Shown here in pieces: positions 1-64,000 of a DNA stretch of 64,000 nucleotides. The position numbers and the translations under genes were made by a program. The first letter of the stretch is position 1, and every line of letters begins with the position of its first letter. The notes beneath the pieces were generated by a model that saw only the letters and a program-made list of their open reading frames with translations, made no database searches and had not been told where the DNA came from. Source of the stretch: Spirochaetia bacterium (GTDB lineage: Bacteria > Spirochaetota > Spirochaetia > DSM-2461); assembly GCA_963668315.1 (NCBI GenBank), contig OY764216.1, positions 4,704,001 to 4,768,000 of the forward strand, in the 5' to 3' direction.

Positions 1-301
1 CATACTGAAGCCGATCGGACAGATCCTTAACAAAATTGAACTGCTCCTCCGACGCCCTGGTCCCCAGGATTCGGGCGCCCTGCTCCAGAAAATAGGAGAT
101 GATCCCCCTTAACTGTTCATTCGACTTCCCGCTGCAGTAAATTACCTCCGGATATCCCACGCGAAGGGCCCGGTGATTATCAAGGCAGGCATATTTGAGA
201 TCTTTGAAAGGAAGATCCCGCAACTTCGCCAGGGCATCCTCTTTCCCGAGGCTCCCCTCCTTATAAGAGTCCAGAACCTCCATCAAATCTTCCGGTCTCA
301 T
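1..301 (-). CDS. larB: Nickel pincer cofactor biosynthesis protein LarB, 5' part (runs off the window)
   Basis: Manual translation from the ATG overlapping the larC stop (ATGA) gives MRPEDLMEVLDSYKEG...ACLDNHRALRVGYPEVIYCSGKS, matching the LarB N-terminal D-x-H-R-x-x-R-x-G-x-P-E-V motif. Confidence 0.9.
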   Translation of the reverse strand, partial: MRPEDLMEVLDSYKEGSLGKEDALAKLRDLPFKDLKYACLDNHRALRVGYPEVIYCSGKSNEQLRGIISYFLEQGARILGTRASEEQFNFVKDLSDRLQY

Positions 302-1542
302 AAAAGTTCGCCTCCCAGTATCCGATAGACCTCCGGCAGGGATAGATTTTTCTCCCGGGAGATCCGCAGGCAATCGTCGAACTCCAGCTTGGATTTTACT
401 TTTTTTCCGCCGGAGTAAAGAGTCTTCACCCGGACAGGCCCCAGGGAGCTCTCCCGCTCTTCCGTTTTTCTCGGACGGTCCTGCTTTGTGACCCTGAATG
501 TCCGGAAACCGAAACTGCTCGTTTCCGAGAGGAGAAGACGGCCCAGTTCATTTTCCCTCTCGGGAGAGGCAAGGACACTGACCTTGACGGCGGGCCGTCC
601 CTTCTTCATGATAAGGGGAGTGAGGTAGGCATCGTAAACCCCCTTCTCAAACAGACGGTCCAGAAGGGGAGCATACAGCTCGGGGTTCATATCGTCGATG
701 TTGCACTCCATCATAACCGCCTCAACGCTCTCCTGAACGGCGGCAGACTGGTATCCCCAGGTGACGCGGAGTACATTGGGGATATCCGTATCCCGATGGC
801 CGATACCGTAGCCCACCCGTTCGGGACGGAAGGAAAGAGAATCGGTATACCGGTCCACGGCGGATGCCAGAATCGCGGCGCCCGTTGGCGTCGTCGTCTC
901 AAAAGGCACCGCTCCTGTCTTTACCGGCGCGTCCCGGAGAATTTCCAGCGTAGCCGGTGCCGGGACGGGCATAAGACCGTGGGCGCACTTGACGAAGCCG
1001 CCGCCCAGTTCAATGGTGGAACAGTAGATTCTGTCGGGCTTCAGATAATCCAGACAGATGGCGGCCGCCGCAATATCCACGATGGAATCCACGGCGCCCA
1101 CTTCATGAAAATGAACCTGATCGGCCGGTTTGTTATGGATTTTACCCTCCGCTTCAGCTACCCGGGCAAAGATATCCAGGGCCCGGGACTTGACTGCTTC
1201 GGTAAGACCGGAACGGGCAAAGATTTCTTTGATGGCGGCAAAGTTTCTATGTTCATGCTGATGTTCATGCTGATGTTCATGCTGATGTTCGTGGTCATGA
1301 TGATGTTCGTGGTCATGATGATGTTCGTGATCATGATCCGCCAGAATCACATCGGTTCTAAGCCCCCATATGCCCATCTTCTGATCCTCGGCAAACTGTA
1401 TATGATATCCTTCGAGGGGAACTTTCTTTAACTCATCGAGTAGATAATCCCGGGGAACACCCAGATTAACCAGGGCGGATATCGTCATGTCACCGGAAAT
1501 ACCGGAAAAACAGTGGAAATAGAGTATTTTCTCTTCCATCAT
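298..1542 (-). CDS. larC: Nickel pincer cofactor nickel-insertion protein LarC (fused LarC1/C2)
   Basis: SGISGDM, a His-rich segment, VHFHEVGAVDSIVDI, HGLMPVPAPAT, TPTGAAIL, NIDDMNPE and MKKGRP motifs. Confidence 0.95.
   Translation of the reverse strand: MMEEKILYFHCFSGISGDMTISALVNLGVPRDYLLDELKKVPLEGYHIQFAEDQKMGIWGLRTDVILADHDHEHHHDHEHHHDHEHQHEHQHEHQHEHRNFAAIKEIFARSGLTEAVKSRALDIFARVAEAEGKIHNKPADQVHFHEVGAVDSIVDIAAAAICLDYLKPDRIYCSTIELGGGFVKCAHGLMPVPAPATLEILRDAPVKTGAVPFETTTPTGAAILASAVDRYTDSLSFRPERVGYGIGHRDTDIPNVLRVTWGYQSAAVQESVEAVMMECNIDDMNPELYAPLLDRLFEKGVYDAYLTPLIMKKGRPAVKVSVLASPERENELGRLLLSETSSFGFRTFRVTKQDRPRKTEERESSLGPVRVKTLYSGGKKVKSKLEFDDCLRISREKNLSLPEVYRILGGELL
1249..1338. repeat. In-frame tandem repeats (3 x 12 bp plus 3 x 18 bp) encoding the His-rich region of LarC
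   Basis: (ATGTTCATGCTG)3 is followed by ~(ATGTTCGTGGTCATGATG)3; on the minus strand this encodes DHDHEHHHDHEHHHDHEHQHEHQHEHQHEH. Confidence 0.9.
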
Positions 1543-2360
1543 TACGCTCCTTGTTTCTTTTCATCGAATTGATTAAGGCTGCCCATGGCATATCCCTCCA
1601 GTTCCAGGCAGACATAGGTATAACCCAGATTTTTAAGGGAACGGGAGATTTTCTCCATCAGGGCCGGCTCCAGGATTCTGCCCATCTCTTCCCGGGCCAG
1701 TTCGATACGTCCGATCCGGTCGTGATGGCGCAGACGGACCTGCCGAAAACCCAGAGAGTGCAGATATGCCTCCCCCTTCTCCACCATGGAGAGATTCTCC
1801 CCGGTCAGAGGCGAACCATAGGGGATACGGGAGGCCAGGCAGGCATAGGCCGGCAGATTCCAGGTTGCCAGTTCCAGCTCCCGGGAAATATCCCTGATAT
1901 CGGCTTTTGTCAAACCGCACTCTTTCAAGGGACTGACGATCTTAAGTTCCGCCAGAGCCTTCATGCCCGGGCGGTAGTCGCTCTGATCATCCACATTGGA
2001 GCCGTCAAAGACGGTTTCTATCCCCCCTTCGGCCGCTGCCGCAGTAATGGAGGAAAAGACAATTTTCTTACAGTGATAACAGCGGTCAGCCGGGTTGGAT
2101 GCCACTACCGGATCCAGTTTTCCGAACTCGATAATTTTCTGGTTTATTCCTATGGAGCGGGCCATGGCAACGGACATCTCCTTCTCCCGTTCAGGAATAA
2201 GAACGGAAAAAACCGTTACGGCCAGGGCCTTATCGCCCAGAGCGTCCGCCGCTGCCCTGCACAACAGGGTACTGTCCACTCCTCCGGAAAAGGCTACCGC
2301 CGCCGAAGGGTAATTCTTAATAAAGGCTGTCAGCCGTTTATACTTTTCTTGCCAACTCAT
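1542..2360 (-). CDS. larE: ATP-dependent sulfur transferase LarE
   Basis: PP-loop AFSGGVDS, RCYHCK, DYRPG and ACLASRIPYG motifs; adjacent to larC and larB. Confidence 0.93.
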   Translation of the reverse strand: MSWQEKYKRLTAFIKNYPSAAVAFSGGVDSTLLCRAAADALGDKALAVTVFSVLIPEREKEMSVAMARSIGINQKIIEFGKLDPVVASNPADRCYHCKKIVFSSITAAAAEGGIETVFDGSNVDDQSDYRPGMKALAELKIVSPLKECGLTKADIRDISRELELATWNLPAYACLASRIPYGSPLTGENLSMVEKGEAYLHSLGFRQVRLRHHDRIGRIELAREEMGRILEPALMEKISRSLKNLGYTYVCLELEGYAMGSLNQFDEKKQGA

Positions 2361-3127
2361 CTGTCAAACTCCTTTTTTACCTGAAGCCCACAATGCTCGC
2401 AGCGCTGCAGCATAAGGGGCAGTTCCATCCGGTACATCTCCATTTTCCCCCTGTCGGAAAGCACCGTTTCCACATCGCCGGTCTCAACAATCCTCCCCTC
2501 GAAAAGAACGGAAACCTCGGTGCATGTCTCCCAGATAAGATCGAGATCGTGGGAAACGATAATCATGGCATGGGGCAGTTCCCGAATCGTATTGATCAGA
2601 GTCCGGCGGGAACGGGAGTCGAGACCGGCGCTCGGCTCGTCGAGCAGAAGGATTTCCGGATCCATGCTCAAAACCGATGCCAGGGCGGCGGATTTCTTCT
2701 CTCCCCCCGATAGGGCATGGGGAGCCCTGTCGGCCAGATGGGATATGCCGACCGTCTTCAGGGCTTTGTCCACCCTCTCCTTCACCTCATCCGGTGAGAG
2801 CCCCATATTCAGAGGTCCGAAAGCCACATCGGCCTCTACGGAATGGGAGAAGAGCTGATGATCCGAATTCTGGAAGAGAAGTCCCAGCTTCTTGCGGATC
2901 TCCTTCACGGTGGATTTTTCCAGCACCCTTCCGCCTACCCTGACCGTGCCGCTCTCCTCCTGCAGGATACCGGTTATCAGCTGGAGCAGTGTGGATTTTC
3001 CCGCACCGTTGGGTCCTATGATCCCATGTCTGGCGAGGGGCCGCAGCTCAAAGTCCACCCCGTTGAGCGCTTTGGTCCCGTTGGTATAACGATAGCGCAG
3101 GGCTTCGATTTTCAGAGGCGTACTCAC
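2357..3127 (-). CDS. cbiO: ECF Ni/Co transporter ATPase (CbiO/NikO)
   Basis: Walker A GPNGAGKST, LSGGEKK and LLLDEP. The likely start is GTG at 3127, preceded by AAGGAGG and overlapping the restored cbiQ stop; the ORF-track start at 3319 is too far upstream. Confidence 0.88.
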   Translation of the reverse strand: MSTPLKIEALRYRYTNGTKALNGVDFELRPLARHGIIGPNGAGKSTLLQLITGILQEESGTVRVGGRVLEKSTVKEIRKKLGLLFQNSDHQLFSHSVEADVAFGPLNMGLSPDEVKERVDKALKTVGISHLADRAPHALSGGEKKSAALASVLSMDPEILLLDEPSAGLDSRSRRTLINTIRELPHAMIIVSHDLDLIWETCTEVSVLFEGRIVETGDVETVLSDRGKMEMYRMELPLMLQRCEHCGLQVKKEFDR

Positions 3128-3893
3128 AGGGCAGCCCTCCTTAGAATAAAGCAGTAGGCAGTCCAGAAGAGGCACCAGAGGATATCGGCAGGACCGGTTT
3201 TCTCCCGACTGCCCGGAGAGAGATATTCGATTTCCCCTCCCCTTAAATCGATGGCGTTCTGAAGGCCCTCCGCCTTTCTGAGAGTCCGGAGAAACCACTG
3301 TCCCCCCAGGGGACCCCAATCCTTCCAGTAAATCCCCCTGTGTCCGGGAGCCCTGAGACTATAAGCCTGTAGATGATCTTCCCCTCATTCAGAAGCAGCC
3401 GGATATACCGGAACGTCACGGAAAGAATCGAGATAAACAGAGGGGGAACCCGGAACCTCCCCAGAGCGGAGAGCACTCCTCCGAATCCCTTCAGCCCGAT
3501 GAAGGAGAGGGCGGCGAGAATGGCCAGGGTTCCCTTGAGAAGGAGTGTTCCCCCGGTAACCCATCCTTCCCTGATAATGACGCCGGGATATACTTCAAAG
3601 GAACCGCCGTCGAAAATCAGACTGGAGAGAAAGAAAAAGAAAAAGAGGGGCACCACGGTCAGATAAATCCGAAGAAGAAGAGACAGAGGCGTCCTTCCCA
3701 CGCCTATCATAACCGCAGGGTACAGCAGAAATCCCCCCAGGGACAATGATCCGGTCTTCCCGAAGGAGGTTACCGTCAGAATAAACACGAGCAATACGAT
3801 AAAATGCGCCGTCGCCCCGGCCCGGTCCAGAGGGGATTCTCTGTCGGAAGACTCTTCCAGCAGCGCCAGCACATCGGCCGAATCAAATGTCAC
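3124..3893 (-). pseudogene. cbiQ: ECF transmembrane T component CbiQ/NikQ with a 1-nt frameshift at about 3366 (true lesion or sequencing error)
   Basis: A hydrophobic CbiQ-like ORF loses similarity after TFRYIRLLLNEGKIIYR. Adding one G restores YRAYSLRAPG...QWFLRTLRKAEGLQNAIDLRG and a TGA at 3124-3126 that overlaps the cbiO GTG. Confidence 0.8.
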
Positions 3894-4899
3894 CTGCGGA
3901 ACTCCCCTTCTTTCTCAATCCCCTGGCAAGAAAAAGGAACAGACTGATGGCGGCGAGGGTCAGAAGAACACCGACGATTCCGGAAAGCACGGTCCCCGTC
4001 GCAGGGCCGATCCCGCCGCTCCTCGCCCCGTAATCGGGAAGAAAGGAGAGGCGGGCCTGAAGCCATTCGGCGGCGTTATGCAGATTGTTCCCCAGGCCGG
4101 TTTTCATCCTTACGGTGACGTTCTCCAGGGACCATTCCAGACCGTCGGGAAGCTCGGATGCGAAAAGTGACAGGACCGTGCCCGTAAGTAAAGCGGCGGC
4201 GCCCAGGAGGGGGACAAGTTTCTCACCCCGGCCCGAAGACCTGTTCATTTGGGAGGACCGCTCAAACAGATCGGGGGCCTGGGAAAAGAGATAGCCCACC
4301 AGAACGGCGGTAATAAGTCCCTCTATAAGCCCTATGGCCAGGTGGACCGACTGCATGAGAATCAGAAAAGTTCCGTAGGGCAGCGTGACCCGGCCGGAAA
4401 AAAACGTTTCGGCCACGACACCCAGGGAACCGAACTGCAGTCCCGCCACTGCCGTCAGGACCGAAGCGGTAAAAAGATTTTTCCGGGAGTCCGATCTTCT
4501 CCTCATCCTCTTGAAGATAAGGGGATAGGCCAGAAAATTCATAAAAAAGGCCATATTCATGAGGTTCGATCCCAGGGCCAGTATCCCCCCGTCGGCAAAA
4601 AAGAAAGCCTGTATGAGAAGTATTGTCGCCATGGCGAGAAAAGAGAGATAGGGCCCCAGAAGTATGGTCAAAAAGAGGGCGCCCGAAATATGGCCGCTCG
4701 ATCCGGTCCCCGGTATGGTAAAATTAATCATCTGGGCGGCGAATATAAAGGCTGCCGAAACGCCTGTCAGAGATACGATCCGGCTGGACTCAGCCAGGGT
4801 CTCCCTGCTTTTCCTGAGAGAATAGCCCCCGGCTGAGACAGCCAGAGCCCACATACCTCCCCCTACGGCGGGGGAAAGGAACGCATCTGCCATGTGCAT
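3883..4899 (-). CDS. cbiM: ECF Ni/Co transporter S component CbiM/NikM fused to a PDGLE (NikN-like) domain
   Basis: N-terminal metal-binding MHMAD, AQMINF, GSSGH and FFADGG; C-terminal ASELPDGLEW and LPDY. Confidence 0.88.
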   Translation of the reverse strand: MHMADAFLSPAVGGGMWALAVSAGGYSLRKSRETLAESSRIVSLTGVSAAFIFAAQMINFTIPGTGSSGHISGALFLTILLGPYLSFLAMATILLIQAFFFADGGILALGSNLMNMAFFMNFLAYPLIFKRMRRRSDSRKNLFTASVLTAVAGLQFGSLGVVAETFFSGRVTLPYGTFLILMQSVHLAIGLIEGLITAVLVGYLFSQAPDLFERSSQMNRSSGRGEKLVPLLGAAALLTGTVLSLFASELPDGLEWSLENVTVRMKTGLGNNLHNAAEWLQARLSFLPDYGARSGGIGPATGTVLSGIVGVLLTLAAISLFLFLARGLRKKGSSAGDI

Positions 4900-5017
4900 A
4901 GTAAAATCCTTTGTACGAAAGTTCCGGGCTCCTTCCTGAAGCCGACAGATCTTTGTCGATGTTGTGGTGAGATGAAATGATGGCAGAGCCTTCTTGGCTC
5001 CATTCTTGAAGAAACAA

Positions 5018-5440
5018 TCAGTCTTTGATTATTTCTTTCACCTGCAGAATCAGGTCGTCAACCAGATTCTGCATGGTCTTGTTTTCGCTGCCCGCGATAC
5101 TCACACTGCACTTCTGTACGGGGATCAGTATCTTCCTGCAGGGAGCGGAACCGATGGCTTCGGCCATTTTCGGCGTTAACTCTCCCAGCATGGAGTTGGC
5201 AACAACGATTCCTATGGGTCCGACAATCAGATCCACCCTGGCAACCGTCTGAACGATGGCGTTCTCTCCGGTAGCCCCTTCATCGGCACCGGCCTTGATC
5301 ATGGTTGATGTGGCAAGGGCATTGGTACCCAGGGCGACAACAGTTATCCGGTTATCCAGTTTATCCTTGAGGTTCTGGATCAGGTTCTTCCCGATTCCTC
5401 CCCCCTGGCCGTCCACGACCGCTATTCGAAACATTACCAT
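5018..5440 (-). CDS. DUF3842 family protein
   Basis: IAVVDGQGGGIG, LGTNALAT, GATGENA and ANSMLGELTP motifs. Start trimmed to the MVMFRI ATG. Confidence 0.8.
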   Translation of the reverse strand: MVMFRIAVVDGQGGGIGKNLIQNLKDKLDNRITVVALGTNALATSTMIKAGADEGATGENAIVQTVARVDLIVGPIGIVVANSMLGELTPKMAEAIGSAPCRKILIPVQKCSVSIAGSENKTMQNLVDDLILQVKEIIKD

Positions 5441-5542
5441 TGCAGTAAGCATTCTATCATCCGGAGATAACTCCAGGGCAACCCCCCGAAGGGGGTTTTT
5501 AACTATTTTTCCGCCCAATTGCCCGCGGAAACCCTGCCGGGA

Positions 5543-6733
5543 TTATTTAACCCGGGCCATTTTGCGCACAAGGGCTACGGTGGGTTTGAAGAAAAAGCCT
5601 TCCAGCTCTTTCCTGGCGTTCTTCAGTTCCTTTCGGATCTCTATACTCTGGGGGCAGTGTTTTTCACATTTACCGCAGTCAATACACTGGGAAGCAAACC
5701 CCGGTTTCTTGGCTCCCACGCCCAGTTCCATCATATATTTATACTTTTCCCGCTTGCCCTCAAGGAGATATTTCTCGTTATAGAGAGAGAAAACCTGGGG
5801 AATGTTGACTCCGGCTGGACAGGGCATGCAGTAGGCGCAGCCGGTGCAGGGGACTTTTGTTTTCTCTATCATGATCCGTTTGACATCATCATAGATTGTA
5901 ATTTCTTCTCCACTCAGGGAATTGGGCTCCATGGCGGAAGCGGCATTGATGTTATCGTCAAGCTGATCCTGCTCGTTCATTCCGGAAAGAACCACCGTGA
6001 CACCCGGCTGATTCCAGAGCCAGCGCAGGGACCACTCCGCATTGCTTCTCTTCCCGTCGTAGGCGGTAAATTTATCGGTAATGACTTTGGGAAGCTGATT
6101 GACAAGCTGGCCTCCCCGGAGGGGCTCCATGATAATGACGGGGATCCCCATGGATTCGGCCAGTTCCAGTCCGGAACGGCCGGCCTGGTTGTTCTCATCC
6201 ATGTAATTATACTGGATCTGACAGAAATCCCAGTCGTATGCCTTGATAATCTCCTCAAACCCCGCCTTTACCCCGTGGAAGGAAAATCCCAGATTCTTAA
6301 TGACTCCGTCTTTTTTCAGCTGTTCAAGCCAGTCGATGATTCCCAGTTTTTTCAGACGCTCAAAACCGGCGCCGTCGGCCAGCATGTGAAGCAGGTAATA
6401 ATCGATATAATCCATATTGAGGCGTGACAGCTGTGTATCGAACATTTTTTTCGCCTTATCCAGGCTGTTGATCATGAACTGGGGAAGCTTGGTGGCGACT
6501 TTCACCCTTTCCCGGTAACCGTCGGCCAGGGCTTTTCCCAGAAGGGGTTCGCTCTTTCCTCCGTGATAGGGATAGGCCGTATCGAAGTAATTGACGCCCC
6601 TGTCGGCGGCATCACGGATAAGGGCAATAGCCTTTTCCTCATCGATAGACGATCCCTTCATGGGAAGTCTCATACAACCGAATCCTAAAATAGAAAGATC
6701 ATCTCCGTTCTTCGGATTTTTTCTAGTGAGCAT
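5543..6733 (-). CDS. Aldo/keto reductase with C-terminal 4Fe-4S ferredoxin domain
   Basis: LGFGCMRLP, YFDTAYPY, ATKLP and IMEPLRGG; Cys motifs CTGCAYCMPCP and CIDCGKCEKHCP. Confidence 0.9.
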   Translation of the reverse strand: MLTRKNPKNGDDLSILGFGCMRLPMKGSSIDEEKAIALIRDAADRGVNYFDTAYPYHGGKSEPLLGKALADGYRERVKVATKLPQFMINSLDKAKKMFDTQLSRLNMDYIDYYLLHMLADGAGFERLKKLGIIDWLEQLKKDGVIKNLGFSFHGVKAGFEEIIKAYDWDFCQIQYNYMDENNQAGRSGLELAESMGIPVIIMEPLRGGQLVNQLPKVITDKFTAYDGKRSNAEWSLRWLWNQPGVTVVLSGMNEQDQLDDNINAASAMEPNSLSGEEITIYDDVKRIMIEKTKVPCTGCAYCMPCPAGVNIPQVFSLYNEKYLLEGKREKYKYMMELGVGAKKPGFASQCIDCGKCEKHCPQSIEIRKELKNARKELEGFFFKPTVALVRKMARVK

Positions 6734-6860
6734 AGTGTCAACTCCTTATATATAGTTATACTATACATCAAGATCCAGGAGATCTGGGAGGTAAGATCCT
6801 GCATTTTTCTTGCCCGATAATACATTTCTGAGGAAAATCGGCCTATTTCCCAAAAGAATA

Positions 6861-6891
6861 TTGACCTAGAGTAAGGTCTAGGATGTATTTT
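6861..6891 (+). promoter_or_regulatory. MerR-family (NmlR/AdhR-like) promoter and operator
   Basis: TTGACC, a 19-bp spacer and TATTTT, with the inverted repeat CCTAGA-N6-TCTAGG (6865-6882) across the spacer. Confidence 0.75.
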
Positions 6892-6922
6892 CTATGAAAA
6901 CACCATCAACATGAGGAAAGAA

Positions 6923-8095
6923 ATGAATATAGACTTCACCTATCAGAATCCCACCACGATCTATTTCGGCAAAAACGGAATGGACAATCTGAAAGCGGAA
7001 CTGGCAAATTACGGCGAAACCGTCATGCTGGCCTACGGTAAGGGCTCCATCAAAAAGATCGGTCTTTACGATCAGGTCATCTCCGTGCTTGAGGAGAGCG
7101 GCAAGAAAGTCGTTGAGCTGACCGGCATTATGGCCAACCCGACCTACGAAAAGGTCAAAGAGGGGGCAAGGATCGTCAAGGACAATCAGGTCGATCTGAT
7201 ACTGGCCGTCGGCGGCGGTTCCGTTATCGACTGCGCCAAGGGAATCTCCGTTTCGGCCTACTGCGATGATGACCCCTGGAAAAAATACTGGCTTGAGTTT
7301 CAGCCCGTCGCCAATAAAATCGTACCGGTGGCCTCAATCCTCACCCTGGCCGGTACGGGCTCCGAGATGAACGGCGGCTCGGTCATAACCAATGACGACA
7401 TGAAACTGAAAATGGGCCGCGTCTTCCCCGCCGAAGTCTATCCCAAATTCTCCATTCTGAACCCGGAGTACACATTCTCCCTGCCCAAGTATCAGATGGT
7501 AAGCGGTATCTTTGATATGATGTCCCACCTCATGGAATCCTACTTCTCCGGCGAAGATGATGTGACCACCGACTATATGATAGAAGCTGTTCTCCGTTCC
7601 ATCATCCACAGCGCTGAAATAGCCATTGAAAACCCCGAAGACTACGAAGCGAGAAGCAACCTGATGTGGAGCGCCACCCTGGCCATGAATCCCCTTATGG
7701 GACTCAGCAAGCCCCAGGACTGGCAGGTTCATATGATTGAGCACCAGCTCGGCGCTTATACAGACTGCGCTCACGGTATGGGGCTGGCCGCCGTTTCCCT
7801 CCCCTACTACCGTATGATCTGTAAAGACGGATTGAACAAGTTTGTCCGGTTCGCCACCCAGGTATGGGGTATCGACGGAGAGGGTAAATCCAAAGAAGAA
7901 CTAGCCCTGTCAGGTATCGATGCCCTCGAAGCATTCTGCAGGAAATGCGGAATCGTGACCAACCTGAAAGAGCTGGGTGCAACGGAAGAGATGCTTCCCC
8001 AGATCGCCCATTCCACCGTGCTTCTGGGATGCTACAAGAAACTTACCGCCGATGACGTCCTGGCCGTTCTGAAAACAGCTTACGACGAGAAATAG
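6923..8095 (+). CDS. Iron-containing alcohol dehydrogenase (BdhA/YqhD-like)
   Basis: YQNPTTIYFG, AVGGGSVIDCAK, GTGSEMN and HMIEHQL...AHGMGLA. SD GAGGA precedes the ATG at 6923. Confidence 0.92.
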   Translation: MNIDFTYQNPTTIYFGKNGMDNLKAELANYGETVMLAYGKGSIKKIGLYDQVISVLEESGKKVVELTGIMANPTYEKVKEGARIVKDNQVDLILAVGGGSVIDCAKGISVSAYCDDDPWKKYWLEFQPVANKIVPVASILTLAGTGSEMNGGSVITNDDMKLKMGRVFPAEVYPKFSILNPEYTFSLPKYQMVSGIFDMMSHLMESYFSGEDDVTTDYMIEAVLRSIIHSAEIAIENPEDYEARSNLMWSATLAMNPLMGLSKPQDWQVHMIEHQLGAYTDCAHGMGLAAVSLPYYRMICKDGLNKFVRFATQVWGIDGEGKSKEELALSGIDALEAFCRKCGIVTNLKELGATEEMLPQIAHSTVLLGCYKKLTADDVLAVLKTAYDEK

Positions 8096-8171
8096 ACCGG
8101 TATAACCGTCTGCGCTCTCCCCTTCGGCCTTTAGGCCTGAGGGGCAGGGTCATTTACTTAGGAGGAAAGAC

Positions 8172-8684
8172 ATGAAATCACCAAAAGTCATAGGAATGTG
8201 TTTATTCACCCTGCTGATGTTTACTTTGACAATACCATGTTTCTCTCAGGGCAAAGAGGATGACAGACAGAATAAGGCACTCCCAAAGGAGGGAACAGAA
8301 GTGAACAGCGAAGCAGAAAACCGGGAAGGTATGCCGGTGGTAATGGTTATGAACGGCACCGAGGTCAAGGCCACTCTTAACAATACACTTACGGCAAGGG
8401 AATTCGCCAAGCTTCTTCCCTATTCGGTAACCGTTTCCCGGGCGACCGATGACCTGTGCGGTTCGGTAGGCGAAAGTCTGCCCTCCGATCCTTCCGAAGG
8501 ACAGAATAGCTGGAAGATCGGTGAAATAGGCTGGTTCGGCGGCTGGTTTACCATTCTTGTGGACCATGAAGAACGCTTCTACCAGATGCCCGGCGTTATG
8601 ATCATCGGAAGAATCAGCGATGAAGACCTGAGCAAGGTGACCGGGCTGACCGGCAGGGTGGATATCACCGTCCGGGCTGAATAA
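8172..8684 (+). CDS. Exported cyclophilin-like fold protein
   Basis: Signal peptide, then ATLNNTLTAREFAKLLP...GEIGW...IIGRI. SD AGGAGG. Confidence 0.7.
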   Translation: MKSPKVIGMCLFTLLMFTLTIPCFSQGKEDDRQNKALPKEGTEVNSEAENREGMPVVMVMNGTEVKATLNNTLTAREFAKLLPYSVTVSRATDDLCGSVGESLPSDPSEGQNSWKIGEIGWFGGWFTILVDHEERFYQMPGVMIIGRISDEDLSKVTGLTGRVDITVRAE

Positions 8685-8729
8685 TATTTCCAGAACGGTT
8701 ATACTTATGGAAGCAAACAAGGAGAAAAA

Positions 8730-9173
8730 ATGAAAAAAATCATACTCCTGTTCCTCATTGCGGGAACAGCACTTATCAGCAACCTGTCCTGTCAGGGAAT
8801 CAATTCAAAGGAGTCGGATAATAAAATGAAACTAACAGTGGGAAATACCGTATTCAGCGCCACGCTGGTGGATAACTCAACAACGGTGAAGCTTAGGGAG
8901 ATGCTATCGGAGGGCCCGATAACCATAGATATGCGGGATTACGGCAATATGGAAAAGGTCGGTTCCTTCGGGACCAGCCTGCCCAGAAACGACGAACCCA
9001 TTACCACCGAGGCGGGAGACCTGATTCTTTACCAGGGAAATGCCTTTGTTATTTACTATGCTCCCAACTCATGGAATTTCACCCGTATCGGAAAAATCGA
9101 CAACGTGACCGCCTCTCAGCTTAAAAGCGCTCTGGGAAGCGGCAATGTGTCGGTGACCCTCTCTCTGGATTAG
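8730..9173 (+). CDS. Exported or lipoprotein cyclophilin-like fold protein
   Basis: Signal peptide ending in LSC; ATLVDNST, MRDYGNMEKVG, AGDLILYQGN and FTRIGKI. Confidence 0.8.
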   Translation: MKKIILLFLIAGTALISNLSCQGINSKESDNKMKLTVGNTVFSATLVDNSTTVKLREMLSEGPITIDMRDYGNMEKVGSFGTSLPRNDEPITTEAGDLILYQGNAFVIYYAPNSWNFTRIGKIDNVTASQLKSALGSGNVSVTLSLD

Positions 9174-9234
9174 GGGATCCCCCACCCTTTTTGGCGATCG
9201 GGGGCATTCCCTTCCCCCGGCGTCAGAGAGCTCT

Positions 9235-9702
9235 TTACCGGAAAAAACCATCCTTCGTATAGAGAATTTCTTCAAGCCGGTACATATGCCAGTATTCATG
9301 GAATATCATGTGCCTGACAATAATCGGAATGGAGTAGTCGGTGTACTCCTTGTGATCGGCTCTCCTCTCCAGCTCTTTACGGCTGCAGCTTTCAATTTCT
9401 TCGATCTGCTTTTTCCTGAAGCGGCGGTATTTACGTAAAGCCTCTTCGATTCCCAGATTTTCTATATCGTCTTCCTCCGGAAAATAGGGTTCAATAACCG
9501 GGTTCTCACTCTCCCTGATGAGCTTTATTCTGCCGAGCAGCATCTCCTGAACCTGTACGATATGAAGAAAGTGCTCTCTGATTGTCCAGGCCGTTTCATC
9601 TCTTCTGACATCAAGCCTGTCCTCCGGGACATTATCCATAAACTTCGCGATAATATTCGGGATATGTTTTAAAGTTTCCAACTCTTCCGTAATTTCCATC
9701 AT
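9235..9702 (-). CDS. DinB/YfiT-like metal-binding protein
   Basis: WTIREHFLH and HEYWH, giving the His triad of the four-helix-bundle family. SD AAGGAG. Confidence 0.8.
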   Translation of the reverse strand: MMEITEELETLKHIPNIIAKFMDNVPEDRLDVRRDETAWTIREHFLHIVQVQEMLLGRIKLIRESENPVIEPYFPEEDDIENLGIEEALRKYRRFRKKQIEEIESCSRKELERRADHKEYTDYSIPIIVRHMIFHEYWHMYRLEEILYTKDGFFR

Positions 9703-9866
9703 GAGACTTCTCCTTGCGCAGTTGTCAGATAATAATGAGAGTAGCCATGCTCCCTTCCCATCCGGCTGTCGGATAAAACATTATCCCCAATATATTTTTT
9801 TTACAAGACTCCCTCGATCATTTGAAATCGGATACGTCTTCTATATAATTTATAGAGGGTAACAAT

Positions 9867-11348
9867 ATGCAGAAACAGTTCAGCCTGATCATCTTCCTAT
9901 TGCTTCTATCGGTAATTATCTTTATTACCTACAATGGCTATGATATAGGCAAAAAGAACAGCGAAAACCAGTACAATATCCTGATAAGCGACCTGAACAG
10001 GGATACGACGGACTTTACCTCATGGATCAGAGATAAAAAGGAAATTCTCAATACGGCCAAAGATGTGGTTGATAATTTCAGCTACGACGAAATCACCGCC
10101 TGGAAGACCTTGAATCCCTACCTGAATATCAATAATGATGACCCGGATATATCCCGGATATTTATCGGCCTGGAGACGGGCAAGTTCATTACCGGCGGCC
10201 AATGGATCCCTCCGGAGGACTACGATCCGAGAGAGCGAATATGGTACAGAGAAGCGGTGGAAGCGGGAAAAACGATCATCTCCCCCGTCTATATAGACCT
10301 TGAATCGGGAGACAGGACCGTAACGATCAGTTCCCCCCTTTATCTGGAGAACCGTTTTGCCGGCGTGATTTCGGCCGACGTGTTTATAAACGATATCAAC
10401 AACTGGCTGACCAGACAGATAAACAGAGAGAATATCTATACCTACCTCATGGATTCGGAGGGGACCATAATCATTCATACCCTCAGGCCCGAACTTGTGG
10501 GCACCAACGGCAGCCGGGACGTTGAGTTGTACGAAACCTCCTTCAAAAAAAAGGAGACCATGGATGATTACTTCCGGCAGGCCAGGGAAACCAACGAGAT
10601 TGTCAGAATGGAATATGTCATCAACGGCATGAGAACCAGGGGAATTATCAGGAAAATTGAAGACGGCGACTGGTTCCTGGCCGTCTCGACAAGGGATGAT
10701 GGAAGCATTCTCCATTTCCTTGAACAGAACAGCCGAAGCATCCTGTTCAATATTCTGATGCTGGGGATTATCCTATCATTGCTTCTCCTGGTGATCCGTA
10801 TCAAACATGAGCTGGAGGAGAAAAACCAGATTCTGACCATGGATAACGAAAGGGATTTTCTTACGGGTATCTTCAACCGCCGGTACTTCAATCTTTACAT
10901 GGATAATCTCTGGAAATCCAGAAAAGACACCGACAGGACGAGTATTCTCATGATAGATATCGATCACTTCAAAGGATACAATGACACCTACGGCCATATC
11001 AGGGGTGACGAAGTTCTGAAATCGGTTACCAGCGCCATCAATGGAACGATAAGAAGACAGGATATTTTTGCCCGGTACGGAGGGGAGGAGTTTGTACTGA
11101 TCCTCACGATGGTATCTCCTGAGGATGCCAGGAAAATAGGGGAGAAAATTCTGGAAGCTGTCTATGAAAGGAATATTGAAAACACCTCATCCCGCATGGG
11201 CCGCATTACCATAAGCATCGGAGCAGCCTCCCTGGAAAGGGAAGAGCAGATTGATGTCCGCCAATTCATCAACAGGGCGGATCAGGCTCTGTACAGGGCA
11301 AAGAAAACGGGACGTAACAGAATTGTCGTCTTTCCCGGAGAGAATTGA
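9867..11348 (+). CDS. Membrane sensor diguanylate cyclase (dCache + GGDEF)
   Basis: Two TM helices flank a Cache domain (YDPRERIWY); DFLTGIFNRR, IDIDHFKGYNDTYGH and ARYGGEEF follow. Confidence 0.93.
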   Translation: MQKQFSLIIFLLLLSVIIFITYNGYDIGKKNSENQYNILISDLNRDTTDFTSWIRDKKEILNTAKDVVDNFSYDEITAWKTLNPYLNINNDDPDISRIFIGLETGKFITGGQWIPPEDYDPRERIWYREAVEAGKTIISPVYIDLESGDRTVTISSPLYLENRFAGVISADVFINDINNWLTRQINRENIYTYLMDSEGTIIIHTLRPELVGTNGSRDVELYETSFKKKETMDDYFRQARETNEIVRMEYVINGMRTRGIIRKIEDGDWFLAVSTRDDGSILHFLEQNSRSILFNILMLGIILSLLLLVIRIKHELEEKNQILTMDNERDFLTGIFNRRYFNLYMDNLWKSRKDTDRTSILMIDIDHFKGYNDTYGHIRGDEVLKSVTSAINGTIRRQDIFARYGGEEFVLILTMVSPEDARKIGEKILEAVYERNIENTSSRMGRITISIGAASLEREEQIDVRQFINRADQALYRAKKTGRNRIVVFPGEN

Positions 11349-11394
11349 TTCATAGAAAACCTGATTTCACATTCCATTCGGTGCAATAATTAAT

Positions 11395-11506
11395 TTGACA
11401 TATAGGGATATCGGGTTTAATATATTTCCTATGCACACGTTTGCGATATTATATTTACTTTCTTTCAAAGAATATAACAAATTTACAAGATAACGTGTGC
11501 ATAGGA
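11395..11506 (+). promoter_or_regulatory. Sigma70 promoter and two LacI-type operators
   Basis: TTGACA (11395), 17 bp, TAATAT. A perfect 15-bp inverted pair TCCTATGCACACGTT (11427-11441) / AACGTGTGCATAGGA (11492-11506) carries a LacI-like ACGT core in each copy. Confidence 0.7.
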
Positions 11507-11513
11507 TGAATCG

Positions 11514-12536
11514 TTGAAGGTAACCATAAAGGATATTGCTGCAGTGGCCGGGGTCAGTCATTCCACCGTCTCCCGCGCTTTAAATGACAGTCCCCAGATA
11601 AGCTCCGCGACCAAAGAAAAAATCAAAGATATTGCCAAAACAATGAACTTTGAATTCAATGCGGGAGCGCGAAGTCTGAGCGGGCGCAAAACGGGGAATA
11701 TAGCCGTTGTCTACCAGGCGATACACGATCAGTTCGGCTCCTCCCTCTATGTCAGTCAGCTTTTTATTGAATTGCGCCATTTTCTTGAGAGGATGGACAT
11801 GGATGTCATACTGCTGGAAGGCTACCACCCGGAAACCGGCTCCAGCAACATAAGCCGTCTGCTGAGGCAGCAGAAGGTGGATGGGTTCCTGATAGTCCAT
11901 GACCTGATTAAGCAAAGGGATTACGAAAGCATCAAACAGTCCGGTCTTCCCATCGTACAGCTCCATCTGCCCCCGGTCTACTGCCAGAAGGAGGAACTGG
12001 ATTACTTCTTCACCGATCATTTCATGGGAGGCAGACTGGCCACGGAACATCTGATTAAAAGGGGCTGCAGAAGAATCCTGACCGTGTCAACGACGGACTC
12101 CGAATCGGAGGAGTTCCGACAGAGGACCCTGGGTTATAAACAGGCCCTGAAGGATTTCGGGATTCCCTTTGAGGAAGACCTGGTTTTTGCCGCCGACAGT
12201 TCCTATCAGAAGGGATACAACCTTTTCAGAATTATACCGGAAATTCTGGCCAATGTGGACGGGATCTTCTTCCAGACCGATATTCAAGCCTTCGGTTTTC
12301 TCAGCGCGGCGCGGGAAAGGGGTCTCAGCATCCCGCATGATATGAAAGTCATCGGTTATGATGATGCCCCGATTTGCGAGCTGGCGAATCCTCCCCTCAC
12401 AACGGTTCATCAGCCCAGAAGAAAACTGGCGGAACTGGCCTGCGAGAGAATCGTGGATCTCATCGCCAAGCGTCACAACGAATCAAGGCATCAGGAGGTG
12501 CTTTTCCCCCACATTGTGGTGCGTGAATCGACTTAG
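11514..12536 (+). CDS. LacI-family transcriptional regulator
   Basis: TIKDIAAVAGVSHSTVSRALN HTH; IGYDD and PPLTTVHQP. Confidence 0.95.
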   Translation: MKVTIKDIAAVAGVSHSTVSRALNDSPQISSATKEKIKDIAKTMNFEFNAGARSLSGRKTGNIAVVYQAIHDQFGSSLYVSQLFIELRHFLERMDMDVILLEGYHPETGSSNISRLLRQQKVDGFLIVHDLIKQRDYESIKQSGLPIVQLHLPPVYCQKEELDYFFTDHFMGGRLATEHLIKRGCRRILTVSTTDSESEEFRQRTLGYKQALKDFGIPFEEDLVFAADSSYQKGYNLFRIIPEILANVDGIFFQTDIQAFGFLSAARERGLSIPHDMKVIGYDDAPICELANPPLTTVHQPRRKLAELACERIVDLIAKRHNESRHQEVLFPHIVVREST

Positions 12537-12593
12537 TTATGAAATAAACTGCGTTGGGCAGTTTTTATAGAAATTACTTATAAGGAGTAAAAA

Positions 12594-13868
12594 ATGAAAA
12601 AAATCATGTTGCTTTTGCTGGCAGTTTTGCTAACCGGAATGGTTTATGCCAACGGCCAGAAGGATGATGGAGCCAAAGGAAACGGCGATGTCACGGTTTC
12701 AATGTTTCAGCTGAAAGTTGAAATTAAAGACGCACTGGACAGCTATGCCGCCCAGTATTCCGCAGCCACCCCCGGAGTAACCGTATCAGTGGAAACCCTC
12801 GGCGGCGGAGCCGACTACGGCGGAGCCATGAAAGCGAAAGCACAGGCCGGAGAAATGCCCGATATTTTCCAGATAGAAGGTATGGGCGGCTACAATCTCT
12901 GGAAAGATTATATCGCCAGCATGGACGGCGAAGCCTGGGTCAAAGATACCGATCTCGGTTTTGTCGTTGATGGTAAGGTTTACGGTTTTCCCGTAGCCAT
13001 AGAGGGATACGGTCTTGCCTACAATGCGGACATACTGGCAAAAGCCGGCATCGACCCCGCCTCCCTCACGACCAGAAGCGCCTACGAAAAGGCATTCAAG
13101 ACCCTTGAATCCAAGAAGGCTGAACTCGGAATCGATGCTCCCGTAGCCATGGCTGCTTCCGTGGCCGGCGGTATGTGGTGGGTAGCGGCTCAGCACAATC
13201 TGGCCTGTTACTGGGGCGGCGGTCTCGATTTTACCGATACCAGCGTCATTGAAGATGCACTGGCCGGAAAAATGGACGAACCCCGTTTCCGCGAATATGC
13301 CAAATACCTGCAGCTCCTTTATAAATATGCAGATCAGAACATCCTGCTGAACGGAAGCTACGACGATCAGGTCGGCTCCTTCGCCCAGGGACGGACCGCT
13401 TTCCTCCATCAGGGGAACTGGGTTGATCCCAACATGAAGCAGCTCGATGTAACCTTCAAAATGGGCTACGCTCCCCACGCCTTTACCGAGACTCCTCAGA
13501 CCGGTCTCTACCTTTTCGCTCCCAGCTGGTACGTGGTTAACGGCATGAGCCCCAGGGCAGAACAGGCCAAGGCTTTCCTCGCCGCCATGGCGACCACCAG
13601 TGAAGGCCAGGACTACATCGTCAACAAAGCCGGAATGATCCCCGCCTTCAAATCGGTAACCCTCAAGCCTTCAGGACAGCTGAGCCAGGCTTTGATGGCC
13701 GCCAACGCCAAGGGCGGCAACTACGGCGTATTCTTCGGAATGCTCCCCGACGGTGCCGGCCAGAATGTTTTCGGCCCGATCTTTGATCTCTTTGCCCAGA
13801 ACCCCGATGATATCGATCAGTTTGTCGCTGATATGAAAGATGCCATCGCCGGTCTTCCTAACATGTAA
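12594..13868 (+). CDS. Carbohydrate ABC transporter solute-binding protein (MsmE-like)
   Basis: Signal peptide ...ANGQKD; FQLKVE, DGKVYGFPVAIEGYG and QGNW; lies upstream of two permeases. Confidence 0.9.
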   Translation: MKKIMLLLLAVLLTGMVYANGQKDDGAKGNGDVTVSMFQLKVEIKDALDSYAAQYSAATPGVTVSVETLGGGADYGGAMKAKAQAGEMPDIFQIEGMGGYNLWKDYIASMDGEAWVKDTDLGFVVDGKVYGFPVAIEGYGLAYNADILAKAGIDPASLTTRSAYEKAFKTLESKKAELGIDAPVAMAASVAGGMWWVAAQHNLACYWGGGLDFTDTSVIEDALAGKMDEPRFREYAKYLQLLYKYADQNILLNGSYDDQVGSFAQGRTAFLHQGNWVDPNMKQLDVTFKMGYAPHAFTETPQTGLYLFAPSWYVVNGMSPRAEQAKAFLAAMATTSEGQDYIVNKAGMIPAFKSVTLKPSGQLSQALMAANAKGGNYGVFFGMLPDGAGQNVFGPIFDLFAQNPDDIDQFVADMKDAIAGLPNM

Positions 13869-13876
13869 TTAAATAA

Positions 13877-13918
13877 TAAAAACGCGCAGTCCTGAAAAAC
13901 TGCGCGTTTTTATCTTTT
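13877..13918 (+). terminator. Intercistronic hairpin / intrinsic terminator after the solute-binding protein gene
   Basis: 14-bp stem TAAAAACGCGCAGT / ACTGCGCGTTTTTA followed by a T-rich tract. Confidence 0.8.
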
Positions 13919-13945
13919 ATTAAGAAATATCAGGAGTTCCCCAGG

Positions 13946-14833
13946 ATGAACAATAAACGTTTAGTTAATATCCTTTTTCTCTTTCCCACGGTTTTCGCGT
14001 TCATAATGATAATCGTGATACCCTTTTTCTTCGGGCTTTACTACTCCATGACAGACTGGAACGGCGTAAGTCCCATCATTCACTTTGTCGGATTTGAACA
14101 CTATGCCAAACTGTTCTCCATGCCGGACTTTGCACACTCCTTCGTCATCACCGTCGCCTTCACCGTGATAAATGTCATACTTGTCAATGTGGTGAGTTTT
14201 ACCCTGTCCCTCATCGTAACCAGCAAGCTGAGACTCCGCAATTTCTACCGGGCCGGATTTTTCGTCCCCTATCTGATAGGCGGGATTGTTTTAGGTTATA
14301 TATGGCAGTTCCTTTTTAATAATATCTTCGTCTCCCTGGGAAAAAGCCTCTCCATCGGCCTGCTTCAGGCTTCTTTCCTCAGCCGTCCCGAGACGGTCAT
14401 CTGGGCCATGTCGGTTGTTAATACCTGGCAGTATTCGGGTTATCTGATGCTTATCTATGTCGCCTCCATCCAGAGCATTCCCGCGTCCCTAATGGAAGCC
14501 GCCGAAGTCGACGGTGCCCGGTATATCACCAGGGTCATCCATATTCTCATTCCCATGATGGCCAATGCCTTCACTATCTCTCTTTTCCTGACTCTGACCA
14601 CATCGTTCAAACAGTATGATATGAACTTTACATTAACAAACGGAGGACCGGCCACCCGCTTCATGGGAGCCCCGGTCAAGGCCAGCCAGCTCCTGGCCAT
14701 GAACATATTCGATACGGCCACGGCCAATAAGATGGCCGAAGCCCAGGCCAAGGCGGTGGTTCTCTTCCTGGCCCTGGTCATCGTCGCCCTTATACAGGTG
14801 GCGGTAAACAAGAAAAAAGAGGTGGAAATGTGA
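13946..14833 (+). CDS. Carbohydrate ABC transporter permease (MalF-like)
   Basis: Six TM helices; EAAEVDGA (EAA motif) and LTNGGP. Confidence 0.93.
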   Translation: MNNKRLVNILFLFPTVFAFIMIIVIPFFFGLYYSMTDWNGVSPIIHFVGFEHYAKLFSMPDFAHSFVITVAFTVINVILVNVVSFTLSLIVTSKLRLRNFYRAGFFVPYLIGGIVLGYIWQFLFNNIFVSLGKSLSIGLLQASFLSRPETVIWAMSVVNTWQYSGYLMLIYVASIQSIPASLMEAAEVDGARYITRVIHILIPMMANAFTISLFLTLTTSFKQYDMNFTLTNGGPATRFMGAPVKASQLLAMNIFDTATANKMAEAQAKAVVLFLALVIVALIQVAVNKKKEVEM

Positions 14834-15750
14834 TGAACCAAATTGGTACAGCAAATAAATTAAAGCCGGTCTCCCCGCAGAAAGGTGTGGGCGGAACATC
14901 GCGGAAGGTTTCAAGAATCGCTCTGGAAGCCGTAACGATACTGCTCTTTATCCTTTTTATGATTCCCTTTGCCATGGTTGTCCTTAATTCGGCCAAAACA
15001 TCAAAGGAGATCATTTTTGACGCGGTAGCCCGCCCTTCCGACTGGGGACAGATATGGACGAACATATCCCTTATCTTCAACAACAAAACGGTTGATTATT
15101 TCGGAGCCTTCATAGACAGTTTCCTCATTACCTTTTTTTCTCTTCTGATCATTGTGGTCTTCTCCTCCATGGCCGCCTGGGTCCTTGTCAGAAATCATAA
15201 GAAATGGTCCACCTGGATTTTCATGATTTTCGTCGCCGCCATGGTTATCCCCTTCCAGGTTCTTATGTACCCCCTGGTCAGATGGATGAGGGTACTGGGT
15301 AATTTTCTGAACTTCAAACTTCTGGGAACGATACCGGGGATTGTCTTTGCCTATCTAGGATTCGGATCTTCCCTTTCCATTTTCATTTTCCACGGTTTTA
15401 TAAAGAGTATTCCCTATGAACTGGAAGAAGCCGCCACCATAGACGGCTGTTCCTATCAGAGGACCTTCTTCCAGATAGTCTTCCCCCTTTTGAAGCCGAT
15501 TATCGTAACCGTGCTGATTCTGAACGGAATCTGGATCTGGAACGATTATCTCCTTCCCCTGCTGGTTCTGGGATCAAACGGAGTGGTTCAGACGATCCCC
15601 ATAGCCGTAACGGCCTTCGCCGGAGCCTACCTGAAACAGTGGGACCTGATCCTCACCTCGACCCTCCTGGCCATTCTTCCCGTCATTGTTCTCTATCTGT
15701 TCGCCCAGCGCTACATCATCAAAGGCATGGTGGACGGAGCCATCAAGTAG
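14833..15750 (+). CDS. Carbohydrate ABC transporter permease (MalG-like)
   Basis: IPFQV, ELEEAATIDG, WNDYLLP and QRYIIKG. Confidence 0.93.
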   Translation: MNQIGTANKLKPVSPQKGVGGTSRKVSRIALEAVTILLFILFMIPFAMVVLNSAKTSKEIIFDAVARPSDWGQIWTNISLIFNNKTVDYFGAFIDSFLITFFSLLIIVVFSSMAAWVLVRNHKKWSTWIFMIFVAAMVIPFQVLMYPLVRWMRVLGNFLNFKLLGTIPGIVFAYLGFGSSLSIFIFHGFIKSIPYELEEAATIDGCSYQRTFFQIVFPLLKPIIVTVLILNGIWIWNDYLLPLLVLGSNGVVQTIPIAVTAFAGAYLKQWDLILTSTLLAILPVIVLYLFAQRYIIKGMVDGAIK

Positions 15751-15758
15751 AAATCAGT

Positions 15759-15784
15759 AAGCCCCGGACATCCGGGGCTTTCTT
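15759..15784 (+). terminator. Intrinsic terminator
   Basis: AAGCCCCGGA-CA-TCCGGGGCTT followed by TCTT. Confidence 0.75.
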
Positions 15785-15924
15785 ATATGCCAGAACATGA
15801 CGCTTCCCCTCTCCTCATAACCGATAAAAAACGATTTTAACCGAAAACAGGACTTTAGTACGGTGTCCGTTTTCTCCCCTTCTCCTACAATAAATTTTCA
15901 GAAAATGAAAAAGAGGAAGAGAAG

Positions 15925-16530
15925 ATGAGAAGATTCATGATTTTATTCACATTCGCGGTCAGCTTTTTTCCCATGGAGCTATTTGCTCAGGAAGAATCGG
16001 AATTCAAGGATATTTATGTGGAGGCGGGAGCCAGCGCCGGACTCTGGCTCAGCGGACCGTCGGATGTCTGGTTCAACGGCGACTGGCATACAAAGAGCAC
16101 GTCCCCTCTGATTAAGGCGGATGTCGTGGTCTATCTGGTGGACTATTTCTATCTGGGCTCGTCCCTGAATTTTGCCCCCTCCTACTCATTCGACAATATC
16201 TATACCGACGCCAGCGCCAGCTTCTTTGAATTCGACGCCCTGCTGGGAATACGTTTTTATCTGAGCGACAAGACCGTTTTGAAAACAGGCGTCGAGGTGG
16301 GAAGCCGCCATGCCTGGGGAGACTATACGAGATCCCAGGTCGACGGGGTCGGCGTTAATCTGAATATAGAACTCCAGCGCAGCTTCAAAGATTTCATCCT
16401 GGTATTCAATCCGGGTTTTCTCAGCCAGGTCACCGGTTCCGAGGAGTACTACGGAAATTACTATTTCCTTGACTGGGCCCCGATCTTCTATCTGAATGTC
16501 GGAGCGGCTTTCAGTCTTATGGAAAAGTAG
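15925..16530 (+). CDS. Exported protein, probable small outer-membrane beta-barrel
   Basis: Signal peptide ending LFA-Q; alternating hydrophobic/aromatic strands; C-terminal strand FYLNVGAAF. Confidence 0.55.
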   Translation: MRRFMILFTFAVSFFPMELFAQEESEFKDIYVEAGASAGLWLSGPSDVWFNGDWHTKSTSPLIKADVVVYLVDYFYLGSSLNFAPSYSFDNIYTDASASFFEFDALLGIRFYLSDKTVLKTGVEVGSRHAWGDYTRSQVDGVGVNLNIELQRSFKDFILVFNPGFLSQVTGSEEYYGNYYFLDWAPIFYLNVGAAFSLMEK

Positions 16531-16537
16531 CGGGGAT

Positions 16538-17759
16538 TCATATCAGGTTGAAACCGGAGCTCAGATTGTACAGCTCTATTTTGTTGTTTATTCCCAGTTT
16601 GTTATAGATATTTGTCAGGTGTCCTTTCACTGTTCTTTCCGAAAGGAACATTCTGTCGGCTATCTCTTTATTCGTCAGTCCTGATAGAAGCAGAACAATA
16701 ACTTCGGCCTGCCGAGATGTCAGGCCGAATTGTTTCTGGAAGTGTTCGATTCCCGGGACTTCAGAGCCGACAATCAATACACCCAACGGCTCCTCAAAGC
16801 GATCCGGGACTGTTTTCATTTTGATATCCAGAGGGCAAAGGGACTCCCTTCCCGACAGGAAAATCCGGAAAAACTCCTCCCTGCCCGTTCCCTCGAACGC
16901 CGCATCGATAAATCCGTCCATCCTGTCAAAACCGTCGATTTTCCCCTTCAGGTCACTGAAACAATCAGGCATGCCATCCAGAAGAGCACGGCCCTTTCGG
17001 TTCAGGGTTATAACTTTTCTGTTACCGTCCACAAGCATGATCAATTCGTTGACCCCATCGAGAATATCGGGACTGACCAGATTCGGGGTCAACTGTATGA
17101 ACCGGTAGCGGAGGATTATGTAAACCAGGGCAATGAACCAGATGAGCGTGGTAATAGGCGACAGAGCTGGCTTCCCGTACCGGGCGGCAATAAGATCCAC
17201 GATCCAGGCCGCCATAACGGCAAGAAGGGCTGAAATAATAAAAAGAAGGGCCTGCTTTTTTTCCCTCTGGCTCCTGGTTCTTCTATACCAGCTGAAGACC
17301 AGAGCGATGGAGGCCAGATTATAGAAAAAAACGGTAAATTCCAGAAGCATAAACCAGAACCCCGTGGGAAAACCTTTTACAATGGCATTATGGAAAAGAT
17401 TCATATAGATAATAAGAGCGGGAAGAACCGAAATCGCGGCGACGACCAGATATTTCTTCCTCCCCTGGGGATATTTTCCCGTGAAAATAAGAAAAAATCT
17501 TAAAATGAGCAGAACAAAACCGATCTGGGCGGTATAGCTGATTTTAGTCCAGAAGCGAATCAATTCGTCGCTGAACCGGCCGTAACCGAAAATGGATGAA
17601 AAAGCCCAGAGTGAGAGCAGAAGACAAACCCAGAAAAAACTGCGACTCAGCACAGAACTCCCGTCGCGGTATAATAGAAAAAGCCCCAGATTGATATAGA
17701 GAATCGAGGTAAGCAGAAAAACGAAACTGTATACGGTCAGATCGAAGCCCCCGCAGCAT
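16538..17759 (-). CDS. Membrane-bound regulator (HisKA_7TM-like + PAS-like + LuxR HTH); 5' end disrupted at a G5 tract
   Basis: Multiple TM helices and a LuxR HTH (GLTSRQAEVIVLLLSGLTNKEIADRMFLSERTVKGHLTNIYNKL). The frame stays open upstream of 17653, encoding another TM helix, back to the C5 tract at 17748-17752. Confidence 0.8.
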
Positions 17760-17817
17760 AGAAGTAATCAATAATATATATCAATTCCTCTAATAAAACT
17801 ATTTAACGGGGATATCC

Positions 17818-18258
17818 CTATTTGAATGCTTCTCCTGGCAGCACCAGTTTATATCCGGGACGGACGCCCCACTGGTGAAAAAGTCCCTGGTTGACTTCCA
17901 GGGCGTACATGGCGGGACCGGCGGAGGGTACGGGAGACAGATCAAGGGGCTCCATATCTTCTATATTCAGAATAACCCCCTCCTTGTCCATATAGGCGAT
18001 GGACAGGGGAATAAGAGTATTTTTCATCCAGAAATTACGGGGTGCCTCCTCCTCAAAAATAAAGAGCATCCCCCTGTCGGCATCCATCTCTTCCCGGTTC
18101 ATCAGGCCGGTCTGCCTCGCGCCGGCGGTTCTCGCCAGCTCGACGGTCAGCTCATGCCCCTTGATTTTCATGGAGGCCTCTTCCAGCCTTCCGCGGGAGG
18201 CGCAGGAAATCAGCGCGGCTAAAACGACAAGATGCAGGATAAGTATTTTGCGGTGCAT
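17818..18258 (-). CDS. DUF192 family lipoprotein
   Basis: Lipobox-like LISC; VELART...GLMNR, GMLFIF, FWMKNTLIPLSIAY and YALEVN. Confidence 0.9.
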   Translation of the reverse strand: MHRKILILHLVVLAALISCASRGRLEEASMKIKGHELTVELARTAGARQTGLMNREEMDADRGMLFIFEEEAPRNFWMKNTLIPLSIAYMDKEGVILNIEDMEPLDLSPVPSAGPAMYALEVNQGLFHQWGVRPGYKLVLPGEAFK

Positions 18259-18263
18259 GTAGG

Positions 18264-18818
18264 TTAAAACTCCTCGGCGAATTCTTTACGGGATGTCTCA
18301 CGGAAACTGTCCCTGACACGGCTCTCATCCAGGGACGCCTCAAAGGAGACGCGGTCCAGATACTTGACGGTGAGGGGATATTCCAGGGACAGAATGGTAT
18401 CGTCCGAATACCAGGCGGCGAACTGGGGATTCATATCATCCGGCTCACCGTACTTTTTGACAAGTCGTGAATAGATAGTAAAATAATCGATATACTCCCG
18501 GTCCATTTCCAGAATGATGATAAACAGCTTATCCTCCCGGAACTGAAGCCAGGCTCTGTCTATGAATCCTGTCCCCCGGCTGTCTATGATGTTTTCGTTG
18601 GGATTATTGAACATGGTCACTTCCGCTTCGCCCCGGTAGGCGAAATAACTGTCCTTCAGAAGGGCTTCCTTGGCCTCTTCCAGCCCCATCCCCAGGTAAA
18701 GGTCGCGATAGACACCTTCGACGGGGTCGAAACTCCCCTCCTCCGGCGCCCCTGTCTCCTGGGCTCCGAGAAATGAGATAAGCAATAAAAATACCGGGAG
18801 AAAATACCAGTTCTTCAC
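18264..18818 (-). CDS. Exported hypothetical protein
   Basis: Signal peptide (FLLLISFLGA-Q); co-oriented within the operon. Start uncertain. Confidence 0.65.
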   Translation of the reverse strand: MKNWYFLPVFLLLISFLGAQETGAPEEGSFDPVEGVYRDLYLGMGLEEAKEALLKDSYFAYRGEAEVTMFNNPNENIIDSRGTGFIDRAWLQFREDKLFIIILEMDREYIDYFTIYSRLVKKYGEPDDMNPQFAAWYSDDTILSLEYPLTVKYLDRVSFEASLDESRVRDSFRETSRKEFAEEF

Positions 18819-18856
18819 GTTTATATTGTCGGCTCCTTTTTTTCGGGATAAAGCGA

Positions 18857-19159
18857 TTATAACCACAGGGACAGCAGAAAAAACAGCAGTCCGGCCAGCA
18901 GGAGAATCCCCACGACGAAGAAAAGTGGCGGCATATCCAGAATCGGTTTGTGCCTTGAATCATTCCGACCGGGAGAAGGATCAGCCCTGTCCTCAAGGTA
19001 TCCGCAGGCAGGACACCCTCCGGCGAACTCACTCTCCTCGCCGGAATAGCCGCATCGGGGACAGAGAACCGCTCCGAAGTAACGCCCGCAGGAGGGGCAT
19101 TTCACCGCATTGCGGGCCACTTTTTTTCCGCAGTGATTGCAATAGAAACTTCTTGCCAT
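18857..19159 (-). CDS. Double zinc-ribbon membrane protein
   Basis: Four CxxC pairs (CNHC, CPSC, CPRC, CPAC) and a C-terminal TM helix; the start overlaps the upstream stop. Confidence 0.8.
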   Translation of the reverse strand: MARSFYCNHCGKKVARNAVKCPSCGRYFGAVLCPRCGYSGEESEFAGGCPACGYLEDRADPSPGRNDSRHKPILDMPPLFFVVGILLLAGLLFFLLSLWL

Positions 19160-22100
19160 CAGTTTTTCTCCACGGCCAGGATTGTCAGGTCGTCAAACTG
19201 CTCATCCTCCGCCAGATGGCGAAAATAGGCATACTCGGGAAAATCCGGCTTATCCTCGGGATGTTTGAAATAGTCCCGGTACTGGACAAAATGTTCCTTC
19301 AGGAAATTATCGATTTTCCTGTCCACCTGAATGACGCTGTCCTCTTTGGCCCGCTCATAGGGATGAAGGCGGAAAACTTTTTCCAGGGATACCAGAGCCA
19401 TCACAGCCTCCTCCGCCGTTCCCTTGCAGGTGGAGAAGTCAAACTGATAGCGGGCCTCCCTGTCGGGATTATGATATTTGACCATCTCGTAGGTCCCCCT
19501 GTTCATGACCTGGGGAACGATTTCCTGAATCCGGGGGATGCCGAACTCCTCGAATCCCTCCCCTTCATGATGATTGATTTTGGAACCTTCGGGTACCTGG
19601 CTGTGACAGCTGTTGTCGCACTCTATCTGGTTGAAATCATCATCGCGGAAAAGGCGCTGGGCTTCCTCGATACCGTCGGTGAACATGAACATCACGTCTC
19701 CGCTCTTCAGCTGGAAATCCTGCTGCTGGTAACCGTTTTTCATCTCCACCAGGAAGGAGTCGATCTGTCCGGCCGCGGGGGCCTCGCTCAGCTCGATCTC
19801 CCTCATTTTCTTCTGGCTGCTGTCGTAGAGGTGGAAATATTTATCCCCCGCATGGCTCAGAACGCACTTTCCCGTCTTTTCGTTGACAACCATCATACTG
19901 AAGGCGGCAAAACGTCCCTGAAACCCTACTTCCAGAAGCAGGTCATTGATATTATACAGAAGGGGGGGAAGATTGATACCCTTCCGGGGCTCCATCTCCC
20001 GACAGTGGCTCACGAAAATCGTGGCGACTTCCACCATGATCAGTGAGGCCGAGACACCCTTTCCGGCGATATCGCACTTTATAACCGCGTAGTGCTCATC
20101 GTCCAGCTTCCGATAGTCGAAATAGTCTCCCGATACACCCTTGGCTCCCTCATAATAACCGAAGAACTTCAGATTGCCGTCGGTTTTGGAGCCGGTGGTC
20201 AGCTTTCTTTTCGAATCGCCGACGACCGTTTCCTCCAGGGGGATGAAAGCCTTCTGCATATCTTTACCTATGGTGAGCTCCTTGCTGGCCTCGGCCGCCT
20301 TGGCGAGCTGAAGGGTCATCTGGTTGATCGTTTCTCCCAGATTGGCCAGTTCGTCCCGGGATTTGAGCTGGATAAGCTGATGTTTGAGGAGCGATTTGTC
20401 ATCGGTATCGCGGATGATCTGCACGTGATCAGCCAGCTGACGGATAGGCCGTATCATCGTGGAAGCCAGCAGAATGGCGCCGAAAATGGAAGCGGCGATG
20501 GCGACAACGAAGATCAGGGCGGTAATCTTGATGATGTTCTGCCGGGACTGCTTGATCTGGGAAATAAGCGGTTCCACCGAAACCCTCAGCCGGATGGCGC
20601 CGCGGTAATAGGTATCGGAACCGGCTTCCTGGTATACAACGGGCTTGAAGAAGGTGAAAACCTGTTCGTCCTCGCCCAGAAGCAGCAGCTCCTCCGGATT
20701 GAATTCCGGTTCGCTTAAAACGCCCACCCTGTCGGTAATCTCGGCCAGGGACTGGTTGATCTGGTCGGCCAGAAGGCGGATCGTCACGCTGATCTGGTCT
20801 ATCTGCTCCTGGGAGCCTCCCCTCAGCAGGAGGGATGTGGCTTCGCTGTTCAGCTGGTCATAGTCCCGTACCATATCATTCAGGCTTTCCGCGGCCATGG
20901 AATTGATCTGCGTCTCCACTTCGGCCAGACGGGGCTCGATGCTGTCCCAATAGGGCGTATTTCCCACGGAAAAGGAGGAAAGAAGCTCTTTTTCCAGGAG
21001 CAGGGCCGCCAGTTCCGAAGAACGGTCCCGCATTTCCTCGTTAAAGACGTAGCGCCCGTCCTGTTCCAGATAGAACTGTTCAAGAAGGGTGTTCTCATCC
21101 TCGGAAAGGGCCGATGAAATCCGGCTGTAGTCCCTGGATGAGTAGGATTCGGGCAGAACCTGATATTGATTTATGTCGGGACGGTTGGAAGCCCAGATAT
21201 AGTTGAAATGATCGGGATCGTTGAAGCCTTTTCCCGTTATTGTCGTGCTCAGAGCCTCTTCCATGGCGGAGATCTGCCTGGGCAGAAGGCTCATTTCGAT
21301 ACGGTTTCCCAGGGGCAGATTGCTTTCCGCTCCGGAAGACAGGGTATCCACCATCATCAGGCTTCGTTTTTCCAGCTCCTCTCCCAGGGATATCTGCTGG
21401 GTGGTGATCATATAGTTTCCCAGGACCAGGGCCACCAGGAGGACGATGGATACGACCAGGGCCAGGAAGGCCAGGGTGAATTTCGCTCTGAGTCCGACTC
21501 CCTGTTTTTTCATAGCTTTTATCCTTTCTTCCGCCGCTTCCGATGCCATCAGGCTTCCTTCGATAAGGGCGTTAGCGTTTATTTCCAGTTCTCTGTTCTC
21601 CTGCCAGAGGCGTATCGTCCGTACAATCAGCAGAACGATAATCCCCGCGAGGAAGAGAAGGACCAGGTAGAAGGCTACCCGGTTCAGGGCAAGGCGCAGG
21701 GCCCGGTCCTGGATCAGGGTCCAGTCCATGGTGAAGGACCGGGTGAAATCACCGAATTTCACCGTACCCGTGGAGTCCAGTTTAATCCGGTTCTGGGCAA
21801 AGACGATGCCCCTGAGCGGATGCTCCACTCCTATATAGTAAACCCCTTCCCTCATGTCGTCTATAACGGGGCCTGCAATCCTTCTGTCCGTGACAACCTG
21901 GTAATCCTCGTTCAGGTAATACTCATAATCCCAGGGAGCCTGGCCGTTTCTGTCCACCAGGACCCGCACGACCCGTCCGTTTTCGGCAAATCCCCGTCCC
22001 CTGATGTCCAGGACGATACTCTCCTCGCGGTTTTTCGACGACCCCACCCAGCTTATGTAGGTAACCGGGACGTATTTATCCATCCGGAACCGGAGGGTTT

Positions 22101-23901
22101 CAATTTTTCCCATGTTCCCCGTTCCGTCAAGGGAACCCACAGCCAGGAGCCAGTACCCGTTATCCCGGTTATTCAGCTTGATGGCCCTGTCGGTGGTCAT
22201 GACTCGCCGGGGAGGATCGTAGAGACTCGTATCGAAATCGTCAATTTCAAAGGGATCGTTGCCCAGATAAACCAGATTATAGGAGTAGCCCGCCAGGTCT
22301 TCATCCCCGGGCAGTTTCCAGGCCAGTACGGGTGAATTGCTTCTCAGGGCACCGAAAGCATCGGTCTCGGGGCGGATGAAAACGACCGGAGCCGGAGGTG
22401 TGGTATCCCTGAAATAGGGGACATGCAGGGGCTCCGACCAGTTGCCCGCGTTATCACGGACGCTGATGTGAATATACCACTCCCCGTCCTCTTCGGCGGT
22501 GAAGGTTGTCGCCCTCGGCCTCAGGATGAGCCTTTCCCCGTTTTCCGAAGGATCGGTATCGGGATTTCTGTCCCAGGCGATGCGGTACCCCTCAATACCA
22601 GAGGAGTCCACGGGGATGGACCAGCTGAAGGTAACCAGGGACTTGGCATTACGCTCCCCCAGGGTAAAAGAAATTGGTTCTATGCGGGGCTGATTGACCG
22701 ATTTGTCGGGAGCCAGCATGACGAGCCTGTTTCTGTCGGAAAACTGGTTCTCCCAGAACAGATACAGGTCTCCCTTAAATATGATGGGGATTCCGTAGGA
22801 TGAGTTGCCCCGGGAGCGGCTCATCCGGTCCCCGCCCAGATAGGATGTCTTCAAGTTGGTCATGACGACCTGGTTTCCGTCCCGGTTGTCGAACCAGAGA
22901 ACGAAATCTTCACCCCGAAGATGAAAGTAGCAGGGATTGGCGTTATACCGGTATCCCGTGGTCACCGCTGTGAATTCCCCTTTGACCGCCCCGCTCCCGT
23001 CCAGCCGGGCCATATACACCTGGGGGGAGAGCTGGGAGTAGTGTCTTTCCCAGGTGAGGATAAGTTCCTCTCCGTTGGATGTCAGGCAGGGGCGCTGATT
23101 GTCCCAGTAGATAGATTCCTGGAGAAGACCGTCAAAGTTCTCCCCCCTGTCGGTAATGAGAACCGGGTCGGACCACTGGAGACTTCCCTGGTCCCGGCTC
23201 TGCAGATAAATCTGCCAGGTGATACGGGTTCCGGTGTACAGAGACTGGAAGACCACATACTCCCGTCCCCCGAAGCTATGGAAGGAGGGCAGGAAGTTCC
23301 AGGTCAGATCGGGGTCCGTCACCAGTTCACGCGGCTCCGACCAGGACCTTCCATCCCATTCGCTATAGAGGATTCTCAACGAGGACGTTATCGACGTTCC
23401 TTCCTCGGGGCTGCTCTCGGTGCTGAAAAGTATCAGATTTCCCTCTTCCTTCTCAAAGAGGCGGGGTGCAAGATTGGTGGTATTGGAGAGGATCTCCCCT
23501 GTCCTTACAAACTCCGCCGATCCCTTTGTGCGGGAATAGACGGCAATTGTCTGCTCATTCTCATGAAAGGCCAGGTGAAAATCCCCCGTGGAAGTTCCCA
23601 CCAGGGAGAATAGGGAAACCTGGTCTTCCCAGTAATAGTCGATGGGCTCGTAAATCCTTTCAGCAGGGGTCCATTCGACACCGTCTGCTGAGGAGGTGGT
23701 ATAGAAGGAAACCGTGCCGGCCGCGTCGTCAAACTCCTGCCAGACAGCCAGAATCTCGTCATCGGTGGTGACGACCTGGGGAAACCGGGCTCTGTTTCCG
23801 GTCAGAATCTGTTCATTCTCCCAGAAAAAGTCAACCTGGGCGCACAAAAGGAACGGGATAAGTAAAAAAAGTAGGCCTAGAAGTGTTCTTTTAAAGTCCA
23901 A
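19159..23901 (-). CDS. Large membrane sensor phosphatase: extracytoplasmic beta-rich/FN3-like region, TMs, HAMP, SpoIIE/PP2C
   Basis: Signal peptide; HAMP (RPIRQLA...RDELANLGETIN); PP2C motifs GVSGDYFD, CDIAGKG, FTDGIEEA and DDLTILAV. Confidence 0.88.
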   Translation of the reverse strand: MDFKRTLLGLLFLLIPFLLCAQVDFFWENEQILTGNRARFPQVVTTDDEILAVWQEFDDAAGTVSFYTTSSADGVEWTPAERIYEPIDYYWEDQVSLFSLVGTSTGDFHLAFHENEQTIAVYSRTKGSAEFVRTGEILSNTTNLAPRLFEKEEGNLILFSTESSPEEGTSITSSLRILYSEWDGRSWSEPRELVTDPDLTWNFLPSFHSFGGREYVVFQSLYTGTRITWQIYLQSRDQGSLQWSDPVLITDRGENFDGLLQESIYWDNQRPCLTSNGEELILTWERHYSQLSPQVYMARLDGSGAVKGEFTAVTTGYRYNANPCYFHLRGEDFVLWFDNRDGNQVVMTNLKTSYLGGDRMSRSRGNSSYGIPIIFKGDLYLFWENQFSDRNRLVMLAPDKSVNQPRIEPISFTLGERNAKSLVTFSWSIPVDSSGIEGYRIAWDRNPDTDPSENGERLILRPRATTFTAEEDGEWYIHISVRDNAGNWSEPLHVPYFRDTTPPAPVVFIRPETDAFGALRSNSPVLAWKLPGDEDLAGYSYNLVYLGNDPFEIDDFDTSLYDPPRRVMTTDRAIKLNNRDNGYWLLAVGSLDGTGNMGKIETLRFRMDKYVPVTYISWVGSSKNREESIVLDIRGRGFAENGRVVRVLVDRNGQAPWDYEYYLNEDYQVVTDRRIAGPVIDDMREGVYYIGVEHPLRGIVFAQNRIKLDSTGTVKFGDFTRSFTMDWTLIQDRALRLALNRVAFYLVLLFLAGIIVLLIVRTIRLWQENRELEINANALIEGSLMASEAAEERIKAMKKQGVGLRAKFTLAFLALVVSIVLLVALVLGNYMITTQQISLGEELEKRSLMMVDTLSSGAESNLPLGNRIEMSLLPRQISAMEEALSTTITGKGFNDPDHFNYIWASNRPDINQYQVLPESYSSRDYSRISSALSEDENTLLEQFYLEQDGRYVFNEEMRDRSSELAALLLEKELLSSFSVGNTPYWDSIEPRLAEVETQINSMAAESLNDMVRDYDQLNSEATSLLLRGGSQEQIDQISVTIRLLADQINQSLAEITDRVGVLSEPEFNPEELLLLGEDEQVFTFFKPVVYQEAGSDTYYRGAIRLRVSVEPLISQIKQSRQNIIKITALIFVVAIAASIFGAILLASTMIRPIRQLADHVQIIRDTDDKSLLKHQLIQLKSRDELANLGETINQMTLQLAKAAEASKELTIGKDMQKAFIPLEETVVGDSKRKLTTGSKTDGNLKFFGYYEGAKGVSGDYFDYRKLDDEHYAVIKCDIAGKGVSASLIMVEVATIFVSHCREMEPRKGINLPPLLYNINDLLLEVGFQGRFAAFSMMVVNEKTGKCVLSHAGDKYFHLYDSSQKKMREIELSEAPAAGQIDSFLVEMKNGYQQQDFQLKSGDVMFMFTDGIEEAQRLFRDDDFNQIECDNSCHSQVPEGSKINHHEGEGFEEFGIPRIQEIVPQVMNRGTYEMVKYHNPDREARYQFDFSTCKGTAEEAVMALVSLEKVFRLHPYERAKEDSVIQVDRKIDNFLKEHFVQYRDYFKHPEDKPDFPEYAYFRHLAEDEQFDDLTILAVEKN

Positions 23902-26863
23902 GGTTGGTTTCGGTTCTCCTTTTCAGTTCCTGCAGAGGGGGATAAGACTGGTTGGCTTTGACTTTCCAGAGCTCCTGGATTATCTGATAGGCCCCGAGAT
24001 AGTCTCCGGCCACGAATTTCTCTTCGGCAGACTGATACTGGCTGAGTGAGGCGGAAGAGAGAACGACCGTCGTCCCTCCCCCTTCGTAGAGGCGCATCTG
24101 GTCGATCAGTTCACTGGCCGCCGCGTTATTGGGGTTGAGGGAGATAGCCTCGCTGAGCTGTTCGATGGCACCGGCGAAGAGGTTCAGATTGCCGCTGTCG
24201 TAAACGGCCCGGGCGCTCTGGTAAAGTTCGTTGCTCCGCCTGAGAACCGCCGGATCGGGAGGGGGTATTTTGATTCCCAGGTCATACTCCAGGGAAAGGA
24301 TATTCCTCTGGATATTCGAATAATCCGGAATGATCTCGGCCAGGTCCTTCAGCTCGATATAGGCCTGCTCTTTCTGAAACTCCATCTTGGACAGGGCGTT
24401 GCGGTACTTCTCGGCGAAGGTAACGGCAAAGTTATCCTCGTCCTTGGCCTGGAGAATACGCAGGTTAAGAACACTGGCATTCTGGTTGAGAGGCATAAGT
24501 ATAAGGACCTGCTGCAGAAAGTCCTCCGCTCTGGTAAAGCTCTGCAGACTTTCGACTTTCCTGTTTCTATCCAGAAGTTTCTGCCCCTCCTGATAGTTTT
24601 TCCAGGCCAGGTTGAGAAGCTGGGATATCTCATTATAGAGGGGGCTGCTCTCTTCCAGATAACGGCCCGATTCAACGGAGAGGGCGGTTCTGACAAGGCT
24701 CATCCAGTACACAAGCTCGCTGTTCTCCTCCGTATTGGTGGTGAACCATTTATTTTCCGCCTGGATAAGCCGCGCTTCGCTCTGGGCATAGAGTCCCTGG
24801 AAGTAAAGGTTCTTACCCTGATTGATCAGATCACGCACCTCACGGATAACCTGGCGGTTCTCCTCATCGACAATGCGCGCCTGCAAGGCGGCGATACGGG
24901 CGTCCAGATCGTTCCGGGAAAAGCTGTCCTCGTCGTAGGAAAGGGCCGAAACGTAAAGTTCCTGGGCCTGGCTCAGCTCATCCCTGGCCAGCTGGAAGTT
25001 GCTGTTGTTCAGCTGCCTTTCGGCCTGGGAGAACCGGAATTCCCCCGCATTGAAGTCCCTCTGGGCCAGATAGATGAAATTCTCTCCGTCCTCCCTGAGC
25101 AGGGCGATCTCCTGACCGAAGCTCACCGCCCTTTCCAGGATAGCCTCGGCCCTCTCGAGGTAGGGATTCAATACCGCTCCGTCCTCAATCAGGGGCTGTT
25201 CCTCCCGGTAAGAATCGCGATACCCCGATGCCTGCAGGACGAGGGTTTCCATCTGGTTTTCCAGAAGAGCCAGATCGGAAAGGGCCCTCTGGGGATAGCG
25301 GAACAGGAGATCTTCCTGTTCTGAAACCCCGCCGATATAGTCGGAGTCCAGGGCCAGGCGCGACTCATAGTCGGCGAGGAGAGCTTCGGGAGAGCGGATA
25401 TCCCAGTCGGCCATGGCCAGAACAATATCCCCTTCCATCCCCTTTCCCCGGCGGATGAGCTTCTCCGTTTCGTCATAGATCCGGTCGAGGGGAGACGTAT
25501 TTCTGTCCTTCAGAAGGGGATCGAGGCTTCTGACGGTTCGCTCCCCGTCAAGAATTTCCGTAAGGGGAATGAGGCTGCTCCAGCTGTCCCGGGCACTGTT
25601 TCTCAAGCTGTCGTAGGTGGTGCGGACCCCCTGGTCAAAGGAAGCCTGATACCGGTCCAGAGTCTGCTGCATGGTGATCAGGCTGTCATAACGGTCGAAC
25701 TGATCAGTCACATCCCGGGCGTTTTTCCAGCCGTCATAATACTTGTCCGCCACCCGGGAGCCCAGTCGGTCCAGGCTGCCGTTTTCGTTGAGGTAGACCC
25801 GGTCGACCGCAGGGCCATAGAAGCTGAGAAGCAGATCGGTCTCCTCCCGGGCCCGCTGAAAAGATCGTCGGCTGGCGACCCAGTCGCCGTCGTCATACTG
25901 ACGGTGGGCCAGGGTCAGATCACGGTTCTGGCTATCTCCCAGAATCCGCAGGGCCTTGTCAAGGGAATCCTCGAGGTAGTAATCCAGGGCGACGGCAATT
26001 CCCTCCCACTCGGTCTGGTTGAGACGTCCGGCCAGCAGCCTGTTCATAAAGGAGAGATGGAAATCCTCCACCCCCTTGTTTCCTTCGGCTACGAGAGCAT
26101 TCTGCCTGCCGTAAACTTCAGAAATCCGGTAGATACTGTTGCGTAGTCCGCTCAATTCGGTCAGACCGGCCAGCAGGCTGTTATATGTTCCCTCATCGCC
26201 CGATTCCAGGGCCAGGCTTTCAAGATCGTCCAGCGCGAAACGGCTCCAGTCGGTTTCCACCCTGTCCAGCTGGGCGACCAGCTGATCATAGGCTCTATAG
26301 ACGGGATCCTTGACAAGACTGCCGTATTCGCTCTCATCGAAAGTCTGCCTGAAAAGGACAAATCCCGTTTCATAAAGCTTAATGGCCTGAAAATACTCGC
26401 CCGCGGCCAGATGAATCAGGGCCTGGTCCATGATATCGTTGAAAATCTTGCGGTAATAGACAAGTTCCGCACTGATTCTGGCATCCCGTATCGCCAGGCG
26501 GGTCGCCTCATTGGGATTGCTGTCCAGGGAATCAAGTTCCTGAATCAGGTTCAGGGCCTGCTCATAATCCTCCTCTTCGAAAAGGACCTTGATCAGCTCG
26601 TCGTAAAGGACGTTATAGCTGTCCCTGATCGTTCGGATATAGCGGATTTTCTGCTGGGCGATTTCAAAAAATTCCGGATCCTGCTTGGAGAGGGAGATAA
26701 GCACGTCGATGGCCTCGGAATAGTTTCTCTCTTCTATAAGCCGGTCCGCGTCATCCATGGTATAGAGAGGGGTTTCCTCCTGCCCTCCCGCCGTCAGGGG
26801 AAGGGAAAAAAAGGAGAAAATCAGGATTGTCAGGGCTATCGCCCCAGGTCTGAACCGGTTCAT
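23891..26863 (-). CDS. Large exported alpha-helical / TPR protein
   Basis: Signal peptide (LPLTA-GGQEE); TPR-like helical repeats such as AIEQLSEAISLNPNN. Start trimmed to MNRFRP. Confidence 0.75.
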   Translation of the reverse strand: MNRFRPGAIALTILIFSFFSLPLTAGGQEETPLYTMDDADRLIEERNYSEAIDVLISLSKQDPEFFEIAQQKIRYIRTIRDSYNVLYDELIKVLFEEEDYEQALNLIQELDSLDSNPNEATRLAIRDARISAELVYYRKIFNDIMDQALIHLAAGEYFQAIKLYETGFVLFRQTFDESEYGSLVKDPVYRAYDQLVAQLDRVETDWSRFALDDLESLALESGDEGTYNSLLAGLTELSGLRNSIYRISEVYGRQNALVAEGNKGVEDFHLSFMNRLLAGRLNQTEWEGIAVALDYYLEDSLDKALRILGDSQNRDLTLAHRQYDDGDWVASRRSFQRAREETDLLLSFYGPAVDRVYLNENGSLDRLGSRVADKYYDGWKNARDVTDQFDRYDSLITMQQTLDRYQASFDQGVRTTYDSLRNSARDSWSSLIPLTEILDGERTVRSLDPLLKDRNTSPLDRIYDETEKLIRRGKGMEGDIVLAMADWDIRSPEALLADYESRLALDSDYIGGVSEQEDLLFRYPQRALSDLALLENQMETLVLQASGYRDSYREEQPLIEDGAVLNPYLERAEAILERAVSFGQEIALLREDGENFIYLAQRDFNAGEFRFSQAERQLNNSNFQLARDELSQAQELYVSALSYDEDSFSRNDLDARIAALQARIVDEENRQVIREVRDLINQGKNLYFQGLYAQSEARLIQAENKWFTTNTEENSELVYWMSLVRTALSVESGRYLEESSPLYNEISQLLNLAWKNYQEGQKLLDRNRKVESLQSFTRAEDFLQQVLILMPLNQNASVLNLRILQAKDEDNFAVTFAEKYRNALSKMEFQKEQAYIELKDLAEIIPDYSNIQRNILSLEYDLGIKIPPPDPAVLRRSNELYQSARAVYDSGNLNLFAGAIEQLSEAISLNPNNAAASELIDQMRLYEGGGTTVVLSSASLSQYQSAEEKFVAGDYLGAYQIIQELWKVKANQSYPPLQELKRRTETNLGL

Positions 26864-26935
26864 ATCTCTCTTTCTATTATATCGGCAGAAAGCGTTTCCT
26901 TCTGGATATTTCAATTAAAAAGTGTTATCATGTAT

Positions 26936-28162
26936 ATGATGGTACGAAAAAGGCTTATCCTACCCTTTTTTTTTCTCTGCCTCTTTTCAGCGTACGCTGA
27001 TTTTGAAGATACCTATAGCGAATTAATCGCCCTGGCCGGGCTTGACCCCAACAGCGGGCAAAACTCTTTTCTGACACTCCTCATCCCGTCGGGAGGAAAG
27101 TATCAGGCCATGGGAACGGCTTATACGGGAGTCGTACGGGATTCGGGATACCTTGATTCCAATCCTGCCACCAGCGCCCACCTGAACAATACGGAACTGT
27201 CCTTTTTTCACAACGACTGGATAGACGATTCCAACCTGGAGAGTGTAGCCTATACGCAGCGACGAGGCAACCTGGGCTGGGGAATGGGGGGGAAATTTCT
27301 CTGGCTTCCCTTCGACGCGACCAATACCTGGGGGGAAACGACCGCCTCCGGGGCTTATTCAGAAACGATTCTGACCTTCAACCTGTCCTATAACTTTCTG
27401 GACGACTACTACTATTCCGGCTTCTCCTTCGGCGTGAACGGCAAAGCCGCCTACCGCGGGATTTCCGAGGAGCTGGCCAAAGACCAGTCGGCTCTGGCTC
27501 TTATGGGAGACGTGGGAATGCTAACCCGTTTCAACCTTCTGAAATTCTACCCTTCCCGGGAGAAGAATTTCGGCCTGGGCGTAACGGTGAAAAATCTGGG
27601 AACCGAGTTTATCACCAATCCCGATCCCCTTCCCTCCCAGCTGACGGGGGGCCTGTCCTACTCTCCCATCAAGCCTCTCCTGCTTGCGATGGATATGACC
27701 TACCCCTTCAATTTGAACGGGGAGGATGCCGAAGCGGTCAGCTACGCCATGGGAATGGATCTGACCATGACCGATTTTCTCTCACTTCAGGGCGGCTTTC
27801 TCCTGAAACTGGGAAAACCGAGAATCACGGTTGGAACCGATCTGGAAATGGAAAAATTCTCCATAGGAGTCAATTATACCCTGGATCTGGCCACCCAGTT
27901 CAAACCGGTGGACCGCATTGTTCTCTCCTTCTCCCTCAACCTGGGAGATTTCGGAAGAATGACCCTCAGGGATAAAGTTCAGGAGCTCTATCTGACCGGA
28001 CTGGGCGCCTATTCCCTGGGGAACTACAGTCAGGCGATACTCTACTGGGAGGAGTGTCTTGAGCTGGATAAGGATTTCACACCGGCCAGAGAGATGATAG
28101 CCACAACGGAAAAATCCATAGAACTGGAAGAAAAAATGAGGGAACAGCAGACAGTGGAGTAG
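26936..28162 (+). CDS. UPF0164 family outer-membrane protein (FadL-like barrel) with C-terminal TPR
   Basis: Signal peptide; LLIPSGGKYQAMGTAYT, NPA and ELSFFHNDWI motifs; terminal TPR. The ORF-track extension to 26411 is antisense overlap. Confidence 0.8.
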   Translation: MMVRKRLILPFFFLCLFSAYADFEDTYSELIALAGLDPNSGQNSFLTLLIPSGGKYQAMGTAYTGVVRDSGYLDSNPATSAHLNNTELSFFHNDWIDDSNLESVAYTQRRGNLGWGMGGKFLWLPFDATNTWGETTASGAYSETILTFNLSYNFLDDYYYSGFSFGVNGKAAYRGISEELAKDQSALALMGDVGMLTRFNLLKFYPSREKNFGLGVTVKNLGTEFITNPDPLPSQLTGGLSYSPIKPLLLAMDMTYPFNLNGEDAEAVSYAMGMDLTMTDFLSLQGGFLLKLGKPRITVGTDLEMEKFSIGVNYTLDLATQFKPVDRIVLSFSLNLGDFGRMTLRDKVQELYLTGLGAYSLGNYSQAILYWEECLELDKDFTPAREMIATTEKSIELEEKMREQQTVE

Positions 28163-28163
28163 A

Positions 28164-28904
28164 TTATACTCCCAGAGATTCCCTGCATTTGTGATAGAAA
28201 ACTGCCAGAGGCACATCAAGGTTCTGTAAAGAAGGGATGCTTTTCTTAGCGCCCGACCCTTTCGTCCTGTTTATAAGACGCCGGAATCGGGCCAGATTAT
28301 TCCGCCCCAGTCTGCTTTCTATTCCTTTAAGGATAACAGTCCTCATCCCCTTAGGGTCTTCCGCGCTCAGTTTTAAAGGCTCCTTATCCCAGTTTTCCAG
28401 GATGTTCTCCAGGGGCCTCTCTTCAAGAGTCTCCAGGTATACTTCTATCTCTTTTAAAAGGCGGGACTCGGTAAATTCGATTCCGTCGATGCTTCCCTTT
28501 ACATTAATTTTCATCTGCACCATTCTATTTCCCCTTTCGGCTCTCCGTCGGTACCAGAGGGAAAACAGTATGGAACCCGCCAGGGAAATGGCCGTTTCAT
28601 CGACAAGGGGAACCGGATCATGGACTAGATAGGTGAGAAAATAAAAAAGACCCAGAAAAATCAGAACGGATAGGCCGAATCTCAGATAGAAGGTTTTTTC
28701 TCCGAGAATCACCCGGCTCCCCTCTTCTCCGAGGATATAAAGTTCACCCTTGATCTGATTGATTCTCTCCATATCGGGATAGGTACCGAATTGTCCGGAT
28801 ACTTCGCCGTTTTCAAGGGCCGCAACGAACTCCCTGGGAGTAAGGCGGGTGAATATATCCATATTTTTCTTTTCCCTATGAAGAATAAGCACGGGGTTAC
28901 TCAC
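28164..28904 (-). CDS. Hypothetical membrane protein (2 TM)
   Basis: Two hydrophobic helices around DPVPLVDE. GTG start with SD GAGGAG overlaps the end of the ankyrin gene. Confidence 0.65.
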   Translation of the reverse strand: MSNPVLILHREKKNMDIFTRLTPREFVAALENGEVSGQFGTYPDMERINQIKGELYILGEEGSRVILGEKTFYLRFGLSVLIFLGLFYFLTYLVHDPVPLVDETAISLAGSILFSLWYRRRAERGNRMVQMKINVKGSIDGIEFTESRLLKEIEVYLETLEERPLENILENWDKEPLKLSAEDPKGMRTVILKGIESRLGRNNLARFRRLINRTKGSGAKKSIPSLQNLDVPLAVFYHKCRESLGV

Positions 28905-29820
28905 CGTTACGCTCCTCAAGCATGGCTACCAATTCATCGTAACCGTATAATTTGGCATATTTAAGCGCCGTCATTCCCAGGCTGTCCCGGTGATTTATCT
29001 CGGCACCGGCTTCCACAAGAACTTTGGCCGTTGCATAATGTCTGTTGCCTATAGCCAGAATCAGGGCGGTCTGTCCCTCTTTGGATTCATGGTCCATGTC
29101 GGCCCCCAAATCCACCAGCTGCTTAACAAGCAGATCCTTTCCCAGCGAGGCGGCTTCCATGATGGGCGTCGTGCCCCTGTCACGGGAAATAATGTTTATA
29201 TCGCAATTACGCTGGAGCAGATGGGAAGCCAGGATCGTTTCATCCTTGCGGATAATATCGCAGATCAGGGGAACTCCCTTCTCGTCTATATGATTGGGGC
29301 TGCCGCCTCTCTCCACATAAAGTTCAAGCAGCATGAGGTCCTTCTCCTCATCCCCGAGGAGAAGAGGCTTATTCAGGCTGTTAAATCCTATAATCTCCAG
29401 AAAACGGTTGGCCGCCAACATATCATCCTGCCTGTGCCACACGCTTTCGGATTGGCTTATGTGCCTGTTGAGAGCAGAAAAGCTGTGAAGGACGGGAAAA
29501 TTTTTCAGCCAGAGGGGCAGCGGTCCGGTCAGGGATGTCAGATAAAAAATAAGATTTATCCTGCGCAGGACTTCCTTGCTTCTCTCCTGGGAAAAACCGA
29601 GTACATAGGGGACCCAGAGGGAGTCCAGATTTTTCTGTTCGCATAATAAGAGGAAATCATAGGACTTCTTAAGAACATTAAGCAGGGAGGTTTCGCCGTC
29701 CAGACTCCACTTGGGATCTATCACATAATATTCTGAGGCAATAAATCTACCGTCGAAAAAAGCTTTAAGACGTGGAATGGACGATTTTTCAGACGGAGAA
29801 AGCAGAACAGTAATCTTCAT
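28897..29820 (-). CDS. Ankyrin-repeat protein with degenerate TIR-like N-terminal domain
   Basis: Ankyrin repeats GTTPIMEAA, GQTALILAI and GMTALKYA; N-terminal FLLLC...DSLWVPYVLGFS. Confidence 0.8.
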   Translation of the reverse strand: MKITVLLSPSEKSSIPRLKAFFDGRFIASEYYVIDPKWSLDGETSLLNVLKKSYDFLLLCEQKNLDSLWVPYVLGFSQERSKEVLRRINLIFYLTSLTGPLPLWLKNFPVLHSFSALNRHISQSESVWHRQDDMLAANRFLEIIGFNSLNKPLLLGDEEKDLMLLELYVERGGSPNHIDEKGVPLICDIIRKDETILASHLLQRNCDINIISRDRGTTPIMEAASLGKDLLVKQLVDLGADMDHESKEGQTALILAIGNRHYATAKVLVEAGAEINHRDSLGMTALKYAKLYGYDELVAMLEERNGE

Positions 29821-29881
29821 ATACTCTCCAATTATCGGCATCGGACTATGAAAAATCAATATCTTCATGATAAAATCGCCC

Positions 29882-31186
29882 ATGGCGGAAGAAGATAAGC
29901 TTAAGGAATATATGGAACGGCTGGAGAGTTTACCCGGCGGTTTGCCTAGCGGGGAAACTCTGAGAAAACTCCAGAATCAATGTCATCTGGAACCGAGTGA
30001 TCTGAAAAAACTCGATATGCTTGTGGAGCGGCATAATGAACGGGCCGAAATCTATCTGCACCGCGATAACGTTATCGGAGCCATAGAGGAGCTTGAGAGG
30101 GCCTGTCAGCTGACACCCCGGGACCCCTTCATCCACCTCAATCTGGCAAGGCTTTATAAAAACAGATACGAAAATTACGGTTTTTTGAGAAACGACCGGG
30201 AAAAGGCGAAGAGCGAGGCGGAAAAGAGCTTAACCCTCGACAGCTCCCTCAAGGAACCGACGGATATCATCCGAGAAGTGGATCTGATTCACAGGCAGCT
30301 GAACAGGACGGGAAAAGGAAAGAAGCCCGTCACCCTGATTATCCTCTCTGTTTCCCTCTTGCTTATTATCCTTCTTTTTACCCAGAGGTCAGCCCTTATC
30401 GGCTGGATTCAGGAAAGGCGTAATCCGACAGCTGATTTCGTCCGTGTCGCCCCTGCGCCCGCATACGACCCGACGTTACCCCATGATGTGCCGTTAAACA
30501 GTTTCGGTTTCGAGGGGAGCAATCTCGACGTGAATCTTCAAAGCTCCCGGGTAATGCCACTGAACGATCATTGGGGTTATGAACTGAAAGGCGGACTCAG
30601 CTCCCCTTCCCTCGCCATAGACAGGGCCGAGCTGGAGCTTCGCTTTCTTGATAAGAACAGTTCTCTCATCTTCAGCGAAAACATCATCCTCGACGACGAG
30701 GCCCTGATCCTTCCCGGTGAGACGCTCCCCGTGAATCTCTTTTTCTATATCCCCTTTGCTCCCTCTGAGGTCGCCTCCCTTTCGGTGACGCCGGTCAGCC
30801 TTTCCCTCCTGCCTGAGCCCCCTCTCAGGGAACAGGATCTCACCCTGCGCTGGGAAACGGCAAAACCGGAAGGGGTTAAACTGGGCTTAGAGGAAAGGGA
30901 GAGGGAAAATCAGGAAGGTTATGACAGAAATGTCCACTACTACACGTTCGACCTGCAGCAGAGCGGATCACGGGAGATCCGTCTTCTGGAGCTGACATTC
31001 AGGTGGAGGGACATCAGGGAGAATATTATTCAGGAACAGAAAGTTCTTCCCGTAAGTCCCGACGGCCCCTTTTTCTCGCCAGGAGAATCCAGAGCTCTTT
31101 CCTTTCATCGGGATTCTCCCTTTTCAGTGAACTGGGATGAGCTTTATTACGACGTGGCCGTGACAGAGATTGAACTCGTACCCTAA
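29882..31186 (+). CDS. TPR-containing membrane-anchored hypothetical protein
   Basis: N-terminal TPR (AIEELERACQLTPRDPFIHLNLARLY), one TM helix and a beta-rich C-terminal region. Confidence 0.7.
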   Translation: MAEEDKLKEYMERLESLPGGLPSGETLRKLQNQCHLEPSDLKKLDMLVERHNERAEIYLHRDNVIGAIEELERACQLTPRDPFIHLNLARLYKNRYENYGFLRNDREKAKSEAEKSLTLDSSLKEPTDIIREVDLIHRQLNRTGKGKKPVTLIILSVSLLLIILLFTQRSALIGWIQERRNPTADFVRVAPAPAYDPTLPHDVPLNSFGFEGSNLDVNLQSSRVMPLNDHWGYELKGGLSSPSLAIDRAELELRFLDKNSSLIFSENIILDDEALILPGETLPVNLFFYIPFAPSEVASLSVTPVSLSLLPEPPLREQDLTLRWETAKPEGVKLGLEERERENQEGYDRNVHYYTFDLQQSGSREIRLLELTFRWRDIRENIIQEQKVLPVSPDGPFFSPGESRALSFHRDSPFSVNWDELYYDVAVTEIELVP

Positions 31187-32022
31187 CAGTCACCCATACG
31201 GGAAAGCCGGTCTATCACTTCTTCGATGATATCGTCGGGAGTACTGGCTCCGGCACTGACGCCGATCGTATCGTACCGTTCCAATTCTTCGGGAATCTCA
31301 TCGGCCGTTTCCACATGATAGGCGGGTATGCCCTCTTCCAGGGCGGTCTGGTAAAGACGGGTCGTATTGGCGCTTCTCTTGCCGCCCACAATGACCATGG
31401 CATCGACCCTGCCTGAGAGCTCCCTTACGGCTTCCTGACGTTTCTGGGTGGCGGGACAGATCATATTTTTGATAACCGTACGGGGATTTTTTTCCAGAAG
31501 AATCGCTTTTATCCTGTCGAACTCCCCCTGTTTAACGGTGGTCTGGCAGATAAAGAGAGTTTTTTCCGGCAGGGTTAGCTCTTCGGCTTCTTCGGGAGTA
31601 GAGACCACCTCATGAAAGGGAGCCCTTCCTGCCAGACCCTTAACCTCGCCGTGATCCTTATCACCGAGAATGACGATGAAATATCCCTTTTCCCCGTACT
31701 CCTCGATAATCCGGTGGCTCCGCTTTACCTTGGGACAGGTACCGTCTATAAGGGTCGCCCCTTTTCTCCTCAGAACCTTCTCGATCTCCGGTTCCACACC
31801 GTGAGCTCTTATAACCAGAGTGCAGTCTCCGGGTATTTCATCGGGACTTTCAGCCGTGATGGCTCCGGCATCCTGCAGTTTATCCAGGACCTGCCGATTG
31901 TGGATTATCGGTCCCAGGGTATAAAGGATTTCATTCCGGGAAAGCTCTTCTTCCACGAGACTGACGGCTCTCCTGACTCCCATACAGAATCCGGCGGGAT
32001 CGGCCTTTATAATCTTCTTCAT
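31183..32022 (-). CDS. ispH: 4-hydroxy-3-methylbut-2-enyl diphosphate reductase
   Basis: GFCMGVRRA, IIHN, RAHG, DGTCPKV, HGEV, QTT, ICPAT, SANT and AGASTP motifs. Confidence 0.96.
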   Translation of the reverse strand: MKKIIKADPAGFCMGVRRAVSLVEEELSRNEILYTLGPIIHNRQVLDKLQDAGAITAESPDEIPGDCTLVIRAHGVEPEIEKVLRRKGATLIDGTCPKVKRSHRIIEEYGEKGYFIVILGDKDHGEVKGLAGRAPFHEVVSTPEEAEELTLPEKTLFICQTTVKQGEFDRIKAILLEKNPRTVIKNMICPATQKRQEAVRELSGRVDAMVIVGGKRSANTTRLYQTALEEGIPAYHVETADEIPEELERYDTIGVSAGASTPDDIIEEVIDRLSRMGDC

Positions 32023-32107
32023 CTTCTTTTATCCTGTACGCCCGGATGATATTTTCCGGCTCATCCTATAAGAAAAAAGCTGCCCGACCGGACAGCTTCT
32101 TTCATAT

Positions 32108-33166
32108 TTACTTTTTCTTTTTCTTCTTTTCTTTGGCTTTCTTCTTTTTTGCCGTAGCCTCGGCAATTTCCTCTGCGGACTGTTTTACCGCTTCGGGCTG
32201 ATTTTTTTTCTTCTCCTTGTCCGCGGCTGCTTCTGCAGCGTGAGGACCGGCATGCATCTTTTTGGAGACCTTCTTTACGCTGCTGTTATGCCAGGCTATG
32301 ACAATGGTGGAAGCGATAAAGATAGATGAATAGGTACCAACAACGATACCTACGATCAGATTAAGAGCAAAGAGTCTGACCGTTCCGGTTGAGAAGAAGA
32401 AGATGGCCAATACGGCAATCAAAGTCGTGATAGACGTAATCAATGTACGGCTGAGGGACTGATTGATAGAAGTATTGACGACTTCCATAAAGCTGGACTC
32501 TTTGATCATCCGGGTGTTTTCCCTGATTCTGTCGAAGATAACGATCGTGTCATTCAGGGAGTAACCGATAATGGTCAGAACCGCCGCCACGGTAGCCGTG
32601 GAAACTTCCAGCTGGAAAAGGCCGATGAATCCGACCAGAAACAGAACGTCATGCAGAACGGCGGTAATAGCCGATACGGCATAATTCAGCTGGAATCTGA
32701 TCCAGATATAAGCCAGGATAAGCAGAAGGGCCACAATGGAGAGCCAGGCTGTGTTGCGTGCCAGGTTACCGGCAAATCTTGCGCCTACGAAGGAAGAGCT
32801 GTTGACCGTAACAGTTCCGCTGCCGAAGCTGTTTTCCAGAGCGGAAACAAGCTTTTTCTCGCCGTTCTGCTGGAATTCGGTCTCATCCCCTTCAACACCC
32901 AGTCTGATCATATACTCGCCCATCGTGTCGGTACCGACTTTCTGAACCTGGGGGGAGAGCTCAAAACCGGACAGGGCGTCCCTTACAGAACCTTCAGTAA
33001 CGTCGGATCCGTCAATGGAAACCTGAACATTAAGACCGGCCTGGAAATCGATGCCCAGATTGAACCAGCCCATGACGGCTGTACCGGCCCAGAAACCGAC
33101 GATAAGTACAATGGACATGACAAGCATGGGTGTACGGAGCTTCATAAAATTAATTTGCGTTTTCAT
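32108..33166 (-). CDS. secF: Protein translocase subunit SecF
   Basis: LGIDF, HDV, IGYSLNDTIVIFDRIRE and GTYSSIFIA; the start overlaps the secD stop (TAATG). Confidence 0.96.
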   Translation of the reverse strand: MKTQINFMKLRTPMLVMSIVLIVGFWAGTAVMGWFNLGIDFQAGLNVQVSIDGSDVTEGSVRDALSGFELSPQVQKVGTDTMGEYMIRLGVEGDETEFQQNGEKKLVSALENSFGSGTVTVNSSSFVGARFAGNLARNTAWLSIVALLLILAYIWIRFQLNYAVSAITAVLHDVLFLVGFIGLFQLEVSTATVAAVLTIIGYSLNDTIVIFDRIRENTRMIKESSFMEVVNTSINQSLSRTLITSITTLIAVLAIFFFSTGTVRLFALNLIVGIVVGTYSSIFIASTIVIAWHNSSVKKVSKKMHAGPHAAEAAADKEKKKNQPEAVKQSAEEIAEATAKKKKAKEKKKKKK

Positions 33167-34893
33167 TATTTGAGCCCCCAACCAATCTTGATCTTATCTT
33201 GTTTGAAATTCTCCGTTCCCACATCAAAAAGGAAATGGGAGACGAAAAGAGCCGTAAAGAGCGAACTGACAATACCTACTGCCAGGGTTACGGCAAATCC
33301 TCTTATGGAACCGGAACCGAGCATGGAGAGGAACAGAGCCGCGATAAGGGTGGTAATGTTCGCATCCATAATCGTCCAGAAAGCTTTCCTGAAACCGCCT
33401 TCGATGGAAGCGGCACGGGATTTGCCCAGACGAAGCTCTTCCTTGATTCTCTCAAAGATGATTACGTTGGCGTCAACCGCCATACCTACGTTGAGAATAA
33501 GACCGGCAATACTGGTCATGGTCAACGTGAAACGGAAGGCCGACAGTATGGCGGTGATAAAAAACAGGTTCAGAAGCAGAGCGATATCGGCGATAAATCC
33601 GGCCCGTCTGTACCAGACAAGCATAAAGATGAATACCGCGGCGAAACCGATGGAAATAGCCATGAGTCCGGCATTTCTGGTTTCCTCACCCAGGGTGGCT
33701 CCCACGATGCTCTGGGATTTGACTTCCAGGTCAACGGGCATGGCCGCCGTTCTGAGAATCAGTGCCAGGTCGTTGGCTTCCTGCGCATTGAATCCGGTAA
33801 CACGGACGGAATCGCGAATACCCTCGGAAATTGTGGCGATACTCTTGATTTTATCATCCATTACGACGGCAAGCGGCTTACCTGTGTTGGAGGAAGTCAG
33901 CTTATAGAAAAGCTCACCGCCCTCTTTATCCAGATAGAAGACAACGTTGGGCTGACCGGTAATCTGGTCGGAGGTGACGGAAGCACTCTCAATGTGCTGA
34001 CCGTCGAGGCCGACTTCACCGGTCATAACGGCATATCTCTGGAAAACGTCCTGGCCGTAGGAATCCTTCTTATAGTATCCTCTGACCACGAGCCCCTTGT
34101 CGATGATGCTGTCATCGGCAGGTCTGCCGTTAATGATCTGGCCGCCGGCGGCGGTATATTCGAGTATCGCATCGGTCGCATCATTATCGATGATATGAAA
34201 AGCCAGACGGCCTTTACCCATGAGGAAGGAGTTGACCTGCTCGGGATCTACTTCACCGGGAACTTCAATAAGGATCTGGTTATCGCTGGCGACCTTACGG
34301 ATACTGGGTTCGGTTACACCGAAAGTATCGATACGGTTGTTCAGGATTTCCATGGCCCTGTTGAGGGCGTCGTTCAGTTCGTCATCGGTAGGATTGTGTC
34401 CGAGTCTGTCCTCGAGGCTCTCTCTGTCCGCTTCGATTACGACGCTGAGACCGCCGAAAAGGTCCAGACCCAGCTTAATAGCCTTGGCTTTTACGTCCTT
34501 GAGCTCCTGGATTTCCAGGCGATAGCTGTCTTCCAAGGCCGTATAAACGTCCTGACCGGATCTGAAAGCGGAAAGCACGGCTTTTACCGTCCATTCCCTG
34601 GGAAGTTTCTCTCCCACCAGCTTATAATTGGCTTTAGCTTCGTCAATAAGGAAGTCAAGTTCCTCCGGCACAGCGCCGGAAAGCCCTTCCTCCGAAGCGG
34701 TAAGGGCTACCAATTGATCCAAACCTTCGCCGGCTTTATGCTCAGCATATTCCCTGATACTGTCCGTGGTGCCGTTGGCTAAAGTCTGCATCTCCGCAGT
34801 GGTGAAAAAATACCACCGAATTGTGGGGAGCAGAAAAAGAACTGCCAAAACCATACACAGAAGGATCAGGGAAAGTCTACTTACCCTGTTCAT
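33166..34893 (-). CDS. secD: Protein translocase subunit SecD
   Basis: LGLDLFGG, RIDTFGVTEP, GMAVDANVIIFERIKEE and DANITT. Confidence 0.96.
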   Translation of the reverse strand: MNRVSRLSLILLCMVLAVLFLLPTIRWYFFTTAEMQTLANGTTDSIREYAEHKAGEGLDQLVALTASEEGLSGAVPEELDFLIDEAKANYKLVGEKLPREWTVKAVLSAFRSGQDVYTALEDSYRLEIQELKDVKAKAIKLGLDLFGGLSVVIEADRESLEDRLGHNPTDDELNDALNRAMEILNNRIDTFGVTEPSIRKVASDNQILIEVPGEVDPEQVNSFLMGKGRLAFHIIDNDATDAILEYTAAGGQIINGRPADDSIIDKGLVVRGYYKKDSYGQDVFQRYAVMTGEVGLDGQHIESASVTSDQITGQPNVVFYLDKEGGELFYKLTSSNTGKPLAVVMDDKIKSIATISEGIRDSVRVTGFNAQEANDLALILRTAAMPVDLEVKSQSIVGATLGEETRNAGLMAISIGFAAVFIFMLVWYRRAGFIADIALLLNLFFITAILSAFRFTLTMTSIAGLILNVGMAVDANVIIFERIKEELRLGKSRAASIEGGFRKAFWTIMDANITTLIAALFLSMLGSGSIRGFAVTLAVGIVSSLFTALFVSHFLFDVGTENFKQDKIKIGWGLK

Positions 34894-34909
34894 GTTGTCT
34901 CTCCGATTA

Positions 34910-35287
34910 TTATTTCTTTTTCTTGTCGTTTCCGCCGTTCTCTTCTACAGCGGTTTTCTCGTCGCCTTTCGGGTCCTCTTTGCTGTTGTCAACGCTGGAA
35001 ACGGCGGATTTGGTAATCTCAAGCTTAACGTTGTCATCCACCTTAACCATAACGGTGGACTCCTTGACGTTGGTTACCATACCTTTGATACCGCCGATAG
35101 TGGTGATTTTATCACCCTTCTTAACCGCGTCTATCATCGCCTGGCGTTCCTTCTCTTTTTTGCGCTGGGGCCGAATGAGAAGGAAGTAAAAAATTGCGAA
35201 AATGGCAACAAGCATGACAATGCTCATGGCCGAGCTGCCCGTTGCCGCCGTAGCCTGCAGTAAGGGCAATGAAAATAACTGATACAT
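34910..35287 (-). CDS. yajC: Preprotein translocase subunit YajC
   Basis: FYFLLIRPQRKK and KKGDKITTIGGI; SD GAGGA. Confidence 0.95.
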   Translation of the reverse strand: MYQLFSLPLLQATAATGSSAMSIVMLVAIFAIFYFLLIRPQRKKEKERQAMIDAVKKGDKITTIGGIKGMVTNVKESTVMVKVDDNVKLEITKSAVSSVDNSKEDPKGDEKTAVEENGGNDKKKK

Positions 35288-35358
35288 ACCTACTTCCTCT
35301 TTAATATGGGAATTGAGAAAAAATATCATGAATAGAGGCCAGAGTCAAGTTTTATAAA

Positions 35359-35652
35359 CTAGACGTATCTGACCGAAGAGACCTCACCCCAGGATGGAAT
35401 GATTCCCAATACCTTCACCAGGCTATCCGCGTCGGCAACTCCGGCACCGCTGATCTCGTTGAACTTCCGGAGGACATACTCCCGACCTTCCCGGTCATCA
35501 TCGAAGAGTGCCGCAGCCAGAGCGCTTTTGTAAAGTCCCAGATCGGCCAGCTGAACGGGCGTTTTTTTCCCGTACCTGACCATAGCCTGCTTGTCTACGA
35601 TTGCGTCGCCGCCATTATAACCAATGGTAAAACAATATTGTTCTCTTTTCAT
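35359..35652 (-). CDS. Small hypothetical protein
   Basis: 97-aa ORF that cleanly fills the gap between the WYL gene and yajC. Confidence 0.6.
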   Translation of the reverse strand: MKREQYCFTIGYNGGDAIVDKQAMVRYGKKTPVQLADLGLYKSALAAALFDDDREGREYVLRKFNEISGAGVADADSLVKVLGIIPSWGEVSSVRYV

Positions 35653-35698
35653 AACACCGAAAGATATACTAACAGGAAAAAATCGCTATGGGAAGCCT

Positions 35699-36652
35699 CT
35701 ATAGAAAGTTCTGTGCCATCTTCCGGATCTTTTCCTTCCATATATCCCTCAATTCGGGGGGAGAAACCACTTCTCCCTCCTCGCGAAAGGAAAAAACACG
35801 GTTAAGAACCTCTTCGAAGGAGGACACGGGAAAGGTGAACTCCCGTATCCCCTTCTCACGGTTCCAAACCTCCTTCTGAGTAGGATGCCAGACCACGCCC
35901 TCTGTCAGCAGAGCCGCTCTGCCGGTAAAACGGAGCGTCACCGTTCTTCCCGGAGCTTCATTATTCAGCTCTGTCATGATGCCGAATCCGCTGTTCATCC
36001 TCTCGATCAGAGTCTCCCTGTCCAGGGGAAATTCAAAGGTTTCATCAAGAAGTGCCAGTTCCTCTATCCGGCTCAGAAGGAAAAGGCGTATGGCCTTTCT
36101 CGTATGGCACCAGGCCGCCAGATACCACTGGCCGTTCCAGTTCTTCAGATGAAGGGGGTCCACCCTTCTCCCCGAACTATCTCCGCCGAGGGACCGGTAA
36201 ACCATATCCATCCTTCTCCCCGAGCCGACCGCTCTTAGTATAAGGGAAAAGAAACGATCCGGCGGTTCGGGATAATCAAACAGGCCGTAGCTGATATGCT
36301 CCGATAGCTCCCGGTATTCCGGCGGGAGGATTCCGGCGAGATGCTCCTCAATGGAACGGGAGACAAGGGGCATGAGCTTCCTGTTCCGGCAGAACCCCAT
36401 GGCCAGGGAATAGAACAGCAGCTCCTGTTCCCCCCTTGCCCGGACTTTTTCCAGATCCTCACCGGAGAGGCTGTAGTACCCGCCCGATCCGGACCAGATA
36501 AGCCGATAGCCCAAACGGTCGCGAATATATTCGAGATCCCTCTTGACCGTCCGGGAGGATATTTCAAAGCGCCGGGCGGTTTCTCCGGTCGTTATGCGGT
36601 TCTCTTCACGCAGCTTGTTTAATATGTAAAAGATTCTCTCCGTCTGACTCAC
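35699..36652 (-). CDS. HTH-WYL-WCX transcriptional regulator
   Basis: N-terminal HTH (ARRFEISSRTVKRDLEYIRD); RRVDPLHL...WYLAAWCH...RLFLLSRI; C-terminal EVVSPPELR. Confidence 0.92.
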   Translation of the reverse strand: MSQTERIFYILNKLREENRITTGETARRFEISSRTVKRDLEYIRDRLGYRLIWSGSGGYYSLSGEDLEKVRARGEQELLFYSLAMGFCRNRKLMPLVSRSIEEHLAGILPPEYRELSEHISYGLFDYPEPPDRFFSLILRAVGSGRRMDMVYRSLGGDSSGRRVDPLHLKNWNGQWYLAAWCHTRKAIRLFLLSRIEELALLDETFEFPLDRETLIERMNSGFGIMTELNNEAPGRTVTLRFTGRAALLTEGVVWHPTQKEVWNREKGIREFTFPVSSFEEVLNRVFSFREEGEVVSPPELRDIWKEKIRKMAQNFL

Positions 36653-36753
36653 AACACCCCCCACTTCTCCTATTTAATAGTGACATTAACGTCCATTTAC
36701 GGCCATTTAAGGACAACTTTCTCTTTTTTTTACTATTTTTTTTGAAAATCCGC

Positions 36754-36782
36754 TTGATTCTTTTTTTCCGATGAGGTATATA
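36754..36782 (+). promoter_or_regulatory. Sigma70 promoter for the candidate sRNA
   Basis: TTGATT, 17 bp, TATATA, with an AT-rich upstream region. Confidence 0.55.
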
Positions 36783-36787
36783 TATGG

Positions 36788-36886
36788 ACGAGGCAGATAA
36801 CATAACAGTTTTCAACCTCTGATTTTTTTCATAAAATAAACTTCCTAACTTAAGGGGCCCTTTCGTTGACTGGGCCCCTTTTTTTT
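36788..36886 (+). ncRNA. Candidate small RNA (~100 nt), family unknown
   Basis: Bounded by a promoter and a strong + strand terminator, with no substantial ORF; the downstream operon has a separate promoter candidate. Confidence 0.45.
36852..36886 (+). terminator. Intrinsic terminator with no upstream + strand CDS
   Basis: AAGGGGCCC-N11-GGGCCCCTT followed by T6. Confidence 0.85.
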
Positions 36887-37165
36887 AGTCTGTCCCCTAA
36901 GGGCCGATGTGTCCGTTCCTCTCTGCAAAGATCTCAGACATCATTTTAAACCCACTCCCGGAAAGGCTTCAATAATATATTAATTCTACAGCTCAGGCGG
37001 TTCTTTTTTTCCTTCCCCCCTCTGAAAAACCACCGGAAACCCCTTCTCTTCCGCTTTACATGCATTTTTTACCCTTCGGTATAAAACAAAAAAAGCCGTA
37101 ACGACGATTGACGACGCCGGAAAAAAGTGCGAAAATACTTTTATCTTACACATCCCGGAGTTGAT

Positions 37166-38686
37166 ATGGCTGTAAGCGATACAGTTGTTCTTGAAACACG
37201 TAATATTTCCAAAAGGTTCCCCCGGGTATTAGCAAACAATAACATTAACATCACTCTTCACGAAGGCGAGATCATTTCCCTTCTCGGGGAAAATGGCGCG
37301 GGCAAGTCCACATTAATGAATGTTCTTTACGGTTTGTATAAGCCCACCACGGGAACGATCCTTCTCCACGGCAAGGAAGTGGAGTTTTCCTCCCCCAGGG
37401 ATGCCATAGACAAGGGTCTTGGTATGGTACATCAGCATTTTATGCTGGTTGATCCTTTAACCGTCACGGAGAATATCATTCTGGGCATGGAGCCCGGCAG
37501 GGGCGGATTGATCGATTACGGCCAGGCCCGCAAGGAAGTCAAGGAACTGTCCGATAAATACAGGCTGGAGATTGACCCCGACAGCCTGGTGGAAAATCTT
37601 CCCGTCGGTCTGCAGCAGAGAGTGGAGATACTCAAGGCCCTTTACAGAAAGGCGCGGATTCTCATTCTGGATGAGCCGACCGCCGTACTGACTCCCGGTG
37701 AAGTGGAGGACCTTTTCAAGGTCATAAGAAGGCTGCGCGAATCGGGCGTATCGGTCATCATCATCACCCATAAGCTCGAAGAGGTCCGCGCGATAAGCGA
37801 CCGGGTCTATATTCTCCGCCGGGGAGAAATCGCCGGGGAGAGACATACGAAGGACTGTTCAAAAACCGACCTGGCCAACCTCATGGTTGGGCGGGATGTG
37901 GTCCTTACCGTAAAGAAAGAGAAACATAAAGCCGGCGATGCGGCTACATTTGAGATAAAAAATCTAAATGTCATAAACGAAAGAAACGTCAAAGTTGTAG
38001 ACGGTCTTTCTCTGAATGTCAAACCCGGAGAGATTGTAGGTATCGCCGGTGTAGACGGCAACGGACAGACGGAACTGGCCCAGACCATTATGGGACAAAT
38101 GATTCAGGAATCGGGGGAGATTCTTTATAAAGGTAAGCCGATTCAGAATCTGGATACCCGTAAGCGACGGGATCTGGGCATATCCTATGTTCCTACGGAC
38201 AGACAGAAGGAAGGTCTGGTTCTGCCCTTTTCCATTGCGGAGAATATCATACTGGGCAGCCAGGATGAAAAACCCTTTACCCGGGGCATCAACCTGCAGA
38301 AAGGCTCAATAAACAGTTACTCGGAAAAACTGGTTAAGGATTTCGATGTCCGGTGCGCTTCCATAGAGGAAGCCGTATCCAATCTGTCCGGAGGAAATCA
38401 GCAGAAAGTTATTCTGGCCAGGGAATTCGCCCGGGATCCGGATTTTCTTCTGGTCTCCCAGCCGACCCGCGGTCTCGACGTGGGCGCCATAGAGTATATT
38501 CACAGTCAGATTCTCAACATGCGCGCCAAAAACAGCGCCATACTGCTCATATCCCTTGAGCTGGAGGAGATCTTCTCCCTGGCAGACAGGATTCTTGTTC
38601 TCTTCGAGGGACGTATCGTCAAGGAACTCAACCCCGCCGAAACGAACGACAAGGAAGTAGGACTTTACATGACGGGGGGAAATTAA
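37166..38686 (+). CDS. Nucleoside/simple-sugar ABC transporter ATPase (CUT2, NupA-like)
   Basis: GENGAGKSTLM, GMVHQHF, LDEPTAVLT, LSGGNQQK and QPTRGLDVGA. SD GGAG precedes the ATG at 37166. Confidence 0.93.
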   Translation: MAVSDTVVLETRNISKRFPRVLANNNINITLHEGEIISLLGENGAGKSTLMNVLYGLYKPTTGTILLHGKEVEFSSPRDAIDKGLGMVHQHFMLVDPLTVTENIILGMEPGRGGLIDYGQARKEVKELSDKYRLEIDPDSLVENLPVGLQQRVEILKALYRKARILILDEPTAVLTPGEVEDLFKVIRRLRESGVSVIIITHKLEEVRAISDRVYILRRGEIAGERHTKDCSKTDLANLMVGRDVVLTVKKEKHKAGDAATFEIKNLNVINERNVKVVDGLSLNVKPGEIVGIAGVDGNGQTELAQTIMGQMIQESGEILYKGKPIQNLDTRKRRDLGISYVPTDRQKEGLVLPFSIAENIILGSQDEKPFTRGINLQKGSINSYSEKLVKDFDVRCASIEEAVSNLSGGNQQKVILAREFARDPDFLLVSQPTRGLDVGAIEYIHSQILNMRAKNSAILLISLELEEIFSLADRILVLFEGRIVKELNPAETNDKEVGLYMTGGN

Positions 38687-39921
38687 TGGAAAAATTACTG
38701 ACGAGCCTGAAGGTTGTTTCAGGCATTGTTGGCGTCGTATTCTGGGCGGCGTCTCAGTTCTGGGGAATCCTTCTGGTGCTTCTGGCTATGGGGATTCATC
38801 TGTATCAGAGTATCCGCACCATGGAGAAGGACGAAGCGAAGGAGAGCCTCAAGGCCCTGGGAATGGAAGCCTTCTATCCGGCCATCGGAATTGCCGTAGC
38901 CATCATCATCGGAGGATTGATCATGGCCTTCACCGGCTACGATCCCATCAAGGCCTACAGTGCTCTTTTCTACGGCGGTCTGGTCAAGAACTGGCACATT
39001 TCCCTTCTCAATGCCACACCTCTGATTTTCACCGGCCTGTCCATAGCCGTGGCCTTTAAGGCCGGTCTGTTCAATATCGGAGCCGAGGGGCAGTACTATA
39101 TCGGTTCCATGATAGCCACCTGGCTGGCTATACGGTTCTCCCTTCCTCTGGGACTCTACATTCCCGTCATTATCATCCTGGCGGGAGCGGCAGCGGCGGC
39201 TTACAACATCATCCCGACACTGCTGAAGATCCGCACGGGCGCCCATGAAGTTGTAACCACCATGATGTTCGCCCATATCGCCACAAAGTACTCCACCATT
39301 TTCGTGAGAAACAACGGAGGAGACCCGGCGACCAGCAAGCATGCCTATGTGACCAACGCCATCCAGGAAGCGAATGAGCTTCTTCCTCTGAAGTCCATAA
39401 TTCCCGGGGCTAACTACCGGGTCCATATCGGCGTTCTTCTTGCCCTCGCGACAGCCGTCCTTATCTGGTATGTACTGTTCAAAACACGTATCGGGTATGA
39501 AATCCGTGCGGTGGGCGAAAATCAGATTGCCGCGAAAACTCAGGGCATCAAAGCGGGACGGTCCATTATGATAGCCATGCTTATCGCCGGTTTCCTCTGC
39601 GGCATATCCGGAACGACGCAGGTTCTGGGTCTGGAGCATAAAATGTACGAGAATCTGAACGCCGGGTACGGCTGGAACGGTATCTCCGTCGCCCTGCTGG
39701 CGAACAACGATCCCATAGGCGTGATTTTCGCCGCCCTGCTCTGGGGCATACTGGATGCGGGCGGTCAGTACATGGCCCGCACGACCCAGACTCCCAGCGC
39801 CATCGTGGAAATAATCAAGGGAACGATTCTTTTTCTCATTCTGGCCAAACATCTCTATTTCTGGTTCGGTCATAAATTATTCAACGGCAGAAAGAAAGCT
39901 GCCGCCGTGGAGGCCGCCTAA
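38686..39921 (+). CDS. Nucleoside ABC transporter permease (NupB-like)
   Basis: ATPLIFTGL, GLFNIGAEGQ, HEVVTTMM and GYGWNGISVALL. Confidence 0.9.
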   Translation: MEKLLTSLKVVSGIVGVVFWAASQFWGILLVLLAMGIHLYQSIRTMEKDEAKESLKALGMEAFYPAIGIAVAIIIGGLIMAFTGYDPIKAYSALFYGGLVKNWHISLLNATPLIFTGLSIAVAFKAGLFNIGAEGQYYIGSMIATWLAIRFSLPLGLYIPVIIILAGAAAAAYNIIPTLLKIRTGAHEVVTTMMFAHIATKYSTIFVRNNGGDPATSKHAYVTNAIQEANELLPLKSIIPGANYRVHIGVLLALATAVLIWYVLFKTRIGYEIRAVGENQIAAKTQGIKAGRSIMIAMLIAGFLCGISGTTQVLGLEHKMYENLNAGYGWNGISVALLANNDPIGVIFAALLWGILDAGGQYMARTTQTPSAIVEIIKGTILFLILAKHLYFWFGHKLFNGRKKAAAVEAA

Positions 39922-40859
39922 TGGAATTTGTCATTGAACTGCTTTCGGCCACTATGAGACTGGCGACTCCGATCGCTCTGGCGGCCATGGGTGCCGCTGT
40001 TTGCGAACGGTCCGGTATCGTCAATATCGCCATGGAAGGCCTGATGCTCATGGGAGCCTTTTTCGCCGCGGCGGTAGCTCTGGCCACCGGAAGCCCCTGG
40101 CTCGGACTGCTGGGCGGAGTGATATTCGGGGGGATTTTCTCCCTGCTTCATGCCTGGTCCACCGTAACGCTTCATATCAACCATACAGTATCGGGAGCCA
40201 TTATCAATATTCTGGCCGCCGGGCTGACTCGTTTTTTCATGGTGGAATTCTACGGTCACCCCGGATCTTCCGATATGGTGCAGAAAACCCTGGGTGATAT
40301 TAACTGCGCTATTCCTCTCCTCTCGAAGATTCCCGTGTTGGGACCGGTCCTATTTGACCAGAGCCCCACGGTTTATTTTATGTATTTCTTTGTCTTCTTC
40401 ACCACCTTCCTCCTGAACAAGACGAAGCTGGGACTTCATATCAGAGCGGCCGGAGAGCATCCCATGGCTCTGGAGACCCTGGGGATCTCGGTAAAGAAGA
40501 TCCGCTACATAGGCGTTCTCTACTCAGGACTCCTGTGCGGTTTCGCCGGTTCTTTTCTGGCGATTGAATACGGCCGTTTCTTCACCGAGGGAATGACGGG
40601 AGGCCGGGGTTTCATAGCCCTCGCCGCCAACGTGTCCGGCGGCTGGACTGCGGTTGGATCATTTATTGCCGCCATTTTCTTCGGCTTTATTGACGCCCTG
40701 CAGTTAAAGCTTCAGGTTATGGGGATTTTTCACATACCTCCGGAATTTTTCCATATGCTTCCCTATGCCGCAACCGTTATTGCCGTCGCCGGGCTGGTAC
40801 GCCGTTCCCGGCCGCCCGCCGATTCGGGTAATGACTTCACCATTGAGGAAGAGATGTAG
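39921..40859 (+). CDS. Nucleoside ABC transporter permease (NupC-like)
   Basis: ERSGIVNIAMEG, RAAGEHP, GRGFIALAA and LPY. Confidence 0.9.
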   Translation: MEFVIELLSATMRLATPIALAAMGAAVCERSGIVNIAMEGLMLMGAFFAAAVALATGSPWLGLLGGVIFGGIFSLLHAWSTVTLHINHTVSGAIINILAAGLTRFFMVEFYGHPGSSDMVQKTLGDINCAIPLLSKIPVLGPVLFDQSPTVYFMYFFVFFTTFLLNKTKLGLHIRAAGEHPMALETLGISVKKIRYIGVLYSGLLCGFAGSFLAIEYGRFFTEGMTGGRGFIALAANVSGGWTAVGSFIAAIFFGFIDALQLKLQVMGIFHIPPEFFHMLPYAATVIAVAGLVRRSRPPADSGNDFTIEEEM

Positions 40860-40923
40860 ATTACTCTCCGTTGGATAACGGATTGTTATATTGTTTTTTT
40901 ATTTTATCTATAAGGAGATGAAT

Positions 40924-41967
40924 ATGAAGAAAGCGATTTTATTGCTTATGGTACTGAGCCTTTCTGTAATGGGTCTGGTTGCTAACGGCGGTTCGGAAGC
41001 AGCAGCAGATACTACCCTTATCGCCGCTATGGCCACCGATGTGGGCGGTCTTGGAGACGGTTCTTTCAATGACGGTTCCTACGCCGGTCTTCAGCAGGCC
41101 GAAGCCGACGGTATCTGTGAGGCCCGTGTTGTCGAGTCCAAACAGATGACCGACTATGTTCCCAACCTGACAGGTCTGGCAGAAGATGGGGCAGATATTG
41201 TTTTCGCCGTAGGTTTTCTCATGGCCGAAGCTATTATCGAAGCCGCTGAAAACAATCCCGAAACTTACTACGCCGGTATCGACATCGGTGTTGATACTTC
41301 CACCGCTCCCTCCAACGTTCAGGGTATCCTCTTCAAAGAACAGGAAGCCGGTTACCTGGCCGGTATCGTTGCCGGTTACATGACCAAAGAGTATGCCGGT
41401 GCTTCCGACAGACTTAACGACGAAAACGTTCTGGGTGTTGTTCTTGGTATGGACATTCCTTCCGTAGAAAGATACGAAGTCGGTTTTACCGCCGGTGCCA
41501 AGTCTGTTAACCCCAGCGTAAAAGTTCTTACCGCCGTTGCCGGTGATTTTGCCGACCAGGCCAAAGGAAAAGAGCTTACTCTGGCTATGATCAACGAAGG
41601 CGCCGACATTGTTTTCCAGGTTGCCGGTCTGACCGGTATGGGTGTCATTGCCGCTGCCCAGGAAGAGGGAACTCTGGCTATCGGTGTTGATGTTGACCAG
41701 TACGCCGCCGCCCCCGAAGCTGTTCTTACTTCCGCTATGAAAGGTATCACCGCCGCTACCTATCAGACCATCAAGTCTGTGGCAGACGGAACTTTCAAAG
41801 GACCCGCCAACCTGAATTTCGGTATGGCCGAAGACGCAGTGGGAATCGCTCCTTTCCATGAGTTCGACTCCGTTGTTCCCCAGGCTGTTAAAGACGCTGT
41901 GGAAGACGCAAAAGCTGCCATCAAGAGCGGATCCATTGTTGTACCCGCCAGCAGAGCAGAGCTCTAA
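40924..41967 (+). CDS. BMP-family (PnrA-like) nucleoside-binding protein
   Basis: DVGGLGDGSFN, FKEQEAGYLAG, GADIVFQVAG, AIGVDVDQ and TSAMK. Confidence 0.92.
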   Translation: MKKAILLLMVLSLSVMGLVANGGSEAAADTTLIAAMATDVGGLGDGSFNDGSYAGLQQAEADGICEARVVESKQMTDYVPNLTGLAEDGADIVFAVGFLMAEAIIEAAENNPETYYAGIDIGVDTSTAPSNVQGILFKEQEAGYLAGIVAGYMTKEYAGASDRLNDENVLGVVLGMDIPSVERYEVGFTAGAKSVNPSVKVLTAVAGDFADQAKGKELTLAMINEGADIVFQVAGLTGMGVIAAAQEEGTLAIGVDVDQYAAAPEAVLTSAMKGITAATYQTIKSVADGTFKGPANLNFGMAEDAVGIAPFHEFDSVVPQAVKDAVEDAKAAIKSGSIVVPASRAEL

Positions 41968-41999
41968 ATCGGTATAAATCCTTCATATAAGGATAAGAG

Positions 42000-42032
42000 A
42001 CTCCCGGCAGGATATCCTCCGGGAGTTTTTTT
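42000..42032 (+). terminator. Intrinsic terminator
   Basis: ACTCCCGG-N11-CCGGGAGT followed by a T-run. Confidence 0.8.
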
Positions 42033-42119
42033 ATACCCCCTCGCCGGCGGAGATACGCCCCCTTGCCGCTCCCTTCCCGGCTTGCAAAAAAAGGATAAAA
42101 CGTTCATAGTATTCGGCGT

Positions 42120-43454
42120 ATGGGAAAAGAATTTACTTCGGTAGAAGAAGGGTTCCTCTGGATGGAATCCCTTTCCAATATGGAAAGAAATGACAGGGAC
42201 AAGAAACGAGCCTACCGCCTGGAACGGATGGTGGAGCTATGTCATCATTTTGACGACCCCCAGGACTTCTGTCCCGTCGTTCATATAGCCGGTTCCAAAG
42301 GAAAAGGGTCAACAGCGGCATTCACGGCCCACATCCTCGCTTCAGAGGGAATGAAAACCGGACTCTATACCTCTCCCCATCTGGTGAATTACCGCGAGAG
42401 AATTCGTATTATTGAAGATGGGGCCGATGATCTTTATGCCCGGGACACTCTCCTCCTCACCCTCATGAACAGGATCAGGGAAAATCTCGACATATGGGAA
42501 CTGACAGGGGGGTATCCCACCACCTTTGAGTTATTGACCCTACTGGCATTTCTTCTCTTCCGCGAGGAGAAATGTGACTATGTCGTACTGGAGACAGGCC
42601 TGGGGGGAAGACTGGACGCGACCAATGTCTGCCGTCCTTCAGTGACACTTATCACTCCGGTGGAAAAAGAGCATACTAGCTTTCTGGGCAATACCCTTGC
42701 GGAAATCGCCGGAGAGAAGGGGGGAATAATTAAAGAGGGAATTCCCCTGCTGCTGTCCCCTCAGAAGGATGAAGCCCTGGCCGTTTTATCGGAGAAAAGC
42801 AGGAAAATGAATGCCCCTCTTATTCTGTTTTCCGATCTTATTGACGGCTACCGGGTGAAGTACCTTCCCGAAGGTATCATGGATGTTAGCTATGAATGGA
42901 AAGAAAACCTTCCCTATCCGCCCCATGTGTCGCTTCCCCTCTTCGGAACGGTTCAGGCGGAGAACGCCGCCATGGCGATCGGAGCCGTAAAAACTCTTCT
43001 CCCCGGTCTCGGCAATGAGACGGTTTGTCAGGGTCTCAGGCGAACCTCTCTGCCGGGCAGATCACAAATTCTTTCACAGAATCCGTTTATCATGCTGGAC
43101 GGCTCCCATACACCCCGTTCCACCGAAGCGATAAGAGATGCCTTTCTGAAAATAACAAAAGACGCGCCCAGGCGTATCTTACTCTTCGGATGCGCCGCCG
43201 ATAAGGATGCAAAGGCTATGGCGGAAGTTCTGGCCGGTTCTTTCGATGAAATCATCATATCCCGCCCCGGCACCTTCAAGGAGAGCGATCCCGCCCAGGT
43301 GGCCCGTATTTTTTCCGAGTACGCCCCCTGCCGACTGCTGATAGATCCCGTCGATGCCGTAGAATCGGCCAGAAACGGACTGTCCGAAGGAGGAGCTCTC
43401 CTGGTAACCGGATCATTCTATCTGGCCGGGGAAGTATATAATGCCCTTTCGTAG
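42120..43454 (+). CDS. folC: Folylpolyglutamate synthase / dihydrofolate synthase
   Basis: HIAGSKGKGST, YTSPHL, ERI, ETGLGGRLDATN, EKGGIIK and TGSFYL. Confidence 0.95.
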   Translation: MGKEFTSVEEGFLWMESLSNMERNDRDKKRAYRLERMVELCHHFDDPQDFCPVVHIAGSKGKGSTAAFTAHILASEGMKTGLYTSPHLVNYRERIRIIEDGADDLYARDTLLLTLMNRIRENLDIWELTGGYPTTFELLTLLAFLLFREEKCDYVVLETGLGGRLDATNVCRPSVTLITPVEKEHTSFLGNTLAEIAGEKGGIIKEGIPLLLSPQKDEALAVLSEKSRKMNAPLILFSDLIDGYRVKYLPEGIMDVSYEWKENLPYPPHVSLPLFGTVQAENAAMAIGAVKTLLPGLGNETVCQGLRRTSLPGRSQILSQNPFIMLDGSHTPRSTEAIRDAFLKITKDAPRRILLFGCAADKDAKAMAEVLAGSFDEIIISRPGTFKESDPAQVARIFSEYAPCRLLIDPVDAVESARNGLSEGGALLVTGSFYLAGEVYNALS

Positions 43455-45630
43455 GCTCCTCCCCTTTTGGGGATTCCTATTCCTCCTCTCGGGGCTTTAT
43501 GCCCTGACGGGAGAGGATACCATCCAAGCCCACTACCCCTGTCCTGAGGGTTCGGAGAATGAATTCACCCTTATCGAATTTCTGATCGACGAGTTTTCCG
43601 CAAACGATCTGAATTATTCGGTCATCCGTTATTACGACAGGGATGACCTGCACTCTTTTTCCCGTTCACTCAGGGTGGATTATCTCCCCGAACAGCAGGA
43701 ACGTCTCTACATAGCCCTTTCATTGAACGGTTCTTCGGACTACTCCTATCTGAATACCCTTATTCTTTACAACCTGGCTCTGATACTGGGAGAGGATTCC
43801 CCGGAGAGAGGAATCACCCTGCTCTTCCTGGGCGGAGAAAGAAACAGAATTCCCGTGGGCTCCGCCGCTTTTCTGGAAGATTTCACCGGCGAGGAAACGG
43901 ATTCCCTCATCTACCTGGATCTGGATTCTTCCTCTCTACGGCTTATCAGCAGTACACGGGGCCACAACTGCCCTTTGTGGCTGCTTCGTTCCTTTTCCCA
44001 GGCCCTCGACAGGGAGGATATATCTTTCTCCCTGGACGGGATGGCCAATCTCCTTAACCGCGCCGGATTCGGAGTTATCCATCCCCTTCTTGCCCCGTGG
44101 ATGTCCAGGGACGTCCCCTCACTACTGCTTACCGGCGGAGAAGCCGGCACGAACGACAGCGCCGGCTTCTCCGCCGCCTCCATCCTGGCAAGCCTCAAGT
44201 CCTATGTAAAGAGTCCTCTTCCGAAAGAGAGGGATAACAGGGAGAAGAATTATCTCATCCTTTCCTGGCGAGGCAGCTTCTTCTTTATCGGGGAGTGGCA
44301 CTCCCTTCTCACGATAATAGCTCTGCTCAGCCTTTTTACCATAACCGTCGTTTTCCAGAGCCGGAATTTCACCTTGAATTTCCGTAAGAATAAGGGAAAC
44401 ATCTGGGTTCTAGTTCTTATTTTTTCCCTGGTCTTTGTCCTTCTCTACCTCTCTACACTCATCATGGAGGAGATCCTTCTTCAAAAGAACATAGCCGATC
44501 TCTGGACCCTTACCCCCCGGCTCGTTCTTTTCTTCAAACTGCTTCTGACCCTGCTTTTCTCTTCCTTTTTCCTGTTTATTATCCGCGGTATTCCCATACC
44601 CCGTTCGCCCCATTTCTATAGTTACGGGGCGATTCTTTTTGCCATAGCTGATCTCCTGCTCCTTTCATCCCGGGATATTACCCTCACCTACTATGCTCTC
44701 TGGCTTCTTTTATGCCTATTTCCCTTCTCTCTCACCCGCAAGATGATTTTTAAAACATTTCTGACCCTGCTGACTCCCGTCCCCATGCTCTATCTGCTGA
44801 CAACGGTGGTTCTGGCACGCTATCCCGATCTTTCCAGATATATACTGATGGACAGAATAGAGGGCAATCTGGTCATCACCGCCTTTCTCATGCCCTATAT
44901 TCTCATGCTGACCAGCCTCCATTACAGCCGGTATTACTATCACCGCGAAAGAAGGAGCTATACAGCCCTGGCCGTATTCACCCTGGTACCCGCTGCGACC
45001 ATCTATATCCTTGTCCGTATTATTCTGTACTCCCCCTTTACGGAAGAGATCAAACAGCCCTATATCCTGACGGACAGGATGGATTACGCCGCGGAGAGAC
45101 GGACCATAGAACTGACGAGTCCCCAGCAAATGGGAACGGTTGAGCTGAAATACGCCGGGCTGACCCTCCTGCTTAACAGTCTGGGCGAGGAAGCAACCAT
45201 CAATGGGAGACTAAACGATTCCTACCTGTCCTACCAGGGGGAAATAAGCTCATTCCTCAACAGAAAGAGACTCCTCTTAAGACTTCAGCCCGAAGGACGA
45301 CCGATCAGCCTGGAGGTACGCCTCTATACCGATGAGGGGCAGATAACCATATATGACTGCAACTTTCCCTATATTAACCGTTCGGACAATAGAGAAAGCC
45401 GCATCATCATAGGCAATAATCCGCTCTTCCCGCTTGATCTGGACCTGACGGTGACCCTGGAGACGAAACCGACTCTGGAGTTCATCATGACCTATGACGA
45501 TCCGCCTCTGGATCCGCCGGAGATTCTCAATAAACCGGCCGTCATTACCCACAGACTTATACTCAGAGACGAGCTGGATCTCTCTCTTGAGAAAGGGGAT
45601 TACCTTTTTCCCGAAGGGCCGAAGAAGTGA
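43441..45630 (+). CDS. Multi-pass membrane protein with a degenerate M28-peptidase-like extracytoplasmic domain
   Basis: Signal peptide; GITLLFLGGE...GS and LIYLDL resemble M28 core strands; about 8-9 TM helices follow. Confidence 0.55.
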   Translation: MPFRRLLPFWGFLFLLSGLYALTGEDTIQAHYPCPEGSENEFTLIEFLIDEFSANDLNYSVIRYYDRDDLHSFSRSLRVDYLPEQQERLYIALSLNGSSDYSYLNTLILYNLALILGEDSPERGITLLFLGGERNRIPVGSAAFLEDFTGEETDSLIYLDLDSSSLRLISSTRGHNCPLWLLRSFSQALDREDISFSLDGMANLLNRAGFGVIHPLLAPWMSRDVPSLLLTGGEAGTNDSAGFSAASILASLKSYVKSPLPKERDNREKNYLILSWRGSFFFIGEWHSLLTIIALLSLFTITVVFQSRNFTLNFRKNKGNIWVLVLIFSLVFVLLYLSTLIMEEILLQKNIADLWTLTPRLVLFFKLLLTLLFSSFFLFIIRGIPIPRSPHFYSYGAILFAIADLLLLSSRDITLTYYALWLLLCLFPFSLTRKMIFKTFLTLLTPVPMLYLLTTVVLARYPDLSRYILMDRIEGNLVITAFLMPYILMLTSLHYSRYYYHRERRSYTALAVFTLVPAATIYILVRIILYSPFTEEIKQPYILTDRMDYAAERRTIELTSPQQMGTVELKYAGLTLLLNSLGEEATINGRLNDSYLSYQGEISSFLNRKRLLLRLQPEGRPISLEVRLYTDEGQITIYDCNFPYINRSDNRESRIIIGNNPLFPLDLDLTVTLETKPTLEFIMTYDDPPLDPPEILNKPAVITHRLILRDELDLSLEKGDYLFPEGPKK

Positions 45631-47240
45631 GGTCTTTTGATTTTTTTTGTCGCCGTTTTCAGAAAAGGTTCACTCCTTTCCCTTACCTCATATAGAAAGG
45701 AGCCGGAAGGAAGCTTTTTGTTGATACGGTTCCTGATTTCTTCCAGGACAGCAATAAGACGCCCTTTAGCGCCTCCCATACCGTTCTGATTCAGATATTC
45801 GCCATTGGGATAAACATGGGCGATCAGCTTCCCCTCTTCCATCATAACCATGACCTCTTCCACAGCCGGCTCTCCGATGAGCAGGGCTTCGATGGCCTCG
45901 GGGTAAATATTCTCCCCGGAGGAGTTGACAATCACGTTCTTCGAGCGGCCTTTCAGAAAAAGGAAACCGTCCTCATCCATATAGCCCTTGTCCCCCGTTA
46001 TGAACCAGCCGTCCTCGGTGAATACGGCTTTCGTGGCGTCCGGATCCTTAAGATAGCCGGTCATGACCTGGGGGCCCCTTACTTCTATGTCACCGACTCC
46101 GTCTTCCCGGGAGATATTCACGATGCGAATCTCCGTATTGCCTATGCCATGTCCCACGGAACCGGATTTCACTTCTTCCAGGGAAGCAAAAGTTATAAGT
46201 GGTGAAGTCTCGGTCAATCCGTAGCCGAGTACATAGGGGATATGCCCCTCCTTAAGGAAAAGCTCCACTTCGGGGCTGAACGGGGCTCCTCCTATGATGA
46301 TACAGCGTATTTTTCCCCCCAGAAAGTGCAGGATCTTCCCTGCCGCCAATCGGTGGAAGATCTTTCTCGTGGGGGGAATTTTTCCGAAGAAAACGCGGGT
46401 GAAACGGTTTCTGTTCTTCACGGGCAGAATCTGCTTCTGGTAGATTTTCTCGAAAATCAGGGGGACAGCTCCCAGAATCGTCGGTTTGTTTCGCTTGAAA
46501 GCATCGGCCAGATAGGGCACGGTGGGCTTTCTTTTTAAAAAAGCGATACGCGGCCCCTTGTACATGGTGGAAAGAAAGGCCGAAGTAGAACCGAAGGTAT
46601 GTCCCACGGGAAGCAGGGAAAGGACCAGAGACTCTTCATCAAAACAGTTATCAATCAGGTCGGTCCCCTCGAAAAGGTTGGAGACGAGATTCCCGTGACT
46701 CAGGATGACCCCCTTGGAGAAACCGGTGGTACCGGAAGTATACATATACTCCGCCGGATCACACTCTTCAATTTCCACCGGGGGATTTTCCTCCATGGCA
46801 GAGATGCTTTTTCCAGATTTGAGGATTTCCCCGTTTCCCAGATTATACAGAAAATCCATCCGGTGAAACTCGTCCAGTTCCCAGGAGAGGAAACGCGGAT
46901 CGAGACAGAGACCTTTGGCTTCGGAATGGGTAAGAATATGCCTGACATCGTCCCGGGCGAAATCTTCCATTATGGGAACGGCAATGATTCCCGAAGTCAT
47001 GGCGGCCATCCACATGACAGCCCACCGGACAGAGCCGGCGGCGAGCAGCGCCAGAACGTCTCCCTTGGAAAAGCCCTGCTGCCAAAGCAGTTCACGGGCC
47101 TCTTCGACCTGACGGTAGAATTCCCCGTAGCTGATGAAGGATTCTCCTTCCATTGCCAGAAAAGGCCTCTTCTCATAGGTTAGGCAGCACTGTTTCAGAA
47201 AACGGTCCATAGTGTACCGGTCAAGGCCGAATTTACCCAT
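45600..47240 (-). CDS. Long-chain fatty acid-CoA ligase
   Basis: YTSGTTGFSKG, GYGLTETSP, WFITGD and GENIYPE. Confidence 0.9.
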   Translation of the reverse strand: MGKFGLDRYTMDRFLKQCCLTYEKRPFLAMEGESFISYGEFYRQVEEARELLWQQGFSKGDVLALLAAGSVRWAVMWMAAMTSGIIAVPIMEDFARDDVRHILTHSEAKGLCLDPRFLSWELDEFHRMDFLYNLGNGEILKSGKSISAMEENPPVEIEECDPAEYMYTSGTTGFSKGVILSHGNLVSNLFEGTDLIDNCFDEESLVLSLLPVGHTFGSTSAFLSTMYKGPRIAFLKRKPTVPYLADAFKRNKPTILGAVPLIFEKIYQKQILPVKNRNRFTRVFFGKIPPTRKIFHRLAAGKILHFLGGKIRCIIIGGAPFSPEVELFLKEGHIPYVLGYGLTETSPLITFASLEEVKSGSVGHGIGNTEIRIVNISREDGVGDIEVRGPQVMTGYLKDPDATKAVFTEDGWFITGDKGYMDEDGFLFLKGRSKNVIVNSSGENIYPEAIEALLIGEPAVEEVMVMMEEGKLIAHVYPNGEYLNQNGMGGAKGRLIAVLEEIRNRINKKLPSGSFLYEVRERSEPFLKTATKKIKRPHFFGPSGKR

Positions 47241-47284
47241 TTTTACCTCGTTATATAATAATCAATTCTTTTTTTTTGTATCTA

Positions 47285-47413
47285 TTCCCACATATAGAAA
47301 GGAAATAGATGTCTAATGATAATATCATATCCATAAATTGTCAATTTTATATTGAAAGACCACATGTAGTGTGATAAAATGCATTTAACATTGATTAACA
47401 CTTCTTATAGTGG
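47285..47413 (+). promoter_or_regulatory. nrd operon promoter with NrdR boxes
   Basis: TTGAAA (47352), 17 bp, TAAAAT with an extended TG. NrdR-like boxes: AGACCACATGTAGTGT (47357-47372), ACACTTCTTATAGTGG (47398-47413) and a weaker TTCCCACATATAGAAA (47285-47300). Confidence 0.75.
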
Positions 47414-47437
47414 CTCCAAAAATAAAGGATTTTGTCC

Positions 47438-47911
47438 ATGAAATGCCCTTTCTGCGGAAAGTTGGATGACAAAGTACTGGAATCGCGTCAGAACGGAATA
47501 GGAACGACTATCCGTAGACGAAGGGAATGCCTTTCCTGCGGTTACCGCTTTACATCCTATGAAAAAATTGAAGAAATAACCATCAAGGTTATCAAAAGGG
47601 ACGGAAGCCGGGATCCATTCGATAAGAAGAAAATAGAGCGGGGTCTGCTCAGAGCGATTGAAAAGCGCCCCGTGTCCCAGCTGGAGATCGATGACATCCT
47701 TAATGCCCTTGAGGATGAAGTCGAAATGAAATGCCGGGCGACCCATGAAATCCTGGCTTCAGAACTGGGTGACATGGTAATGGACAGGCTGTTTGATCTT
47801 GATAAGGTTGCTTATGTCCGCTTTGCTTCTGTCTATCAGAAGTTTGAGGGCGTAGAGGAATTTGTCGAGGTTATTCACAATCTATCTAAAAAAAATAACA
47901 AAAAAAAATAG
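47438..47911 (+). CDS. nrdR: Transcriptional repressor NrdR
   Basis: MKCPFCG, IRRRRECLSCGYRFTSYE, ATP cone and AYVRFASVY. Confidence 0.97.
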   Translation: MKCPFCGKLDDKVLESRQNGIGTTIRRRRECLSCGYRFTSYEKIEEITIKVIKRDGSRDPFDKKKIERGLLRAIEKRPVSQLEIDDILNALEDEVEMKCRATHEILASELGDMVMDRLFDLDKVAYVRFASVYQKFEGVEEFVEVIHNLSKKNNKKK

Positions 47912-47954
47912 AGAACAACGTAGTTGTTCATTAACATGCCTGTAAGGAGACAAC

Positions 47955-50060
47955 GTGACTAAGGGAGAAACTACGGACTGGAAACAGTTCCTTGGAGTGG
48001 AGAAGGGCTCCTCCGACCTGTCTAATTTCGCGGTTAAGCGGATTATCAAACGAGACGGGACTATAGAAAAATACAGCAGGGACAGAATAGCGGAGGCGAT
48101 AGAAAAAGCCATTACCGCCGTAGAGGATTCATCCGATGAAGAGCTGGCGACAATGCTCACCGACGCGGTGGAACAGAAACTTGTCCTTTTCATGGAAGGC
48201 CGCCATCCCAATTCCATCCCTGCCGTGGAGGAGATCCAGGATATCGTGGAAACGGTCCTGATCGAAAGCAAGAGGGTGGATCTGGCCAAAGCCTACATCC
48301 TCTACAGGGCTAAGCACGAAGCGATCAGGGATGCACAGAAGCTGATGCTCGATATTAATGAGACCATGGACGGATACCTGTCCCAGGCAGACTGGAGAGT
48401 GAATGAGAATGCGAATGTCAATTTCTCACTGGGAGGACTCATTCTCCACAATTCCGGCACGGTAACGGCCAACTACTGGCTCAGGAACATCTACTCAGCC
48501 GATGTGGCCGACGCCCATAAGTCGGGTGCCATGCATATCCATGACCTGTCCATGTTCTCCGGCTACTGCGCCGGCTGGTCCATCAGGCAGCTCATAGCAG
48601 AAGGTCTGGGCGGTGTACCCGAGAAAATCACCTCCAAGCCGGCGGCTCACCTTTCCACTCTGGTCTTTCAGATCGTCAACTTCCTGGGAATTATGCAGAA
48701 CGAATGGGCCGGAGCCCAGGCTCTTGCCAGCTTCGATACCTACCTGGCTCCCTTTGTGAAGGTGGACAATCTCTCCTTCAAGGAAGTGAAGCAGTGCATC
48801 CAGAGCTTTGTCTTCGGAGTCAACACTCCTTCGCGCTGGGGTTCTCAGGCTCCTTTTACCAACATTACCATGGACTGGACCGTTCCGGCCGACCTGGCGG
48901 AGAAAGCGGCTATCGTAGGCGGAGAGGAACAGGATTTCACCTACGGCGACTGTAAGGCCGAGATGGACATGCTCAACAAAGCCTTTATCGAGCTGATGCT
49001 TGAGGGAGACGCAAGCGGAAGAGGTTTCGCCTACCCCATCCCTACGTACAACATTACCGAGGATTTTGACTGGGAGTCACCCAATTCCCAGCTGCTCTTC
49101 GAAATGACGGCCAAATACGGTACACCCTATTTCCAGAATTTCATCAATTCCGATCTGAATCCCAGCGACGTGCGTTCCATGTGCTGCCGTCTGCAGCTGG
49201 ATAAACGGGAGCTGAGGAAACGGGGTGGCGGACTTTTCGGATCGGACGAGTTCACCGGTTCACTGGGCGTTGTCACCATCAATCTGCCCCGCATCGGTTA
49301 TCTGGCCGAGAACAAGGTGGATTTTTACGCCCGTCTGAGCCATATGATGGATCTGGCCTCCGAATCTCTGGTTGTGAAGAGAAAAGTGATCAGCCATCTT
49401 CTGGATGCGGGTCTATTCCCCTATACCAAGCGGTATCTCCAGCACTTGAACAACCACTTCTCCACCATCGGTCTCGTGGGTATGAACGAATGTCTCATCA
49501 ATTTCATTGGGAAGGACATCACCACCGAAGACGGAAGCCGTCTGGCCGAAGAGATCCTTGATTTCATGAGAAAACGGCTGGCCGATTATCAGGAGGATAC
49601 GGGCGACCTTTACAACCTGGAAGCGACTCCCGCGGAGAGTACCAGTTACCGCCTGGCCCTTCACGACAAGAAGCACTACCCGGAGATTCTTACCGCCGGC
49701 ACGGAAGACTCTCCCTACTATACCAACTCGACTCAGCTGCCCGTCAACTTCACCGAAGATCTTTTCGATGCGCTTGACCGACAGGATCCCCTGCAGACCA
49801 AGTATACGGGCGGAACCGTATTCCACGGTTTTCTCGGGGAATCCATCAAAGAGTGGAAGAGCTGTATGGAACTGGTAAAGGCCATCTGCAACAACTACCG
49901 CCTGCCCTATTTCACGATCTCCCCCACCTACTCCATCTGTCCCTGCCACGGATACCTGGAAGGGGAACACTTCAGCTGTCCCCACTGTGAAAAGGAGCTC
50001 GAGCAGGCCAGAAAGGAATTGCAGAAGCTGGAAGAGGACAGGGAAACGATCGCCGGTTAG
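47955..50060 (+). CDS. nrdD: Class III ribonucleotide reductase catalytic barrel; lacks the glycyl-radical loop
   Basis: ATP cone, HIHDL, YCAGW, SMCCRL, NLEATPAES and YYTNS. Ends after the Zn site CPCH...CPHC with no R-x-x-G-Y motif. Confidence 0.95.
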   Translation: MTKGETTDWKQFLGVEKGSSDLSNFAVKRIIKRDGTIEKYSRDRIAEAIEKAITAVEDSSDEELATMLTDAVEQKLVLFMEGRHPNSIPAVEEIQDIVETVLIESKRVDLAKAYILYRAKHEAIRDAQKLMLDINETMDGYLSQADWRVNENANVNFSLGGLILHNSGTVTANYWLRNIYSADVADAHKSGAMHIHDLSMFSGYCAGWSIRQLIAEGLGGVPEKITSKPAAHLSTLVFQIVNFLGIMQNEWAGAQALASFDTYLAPFVKVDNLSFKEVKQCIQSFVFGVNTPSRWGSQAPFTNITMDWTVPADLAEKAAIVGGEEQDFTYGDCKAEMDMLNKAFIELMLEGDASGRGFAYPIPTYNITEDFDWESPNSQLLFEMTAKYGTPYFQNFINSDLNPSDVRSMCCRLQLDKRELRKRGGGLFGSDEFTGSLGVVTINLPRIGYLAENKVDFYARLSHMMDLASESLVVKRKVISHLLDAGLFPYTKRYLQHLNNHFSTIGLVGMNECLINFIGKDITTEDGSRLAEEILDFMRKRLADYQEDTGDLYNLEATPAESTSYRLALHDKKHYPEILTAGTEDSPYYTNSTQLPVNFTEDLFDALDRQDPLQTKYTGGTVFHGFLGESIKEWKSCMELVKAICNNYRLPYFTISPTYSICPCHGYLEGEHFSCPHCEKELEQARKELQKLEEDRETIAG

Positions 50061-50135
50061 GGAATAGCCGTTTTTCGTTACACCTTTGGAAAATAATCTG
50101 CCTTGACCCGCTCAAGGCATACGAGGAGAGAGATA

Positions 50136-50756
50136 ATGACATTAGAAAGCATAGACAGCAGAATTGACGAAATCAATAACAGAATCAAAGCGATTGAAGG
50201 AAGACCGACGGAAGTCTACAGCCGCATCGTAGGATATTACCGCTCCGTTAAAAACTGGAACAATGGAAAAAGCGCCGAGTATAAAGTACGCAAAACCTTC
50301 ATGGAACCGGAAATTACGCCCTGCCAGCCCCCGGTCCTCAATGTGGAGTTCATAGATGAAACACCCGTGGCAGAACAGGCCGTTGCCGTAACGGAAGCCG
50401 CGGCGGAAACTGTAAGCAGTGATGCCGATGACAGCCAGGCCGATCTCTTCGCCATGGACGATGCTCCCGCCGTATCTTTATCGGCAGATGAAGTGGGAAG
50501 CTACTCTTTCTTTTTCCGGAATACCTGTCCCAATTGTCCCCCTGTAAAGGAATTGATCTCCCAGCTTGGATGGGATGGACAGCATATCAATGTGGATGAG
50601 GAAGAGGGTCTAAATGCGGCAGTGGAGCATAACGTATTCACCGCCCCCACGGTCATCGTCTTCTCCCCCGAGGGAAATGAGATTTTCCGGACCGATAACG
50701 TAAAGGGCCTGAAAGAGTTCATAGAGAGCAGTGCCCAGACCGTCTCTGCCGTTTAA
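50136..50756 (+). CDS. Stand-alone NrdD glycyl-radical domain fused to a glutaredoxin/thioredoxin-like domain
   Basis: TEVYSRIVGYYRSVKNWNNGKSAEY, an acidic linker, TCPNCPPVK and cis-Pro motif TAPTVIV; has its own SD GAGGAG. Confidence 0.88.
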   Translation: MTLESIDSRIDEINNRIKAIEGRPTEVYSRIVGYYRSVKNWNNGKSAEYKVRKTFMEPEITPCQPPVLNVEFIDETPVAEQAVAVTEAAAETVSSDADDSQADLFAMDDAPAVSLSADEVGSYSFFFRNTCPNCPPVKELISQLGWDGQHINVDEEEGLNAAVEHNVFTAPTVIVFSPEGNEIFRTDNVKGLKEFIESSAQTVSAV

Positions 50757-51437
50757 ATGAAATTCGGATTGCAGAAAACCACTTTACTCGATTATCCGGG
50801 TAAAGTGGCGGCCATTCTTTTTACACCCGGATGTAATCTCCGCTGCCCCTATTGTCATAATCCGGAACTTGTTTCCGGAGGAGATGATGAGGGGCTCATC
50901 AGTCTTGATGAGGTTCGGGCTTTTCTTCTCAAACGCTCTTCCGTCCTGGGCGGTGTCGTCATCACGGGCGGAGAACCATTACTCCACGGGAATAAAATCC
51001 TGGACCTTATCAATGAAATTCACTCGCTGGGACTTTCCGTAAAAATCGATACGAACGGTCTCTTTCCCGATTTGCTTCCCCTTCTCGGGGCAGATTTCAT
51101 AGCCATGGACCTTAAAACATCTCCTTTACGCTATGGTGAACTGGGCTGCGGAATGCCCGATTATCAGGAGAGACTGAAGCGTTCAGCCCGATGGATCATT
51201 GAATCGGGAATAGAACACCAGTTCCGTACAACCCTTTGCGAAGACTTTATCAAAGAGAAGGATGTCTCCGATATGGCGGATCTTATACAGGGCTGTCAGA
51301 GTCACCGTATAACCCCTTTCCGCCCCGGCAGAACGCTGCACAGGGATTGGATCGACAAACCGGCTCCTTCGGGGGAATACGTGGAAATGATTAAAGAACT
51401 CTTTATAAAAAAAGGAATCCCCAGTCATACAGCATAA
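50757..51437 (+). CDS. nrdG: Anaerobic RNR activating enzyme (radical SAM)
   Basis: LLDYPGK, GCNLRCPYCHN, ITGGEP and DTNG. Confidence 0.93.
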   Translation: MKFGLQKTTLLDYPGKVAAILFTPGCNLRCPYCHNPELVSGGDDEGLISLDEVRAFLLKRSSVLGGVVITGGEPLLHGNKILDLINEIHSLGLSVKIDTNGLFPDLLPLLGADFIAMDLKTSPLRYGELGCGMPDYQERLKRSARWIIESGIEHQFRTTLCEDFIKEKDVSDMADLIQGCQSHRITPFRPGRTLHRDWIDKPAPSGEYVEMIKELFIKKGIPSHTA

Positions 51438-51480
51438 AGCGATGACACGGAGATTCCCATTTACGGGAAAGGAATTCCCC

Positions 51481-51918
51481 TTACCCCTTTAAGACGGAAA
51501 CAATCCGTTCCAGTACTTTCTTTCTGTCGAGGGGTTTGACAATATAGTTTTTCGCTCCGGTAATAAGAGCCCGTTTAACCAAATCTTCCTTGCCGAGAGC
51601 GCTGATCATAATGATTTTTGCATTACTGTCAAACTCGACAAGTTTTTCAAGAGCCGTCAGTCCGTCCATTCGCGGCATCGTTATATCCAGCGTTACCAGA
51701 TCAACATTGGGTGATAGGCTCTTATACATTTCAAGACCCTCCACTCCGTCACCGGCTTCGCCTACAATCTCAAAACCCTCTGATGTCAAAATCTGTGACA
51801 ATTGCTTTCTAACAAACATGGAATCATCTATAAGAAGAACCTTGTAGGGTACGCCCAGTTCGTTGAGCCCATCAGGGTTTTTGGCGTTTATGGTTGGGAA
51901 GTCAGCATTCGCTTTCAT
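51481..51918 (-). CDS. cheY: Spirochaete-type chemotaxis response regulator CheY
   Basis: Single receiver domain (IDDS, LVTLDITMP, ISALG, YIVKP) with a spirochaete-like N-terminal extension. Confidence 0.85.
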   Translation of the reverse strand: MKANADFPTINAKNPDGLNELGVPYKVLLIDDSMFVRKQLSQILTSEGFEIVGEAGDGVEGLEMYKSLSPNVDLVTLDITMPRMDGLTALEKLVEFDSNAKIIMISALGKEDLVKRALITGAKNYIVKPLDRKKVLERIVSVLKG

Positions 51919-52014
51919 CTAGTCCTCCTGGAAAATCTCTCTAATTAGTTTATAACATTTCGCCATTTGATGCAAAGATTTTTATTTTTTTTTCCCCTAT
52001 TGCATCAACGCGCC

Positions 52015-54405
52015 TTAGCTATCGCTCTTTCCTTCATCCTCTTCCCCGTCCTTGTCCTTGGGCAGGGGCTTGGCATTACGGCACTTGGGGTAATTACTGC
52101 AAGAAAGGAACGGGCCGCGGCGGCTCATCTTCACCACCATCTCCCCGCCGCATTTATCACAGAGGATTCCCTCCACCTTCGGAAGTTCCACAACCTTGCC
52201 GTCCTTATCGAGGGGCAGAGTATTCTTACAGTCAGGATAGTTGGAACAGGCCAGAAAAGGGCCTCTTCTGCCCATTTTGACTTCCATGGGTTTCCCGCAT
52301 TTATCACAGGTTCTCTCAATCTTGGGAAGCTCTACGGGCTTTCCGTCCTTATCAAGAGAGAGTGTGGTTTTGCATTCCGGATAGGCGGAACAGGCAAGAA
52401 ACTCCTTTCCGTAACGGGATTTTTTCTTGACCATAGGTTTTCCGCAGGTCGGACAGTTAACCTCGGGCGTCTCTTCGCCGTCCTCACTGGTTTCCCCCTC
52501 GCCGGGAAGGGGCAGAAGTCCCTTGCAGTTGGGATAATCGGCACAACCCAGAAAAGCACCGTTCATGGAGTAACGCACCACGAGTTTACCGCCGCACTGG
52601 GGGCAAACCTCCTCGCCGGTCCACTCACGGTTTTTCAGAGCTTCCGCTTCTTCGGTAGCCTTTTCCACTGACTGGGCGAAGGGTTTGTAAAAATCATCGA
52701 TAAGCTGAACCCAGTCAACCTTGCCGCTCTCCACTTTATCCAGATCGTTTTCCATGGCGGCGGTGAACTTCAGGTCCATGATATTGGAGAAGTTGTTGAC
52801 GAGCATATCATTCACGGCCATTCCCAGCTCGGTAGCATGGAATGCCCTTTTCTCCAGCCGGACATACCCCCTCTCCCGGATCGTCTTGATAATGGGAGCA
52901 TAGGTGGAAGGACGGCCGATGCCCTCTTTTTCCAGGGCCCTGACCAGGGAGGCTTCGGAGTAGCGGGAAGGAGGCTTGGTGAAATGCTGAGCCGTTTCCA
53001 GCTCCTTCAGCTTCAGAGGATCTTCGTCCTTGAGGGCAGGCAGTTTCTGATCCTTGTTGTCCTTCTCCTCATCACCCTCTTTTTTGGGGGCTTCCGGGAT
53101 CAGTACGGTATAGCCGTCAAATACGGTCACACGGCCCTTGGCCTCGAAAATACCCTCGTCCGCCTTGATCCGTGCAGTCGTGGTAAGATAACGGGCGGGA
53201 TTCATCTGGGACGCGACAAAACGTCTCCAGATCAGCTCATACAACTTATACTGTTCGGCCGTGAGGTAGGGTTTGACCATCTCAGGCGTGTATTCAACAC
53301 TGGTGGGCCTGATGGCCTCATGGGCATCCTGTGCCCCTTCGCTCTTGCCGTAAGTGTTGGGACTTTCAGGCAGATACTCCTTGGCAAAATTTTTCCCGAT
53401 ATAATTCCTGACTTCCTCGATCGCTTCCGGAGCGATACGGGTGGAGTCGGTACGCATGTAGGTAATCAGACCGACATGATTCCCGTCCCCTAGCTCCATA
53501 CCTTCGTAGAGCTTCTGGGCGACACTCATGGTCCGGGACGTTCCGAAGCGAAGGCTCGTACTGGCCGCCTGCTGCAGGGTGGACGTGATAAACGGGGGAA
53601 GAAGCCGGGATTTGGCTTCTTTGCTCTTCACCGATTCGACGGAGTAGTCGGCCTTCTCAAGACGAGAGGCGATTTCACGGGCGCTCTCTTCGGTACTGGC
53701 GGAAGGGGTTCCCAGGGCGAATTTCTCGCCCTTCCACTCCACCAGCTGAGCCTCAAAGGCGTCCTTCTTCTTTCCTTCCAGATAAAGATGGGCGGCGATC
53801 CGCCAGAACTCTTCGGGAACAAAGGCGGCGATTTCCCTCTCCCTGTCCACAACGATACGAACCGCAACGGACTGTACACGGCCGGCGGAAAGATTCTTGG
53901 CTATTTTCTTCCAGAGAAAGGGAGAAAGAGAAAAACCCACAAGCCTGTCCAGGACACGGCGGCCCTGCTGGGCATTTACCAGATCCATATCGATATGACT
54001 CGGGTGGCTTACGGCATCAAGAACCGCCTTTTTAGTGATAGCCTGATAGGTGATCCTCTTGGCCTGCTCGTCACTGAGCTCCATCACTTCCTTTAAATGC
54101 CAGGCGATGGCTTCCCCTTCACGGTCGGGGTCGGGAGCCAGAAAGACTTCGCTCGCCGTACTGGCTGCCTTCTTAAGCTCGTTAACGGTCTTCTCCTTAC
54201 CCTTTATCACGATGTAATTGGGCTTGTAGCCGTTCTCTATATCGATACCGAAGGATTTCTTTCCCCATCCTTTCTGCAAATCTCTTATATGACCTACCGA
54301 AGCCTTGACTTCAAAGTCAGGACCGAGGATTTTTTTTATGGTTTTCGCCTTGGCGGGACTTTCCACGATGACGAGTTTTTTTCCCTTCGAAGCTGTTTCA
54401 GCCAT
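52015..54405 (-). CDS. topA: DNA topoisomerase I
   Basis: IVESPAKAK, DPDREGEAI, SAGRVQS, ITYMRTDS, GIGRPSTY and four C-terminal Zn ribbons. Confidence 0.97.
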   Translation of the reverse strand: MAETASKGKKLVIVESPAKAKTIKKILGPDFEVKASVGHIRDLQKGWGKKSFGIDIENGYKPNYIVIKGKEKTVNELKKAASTASEVFLAPDPDREGEAIAWHLKEVMELSDEQAKRITYQAITKKAVLDAVSHPSHIDMDLVNAQQGRRVLDRLVGFSLSPFLWKKIAKNLSAGRVQSVAVRIVVDREREIAAFVPEEFWRIAAHLYLEGKKKDAFEAQLVEWKGEKFALGTPSASTEESAREIASRLEKADYSVESVKSKEAKSRLLPPFITSTLQQAASTSLRFGTSRTMSVAQKLYEGMELGDGNHVGLITYMRTDSTRIAPEAIEEVRNYIGKNFAKEYLPESPNTYGKSEGAQDAHEAIRPTSVEYTPEMVKPYLTAEQYKLYELIWRRFVASQMNPARYLTTTARIKADEGIFEAKGRVTVFDGYTVLIPEAPKKEGDEEKDNKDQKLPALKDEDPLKLKELETAQHFTKPPSRYSEASLVRALEKEGIGRPSTYAPIIKTIRERGYVRLEKRAFHATELGMAVNDMLVNNFSNIMDLKFTAAMENDLDKVESGKVDWVQLIDDFYKPFAQSVEKATEEAEALKNREWTGEEVCPQCGGKLVVRYSMNGAFLGCADYPNCKGLLPLPGEGETSEDGEETPEVNCPTCGKPMVKKKSRYGKEFLACSAYPECKTTLSLDKDGKPVELPKIERTCDKCGKPMEVKMGRRGPFLACSNYPDCKNTLPLDKDGKVVELPKVEGILCDKCGGEMVVKMSRRGPFLSCSNYPKCRNAKPLPKDKDGEEDEGKSDS

Positions 54406-54574
54406 GAAGCCTCCCTGAATACAACGGGCAAAAACACCCGGATTTAACAATTATTAATGGCTGTGGAAAGAGATGTCAAGCGTTTTCGCTGTTTTTTTAC
54501 GGTAATTCCCCATAATTTCCGAAGGTTGATCAGTCTCCTTTTGCCTTTTATTGGAGTTATGATATAATGAATCC

Positions 54575-56392
54575 ATGGGTGATTTCTGGAAAAATCTGAA
54601 CAAGCTGTTTCCTCCTTCTCCGGAGGAAAAGGATCTGTCGCTCCATCTTTTTCAGGAGTACAGCCGCAAGGGGTATTTGTGCCGGCTCAATAGGGAATTA
54701 CTGGAATTGTCCCTTCCGGTGATCGCCGATTTTTTCCACCGGAGCACATCCCTCCACGGAGATGCCTCTCCTGTAAGCCGGAGGAGAGATTCCCGCTGGA
54801 TGTGCGAAAGCGATTACTGTTTTTTCAACATCCGCGCCGCCGGACAAAACCGGAGACCGGGAAATTTCGTTAAAGCTTCCATGCTGCTCACAGGGCTCAG
54901 GTCAGATGCGGTTCATCTGGCACCCCTGACGCGGCAGGCGGGAGAGAACGTGAATGCCCTCCTGAGCCATTCCCATATCAACCCCGATCTTCTCTGTCCC
55001 GAACTGGGAGAGAAGTTCACCGCAGAAGAGCAATTGACTGGATTCGTCGAGGCGGCTCACTCCCTGGGCGTTAAAGTCGGCTTTGATCTCCCTCTCACCC
55101 TCTCCTGGGACGGAGAAGTTCTTTACCATAAGCCCGAAATGTTCCGCTGGATAAAACTGGAGACCCAGCACCGCTACAGCCGTGAGGGAGGACGGCCTTT
55201 TTCCGAAGAGATATCCCGGGATGTACAGAAGGAGTATGCCGCGCGGATCAGAGAAATCGTGGATAAGAATCTGGCCCGCGGCATACCCTACGATCATATG
55301 GGCCCCCTGATTCGGGAAGAGGGTTTCTTTCCCGTTCCCGTAAATTCACAGCGGGGCAAAGGCATTCCCTATTTCATAACCTATGACGAGGAGGAGAGAA
55401 GGCCCCAGTTTTTTCAGTCTTCCCAGAAGTCGGAAATGACCACTTTCCAGTTCACCTACCCCTCCGACAAAGGGCAGGAAGAATTGCCCGATACGGGTGA
55501 CTACTACTCCCGTATTTTTCCCCTCTGGCAGAAAAAATTCCATATAGATTTTCTTTATGTCGATTCCCTGGGCGCCGTCTGGGAGGAATCGGAACTTCCC
55601 AAGGAGACCCCCACCCCCGGCCAGATAAGCCGTCAGATAGGAAAGGGCCGGGAAACGAAGCGATACGCCGGAGCCATGACCACCGGTCGTCCCGTGAGAG
55701 TGGACAATTATATCCAGTCCGGATTCAACCTGATCATAGACCGCTCCGGCGTTAGCCGTCAGGACAGGGAGTACATGGAGAAACAGCGGGAGTTTTACCG
55801 CATCCTTAAAGAGGCCAACGGCACGAAGAGTCAGCATTTTTCCATCGTATACCACCTGGGATACAGGGAAAGGGGCAGTATGTCCTCCCTCCAGCGGGTC
55901 AGGCGCAACCATTTCCTCTCCCGCTTCCTGGGCTGCGGCGGCGGCAGGAGGAGTAAATACGAATCGATGGGGTTGAATGACGGCTCATCGGGACTGACCG
56001 CGTCCTTAAGGGAAAAGAAAAATCTTGAATGGAGCGAAGACAGGGAATCCCTGGAGTTTTATCACAACCTTGAGGATATCTACGATAGGCTCAAACCTGT
56101 CCTGGAGAAGGGTGAGATAGTCTACTCCCACCTGGACGACAGGGTCTTCTGGTGGATTATCCGAAAAGGACGGGAACTGCTGGTGCCCATCATATCCGTG
56201 GAGAACGAAGATATGCTTCCCCCGGGAGAGAGGGAAATTGACTTCTCCCCCTACCTTACGTCCCGGAAAGCCCCGTCTATCCTGGAATATGATTTTAACT
56301 CATCCACGGGAAATCTGGTGTTGTTCATGGGCGGACGCCTTTCCATAGACAGAATTCCCTACAGGAGTTTCCGCCTTTATTCGATAAACTGA
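54575..56392 (+). CDS. GH13 (alpha-amylase fold)-like protein, probably degenerate
   Basis: DAVHLAP and FVEAAHSLGVKVGFDL resemble GH13 beta-2/beta-3; the nucleophile region reads IDFLYVD instead of DG-x-R-x-D. Confidence 0.55.
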   Translation: MGDFWKNLNKLFPPSPEEKDLSLHLFQEYSRKGYLCRLNRELLELSLPVIADFFHRSTSLHGDASPVSRRRDSRWMCESDYCFFNIRAAGQNRRPGNFVKASMLLTGLRSDAVHLAPLTRQAGENVNALLSHSHINPDLLCPELGEKFTAEEQLTGFVEAAHSLGVKVGFDLPLTLSWDGEVLYHKPEMFRWIKLETQHRYSREGGRPFSEEISRDVQKEYAARIREIVDKNLARGIPYDHMGPLIREEGFFPVPVNSQRGKGIPYFITYDEEERRPQFFQSSQKSEMTTFQFTYPSDKGQEELPDTGDYYSRIFPLWQKKFHIDFLYVDSLGAVWEESELPKETPTPGQISRQIGKGRETKRYAGAMTTGRPVRVDNYIQSGFNLIIDRSGVSRQDREYMEKQREFYRILKEANGTKSQHFSIVYHLGYRERGSMSSLQRVRRNHFLSRFLGCGGGRRSKYESMGLNDGSSGLTASLREKKNLEWSEDRESLEFYHNLEDIYDRLKPVLEKGEIVYSHLDDRVFWWIIRKGRELLVPIISVENEDMLPPGEREIDFSPYLTSRKAPSILEYDFNSSTGNLVLFMGGRLSIDRIPYRSFRLYSIN

Positions 56393-56394
56393 TT

Positions 56395-57078
56395 ATGGGC
56401 CGTTTTTCCTTCCTCTTCCTGATGTTAATCCTCACCTTCCGGCTTGAAGCCCTTACCTGGCTGGAGGGGGATTTCTCCATTAATAAGGATTATGCCTTTT
56501 TTATAAAGGAAGGAGAGGATTTTCCCCTGCCCCCCCCACCCGAATGGTACCTGACGACAAGCCAGAGAAACCTGTACCGTACGCTAATGGAAGATGTCCG
56601 TTTTCTCTACTCTCTCATGCTCTACGGGGCACGGTTCACCTATGTGCCCGGAGACAGCAGGGACGGTGTGGAGGACCGGTTTGAATGGGAGCTGATGGGA
56701 GAGGTAGCCTGGGGAGATCCGGCTCTTTCCATCACGGACCTCTGGTTTGAAGGAAACGAACTCTATGTCCATATCCGCTACCGCCTCTCACCCACCCAGG
56801 CGGCCCGAATCGAAGCCTGGGAGAGTCCCGCCTTTCCTGTTTCCGGCGGCAGGGGGGAATACTCCATGCTCGAAGAGAACAGCCGTAAGGAAGCGGTCAG
56901 AATGGCCGTAAGGCAGAGTGTGAGAAATTACTGGCAGCCCCGGGAGTATAACCGTCCCCGGGAGCTATCGGGCCAGGTGTTCCTGAGAGAGTTTCCCCGT
57001 TTCGGTCTGGGACAGGGCATGGAAAAAGCATCAGTAATGACCCGATTCCGCTTTGATCCCGTGATTTCCTACCCTTAA
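56395..57078 (+). CDS. Exported hypothetical protein
   Basis: N-terminal signal peptide; begins 2 nt after the previous stop. Confidence 0.6.
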   Translation: MGRFSFLFLMLILTFRLEALTWLEGDFSINKDYAFFIKEGEDFPLPPPPEWYLTTSQRNLYRTLMEDVRFLYSLMLYGARFTYVPGDSRDGVEDRFEWELMGEVAWGDPALSITDLWFEGNELYVHIRYRLSPTQAARIEAWESPAFPVSGGRGEYSMLEENSRKEAVRMAVRQSVRNYWQPREYNRPRELSGQVFLREFPRFGLGQGMEKASVMTRFRFDPVISYP

Positions 57079-57154
57079 ATGTACATAATGTACGAACGTA
57101 CTGTTCAAAAACTTTCATATTTCCTATAATATGGATAGAGATAAGGAGTTCCCC

Positions 57155-57628
57155 TTGAAAAGAGAAATGAAACGCGTGGACAGACAGGTGACAGACCGAA
57201 ATGAAATAGACGATATCATTCAGAGATGCCAGGTCTGCCGGGTGGGAATGATTGACGGCGACGAACCCTATGTGGTTCCCATGAACTTCGGGTATAAGGA
57301 AAATTGCCTCTACTTTCACGGAGCCCTGACGGGAAGAAAGATTTCCCTTCTGGAAGGAAGTCCGCGCGTCTGTCTCGAATTCGATCTGGCCCATGAAGTG
57401 GTGACCAATGACGAGACGGCCTGTAAATGGTCCCAGAAATACGAAAGCGTCATTGCCTGGGGAAAGGCGGTAATCATGACATCCCCCGATGAAAAGAGAG
57501 ATGCCTTCAACACTATCATGGGCCACTACTCGGAAAGAAAAGAGTGGGACTATCCGGATATTATCATAGAAAGAACTCATCTCATCAAAATTCTCATTGA
57601 TAAAATCACGGCTAAACGATTTCTATAA
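57155..57628 (+). CDS. Pyridoxamine 5'-phosphate oxidase-like FMN-binding protein (NimA-like)
   Basis: MKRVDRQ, PYVVPMNFG, LYFHGA..GRK and YESVIAWG; TTG start with SD AAGGAG. Confidence 0.88.
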   Translation: MKREMKRVDRQVTDRNEIDDIIQRCQVCRVGMIDGDEPYVVPMNFGYKENCLYFHGALTGRKISLLEGSPRVCLEFDLAHEVVTNDETACKWSQKYESVIAWGKAVIMTSPDEKRDAFNTIMGHYSERKEWDYPDIIIERTHLIKILIDKITAKRFL

Positions 57629-57683
57629 TTTTTCCGGATAAACTGGAATTCACCCTGCTCTTTTTGTATTTTAGGAAGAAATA

Positions 57684-58322
57684 ATGAAAAAGAAAAAAAT
57701 TATTACCGATTACTATGACAAAGAGCTTCTTCAGGATCCCGAAAGGAGGGAGCATCTGGGATGGGAGAGCAGGGAATCCCAATTCAGACGCTTCAAGATT
57801 CTGACCGATTATGTCGATCTGAAGGGAAAAAGAATTCTTGATGTGGGCTGCGGGATGGGACATCTGATAGATCATCTGAATGAAGAGGGGATTAATGCCG
57901 ATTATACCGGCCTGGACCTTCTTCCCTCCATGATAGATGAAGCATCTGCAAGACATGGAGAACATCACTTTATTCAAGGGGATCTCTTTCAGGAGAAAAT
58001 GTTCGATAAGGATAGTTTTCATGTCCTCTACTGTTCGGGACTTTTCAACCTCAATACGGGTAATAATTTCGATTTCCTCCTGGAAGCGGTGGAGAAGTTC
58101 ATACACCTGACCTCGGAGACCGTCGTATTCAATCTCCTCCACAGGGATTCTCCCGGACGGGAGGAGAAATATTACTATTTCTATCCGGACCAGGTCATCA
58201 GAGAAGTGGAAAAGCTCTCCGATAATATTCATTCCATTCAGCTTGTGGAACACTATCTGAATAACGATTTCACCCTATTCCTAGGATTACAGGACGGCCC
58301 CCTATGCAAAAAAGAGAACTAA
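57684..58322 (+). CDS. Class I SAM-dependent methyltransferase
   Basis: LGW...SQFRRF, ILDVGCGMG, YTGLD, SGLFN and YLNNDFT. Confidence 0.88.
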   Translation: MKKKKIITDYYDKELLQDPERREHLGWESRESQFRRFKILTDYVDLKGKRILDVGCGMGHLIDHLNEEGINADYTGLDLLPSMIDEASARHGEHHFIQGDLFQEKMFDKDSFHVLYCSGLFNLNTGNNFDFLLEAVEKFIHLTSETVVFNLLHRDSPGREEKYYYFYPDQVIREVEKLSDNIHSIQLVEHYLNNDFTLFLGLQDGPLCKKEN

Positions 58323-59176
58323 CCCTTAAAGACAGAGAACTGATTTCGGAAAAACTGAATGCCCTCGATATTCATCTGGCTGAATTCTGTTTCCCCAATC
58401 TCTACTTTTTTAGAAATGTACATGAATATGAAGTACTGGAAATGGAAAACATAACCCTTATCGGGGGAGTCAGCTACGACAAAAAACATTACCTCATGCC
58501 TCTTCACGCCCCGTCTGAAGATCCGGAGCCCTGCCTCAACAGGGTGAAAAAACTTCTGACAGAGACGGAATACGACTGCATTTTTCCGATTCCCGAAGAG
58601 TGGCTCTGCTGTTTTCCCGAAGAAGATTTCCACCGTTCCTACCACGACAGCGATACGGATTACCTCTTTCTTACGGAAAAAATGGCCGCCTACCCGGGAA
58701 AGAAGATGCATAAGAAGAAAAACCTGAAGAATCAGTTTCTCAAGTCCTATGAATCTCTGTCCCGGGAACTGACCGATGAAAACCGGGCGGATGCTCTTTA
58801 TCTTCTGGACCTATGGCAGAACGCCTCCATACACGAGCTGGAAGTAAATGACTACGGCCCCTGCAAGGAAGCCCTGGAAGATATGGAAGGTTTCGGACTA
58901 TCCGGCTATGTGTTCTACGCCGACGGGAAACCGGCCGGATTCGTTCTTGGAGAACCGCTGAATCCTTCCACCTTCACCATTCATTTTGCCAAGGCCGATA
59001 TTGAGTTCAAGGGGATTTATGCCTATATGTTCAGTGAATTCTGCGAGCTGATCAAGGATAAATACGAATACATTAACATGGAACAGGATCTGGGAAAACC
59101 AGGACTCCGGCAGACGAAAAAATCCTACAGGCCGGATCTCATGGCCCATAAATATAGAATTGAATTGCGTCAGTAG
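58304..59176 (+). CDS. Stand-alone DUF2156 (aminoacyl-tRNA transferase-like GNAT) protein
   Basis: EFCFPNLY, DYLF...GKKMHKKKN, IHFAKA, GIY and YINMEQDLGKPGLRQTKKSYRP. Confidence 0.88.
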   Translation: MQKRELTLKDRELISEKLNALDIHLAEFCFPNLYFFRNVHEYEVLEMENITLIGGVSYDKKHYLMPLHAPSEDPEPCLNRVKKLLTETEYDCIFPIPEEWLCCFPEEDFHRSYHDSDTDYLFLTEKMAAYPGKKMHKKKNLKNQFLKSYESLSRELTDENRADALYLLDLWQNASIHELEVNDYGPCKEALEDMEGFGLSGYVFYADGKPAGFVLGEPLNPSTFTIHFAKADIEFKGIYAYMFSEFCELIKDKYEYINMEQDLGKPGLRQTKKSYRPDLMAHKYRIELRQ

Positions 59177-59298
59177 ATATTTTAATATCAGCCTCGAACC
59201 GCGGAATGATAATTTTCGGGAACGACTTACGCTTCAGAGAATGGAGTAAGTCTGCAATAGCAGGAAAATGGATGGTGTTATACCGTTTTCAATATACC

Positions 59299-59354
59299 CC
59301 CCTTTCCCCTTTCCCCTTTCCCCTTTCCCCTTTCCCCTTTCCCCTTTCCCCTTT
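59299..59354. repeat. Perfect heptamer tandem repeat (CCCCTTT)8
   Basis: Counted directly; intergenic, ending 7 bp upstream of the aspS -35 candidate. Confidence 0.97.
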
Positions 59355-59361
59355 CGGGCAA

Positions 59362-59391
59362 TTGAACAAAATATAAAACCCGTGGTACATT
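59362..59391 (+). promoter_or_regulatory. aspS promoter candidate
   Basis: TTGAAC, 18 bp, TACATT with an extended TG. Confidence 0.5.
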
Positions 59392-59397
59392 GTGCGA

Positions 59398-61182
59398 ATG
59401 GAAAAAATGAAGCGAACCGCCACATGCGGTGAATTAAGTGCCCGGGATGAAGGCCGGGATGTCATTCTCAACGGCTGGGTACACCGGAACCGTGATCACG
59501 GGGGTGTACACTTTATTAATCTGAGAGACCGCTACGGTATTACTCAGGTAGTTTTTGACGACACCTGTGACCCGGATCTGAAAGAGCGTGCCGCCTCATT
59601 AAAAATGGAATACTGCGTTGCGGTCAGGGGTACGGTCAGCAAGAGACCGGATTCCATGATCAATAAAGATATGGCGACCGGCGAGATAGAAATAGCCGCC
59701 AAAGAACTGGTGATTCTCACCACATGCGAAACCCTCCCCTTCATGATCGACGGCGATTCCGAGGCGAATGAAACTCTCCGTCTCAAATACCGCTACCTGG
59801 ACCTGCGCCGGGAAAAAATGCAGAAGCACATCGCCCTGCGCCATAAGGTGTCCTTCGCCGTAAGAGAGCACTTTGAAGGCCTGGGATTCTACGATATAGA
59901 AACACCCACTCTTATTAAATCCACTCCGGAAGGAGCCCGGGACTTTCTGGTTCCAGCCCGTATGCAGCCGGGAAAATTCTTTGCCCTGCCCCAGTCTCCC
60001 CAGCTTTACAAGCAGATACTGATGGTATCCGGATTCGACAAGTATTTCCAGATTGCCCACTGCTACCGGGATGAAGACCTGAGAGGGGACAGACAGTTCG
60101 AGTTTACCCAGGTGGACTTTGAGATGAGTTTCGTCTCCAAAGAGGATATCTTCAAAGTCGTGGAAGATCAGATGGTCCATGTCTTCAAGAAAACCCTGAA
60201 TAAGGACATCGTCCCCACCTTTCCCCGCATTACCTACCACGATGCCATGAACACCTACGGAAGCGACAAGCCGGACCTGCGCATCGGGATGGAATTTATC
60301 GATTTTGCTCCCCTTGTACCCAAGGCGGATTTCGGTGTTTTCAAGGCGGCCCTTGAATCGGGCGGAACGGTAAAAGCCATGGTCGTTCCCGGAGCAGCGC
60401 CGGAATACTCCCGGAAAAAGATTTCCGAGCTGGAAGAAACGGCCAAAACCTACGGAGCCAAGGGCCTCGCCTGGATGAAAGTGACCGCCGACGGTCTGGA
60501 CGGTGGAATTGCCAAGTTTTTCGCTCCCCTGACGGAAGAAGTGAAATCCCTCACGGGCGCCAAAGAGAACGACCTGATACTCTTCATGGCATCGGACTGG
60601 AAAACAGCCTGTACTTCCCTCGGCGCCGTCAGAAGCCGTCTGGGCAAAGATCTTAAACTGGCTGATCCGGAGGATTACCGTTTTGCCTGGGTCTACGATT
60701 TCCCCCTCTTTGAGTGGAATGAAGACGAGGAAAAATGGGATCCGGCCCACCATATGTTCTCCATGCCCCAGTACGAATACCTGGACTCCATGGAAGAGAA
60801 CCCCGGCGAAGTCAAGGGTGACCTGTACGACCTGGTCATCAACGGCTACGAACTGGCTTCCGGCTCCATAAGAATCCATGATCCGGAGATCCAGAAGAGA
60901 ATATTCTCCATCGTGGGTTTCCCCGAGGAAGAAGCGGAAGAGCGCTTCGGCTTCCTTCTGGAAGCATTCCGTTACGGCGCTCCCCCCCATGGCGGACTGG
61001 CCTACGGATTGGACAGGCTGGTCATGCTCATGTGCGGGGAAGACTCCCTCAAGGAAGTCATCGCTTTTCCCCGGAACAATACGGGAAGCAACCCCATGGA
61101 CGACTCCCCCGCTCCGGTGGATAAAATCCAGCTTGATGAACTGGGGATACAATTCATTCCCCGGGAAACCGAGGAAAAGTAA
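59398..61182 (+). CDS. aspS: Aspartate-tRNA ligase
   Basis: RDHGGVHFINLRD, RYLDLRR, STPEGARDF, LPQSPQ, YRDEDLRGDRQ, GSIRIH and PPHGG. Confidence 0.97.
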   Translation: MEKMKRTATCGELSARDEGRDVILNGWVHRNRDHGGVHFINLRDRYGITQVVFDDTCDPDLKERAASLKMEYCVAVRGTVSKRPDSMINKDMATGEIEIAAKELVILTTCETLPFMIDGDSEANETLRLKYRYLDLRREKMQKHIALRHKVSFAVREHFEGLGFYDIETPTLIKSTPEGARDFLVPARMQPGKFFALPQSPQLYKQILMVSGFDKYFQIAHCYRDEDLRGDRQFEFTQVDFEMSFVSKEDIFKVVEDQMVHVFKKTLNKDIVPTFPRITYHDAMNTYGSDKPDLRIGMEFIDFAPLVPKADFGVFKAALESGGTVKAMVVPGAAPEYSRKKISELEETAKTYGAKGLAWMKVTADGLDGGIAKFFAPLTEEVKSLTGAKENDLILFMASDWKTACTSLGAVRSRLGKDLKLADPEDYRFAWVYDFPLFEWNEDEEKWDPAHHMFSMPQYEYLDSMEENPGEVKGDLYDLVINGYELASGSIRIHDPEIQKRIFSIVGFPEEEAEERFGFLLEAFRYGAPPHGGLAYGLDRLVMLMCGEDSLKEVIAFPRNNTGSNPMDDSPAPVDKIQLDELGIQFIPRETEEK

Positions 61183-61348
61183 TTTTGCAGGAATAAGGAT
61201 TCTTTCCGCTTTGAGCGGGAAGAGTCCTTTTTTTTCCCGTTTTTTTATCTCTGCTGAACCAGAAAAATCCTGTATCTTTTCTCTCTTGCCGGCAGGTCCA
61301 TTATTATGAAAATCAACAAGGAGTAGATTTTTCTATCATTTACGCCAT

Positions 61349-63718
61349 ATGTCTAAAAAAGTAATTATAACGTTGTTTCTTTCCTTAATTATCCTGGTAC
61401 CTATTCTTTCCCAGAGCGTTCCCATCGATGATGAGACAAAATCGATCCTTGCGGTTCACGAAAAGCGCATAGACGTCATTCAGACCGATCTGGATTACGT
61501 CTGGGTGATTATTTCCGCCGCACTGGTCTTTTTCATGCAGGCCGGTTTCATGTCCCTCGAAGCGGGCATGGCCCGCTCCAAGAACTCGATAAATGTGTCT
61601 ATCAAGAACCTGACGGACTTTGTTCTGGGTGTGATCGGTTTCTGGCTTATCGGTTACGGCATCATGTTCGGCAAATCCTATCACGGCCTTTTCGGTACGA
61701 CCGACTTTGTGATCTCCCTGGAAAATCCCTGGGTCGCCGCCTTCTTTATTTTCCAGGCCGTTTTCGTGGGAACGGCGGCTACCATCGATTCGGGCGCCGT
61801 TTGTGAAAGGGCCAAACTCAAGCAATACATCCTCCTCTCCTTTATTCTGACGATATTCATCTATCCGGTTTTTGGACACTGGGCCTGGGGAAGCTTTCTC
61901 CACGGCAGTGATCCCGCCTCGGGAGGTGCCGGATGGCTGGAAGCCAGGGGATTCAAGGATTTTGCCGGTTCATCGGTGGTTCACAGCGTGGGCGGATGGA
62001 TGGCCCTTGCCGGTGTCATCGTGGTGGGCCCGAGACTCGAAAAATTCGAGATTGATCCCAAGACGGGAAAAAAACTCAAAGCCAGAAAGATTCAGCCTGG
62101 AGACATGCGCTTTGTCTTCCTGGGAACGTTTATCCTCTTTTTCGGCTGGTTCGGATTCAACTGCGGATCCACCCTCGCCGCCACACCGGACATAGCCGGG
62201 ATTGCCCTGAATACGACGCTGTCTGCCTGTTTCGGCTGTGTCGTCAGTTCGGGCCTCAGCTGGATTTTTCATCCGGAAAAAAAGATTGAAGGAGAGATGA
62301 TCGCCAATGGTGTTCTGGCCGGGCTGGTGGGAATTACCGCCGGATGCGCCTTTGTGGATACCGCGGGAGCCGCCATTATCGGTGCCGTATCGGGTTTGAT
62401 AGTCTATTACGGCACGATCCTGCTGGAAAGGGTTCTGAAACTGGATGACGTGGTCGGCGCCGTGCCTGTCCACGGATTCTGCGGCGCCTGGGGAACTCTG
62501 GCGGTCGGTTTTTTCATTAGGGACGATATGCTCGACGGCATGACCCGGTTGGATCAGATCAGCGTGCAGGCCCTGGGTGTGGGCTCCTGTTTCCTATGGG
62601 CCTTCGGACTGGGCCTTCTCTTCTATTACCTCACCGATAAATTTCTGGGGGGAGTACGCGTCAGCGAAGAAGACGAAAGAATCGGGCTGAATGTGACCGA
62701 ACACGGTGCCACCTCCACCCTTCTGGAACTGGCGAACAGTATGGATCAGCTAACCCGGTCGGGTAATTTCGAAGGCCATGCCGGTGTTGTGGTTGACCAT
62801 GGCACCGAGGCGGGAGACCTGGCCCTCATATTCAACAAACTGATCGAAAAAATCCGGGAAGCCCTCTCAGAGAGCCGGAGACAGCAAAACATAGCCGGTG
62901 AGATGCTGGCCGAATCGGAACGGCAGAGAGAGCTGGCCGAGGAGGCCGATGCTAAACTTCGCAGAAATCGGGAAGAGTCCGAAGAGAGACGCAACCGTTA
63001 TATAAATGATGCCGGTTCTCTGGTAGGATCGGTGATTGAGAAAACCGAGGGCATACAGATCGGGATGTCTGATACCAGTATGGTGACCTCCGAGATGTAC
63101 CGCTCCTCACACCAGCTTGCCGACACTCTCAGCGAAATGCTCCGCTCCCTCACGGGCGTTTACGACAAGGTACACGAAGTTGACGAAGTCTCCGGGACGG
63201 CTGCCGAAACGACATCATCCGCCAGGCATACGATCAATGAATTGAAGGGAATAACCAAGGATATCTCCTCCATGATAGGCTTCATCAACGAGCTGGCGGA
63301 GAATACCCATGTCCTCTCCGTCAATTCCGCCATCGAAGCCGCCCGGGCCCATGAAGCGGGAAAAGGGTTTTCCGTCATATCCAGGGAAGTAGCGGCCCTT
63401 TCCAGCCAGACGGCCCAGACAGCCGGCAACATCGAGGACAAGGTGCGGGGCATAAGCGAACGGGTGGCCAATGTGGTCTCCTCCATGGACCGTATAACAT
63501 CCATAGTGGAACAGATCGGCCGTCTGAACAAGGATATGCTCAGGATCATCGAGACGAACGAGTCGTACACCAAGCGACTCGAGTCCCAGTCCCGTGATAA
63601 TATCAAAGTGGTGGACACCGTCAACAGCACCATGAAAAAGATGGCCGACGAGGTTTCCTCGGTGGCCCGGATAGGGGAAGATGTCAGGACGGGTCTTAAG
63701 AAACTGACCGAAGAGTAA
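61349..63718 (+). CDS. Ammonium transporter fused to HAMP-like and methyl-accepting chemotaxis signalling domains
   Basis: Amt motifs FMQAGF, DFAGSSVVH, WFGFNCGS and DDVVGAVPVHG; C-terminal MCP hairpin LAENTHVLSVNSAIEAARAHEAGKGFSVISREV. Confidence 0.92.
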   Translation: MSKKVIITLFLSLIILVPILSQSVPIDDETKSILAVHEKRIDVIQTDLDYVWVIISAALVFFMQAGFMSLEAGMARSKNSINVSIKNLTDFVLGVIGFWLIGYGIMFGKSYHGLFGTTDFVISLENPWVAAFFIFQAVFVGTAATIDSGAVCERAKLKQYILLSFILTIFIYPVFGHWAWGSFLHGSDPASGGAGWLEARGFKDFAGSSVVHSVGGWMALAGVIVVGPRLEKFEIDPKTGKKLKARKIQPGDMRFVFLGTFILFFGWFGFNCGSTLAATPDIAGIALNTTLSACFGCVVSSGLSWIFHPEKKIEGEMIANGVLAGLVGITAGCAFVDTAGAAIIGAVSGLIVYYGTILLERVLKLDDVVGAVPVHGFCGAWGTLAVGFFIRDDMLDGMTRLDQISVQALGVGSCFLWAFGLGLLFYYLTDKFLGGVRVSEEDERIGLNVTEHGATSTLLELANSMDQLTRSGNFEGHAGVVVDHGTEAGDLALIFNKLIEKIREALSESRRQQNIAGEMLAESERQRELAEEADAKLRRNREESEERRNRYINDAGSLVGSVIEKTEGIQIGMSDTSMVTSEMYRSSHQLADTLSEMLRSLTGVYDKVHEVDEVSGTAAETTSSARHTINELKGITKDISSMIGFINELAENTHVLSVNSAIEAARAHEAGKGFSVISREVAALSSQTAQTAGNIEDKVRGISERVANVVSSMDRITSIVEQIGRLNKDMLRIIETNESYTKRLESQSRDNIKVVDTVNSTMKKMADEVSSVARIGEDVRTGLKKLTEE

Positions 63719-63775
63719 AATTAAAGATAAAGGAATTTTCCAGGGAGGCCGGGTTTCCGTCGCCTCCCCGGGAGA

Positions 63776-64000
63776 TTAAAGGCTGTCGGGACTCAAAACT
63801 TCCAGAATCCGGTCCAGATCGTCGGGAGAGTAGTAATCAATCTCGATCTTTCCCTTCTTCAGGGAACCTTTCAGCTGGACCTTTGTTCCGAAATGATCGA
63901 TAAAGCGCTGCTCGATATGCAGAATGTGGGGGTCTTTGCCGGAGAGAGGACCGTTGTCGCCCTTGTCGGAAGACTCTTTTTTCATCCCCCGGTTCAGCTC
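63776..64000 (-). CDS. parB: Chromosome partitioning protein ParB/Spo0J, C-terminal end (partial)
   Basis: IEQRFIDHFGTKVQLKGSLKKGKIEIDYYSPDDLDRIL resembles the ParB dimerisation domain. Confidence 0.8.
   Translation of the reverse strand, partial: ELNRGMKKESSDKGDNGPLSGKDPHILHIEQRFIDHFGTKVQLKGSLKKGKIEIDYYSPDDLDRILEVLSPDSL

Follow-up and report, generated by a model that had tools for sequence, protein, structure and literature searches.

A probable two-chain class III ribonucleotide reductase of spirochaetes, with its glycyl loop on a small, redoxin-bearing docking chain

It now seems quite probable to us that a spirochaete operon encodes a class III ribonucleotide reductase (RNR) made of two chains, assembled through helices, in which the small chain likely bears the glycyl radical and likely re-reduces the active site. 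Judged by the sequences compared here, the split is real and conserved, and the chain with the radical loop must, on the same evidence, act in trans. The operon sits in a window of 64,000 nucleotides (the whole stretch of DNA that was analysed), part of a genome assembled as a 5.6-Mb single contig that is 97% complete, and its genes run in the order nrdR, nrdD-large, a 206-aa small gene and nrdG, all on the + strand. The cut separates the Zn site from the glycyl loop, and on both sides of it the chain ends in a heptad helix. Such a layout is easily missed, because source annotation often labels the small genes 'hypothetical', 'glutaredoxin' or full 'ribonucleoside-triphosphate reductase'. The features are given here by their positions in the window.

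47357..47372, no strand: NrdR-box-like 16-mer 5' of the operon, the single motif-rule match in the 64-kb window
47438..47911, + strand: nrdR repressor (TIGR00244, 179 bits, cut-off 124.65; ATG start taken from the sequence)
47955..50060, + strand: nrdD large chain, with ATP-cone, catalytic barrel, Zn site and C-terminal helix, without glycyl loop (PRK08270, 1093 bits)
48567..48569, + strand: Cys205, the conserved cysteine of the first strand (YCAGW), the same in all 70 aligned large chains and aligned with YCF of T. maritima
49176..49190, + strand: SMCCR (M409, C410, C411), double-cysteine finger-loop motif with methionine (motif meaning from passages of Burnim 2022)
49620..49622, + strand: Glu556 (NLEATP), putative proton donor, aligned with the Glu of T. 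maritima NIEQVP and invariant in the alignment
49938..49988, + strand: Zn site C662/H665/C675/C678, entirely within the large chain, its four ligands invariant in the alignment
49989..50057, + strand: docking helix 1, the large chain's C-terminal heptad helix, with L/I at 685, 689, 692 and 699 and predicted contacts
50058..50135, + strand: stop TAG at 50058, 75-nt gap, second in-frame stop at 50094, 8-bp hairpin at 50099-50119, SD GAGGAG at 50123-50128
50136..50756, + strand: small chain, 206 aa, with docking helix, glycyl loop, acidic linker and redoxin
50142..50198, + strand: docking helix 2, N-terminal heptad helix, residues 3-21, helical in the model (pLDDT about 85), with I/L/V at 6, 10, 13, 17 and 20
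50217..50243, + strand: putative glycyl-radical loop YSRIVGYYR, Gly33 at 50232-50234 (NRDD 532-562; RIVGYYR invariant)
50496..50747, + strand: thioredoxin-fold domain according to the structure model, with CPNC (50526-50537) and Pro171 (50646-50648)
50757..51437, + strand: nrdG activase (TIGR02495, 159 bits, cut-off 131.15), abutting the small gene (TAAATG)

The large chain reads as a class III RNR that stops short. Its open reading frame (47955-50060) opens with GTG and encodes 701 aa, with an ATP-cone and positions 1-533 of the 562 in Pfam NRDD, and it terminates after the Zn site and a tail of 23 residues past C678, with no RxxGY loop; the end of the profile, 532-562, is matched by the small protein instead (31.8 bits, cut-off 26.2). 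The NRDD match is therefore divided between two genes, just as a first-pass annotation of this DNA had claimed in stating that NrdD ends after its Zn site and that the YSRIVGYYR loop is encoded by the next gene with an SD sequence of its own. The NRDD barrel has the first-strand Cys, the finger-loop Cys and the Zn site of a class III RNR, and the RxxGY loop and adjacent NrdG are found on the next two genes. All described members of the class, however, carry loop and barrel on one polypeptide, and we speak of a class III RNR variant because the glycyl loop here sits off the barrel polypeptide. A third Cys and an active-site Glu (C410/C411, E556), with Met optional, make it NrdD2-type, these being the marks of NrdD2 in Wei's scheme according to passages of Aurelius 2015; in the same passages MCCR with Phe denotes group NrdDh4, into which the large chain would fit by its motif. 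Met409 is invariant in the 70 aligned large-chain rows, and the position of Glu556 is Leu in the 8p23 sequence in our alignment. The motifs SMCCRL, EATPAES and GSLGV, pointed out in the first-pass annotation, are all present, but GSLGV had been misread as a Cys-less finger loop: it aligns with GSFKV of T. maritima, the strand after the loop, and is also a strand in the model. The loop tip of T. maritima, SIGG, aligns with GLFG at 426-429 of the large chain.

For the small gene we chose ATG 50136 as the start because the SD sequence GAGGAG at 50123-50128 points there, 7 nt before the ATG; the ORF listing instead gives TTG at 50103. Residues 122-204 are modelled as a thioredoxin fold (pLDDT 91-98) that matches thioredoxins (best E 4.6e-5), with a CxxC opening helix 1 and a conserved Pro before the third strand, and both CPNC (131-134) and P171 are invariant or nearly so in relatives. 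Profile searches are less generous, since Glutaredoxin PF00462 does match the small ORF, but at 22.7 bits, just below the 22.9 cut-off, and NrdH-redoxin TIGR02194 matches weakly (17.2 bits against a cut-off of 85.75). The acidic linker that had been described as leading into the CPNC redoxin holds up, with mean D+E of 20% against K+R of 9% over 100 loci, and a CxxC is present in 121 of 125 parsed small genes, as CPNC in 110. The PFL-type Gly_radical domain PF01228 has no match in the small protein and in this genome matches only two PFL-like genes; nor was a second NrdD, or a second credible NrdD-type glycyl loop, found elsewhere in the 5.6 Mb. Class I nrdAB is also encoded in the genome (G000:C1, about 1542000-1545800, outside the window), presumably an aerobic back-up, and a perfect NrdR-box-like palindrome lies there at 1542048. 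Scans for operon promoters and terminators gave counts at chance level (7 against 4.3 and 6 against 4.8 expected), and for this reason we set aside as evidence a terminator-like hairpin (50054-50070) that overlies the stop of the large gene; neither this hairpin nor the 8-bp one at 50099-50119, ahead of the small-gene SD, stands above regional chance, and the large-small gap of the window folds no better than shuffles (z -0.2).

How sure can we be of the split? TAG 50058 and TAA 50094 are both in frame with the two ORFs, and the earlier argument that no single sequencing error could account for the pair is upheld by the relatives. The small protein has 729 of these at 90% clustering among 858 candidates, and its profile, with 155 clusters at 50% identity (E up to 1e-30), matched 29 of 41 related genomes. 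In a survey across spirochaetes of the kind that the first-pass annotation had proposed, the large gene ends just upstream of the small gene in 95 of 100 loci (20 from the 41-genome search and 80 others, some genomes being counted twice), a set ranked by likeness to the small chain and therefore favouring split forms; the gaps in these 95 run from -20 to 346 nt, with frames 0/1/2 used 25, 26 and 44 times, and the other five loci comprise three at contig ends and two that are unlinked. A less biased draw took in 301 genomes of the phylum, 155 of which match the small chain's first 60 residues, and among the 44 same-class matching genomes besides the host, 42 have an open frame of at most 235 aa and two are one-chain. 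In five of five complete genomes tested from one genus, 97-603 kb separate the two genes and the large chain still ends in a helix with no loop nearby, and because of this distance the split is neither error nor readthrough. A contig from a related strain (84 differences in 1,501 nt) crosses the junction without an indel, and neither stop is altered among the differences shown, 42 of the 84 not being shown. We give next to no chance to the idea that sequencing error, a pseudogene, readthrough or a frameshift yields one chain after all, as the shared frame of both ORFs in the host genome might suggest, since it is refuted by the frame and gap variation at the 95 loci and by the unlinked genes, and the two stops and the intact junction of the related strain speak against it as well. 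One genus (G055, G079, G097, G113, G219; L128-L135) has a small gene that lacks the redoxin and runs 65 residues past the loop motif, placed with nrdG behind an NrdR-box-like site of its own. In a record titled Collinsella (L053) the split NrdD nests among Treponema, likely through bin contamination or transfer.

The predicted docking helices, which are missing from the first-pass account, would explain how the chains hold together. All large chains end in a tail of 22-38 residues and all small chains begin with a head of 22-37, with a hydrophobic heptad pattern above that of shuffles (0.42 against 0.26, and 0.79 against 0.29), and prediction of the large-small complex scores 0.82 against 0.00 for the best control, a mark reached by 116 of 157 solved complexes and by 2 of 215 mismatched pairs. 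At least 71% of contacts are shared between runs, with a partner pLDDT of at least 64, and about 160 confident contacts are predicted between the chains, among them large 678-700 with small 1-21 at heptad spacing and on both heptad faces; neither the redoxin nor residues 409-411 have a confident contact in the complex prediction. The score may largely reflect solved one-chain NrdD structures, because the chains are halves of a split gene, and the helix pair is the sole part of the complex that is absent from those structures. A natural one-chain homolog, P0134, carries both helices as a hairpin (679-703 and 708-726, pLDDT 84-95). In addition, charges at large 688 and small 9 are anticorrelated (r -0.80 in 70 pairs), and the 86 rows with both positions charged divide into 64 basic/acidic, 17 acidic/basic, 5 acidic/acidic and 0 basic/basic, which makes 81 of opposite charge; this swap was picked after the fact, and we treat it as a hint only because the supported branches yield just three pairs that are independent (sign test p 0.5). 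The two helices are predicted to pair as a coiled coil, by inference an antiparallel one given the one-chain hairpin and the 688/9 charges, and small residues 25-30 are predicted to pair with large 658-662 at the Zn site, which would place Gly33 at the barrel.

How might such an enzyme work? From family chemistry we infer that NrdG would install the radical on Gly33 of the small chain, from where it would pass to one of the two SMCCR cysteines; the remaining one would form a disulfide with Cys205, in cysteine roles that are reportedly those of N. bacilliformis NrdD, and the CPNC domain, on its flexible linker, would reduce this disulfide and be recharged by thioredoxin reductase. The small chain would then be an obligate subunit, with a supply that could be set apart from that of the large chain. 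We consider it probable that the redoxin is the tethered reductant; thioredoxin reductase is present in the genome, above cut-off, and a search of this 97%-complete genome turned up neither GshA nor ferredoxin-thioredoxin reductase. The redoxin-dependent subtype proposed at first pass stands as far as the third Cys and the active-site Glu go, but not as a close match to N. bacilliformis and T. maritima, whose NrdDs lack the finger-loop Met (SCCR rather than MCCR) in passages of Burnim 2022. Those passages give a Glu without the finger-loop Met as the mark of thioredoxin-only subclades, to which the spirochaete enzyme does not belong, and state that MCCR enzymes appear equipped for formate or thioredoxin. 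Formate is thus a possible second reductant, left open because Met409 is kept and the genome holds two PFL-like genes, and the case is attractive in that one class III enzyme combines a candidate reductant on a tether with residues of both the formate and the thioredoxin type.

That the enzyme uses formate, and that its redoxin has some different task, be it to hold cysteines or the Zn site in the reduced state or to assist NrdG or the class I enzyme, we regard as unlikely. The third Cys and Glu556 define a thioredoxin-competent type, and a fused glutaredoxin is known from passages of PMC6187632 to reduce its own class I RNR, although the MCCR methionine, the pair of PFL-like genes, the class I nrdAB and the lack of a predicted redoxin contact all speak for this reading. 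The same can be said of one genus whose small chains have no redoxin (three of three loci read, with open frames of 105-148 aa in nine of nine genomes) and of phage pieces that likewise have none; because of these two cases the redoxin is dispensable. Against this, it is also the C-terminal tail of 61 of 111 longer hits, that is, of one-chain NrdDs too, and since such tails exist and one genus does without, the redoxin is not tied to the split. Redoxin-tailed sequences include some outside the spirochaete group on the tree. In the precomputed domain lists, one NrdD tail and redoxin appear together with Fe-hydrogenase and ferredoxin domains (P0159, a possible chimera), and several one-chain NrdDs (P0181, P0205, P0220-P0222) carry an NrdR-type Zn ribbon (PF22811).

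The history of the split is more tangled. Split and one-chain forms are interleaved on the tree, from which we left out P0122 (which looks mis-joined), proteins without a full core and every second locus of L021-L100, and in which the dropping of near-identical rows took 125 down to 87. In an AU test on 42 hand-picked rows, 20 against 22, a tree that unites the split forms in one clade is rejected (p 0.004), and nested among the split forms are one-chain ones whose helical inserts are of graded length. We read the order as redoxin tail first, then the split, then several re-fusions, with weak inner branches that also allow repeated splits. An order in which the hairpin insert came first and was then cut is unsupported, as the one-chain forms that bear a hairpin lie nested within the split ones; support for many inner branches is weak in that test, and of the seven changes needed three are forced by supported branches. 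Such interleaving, the rejected clade and the graded inserts count in favour of neutral fission, in which the pair works like the one-chain enzyme, the coiled coil merely restores the link, and split and fused forms interconvert without functional change. We find this somewhat doubtful, since it leaves phage-only pieces and separate operators unexplained and since the split predominates in the class (42 of 44).

Those putative operators would allow separate control of the small chain. With a consensus that we take to be that of the NrdR box, here as for 47357..47372, box-like 16-mers are found 5' of the small gene in 18 of 31 gaps of at least 60 nt, against 0.5 expected from dinucleotide shuffles, a count in which related Treponema loci are not independent. 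Nine gaps have two such sites, 42 bp apart in six of them, and this spacing (a 26-bp spacer) is the arrangement bound by NrdR in passages of PMC12051234. Paired sites of this sort are probably a putative internal NrdR-controlled promoter for the small gene and nrdG; a motif-rule scan of the host window's own large-small gap gave no NrdR box. In L025, L040, L057, L072, L079, L080, L082 and others, paired palindromes, mostly 42 bp apart, flank a TTGA(C)-like hexamer in the gap.

Phages and multi-copy genomes add a further twist. Of 80 viral loci 74 were parsed, and 17 of these, including two near-duplicate pairs, have a gene for helix plus loop with no large chain in the flank; ten viral records were searched whole, six of them at least 90% complete and one with its hit at the record's edge, and all ten hold the loop piece only. 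Viral contigs L157, L163, L171, L174, L179, L182, L184, L222 and L233 have genes that encode a docking helix and a glycyl loop in about 60-70 aa, and their records contain no large chain. In other classes of the phylum, five of five multi-copy genomes checked, picked for their multiple matches, have 3-4 short loop genes to a single large gene; those of G157, G170, G207, G249 and G303 lack helix and redoxin, and two stand in tandem in G249. Same-class genomes, 45 of them with a match, have one copy each by a host-derived query, a query that missed the loop gene of another NrdD type in G328.

Because some phages carry the helix-and-loop piece alone, the loop piece may be a replaceable part. Produced in surplus or when needed, the small chain might be exchanged once O2 has cut at Gly33, with phages supplying their own to the host's large chain, and we hold this to be very nearly as probable as its opposite. 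The helix-and-loop phage records fit such a role, as do the putative separate NrdR-type promoters, the unlinked units of small gene and nrdG, and the 3-4 loop genes per large gene in other classes. Yet the same class has one copy per genome, NrdR senses dNTP status rather than oxygen, the host window's gap has no NrdR box, and the phage piece could serve assembly instead of repair. The predicted interface is also large, with its some 160 confident contacts, and cleavage at Gly33 would leave residues 1-32 docked to the large chain as a stub. It is plausible all the same that the small chain is renewed once O2 has cleaved it, but this requires the stub to depart, and we put it at about even odds. 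The first-pass interpretation, of one exchangeable subunit that supplies both radical and reducing equivalents, is thus partly supported. In its fullest form, which we advance tentatively and would back a little less readily than the swap itself, the small chain is a plug-in cartridge of radical and reductant, zipped on by a coiled coil, renewed after O2 damage and supplied by phages in a minimal form that borrows the host large chain. If true, a glycyl-radical part that can be replaced would for the first time be known from outside the formate lyases; according to passages of a 2026 review (PMC13450708), the existence of spare-part proteins for glycyl radical enzymes other than PFL is yet to be determined. 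The layout allows a direct test, in that a 206-residue chain could be activated, cleaved and replaced on its own, and by separating radical installation from catalysis it opens NrdG access to the loop to study. One candidate for an orphan spare copy, L031, is unproven, as other contigs of its genome encode two further NrdDs, one of them one-chain and one partial.

As far as literature searches reach, and with no more weight than such searches carry, the combination of a conserved split in class III RNR, putative docking helices and a fused redoxin is a newly recognised layout. The searches covered full text, in passages of PMC9669993, PMC4390871, PMC9531940, PMC11226230, PMC6187632, PMC2795772, PMC4493059, PMC5704485, PMC12051234, PMC13450708, PMC8683613, PMC12288474, PMC3267527 and PMC3019208 (Wei 2014/2015 and RNRdb lay outside their scope), and returned no split class III RNR; split enzymes of classes I and II do occur in those passages, as does a single grx::nrdD fusion. 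Closest are the one-chain double-cysteine enzymes (T. maritima NrdD 4COI/4U3E; N. bacilliformis NrdD; NrdD2 of Wei, subclass NrdDh), which share the barrel, first-strand Cys, CCR, active-site Glu, Zn site, RxxGY loop and NrdG, whereas in the spirochaete enzyme the loop belongs to a chain of its own, which also carries the redoxin, and docking helices are added; it further differs from the T. maritima and N. bacilliformis proteins in having MCCR, not SCCR, and an ATP-cone. YfiD/GrcA of E. coli and Y06I of phage T4 are likewise small glycyl-radical-loop proteins for a large enzyme, with phage copies, but they rescue a cleaved enzyme that has its own loop and belong to PF01228; the spirochaete large chain never has a loop, so the single one, of the NrdD type PF13597 and on the small gene only, duplicates nothing in its target. 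A redoxin is similarly fused to the radical-bearing subunit in Grx-NrdB of Facklamia ignava and in one grx::nrdD fusion in Lachnospiraceae TWA4; Grx-NrdB is class I, with an N-terminal Grx and a host with GshF, unlike the class III chain with C-terminal CPNC domain described here, in whose genome no GshA was found. In the split class II RNR NrdJa/NrdJb of Pseudomonas aeruginosa the C-terminal re-reduction part is likewise a separate gene, but the chemistry is that of B12, and the separate piece is without a radical site and includes a Zn finger.
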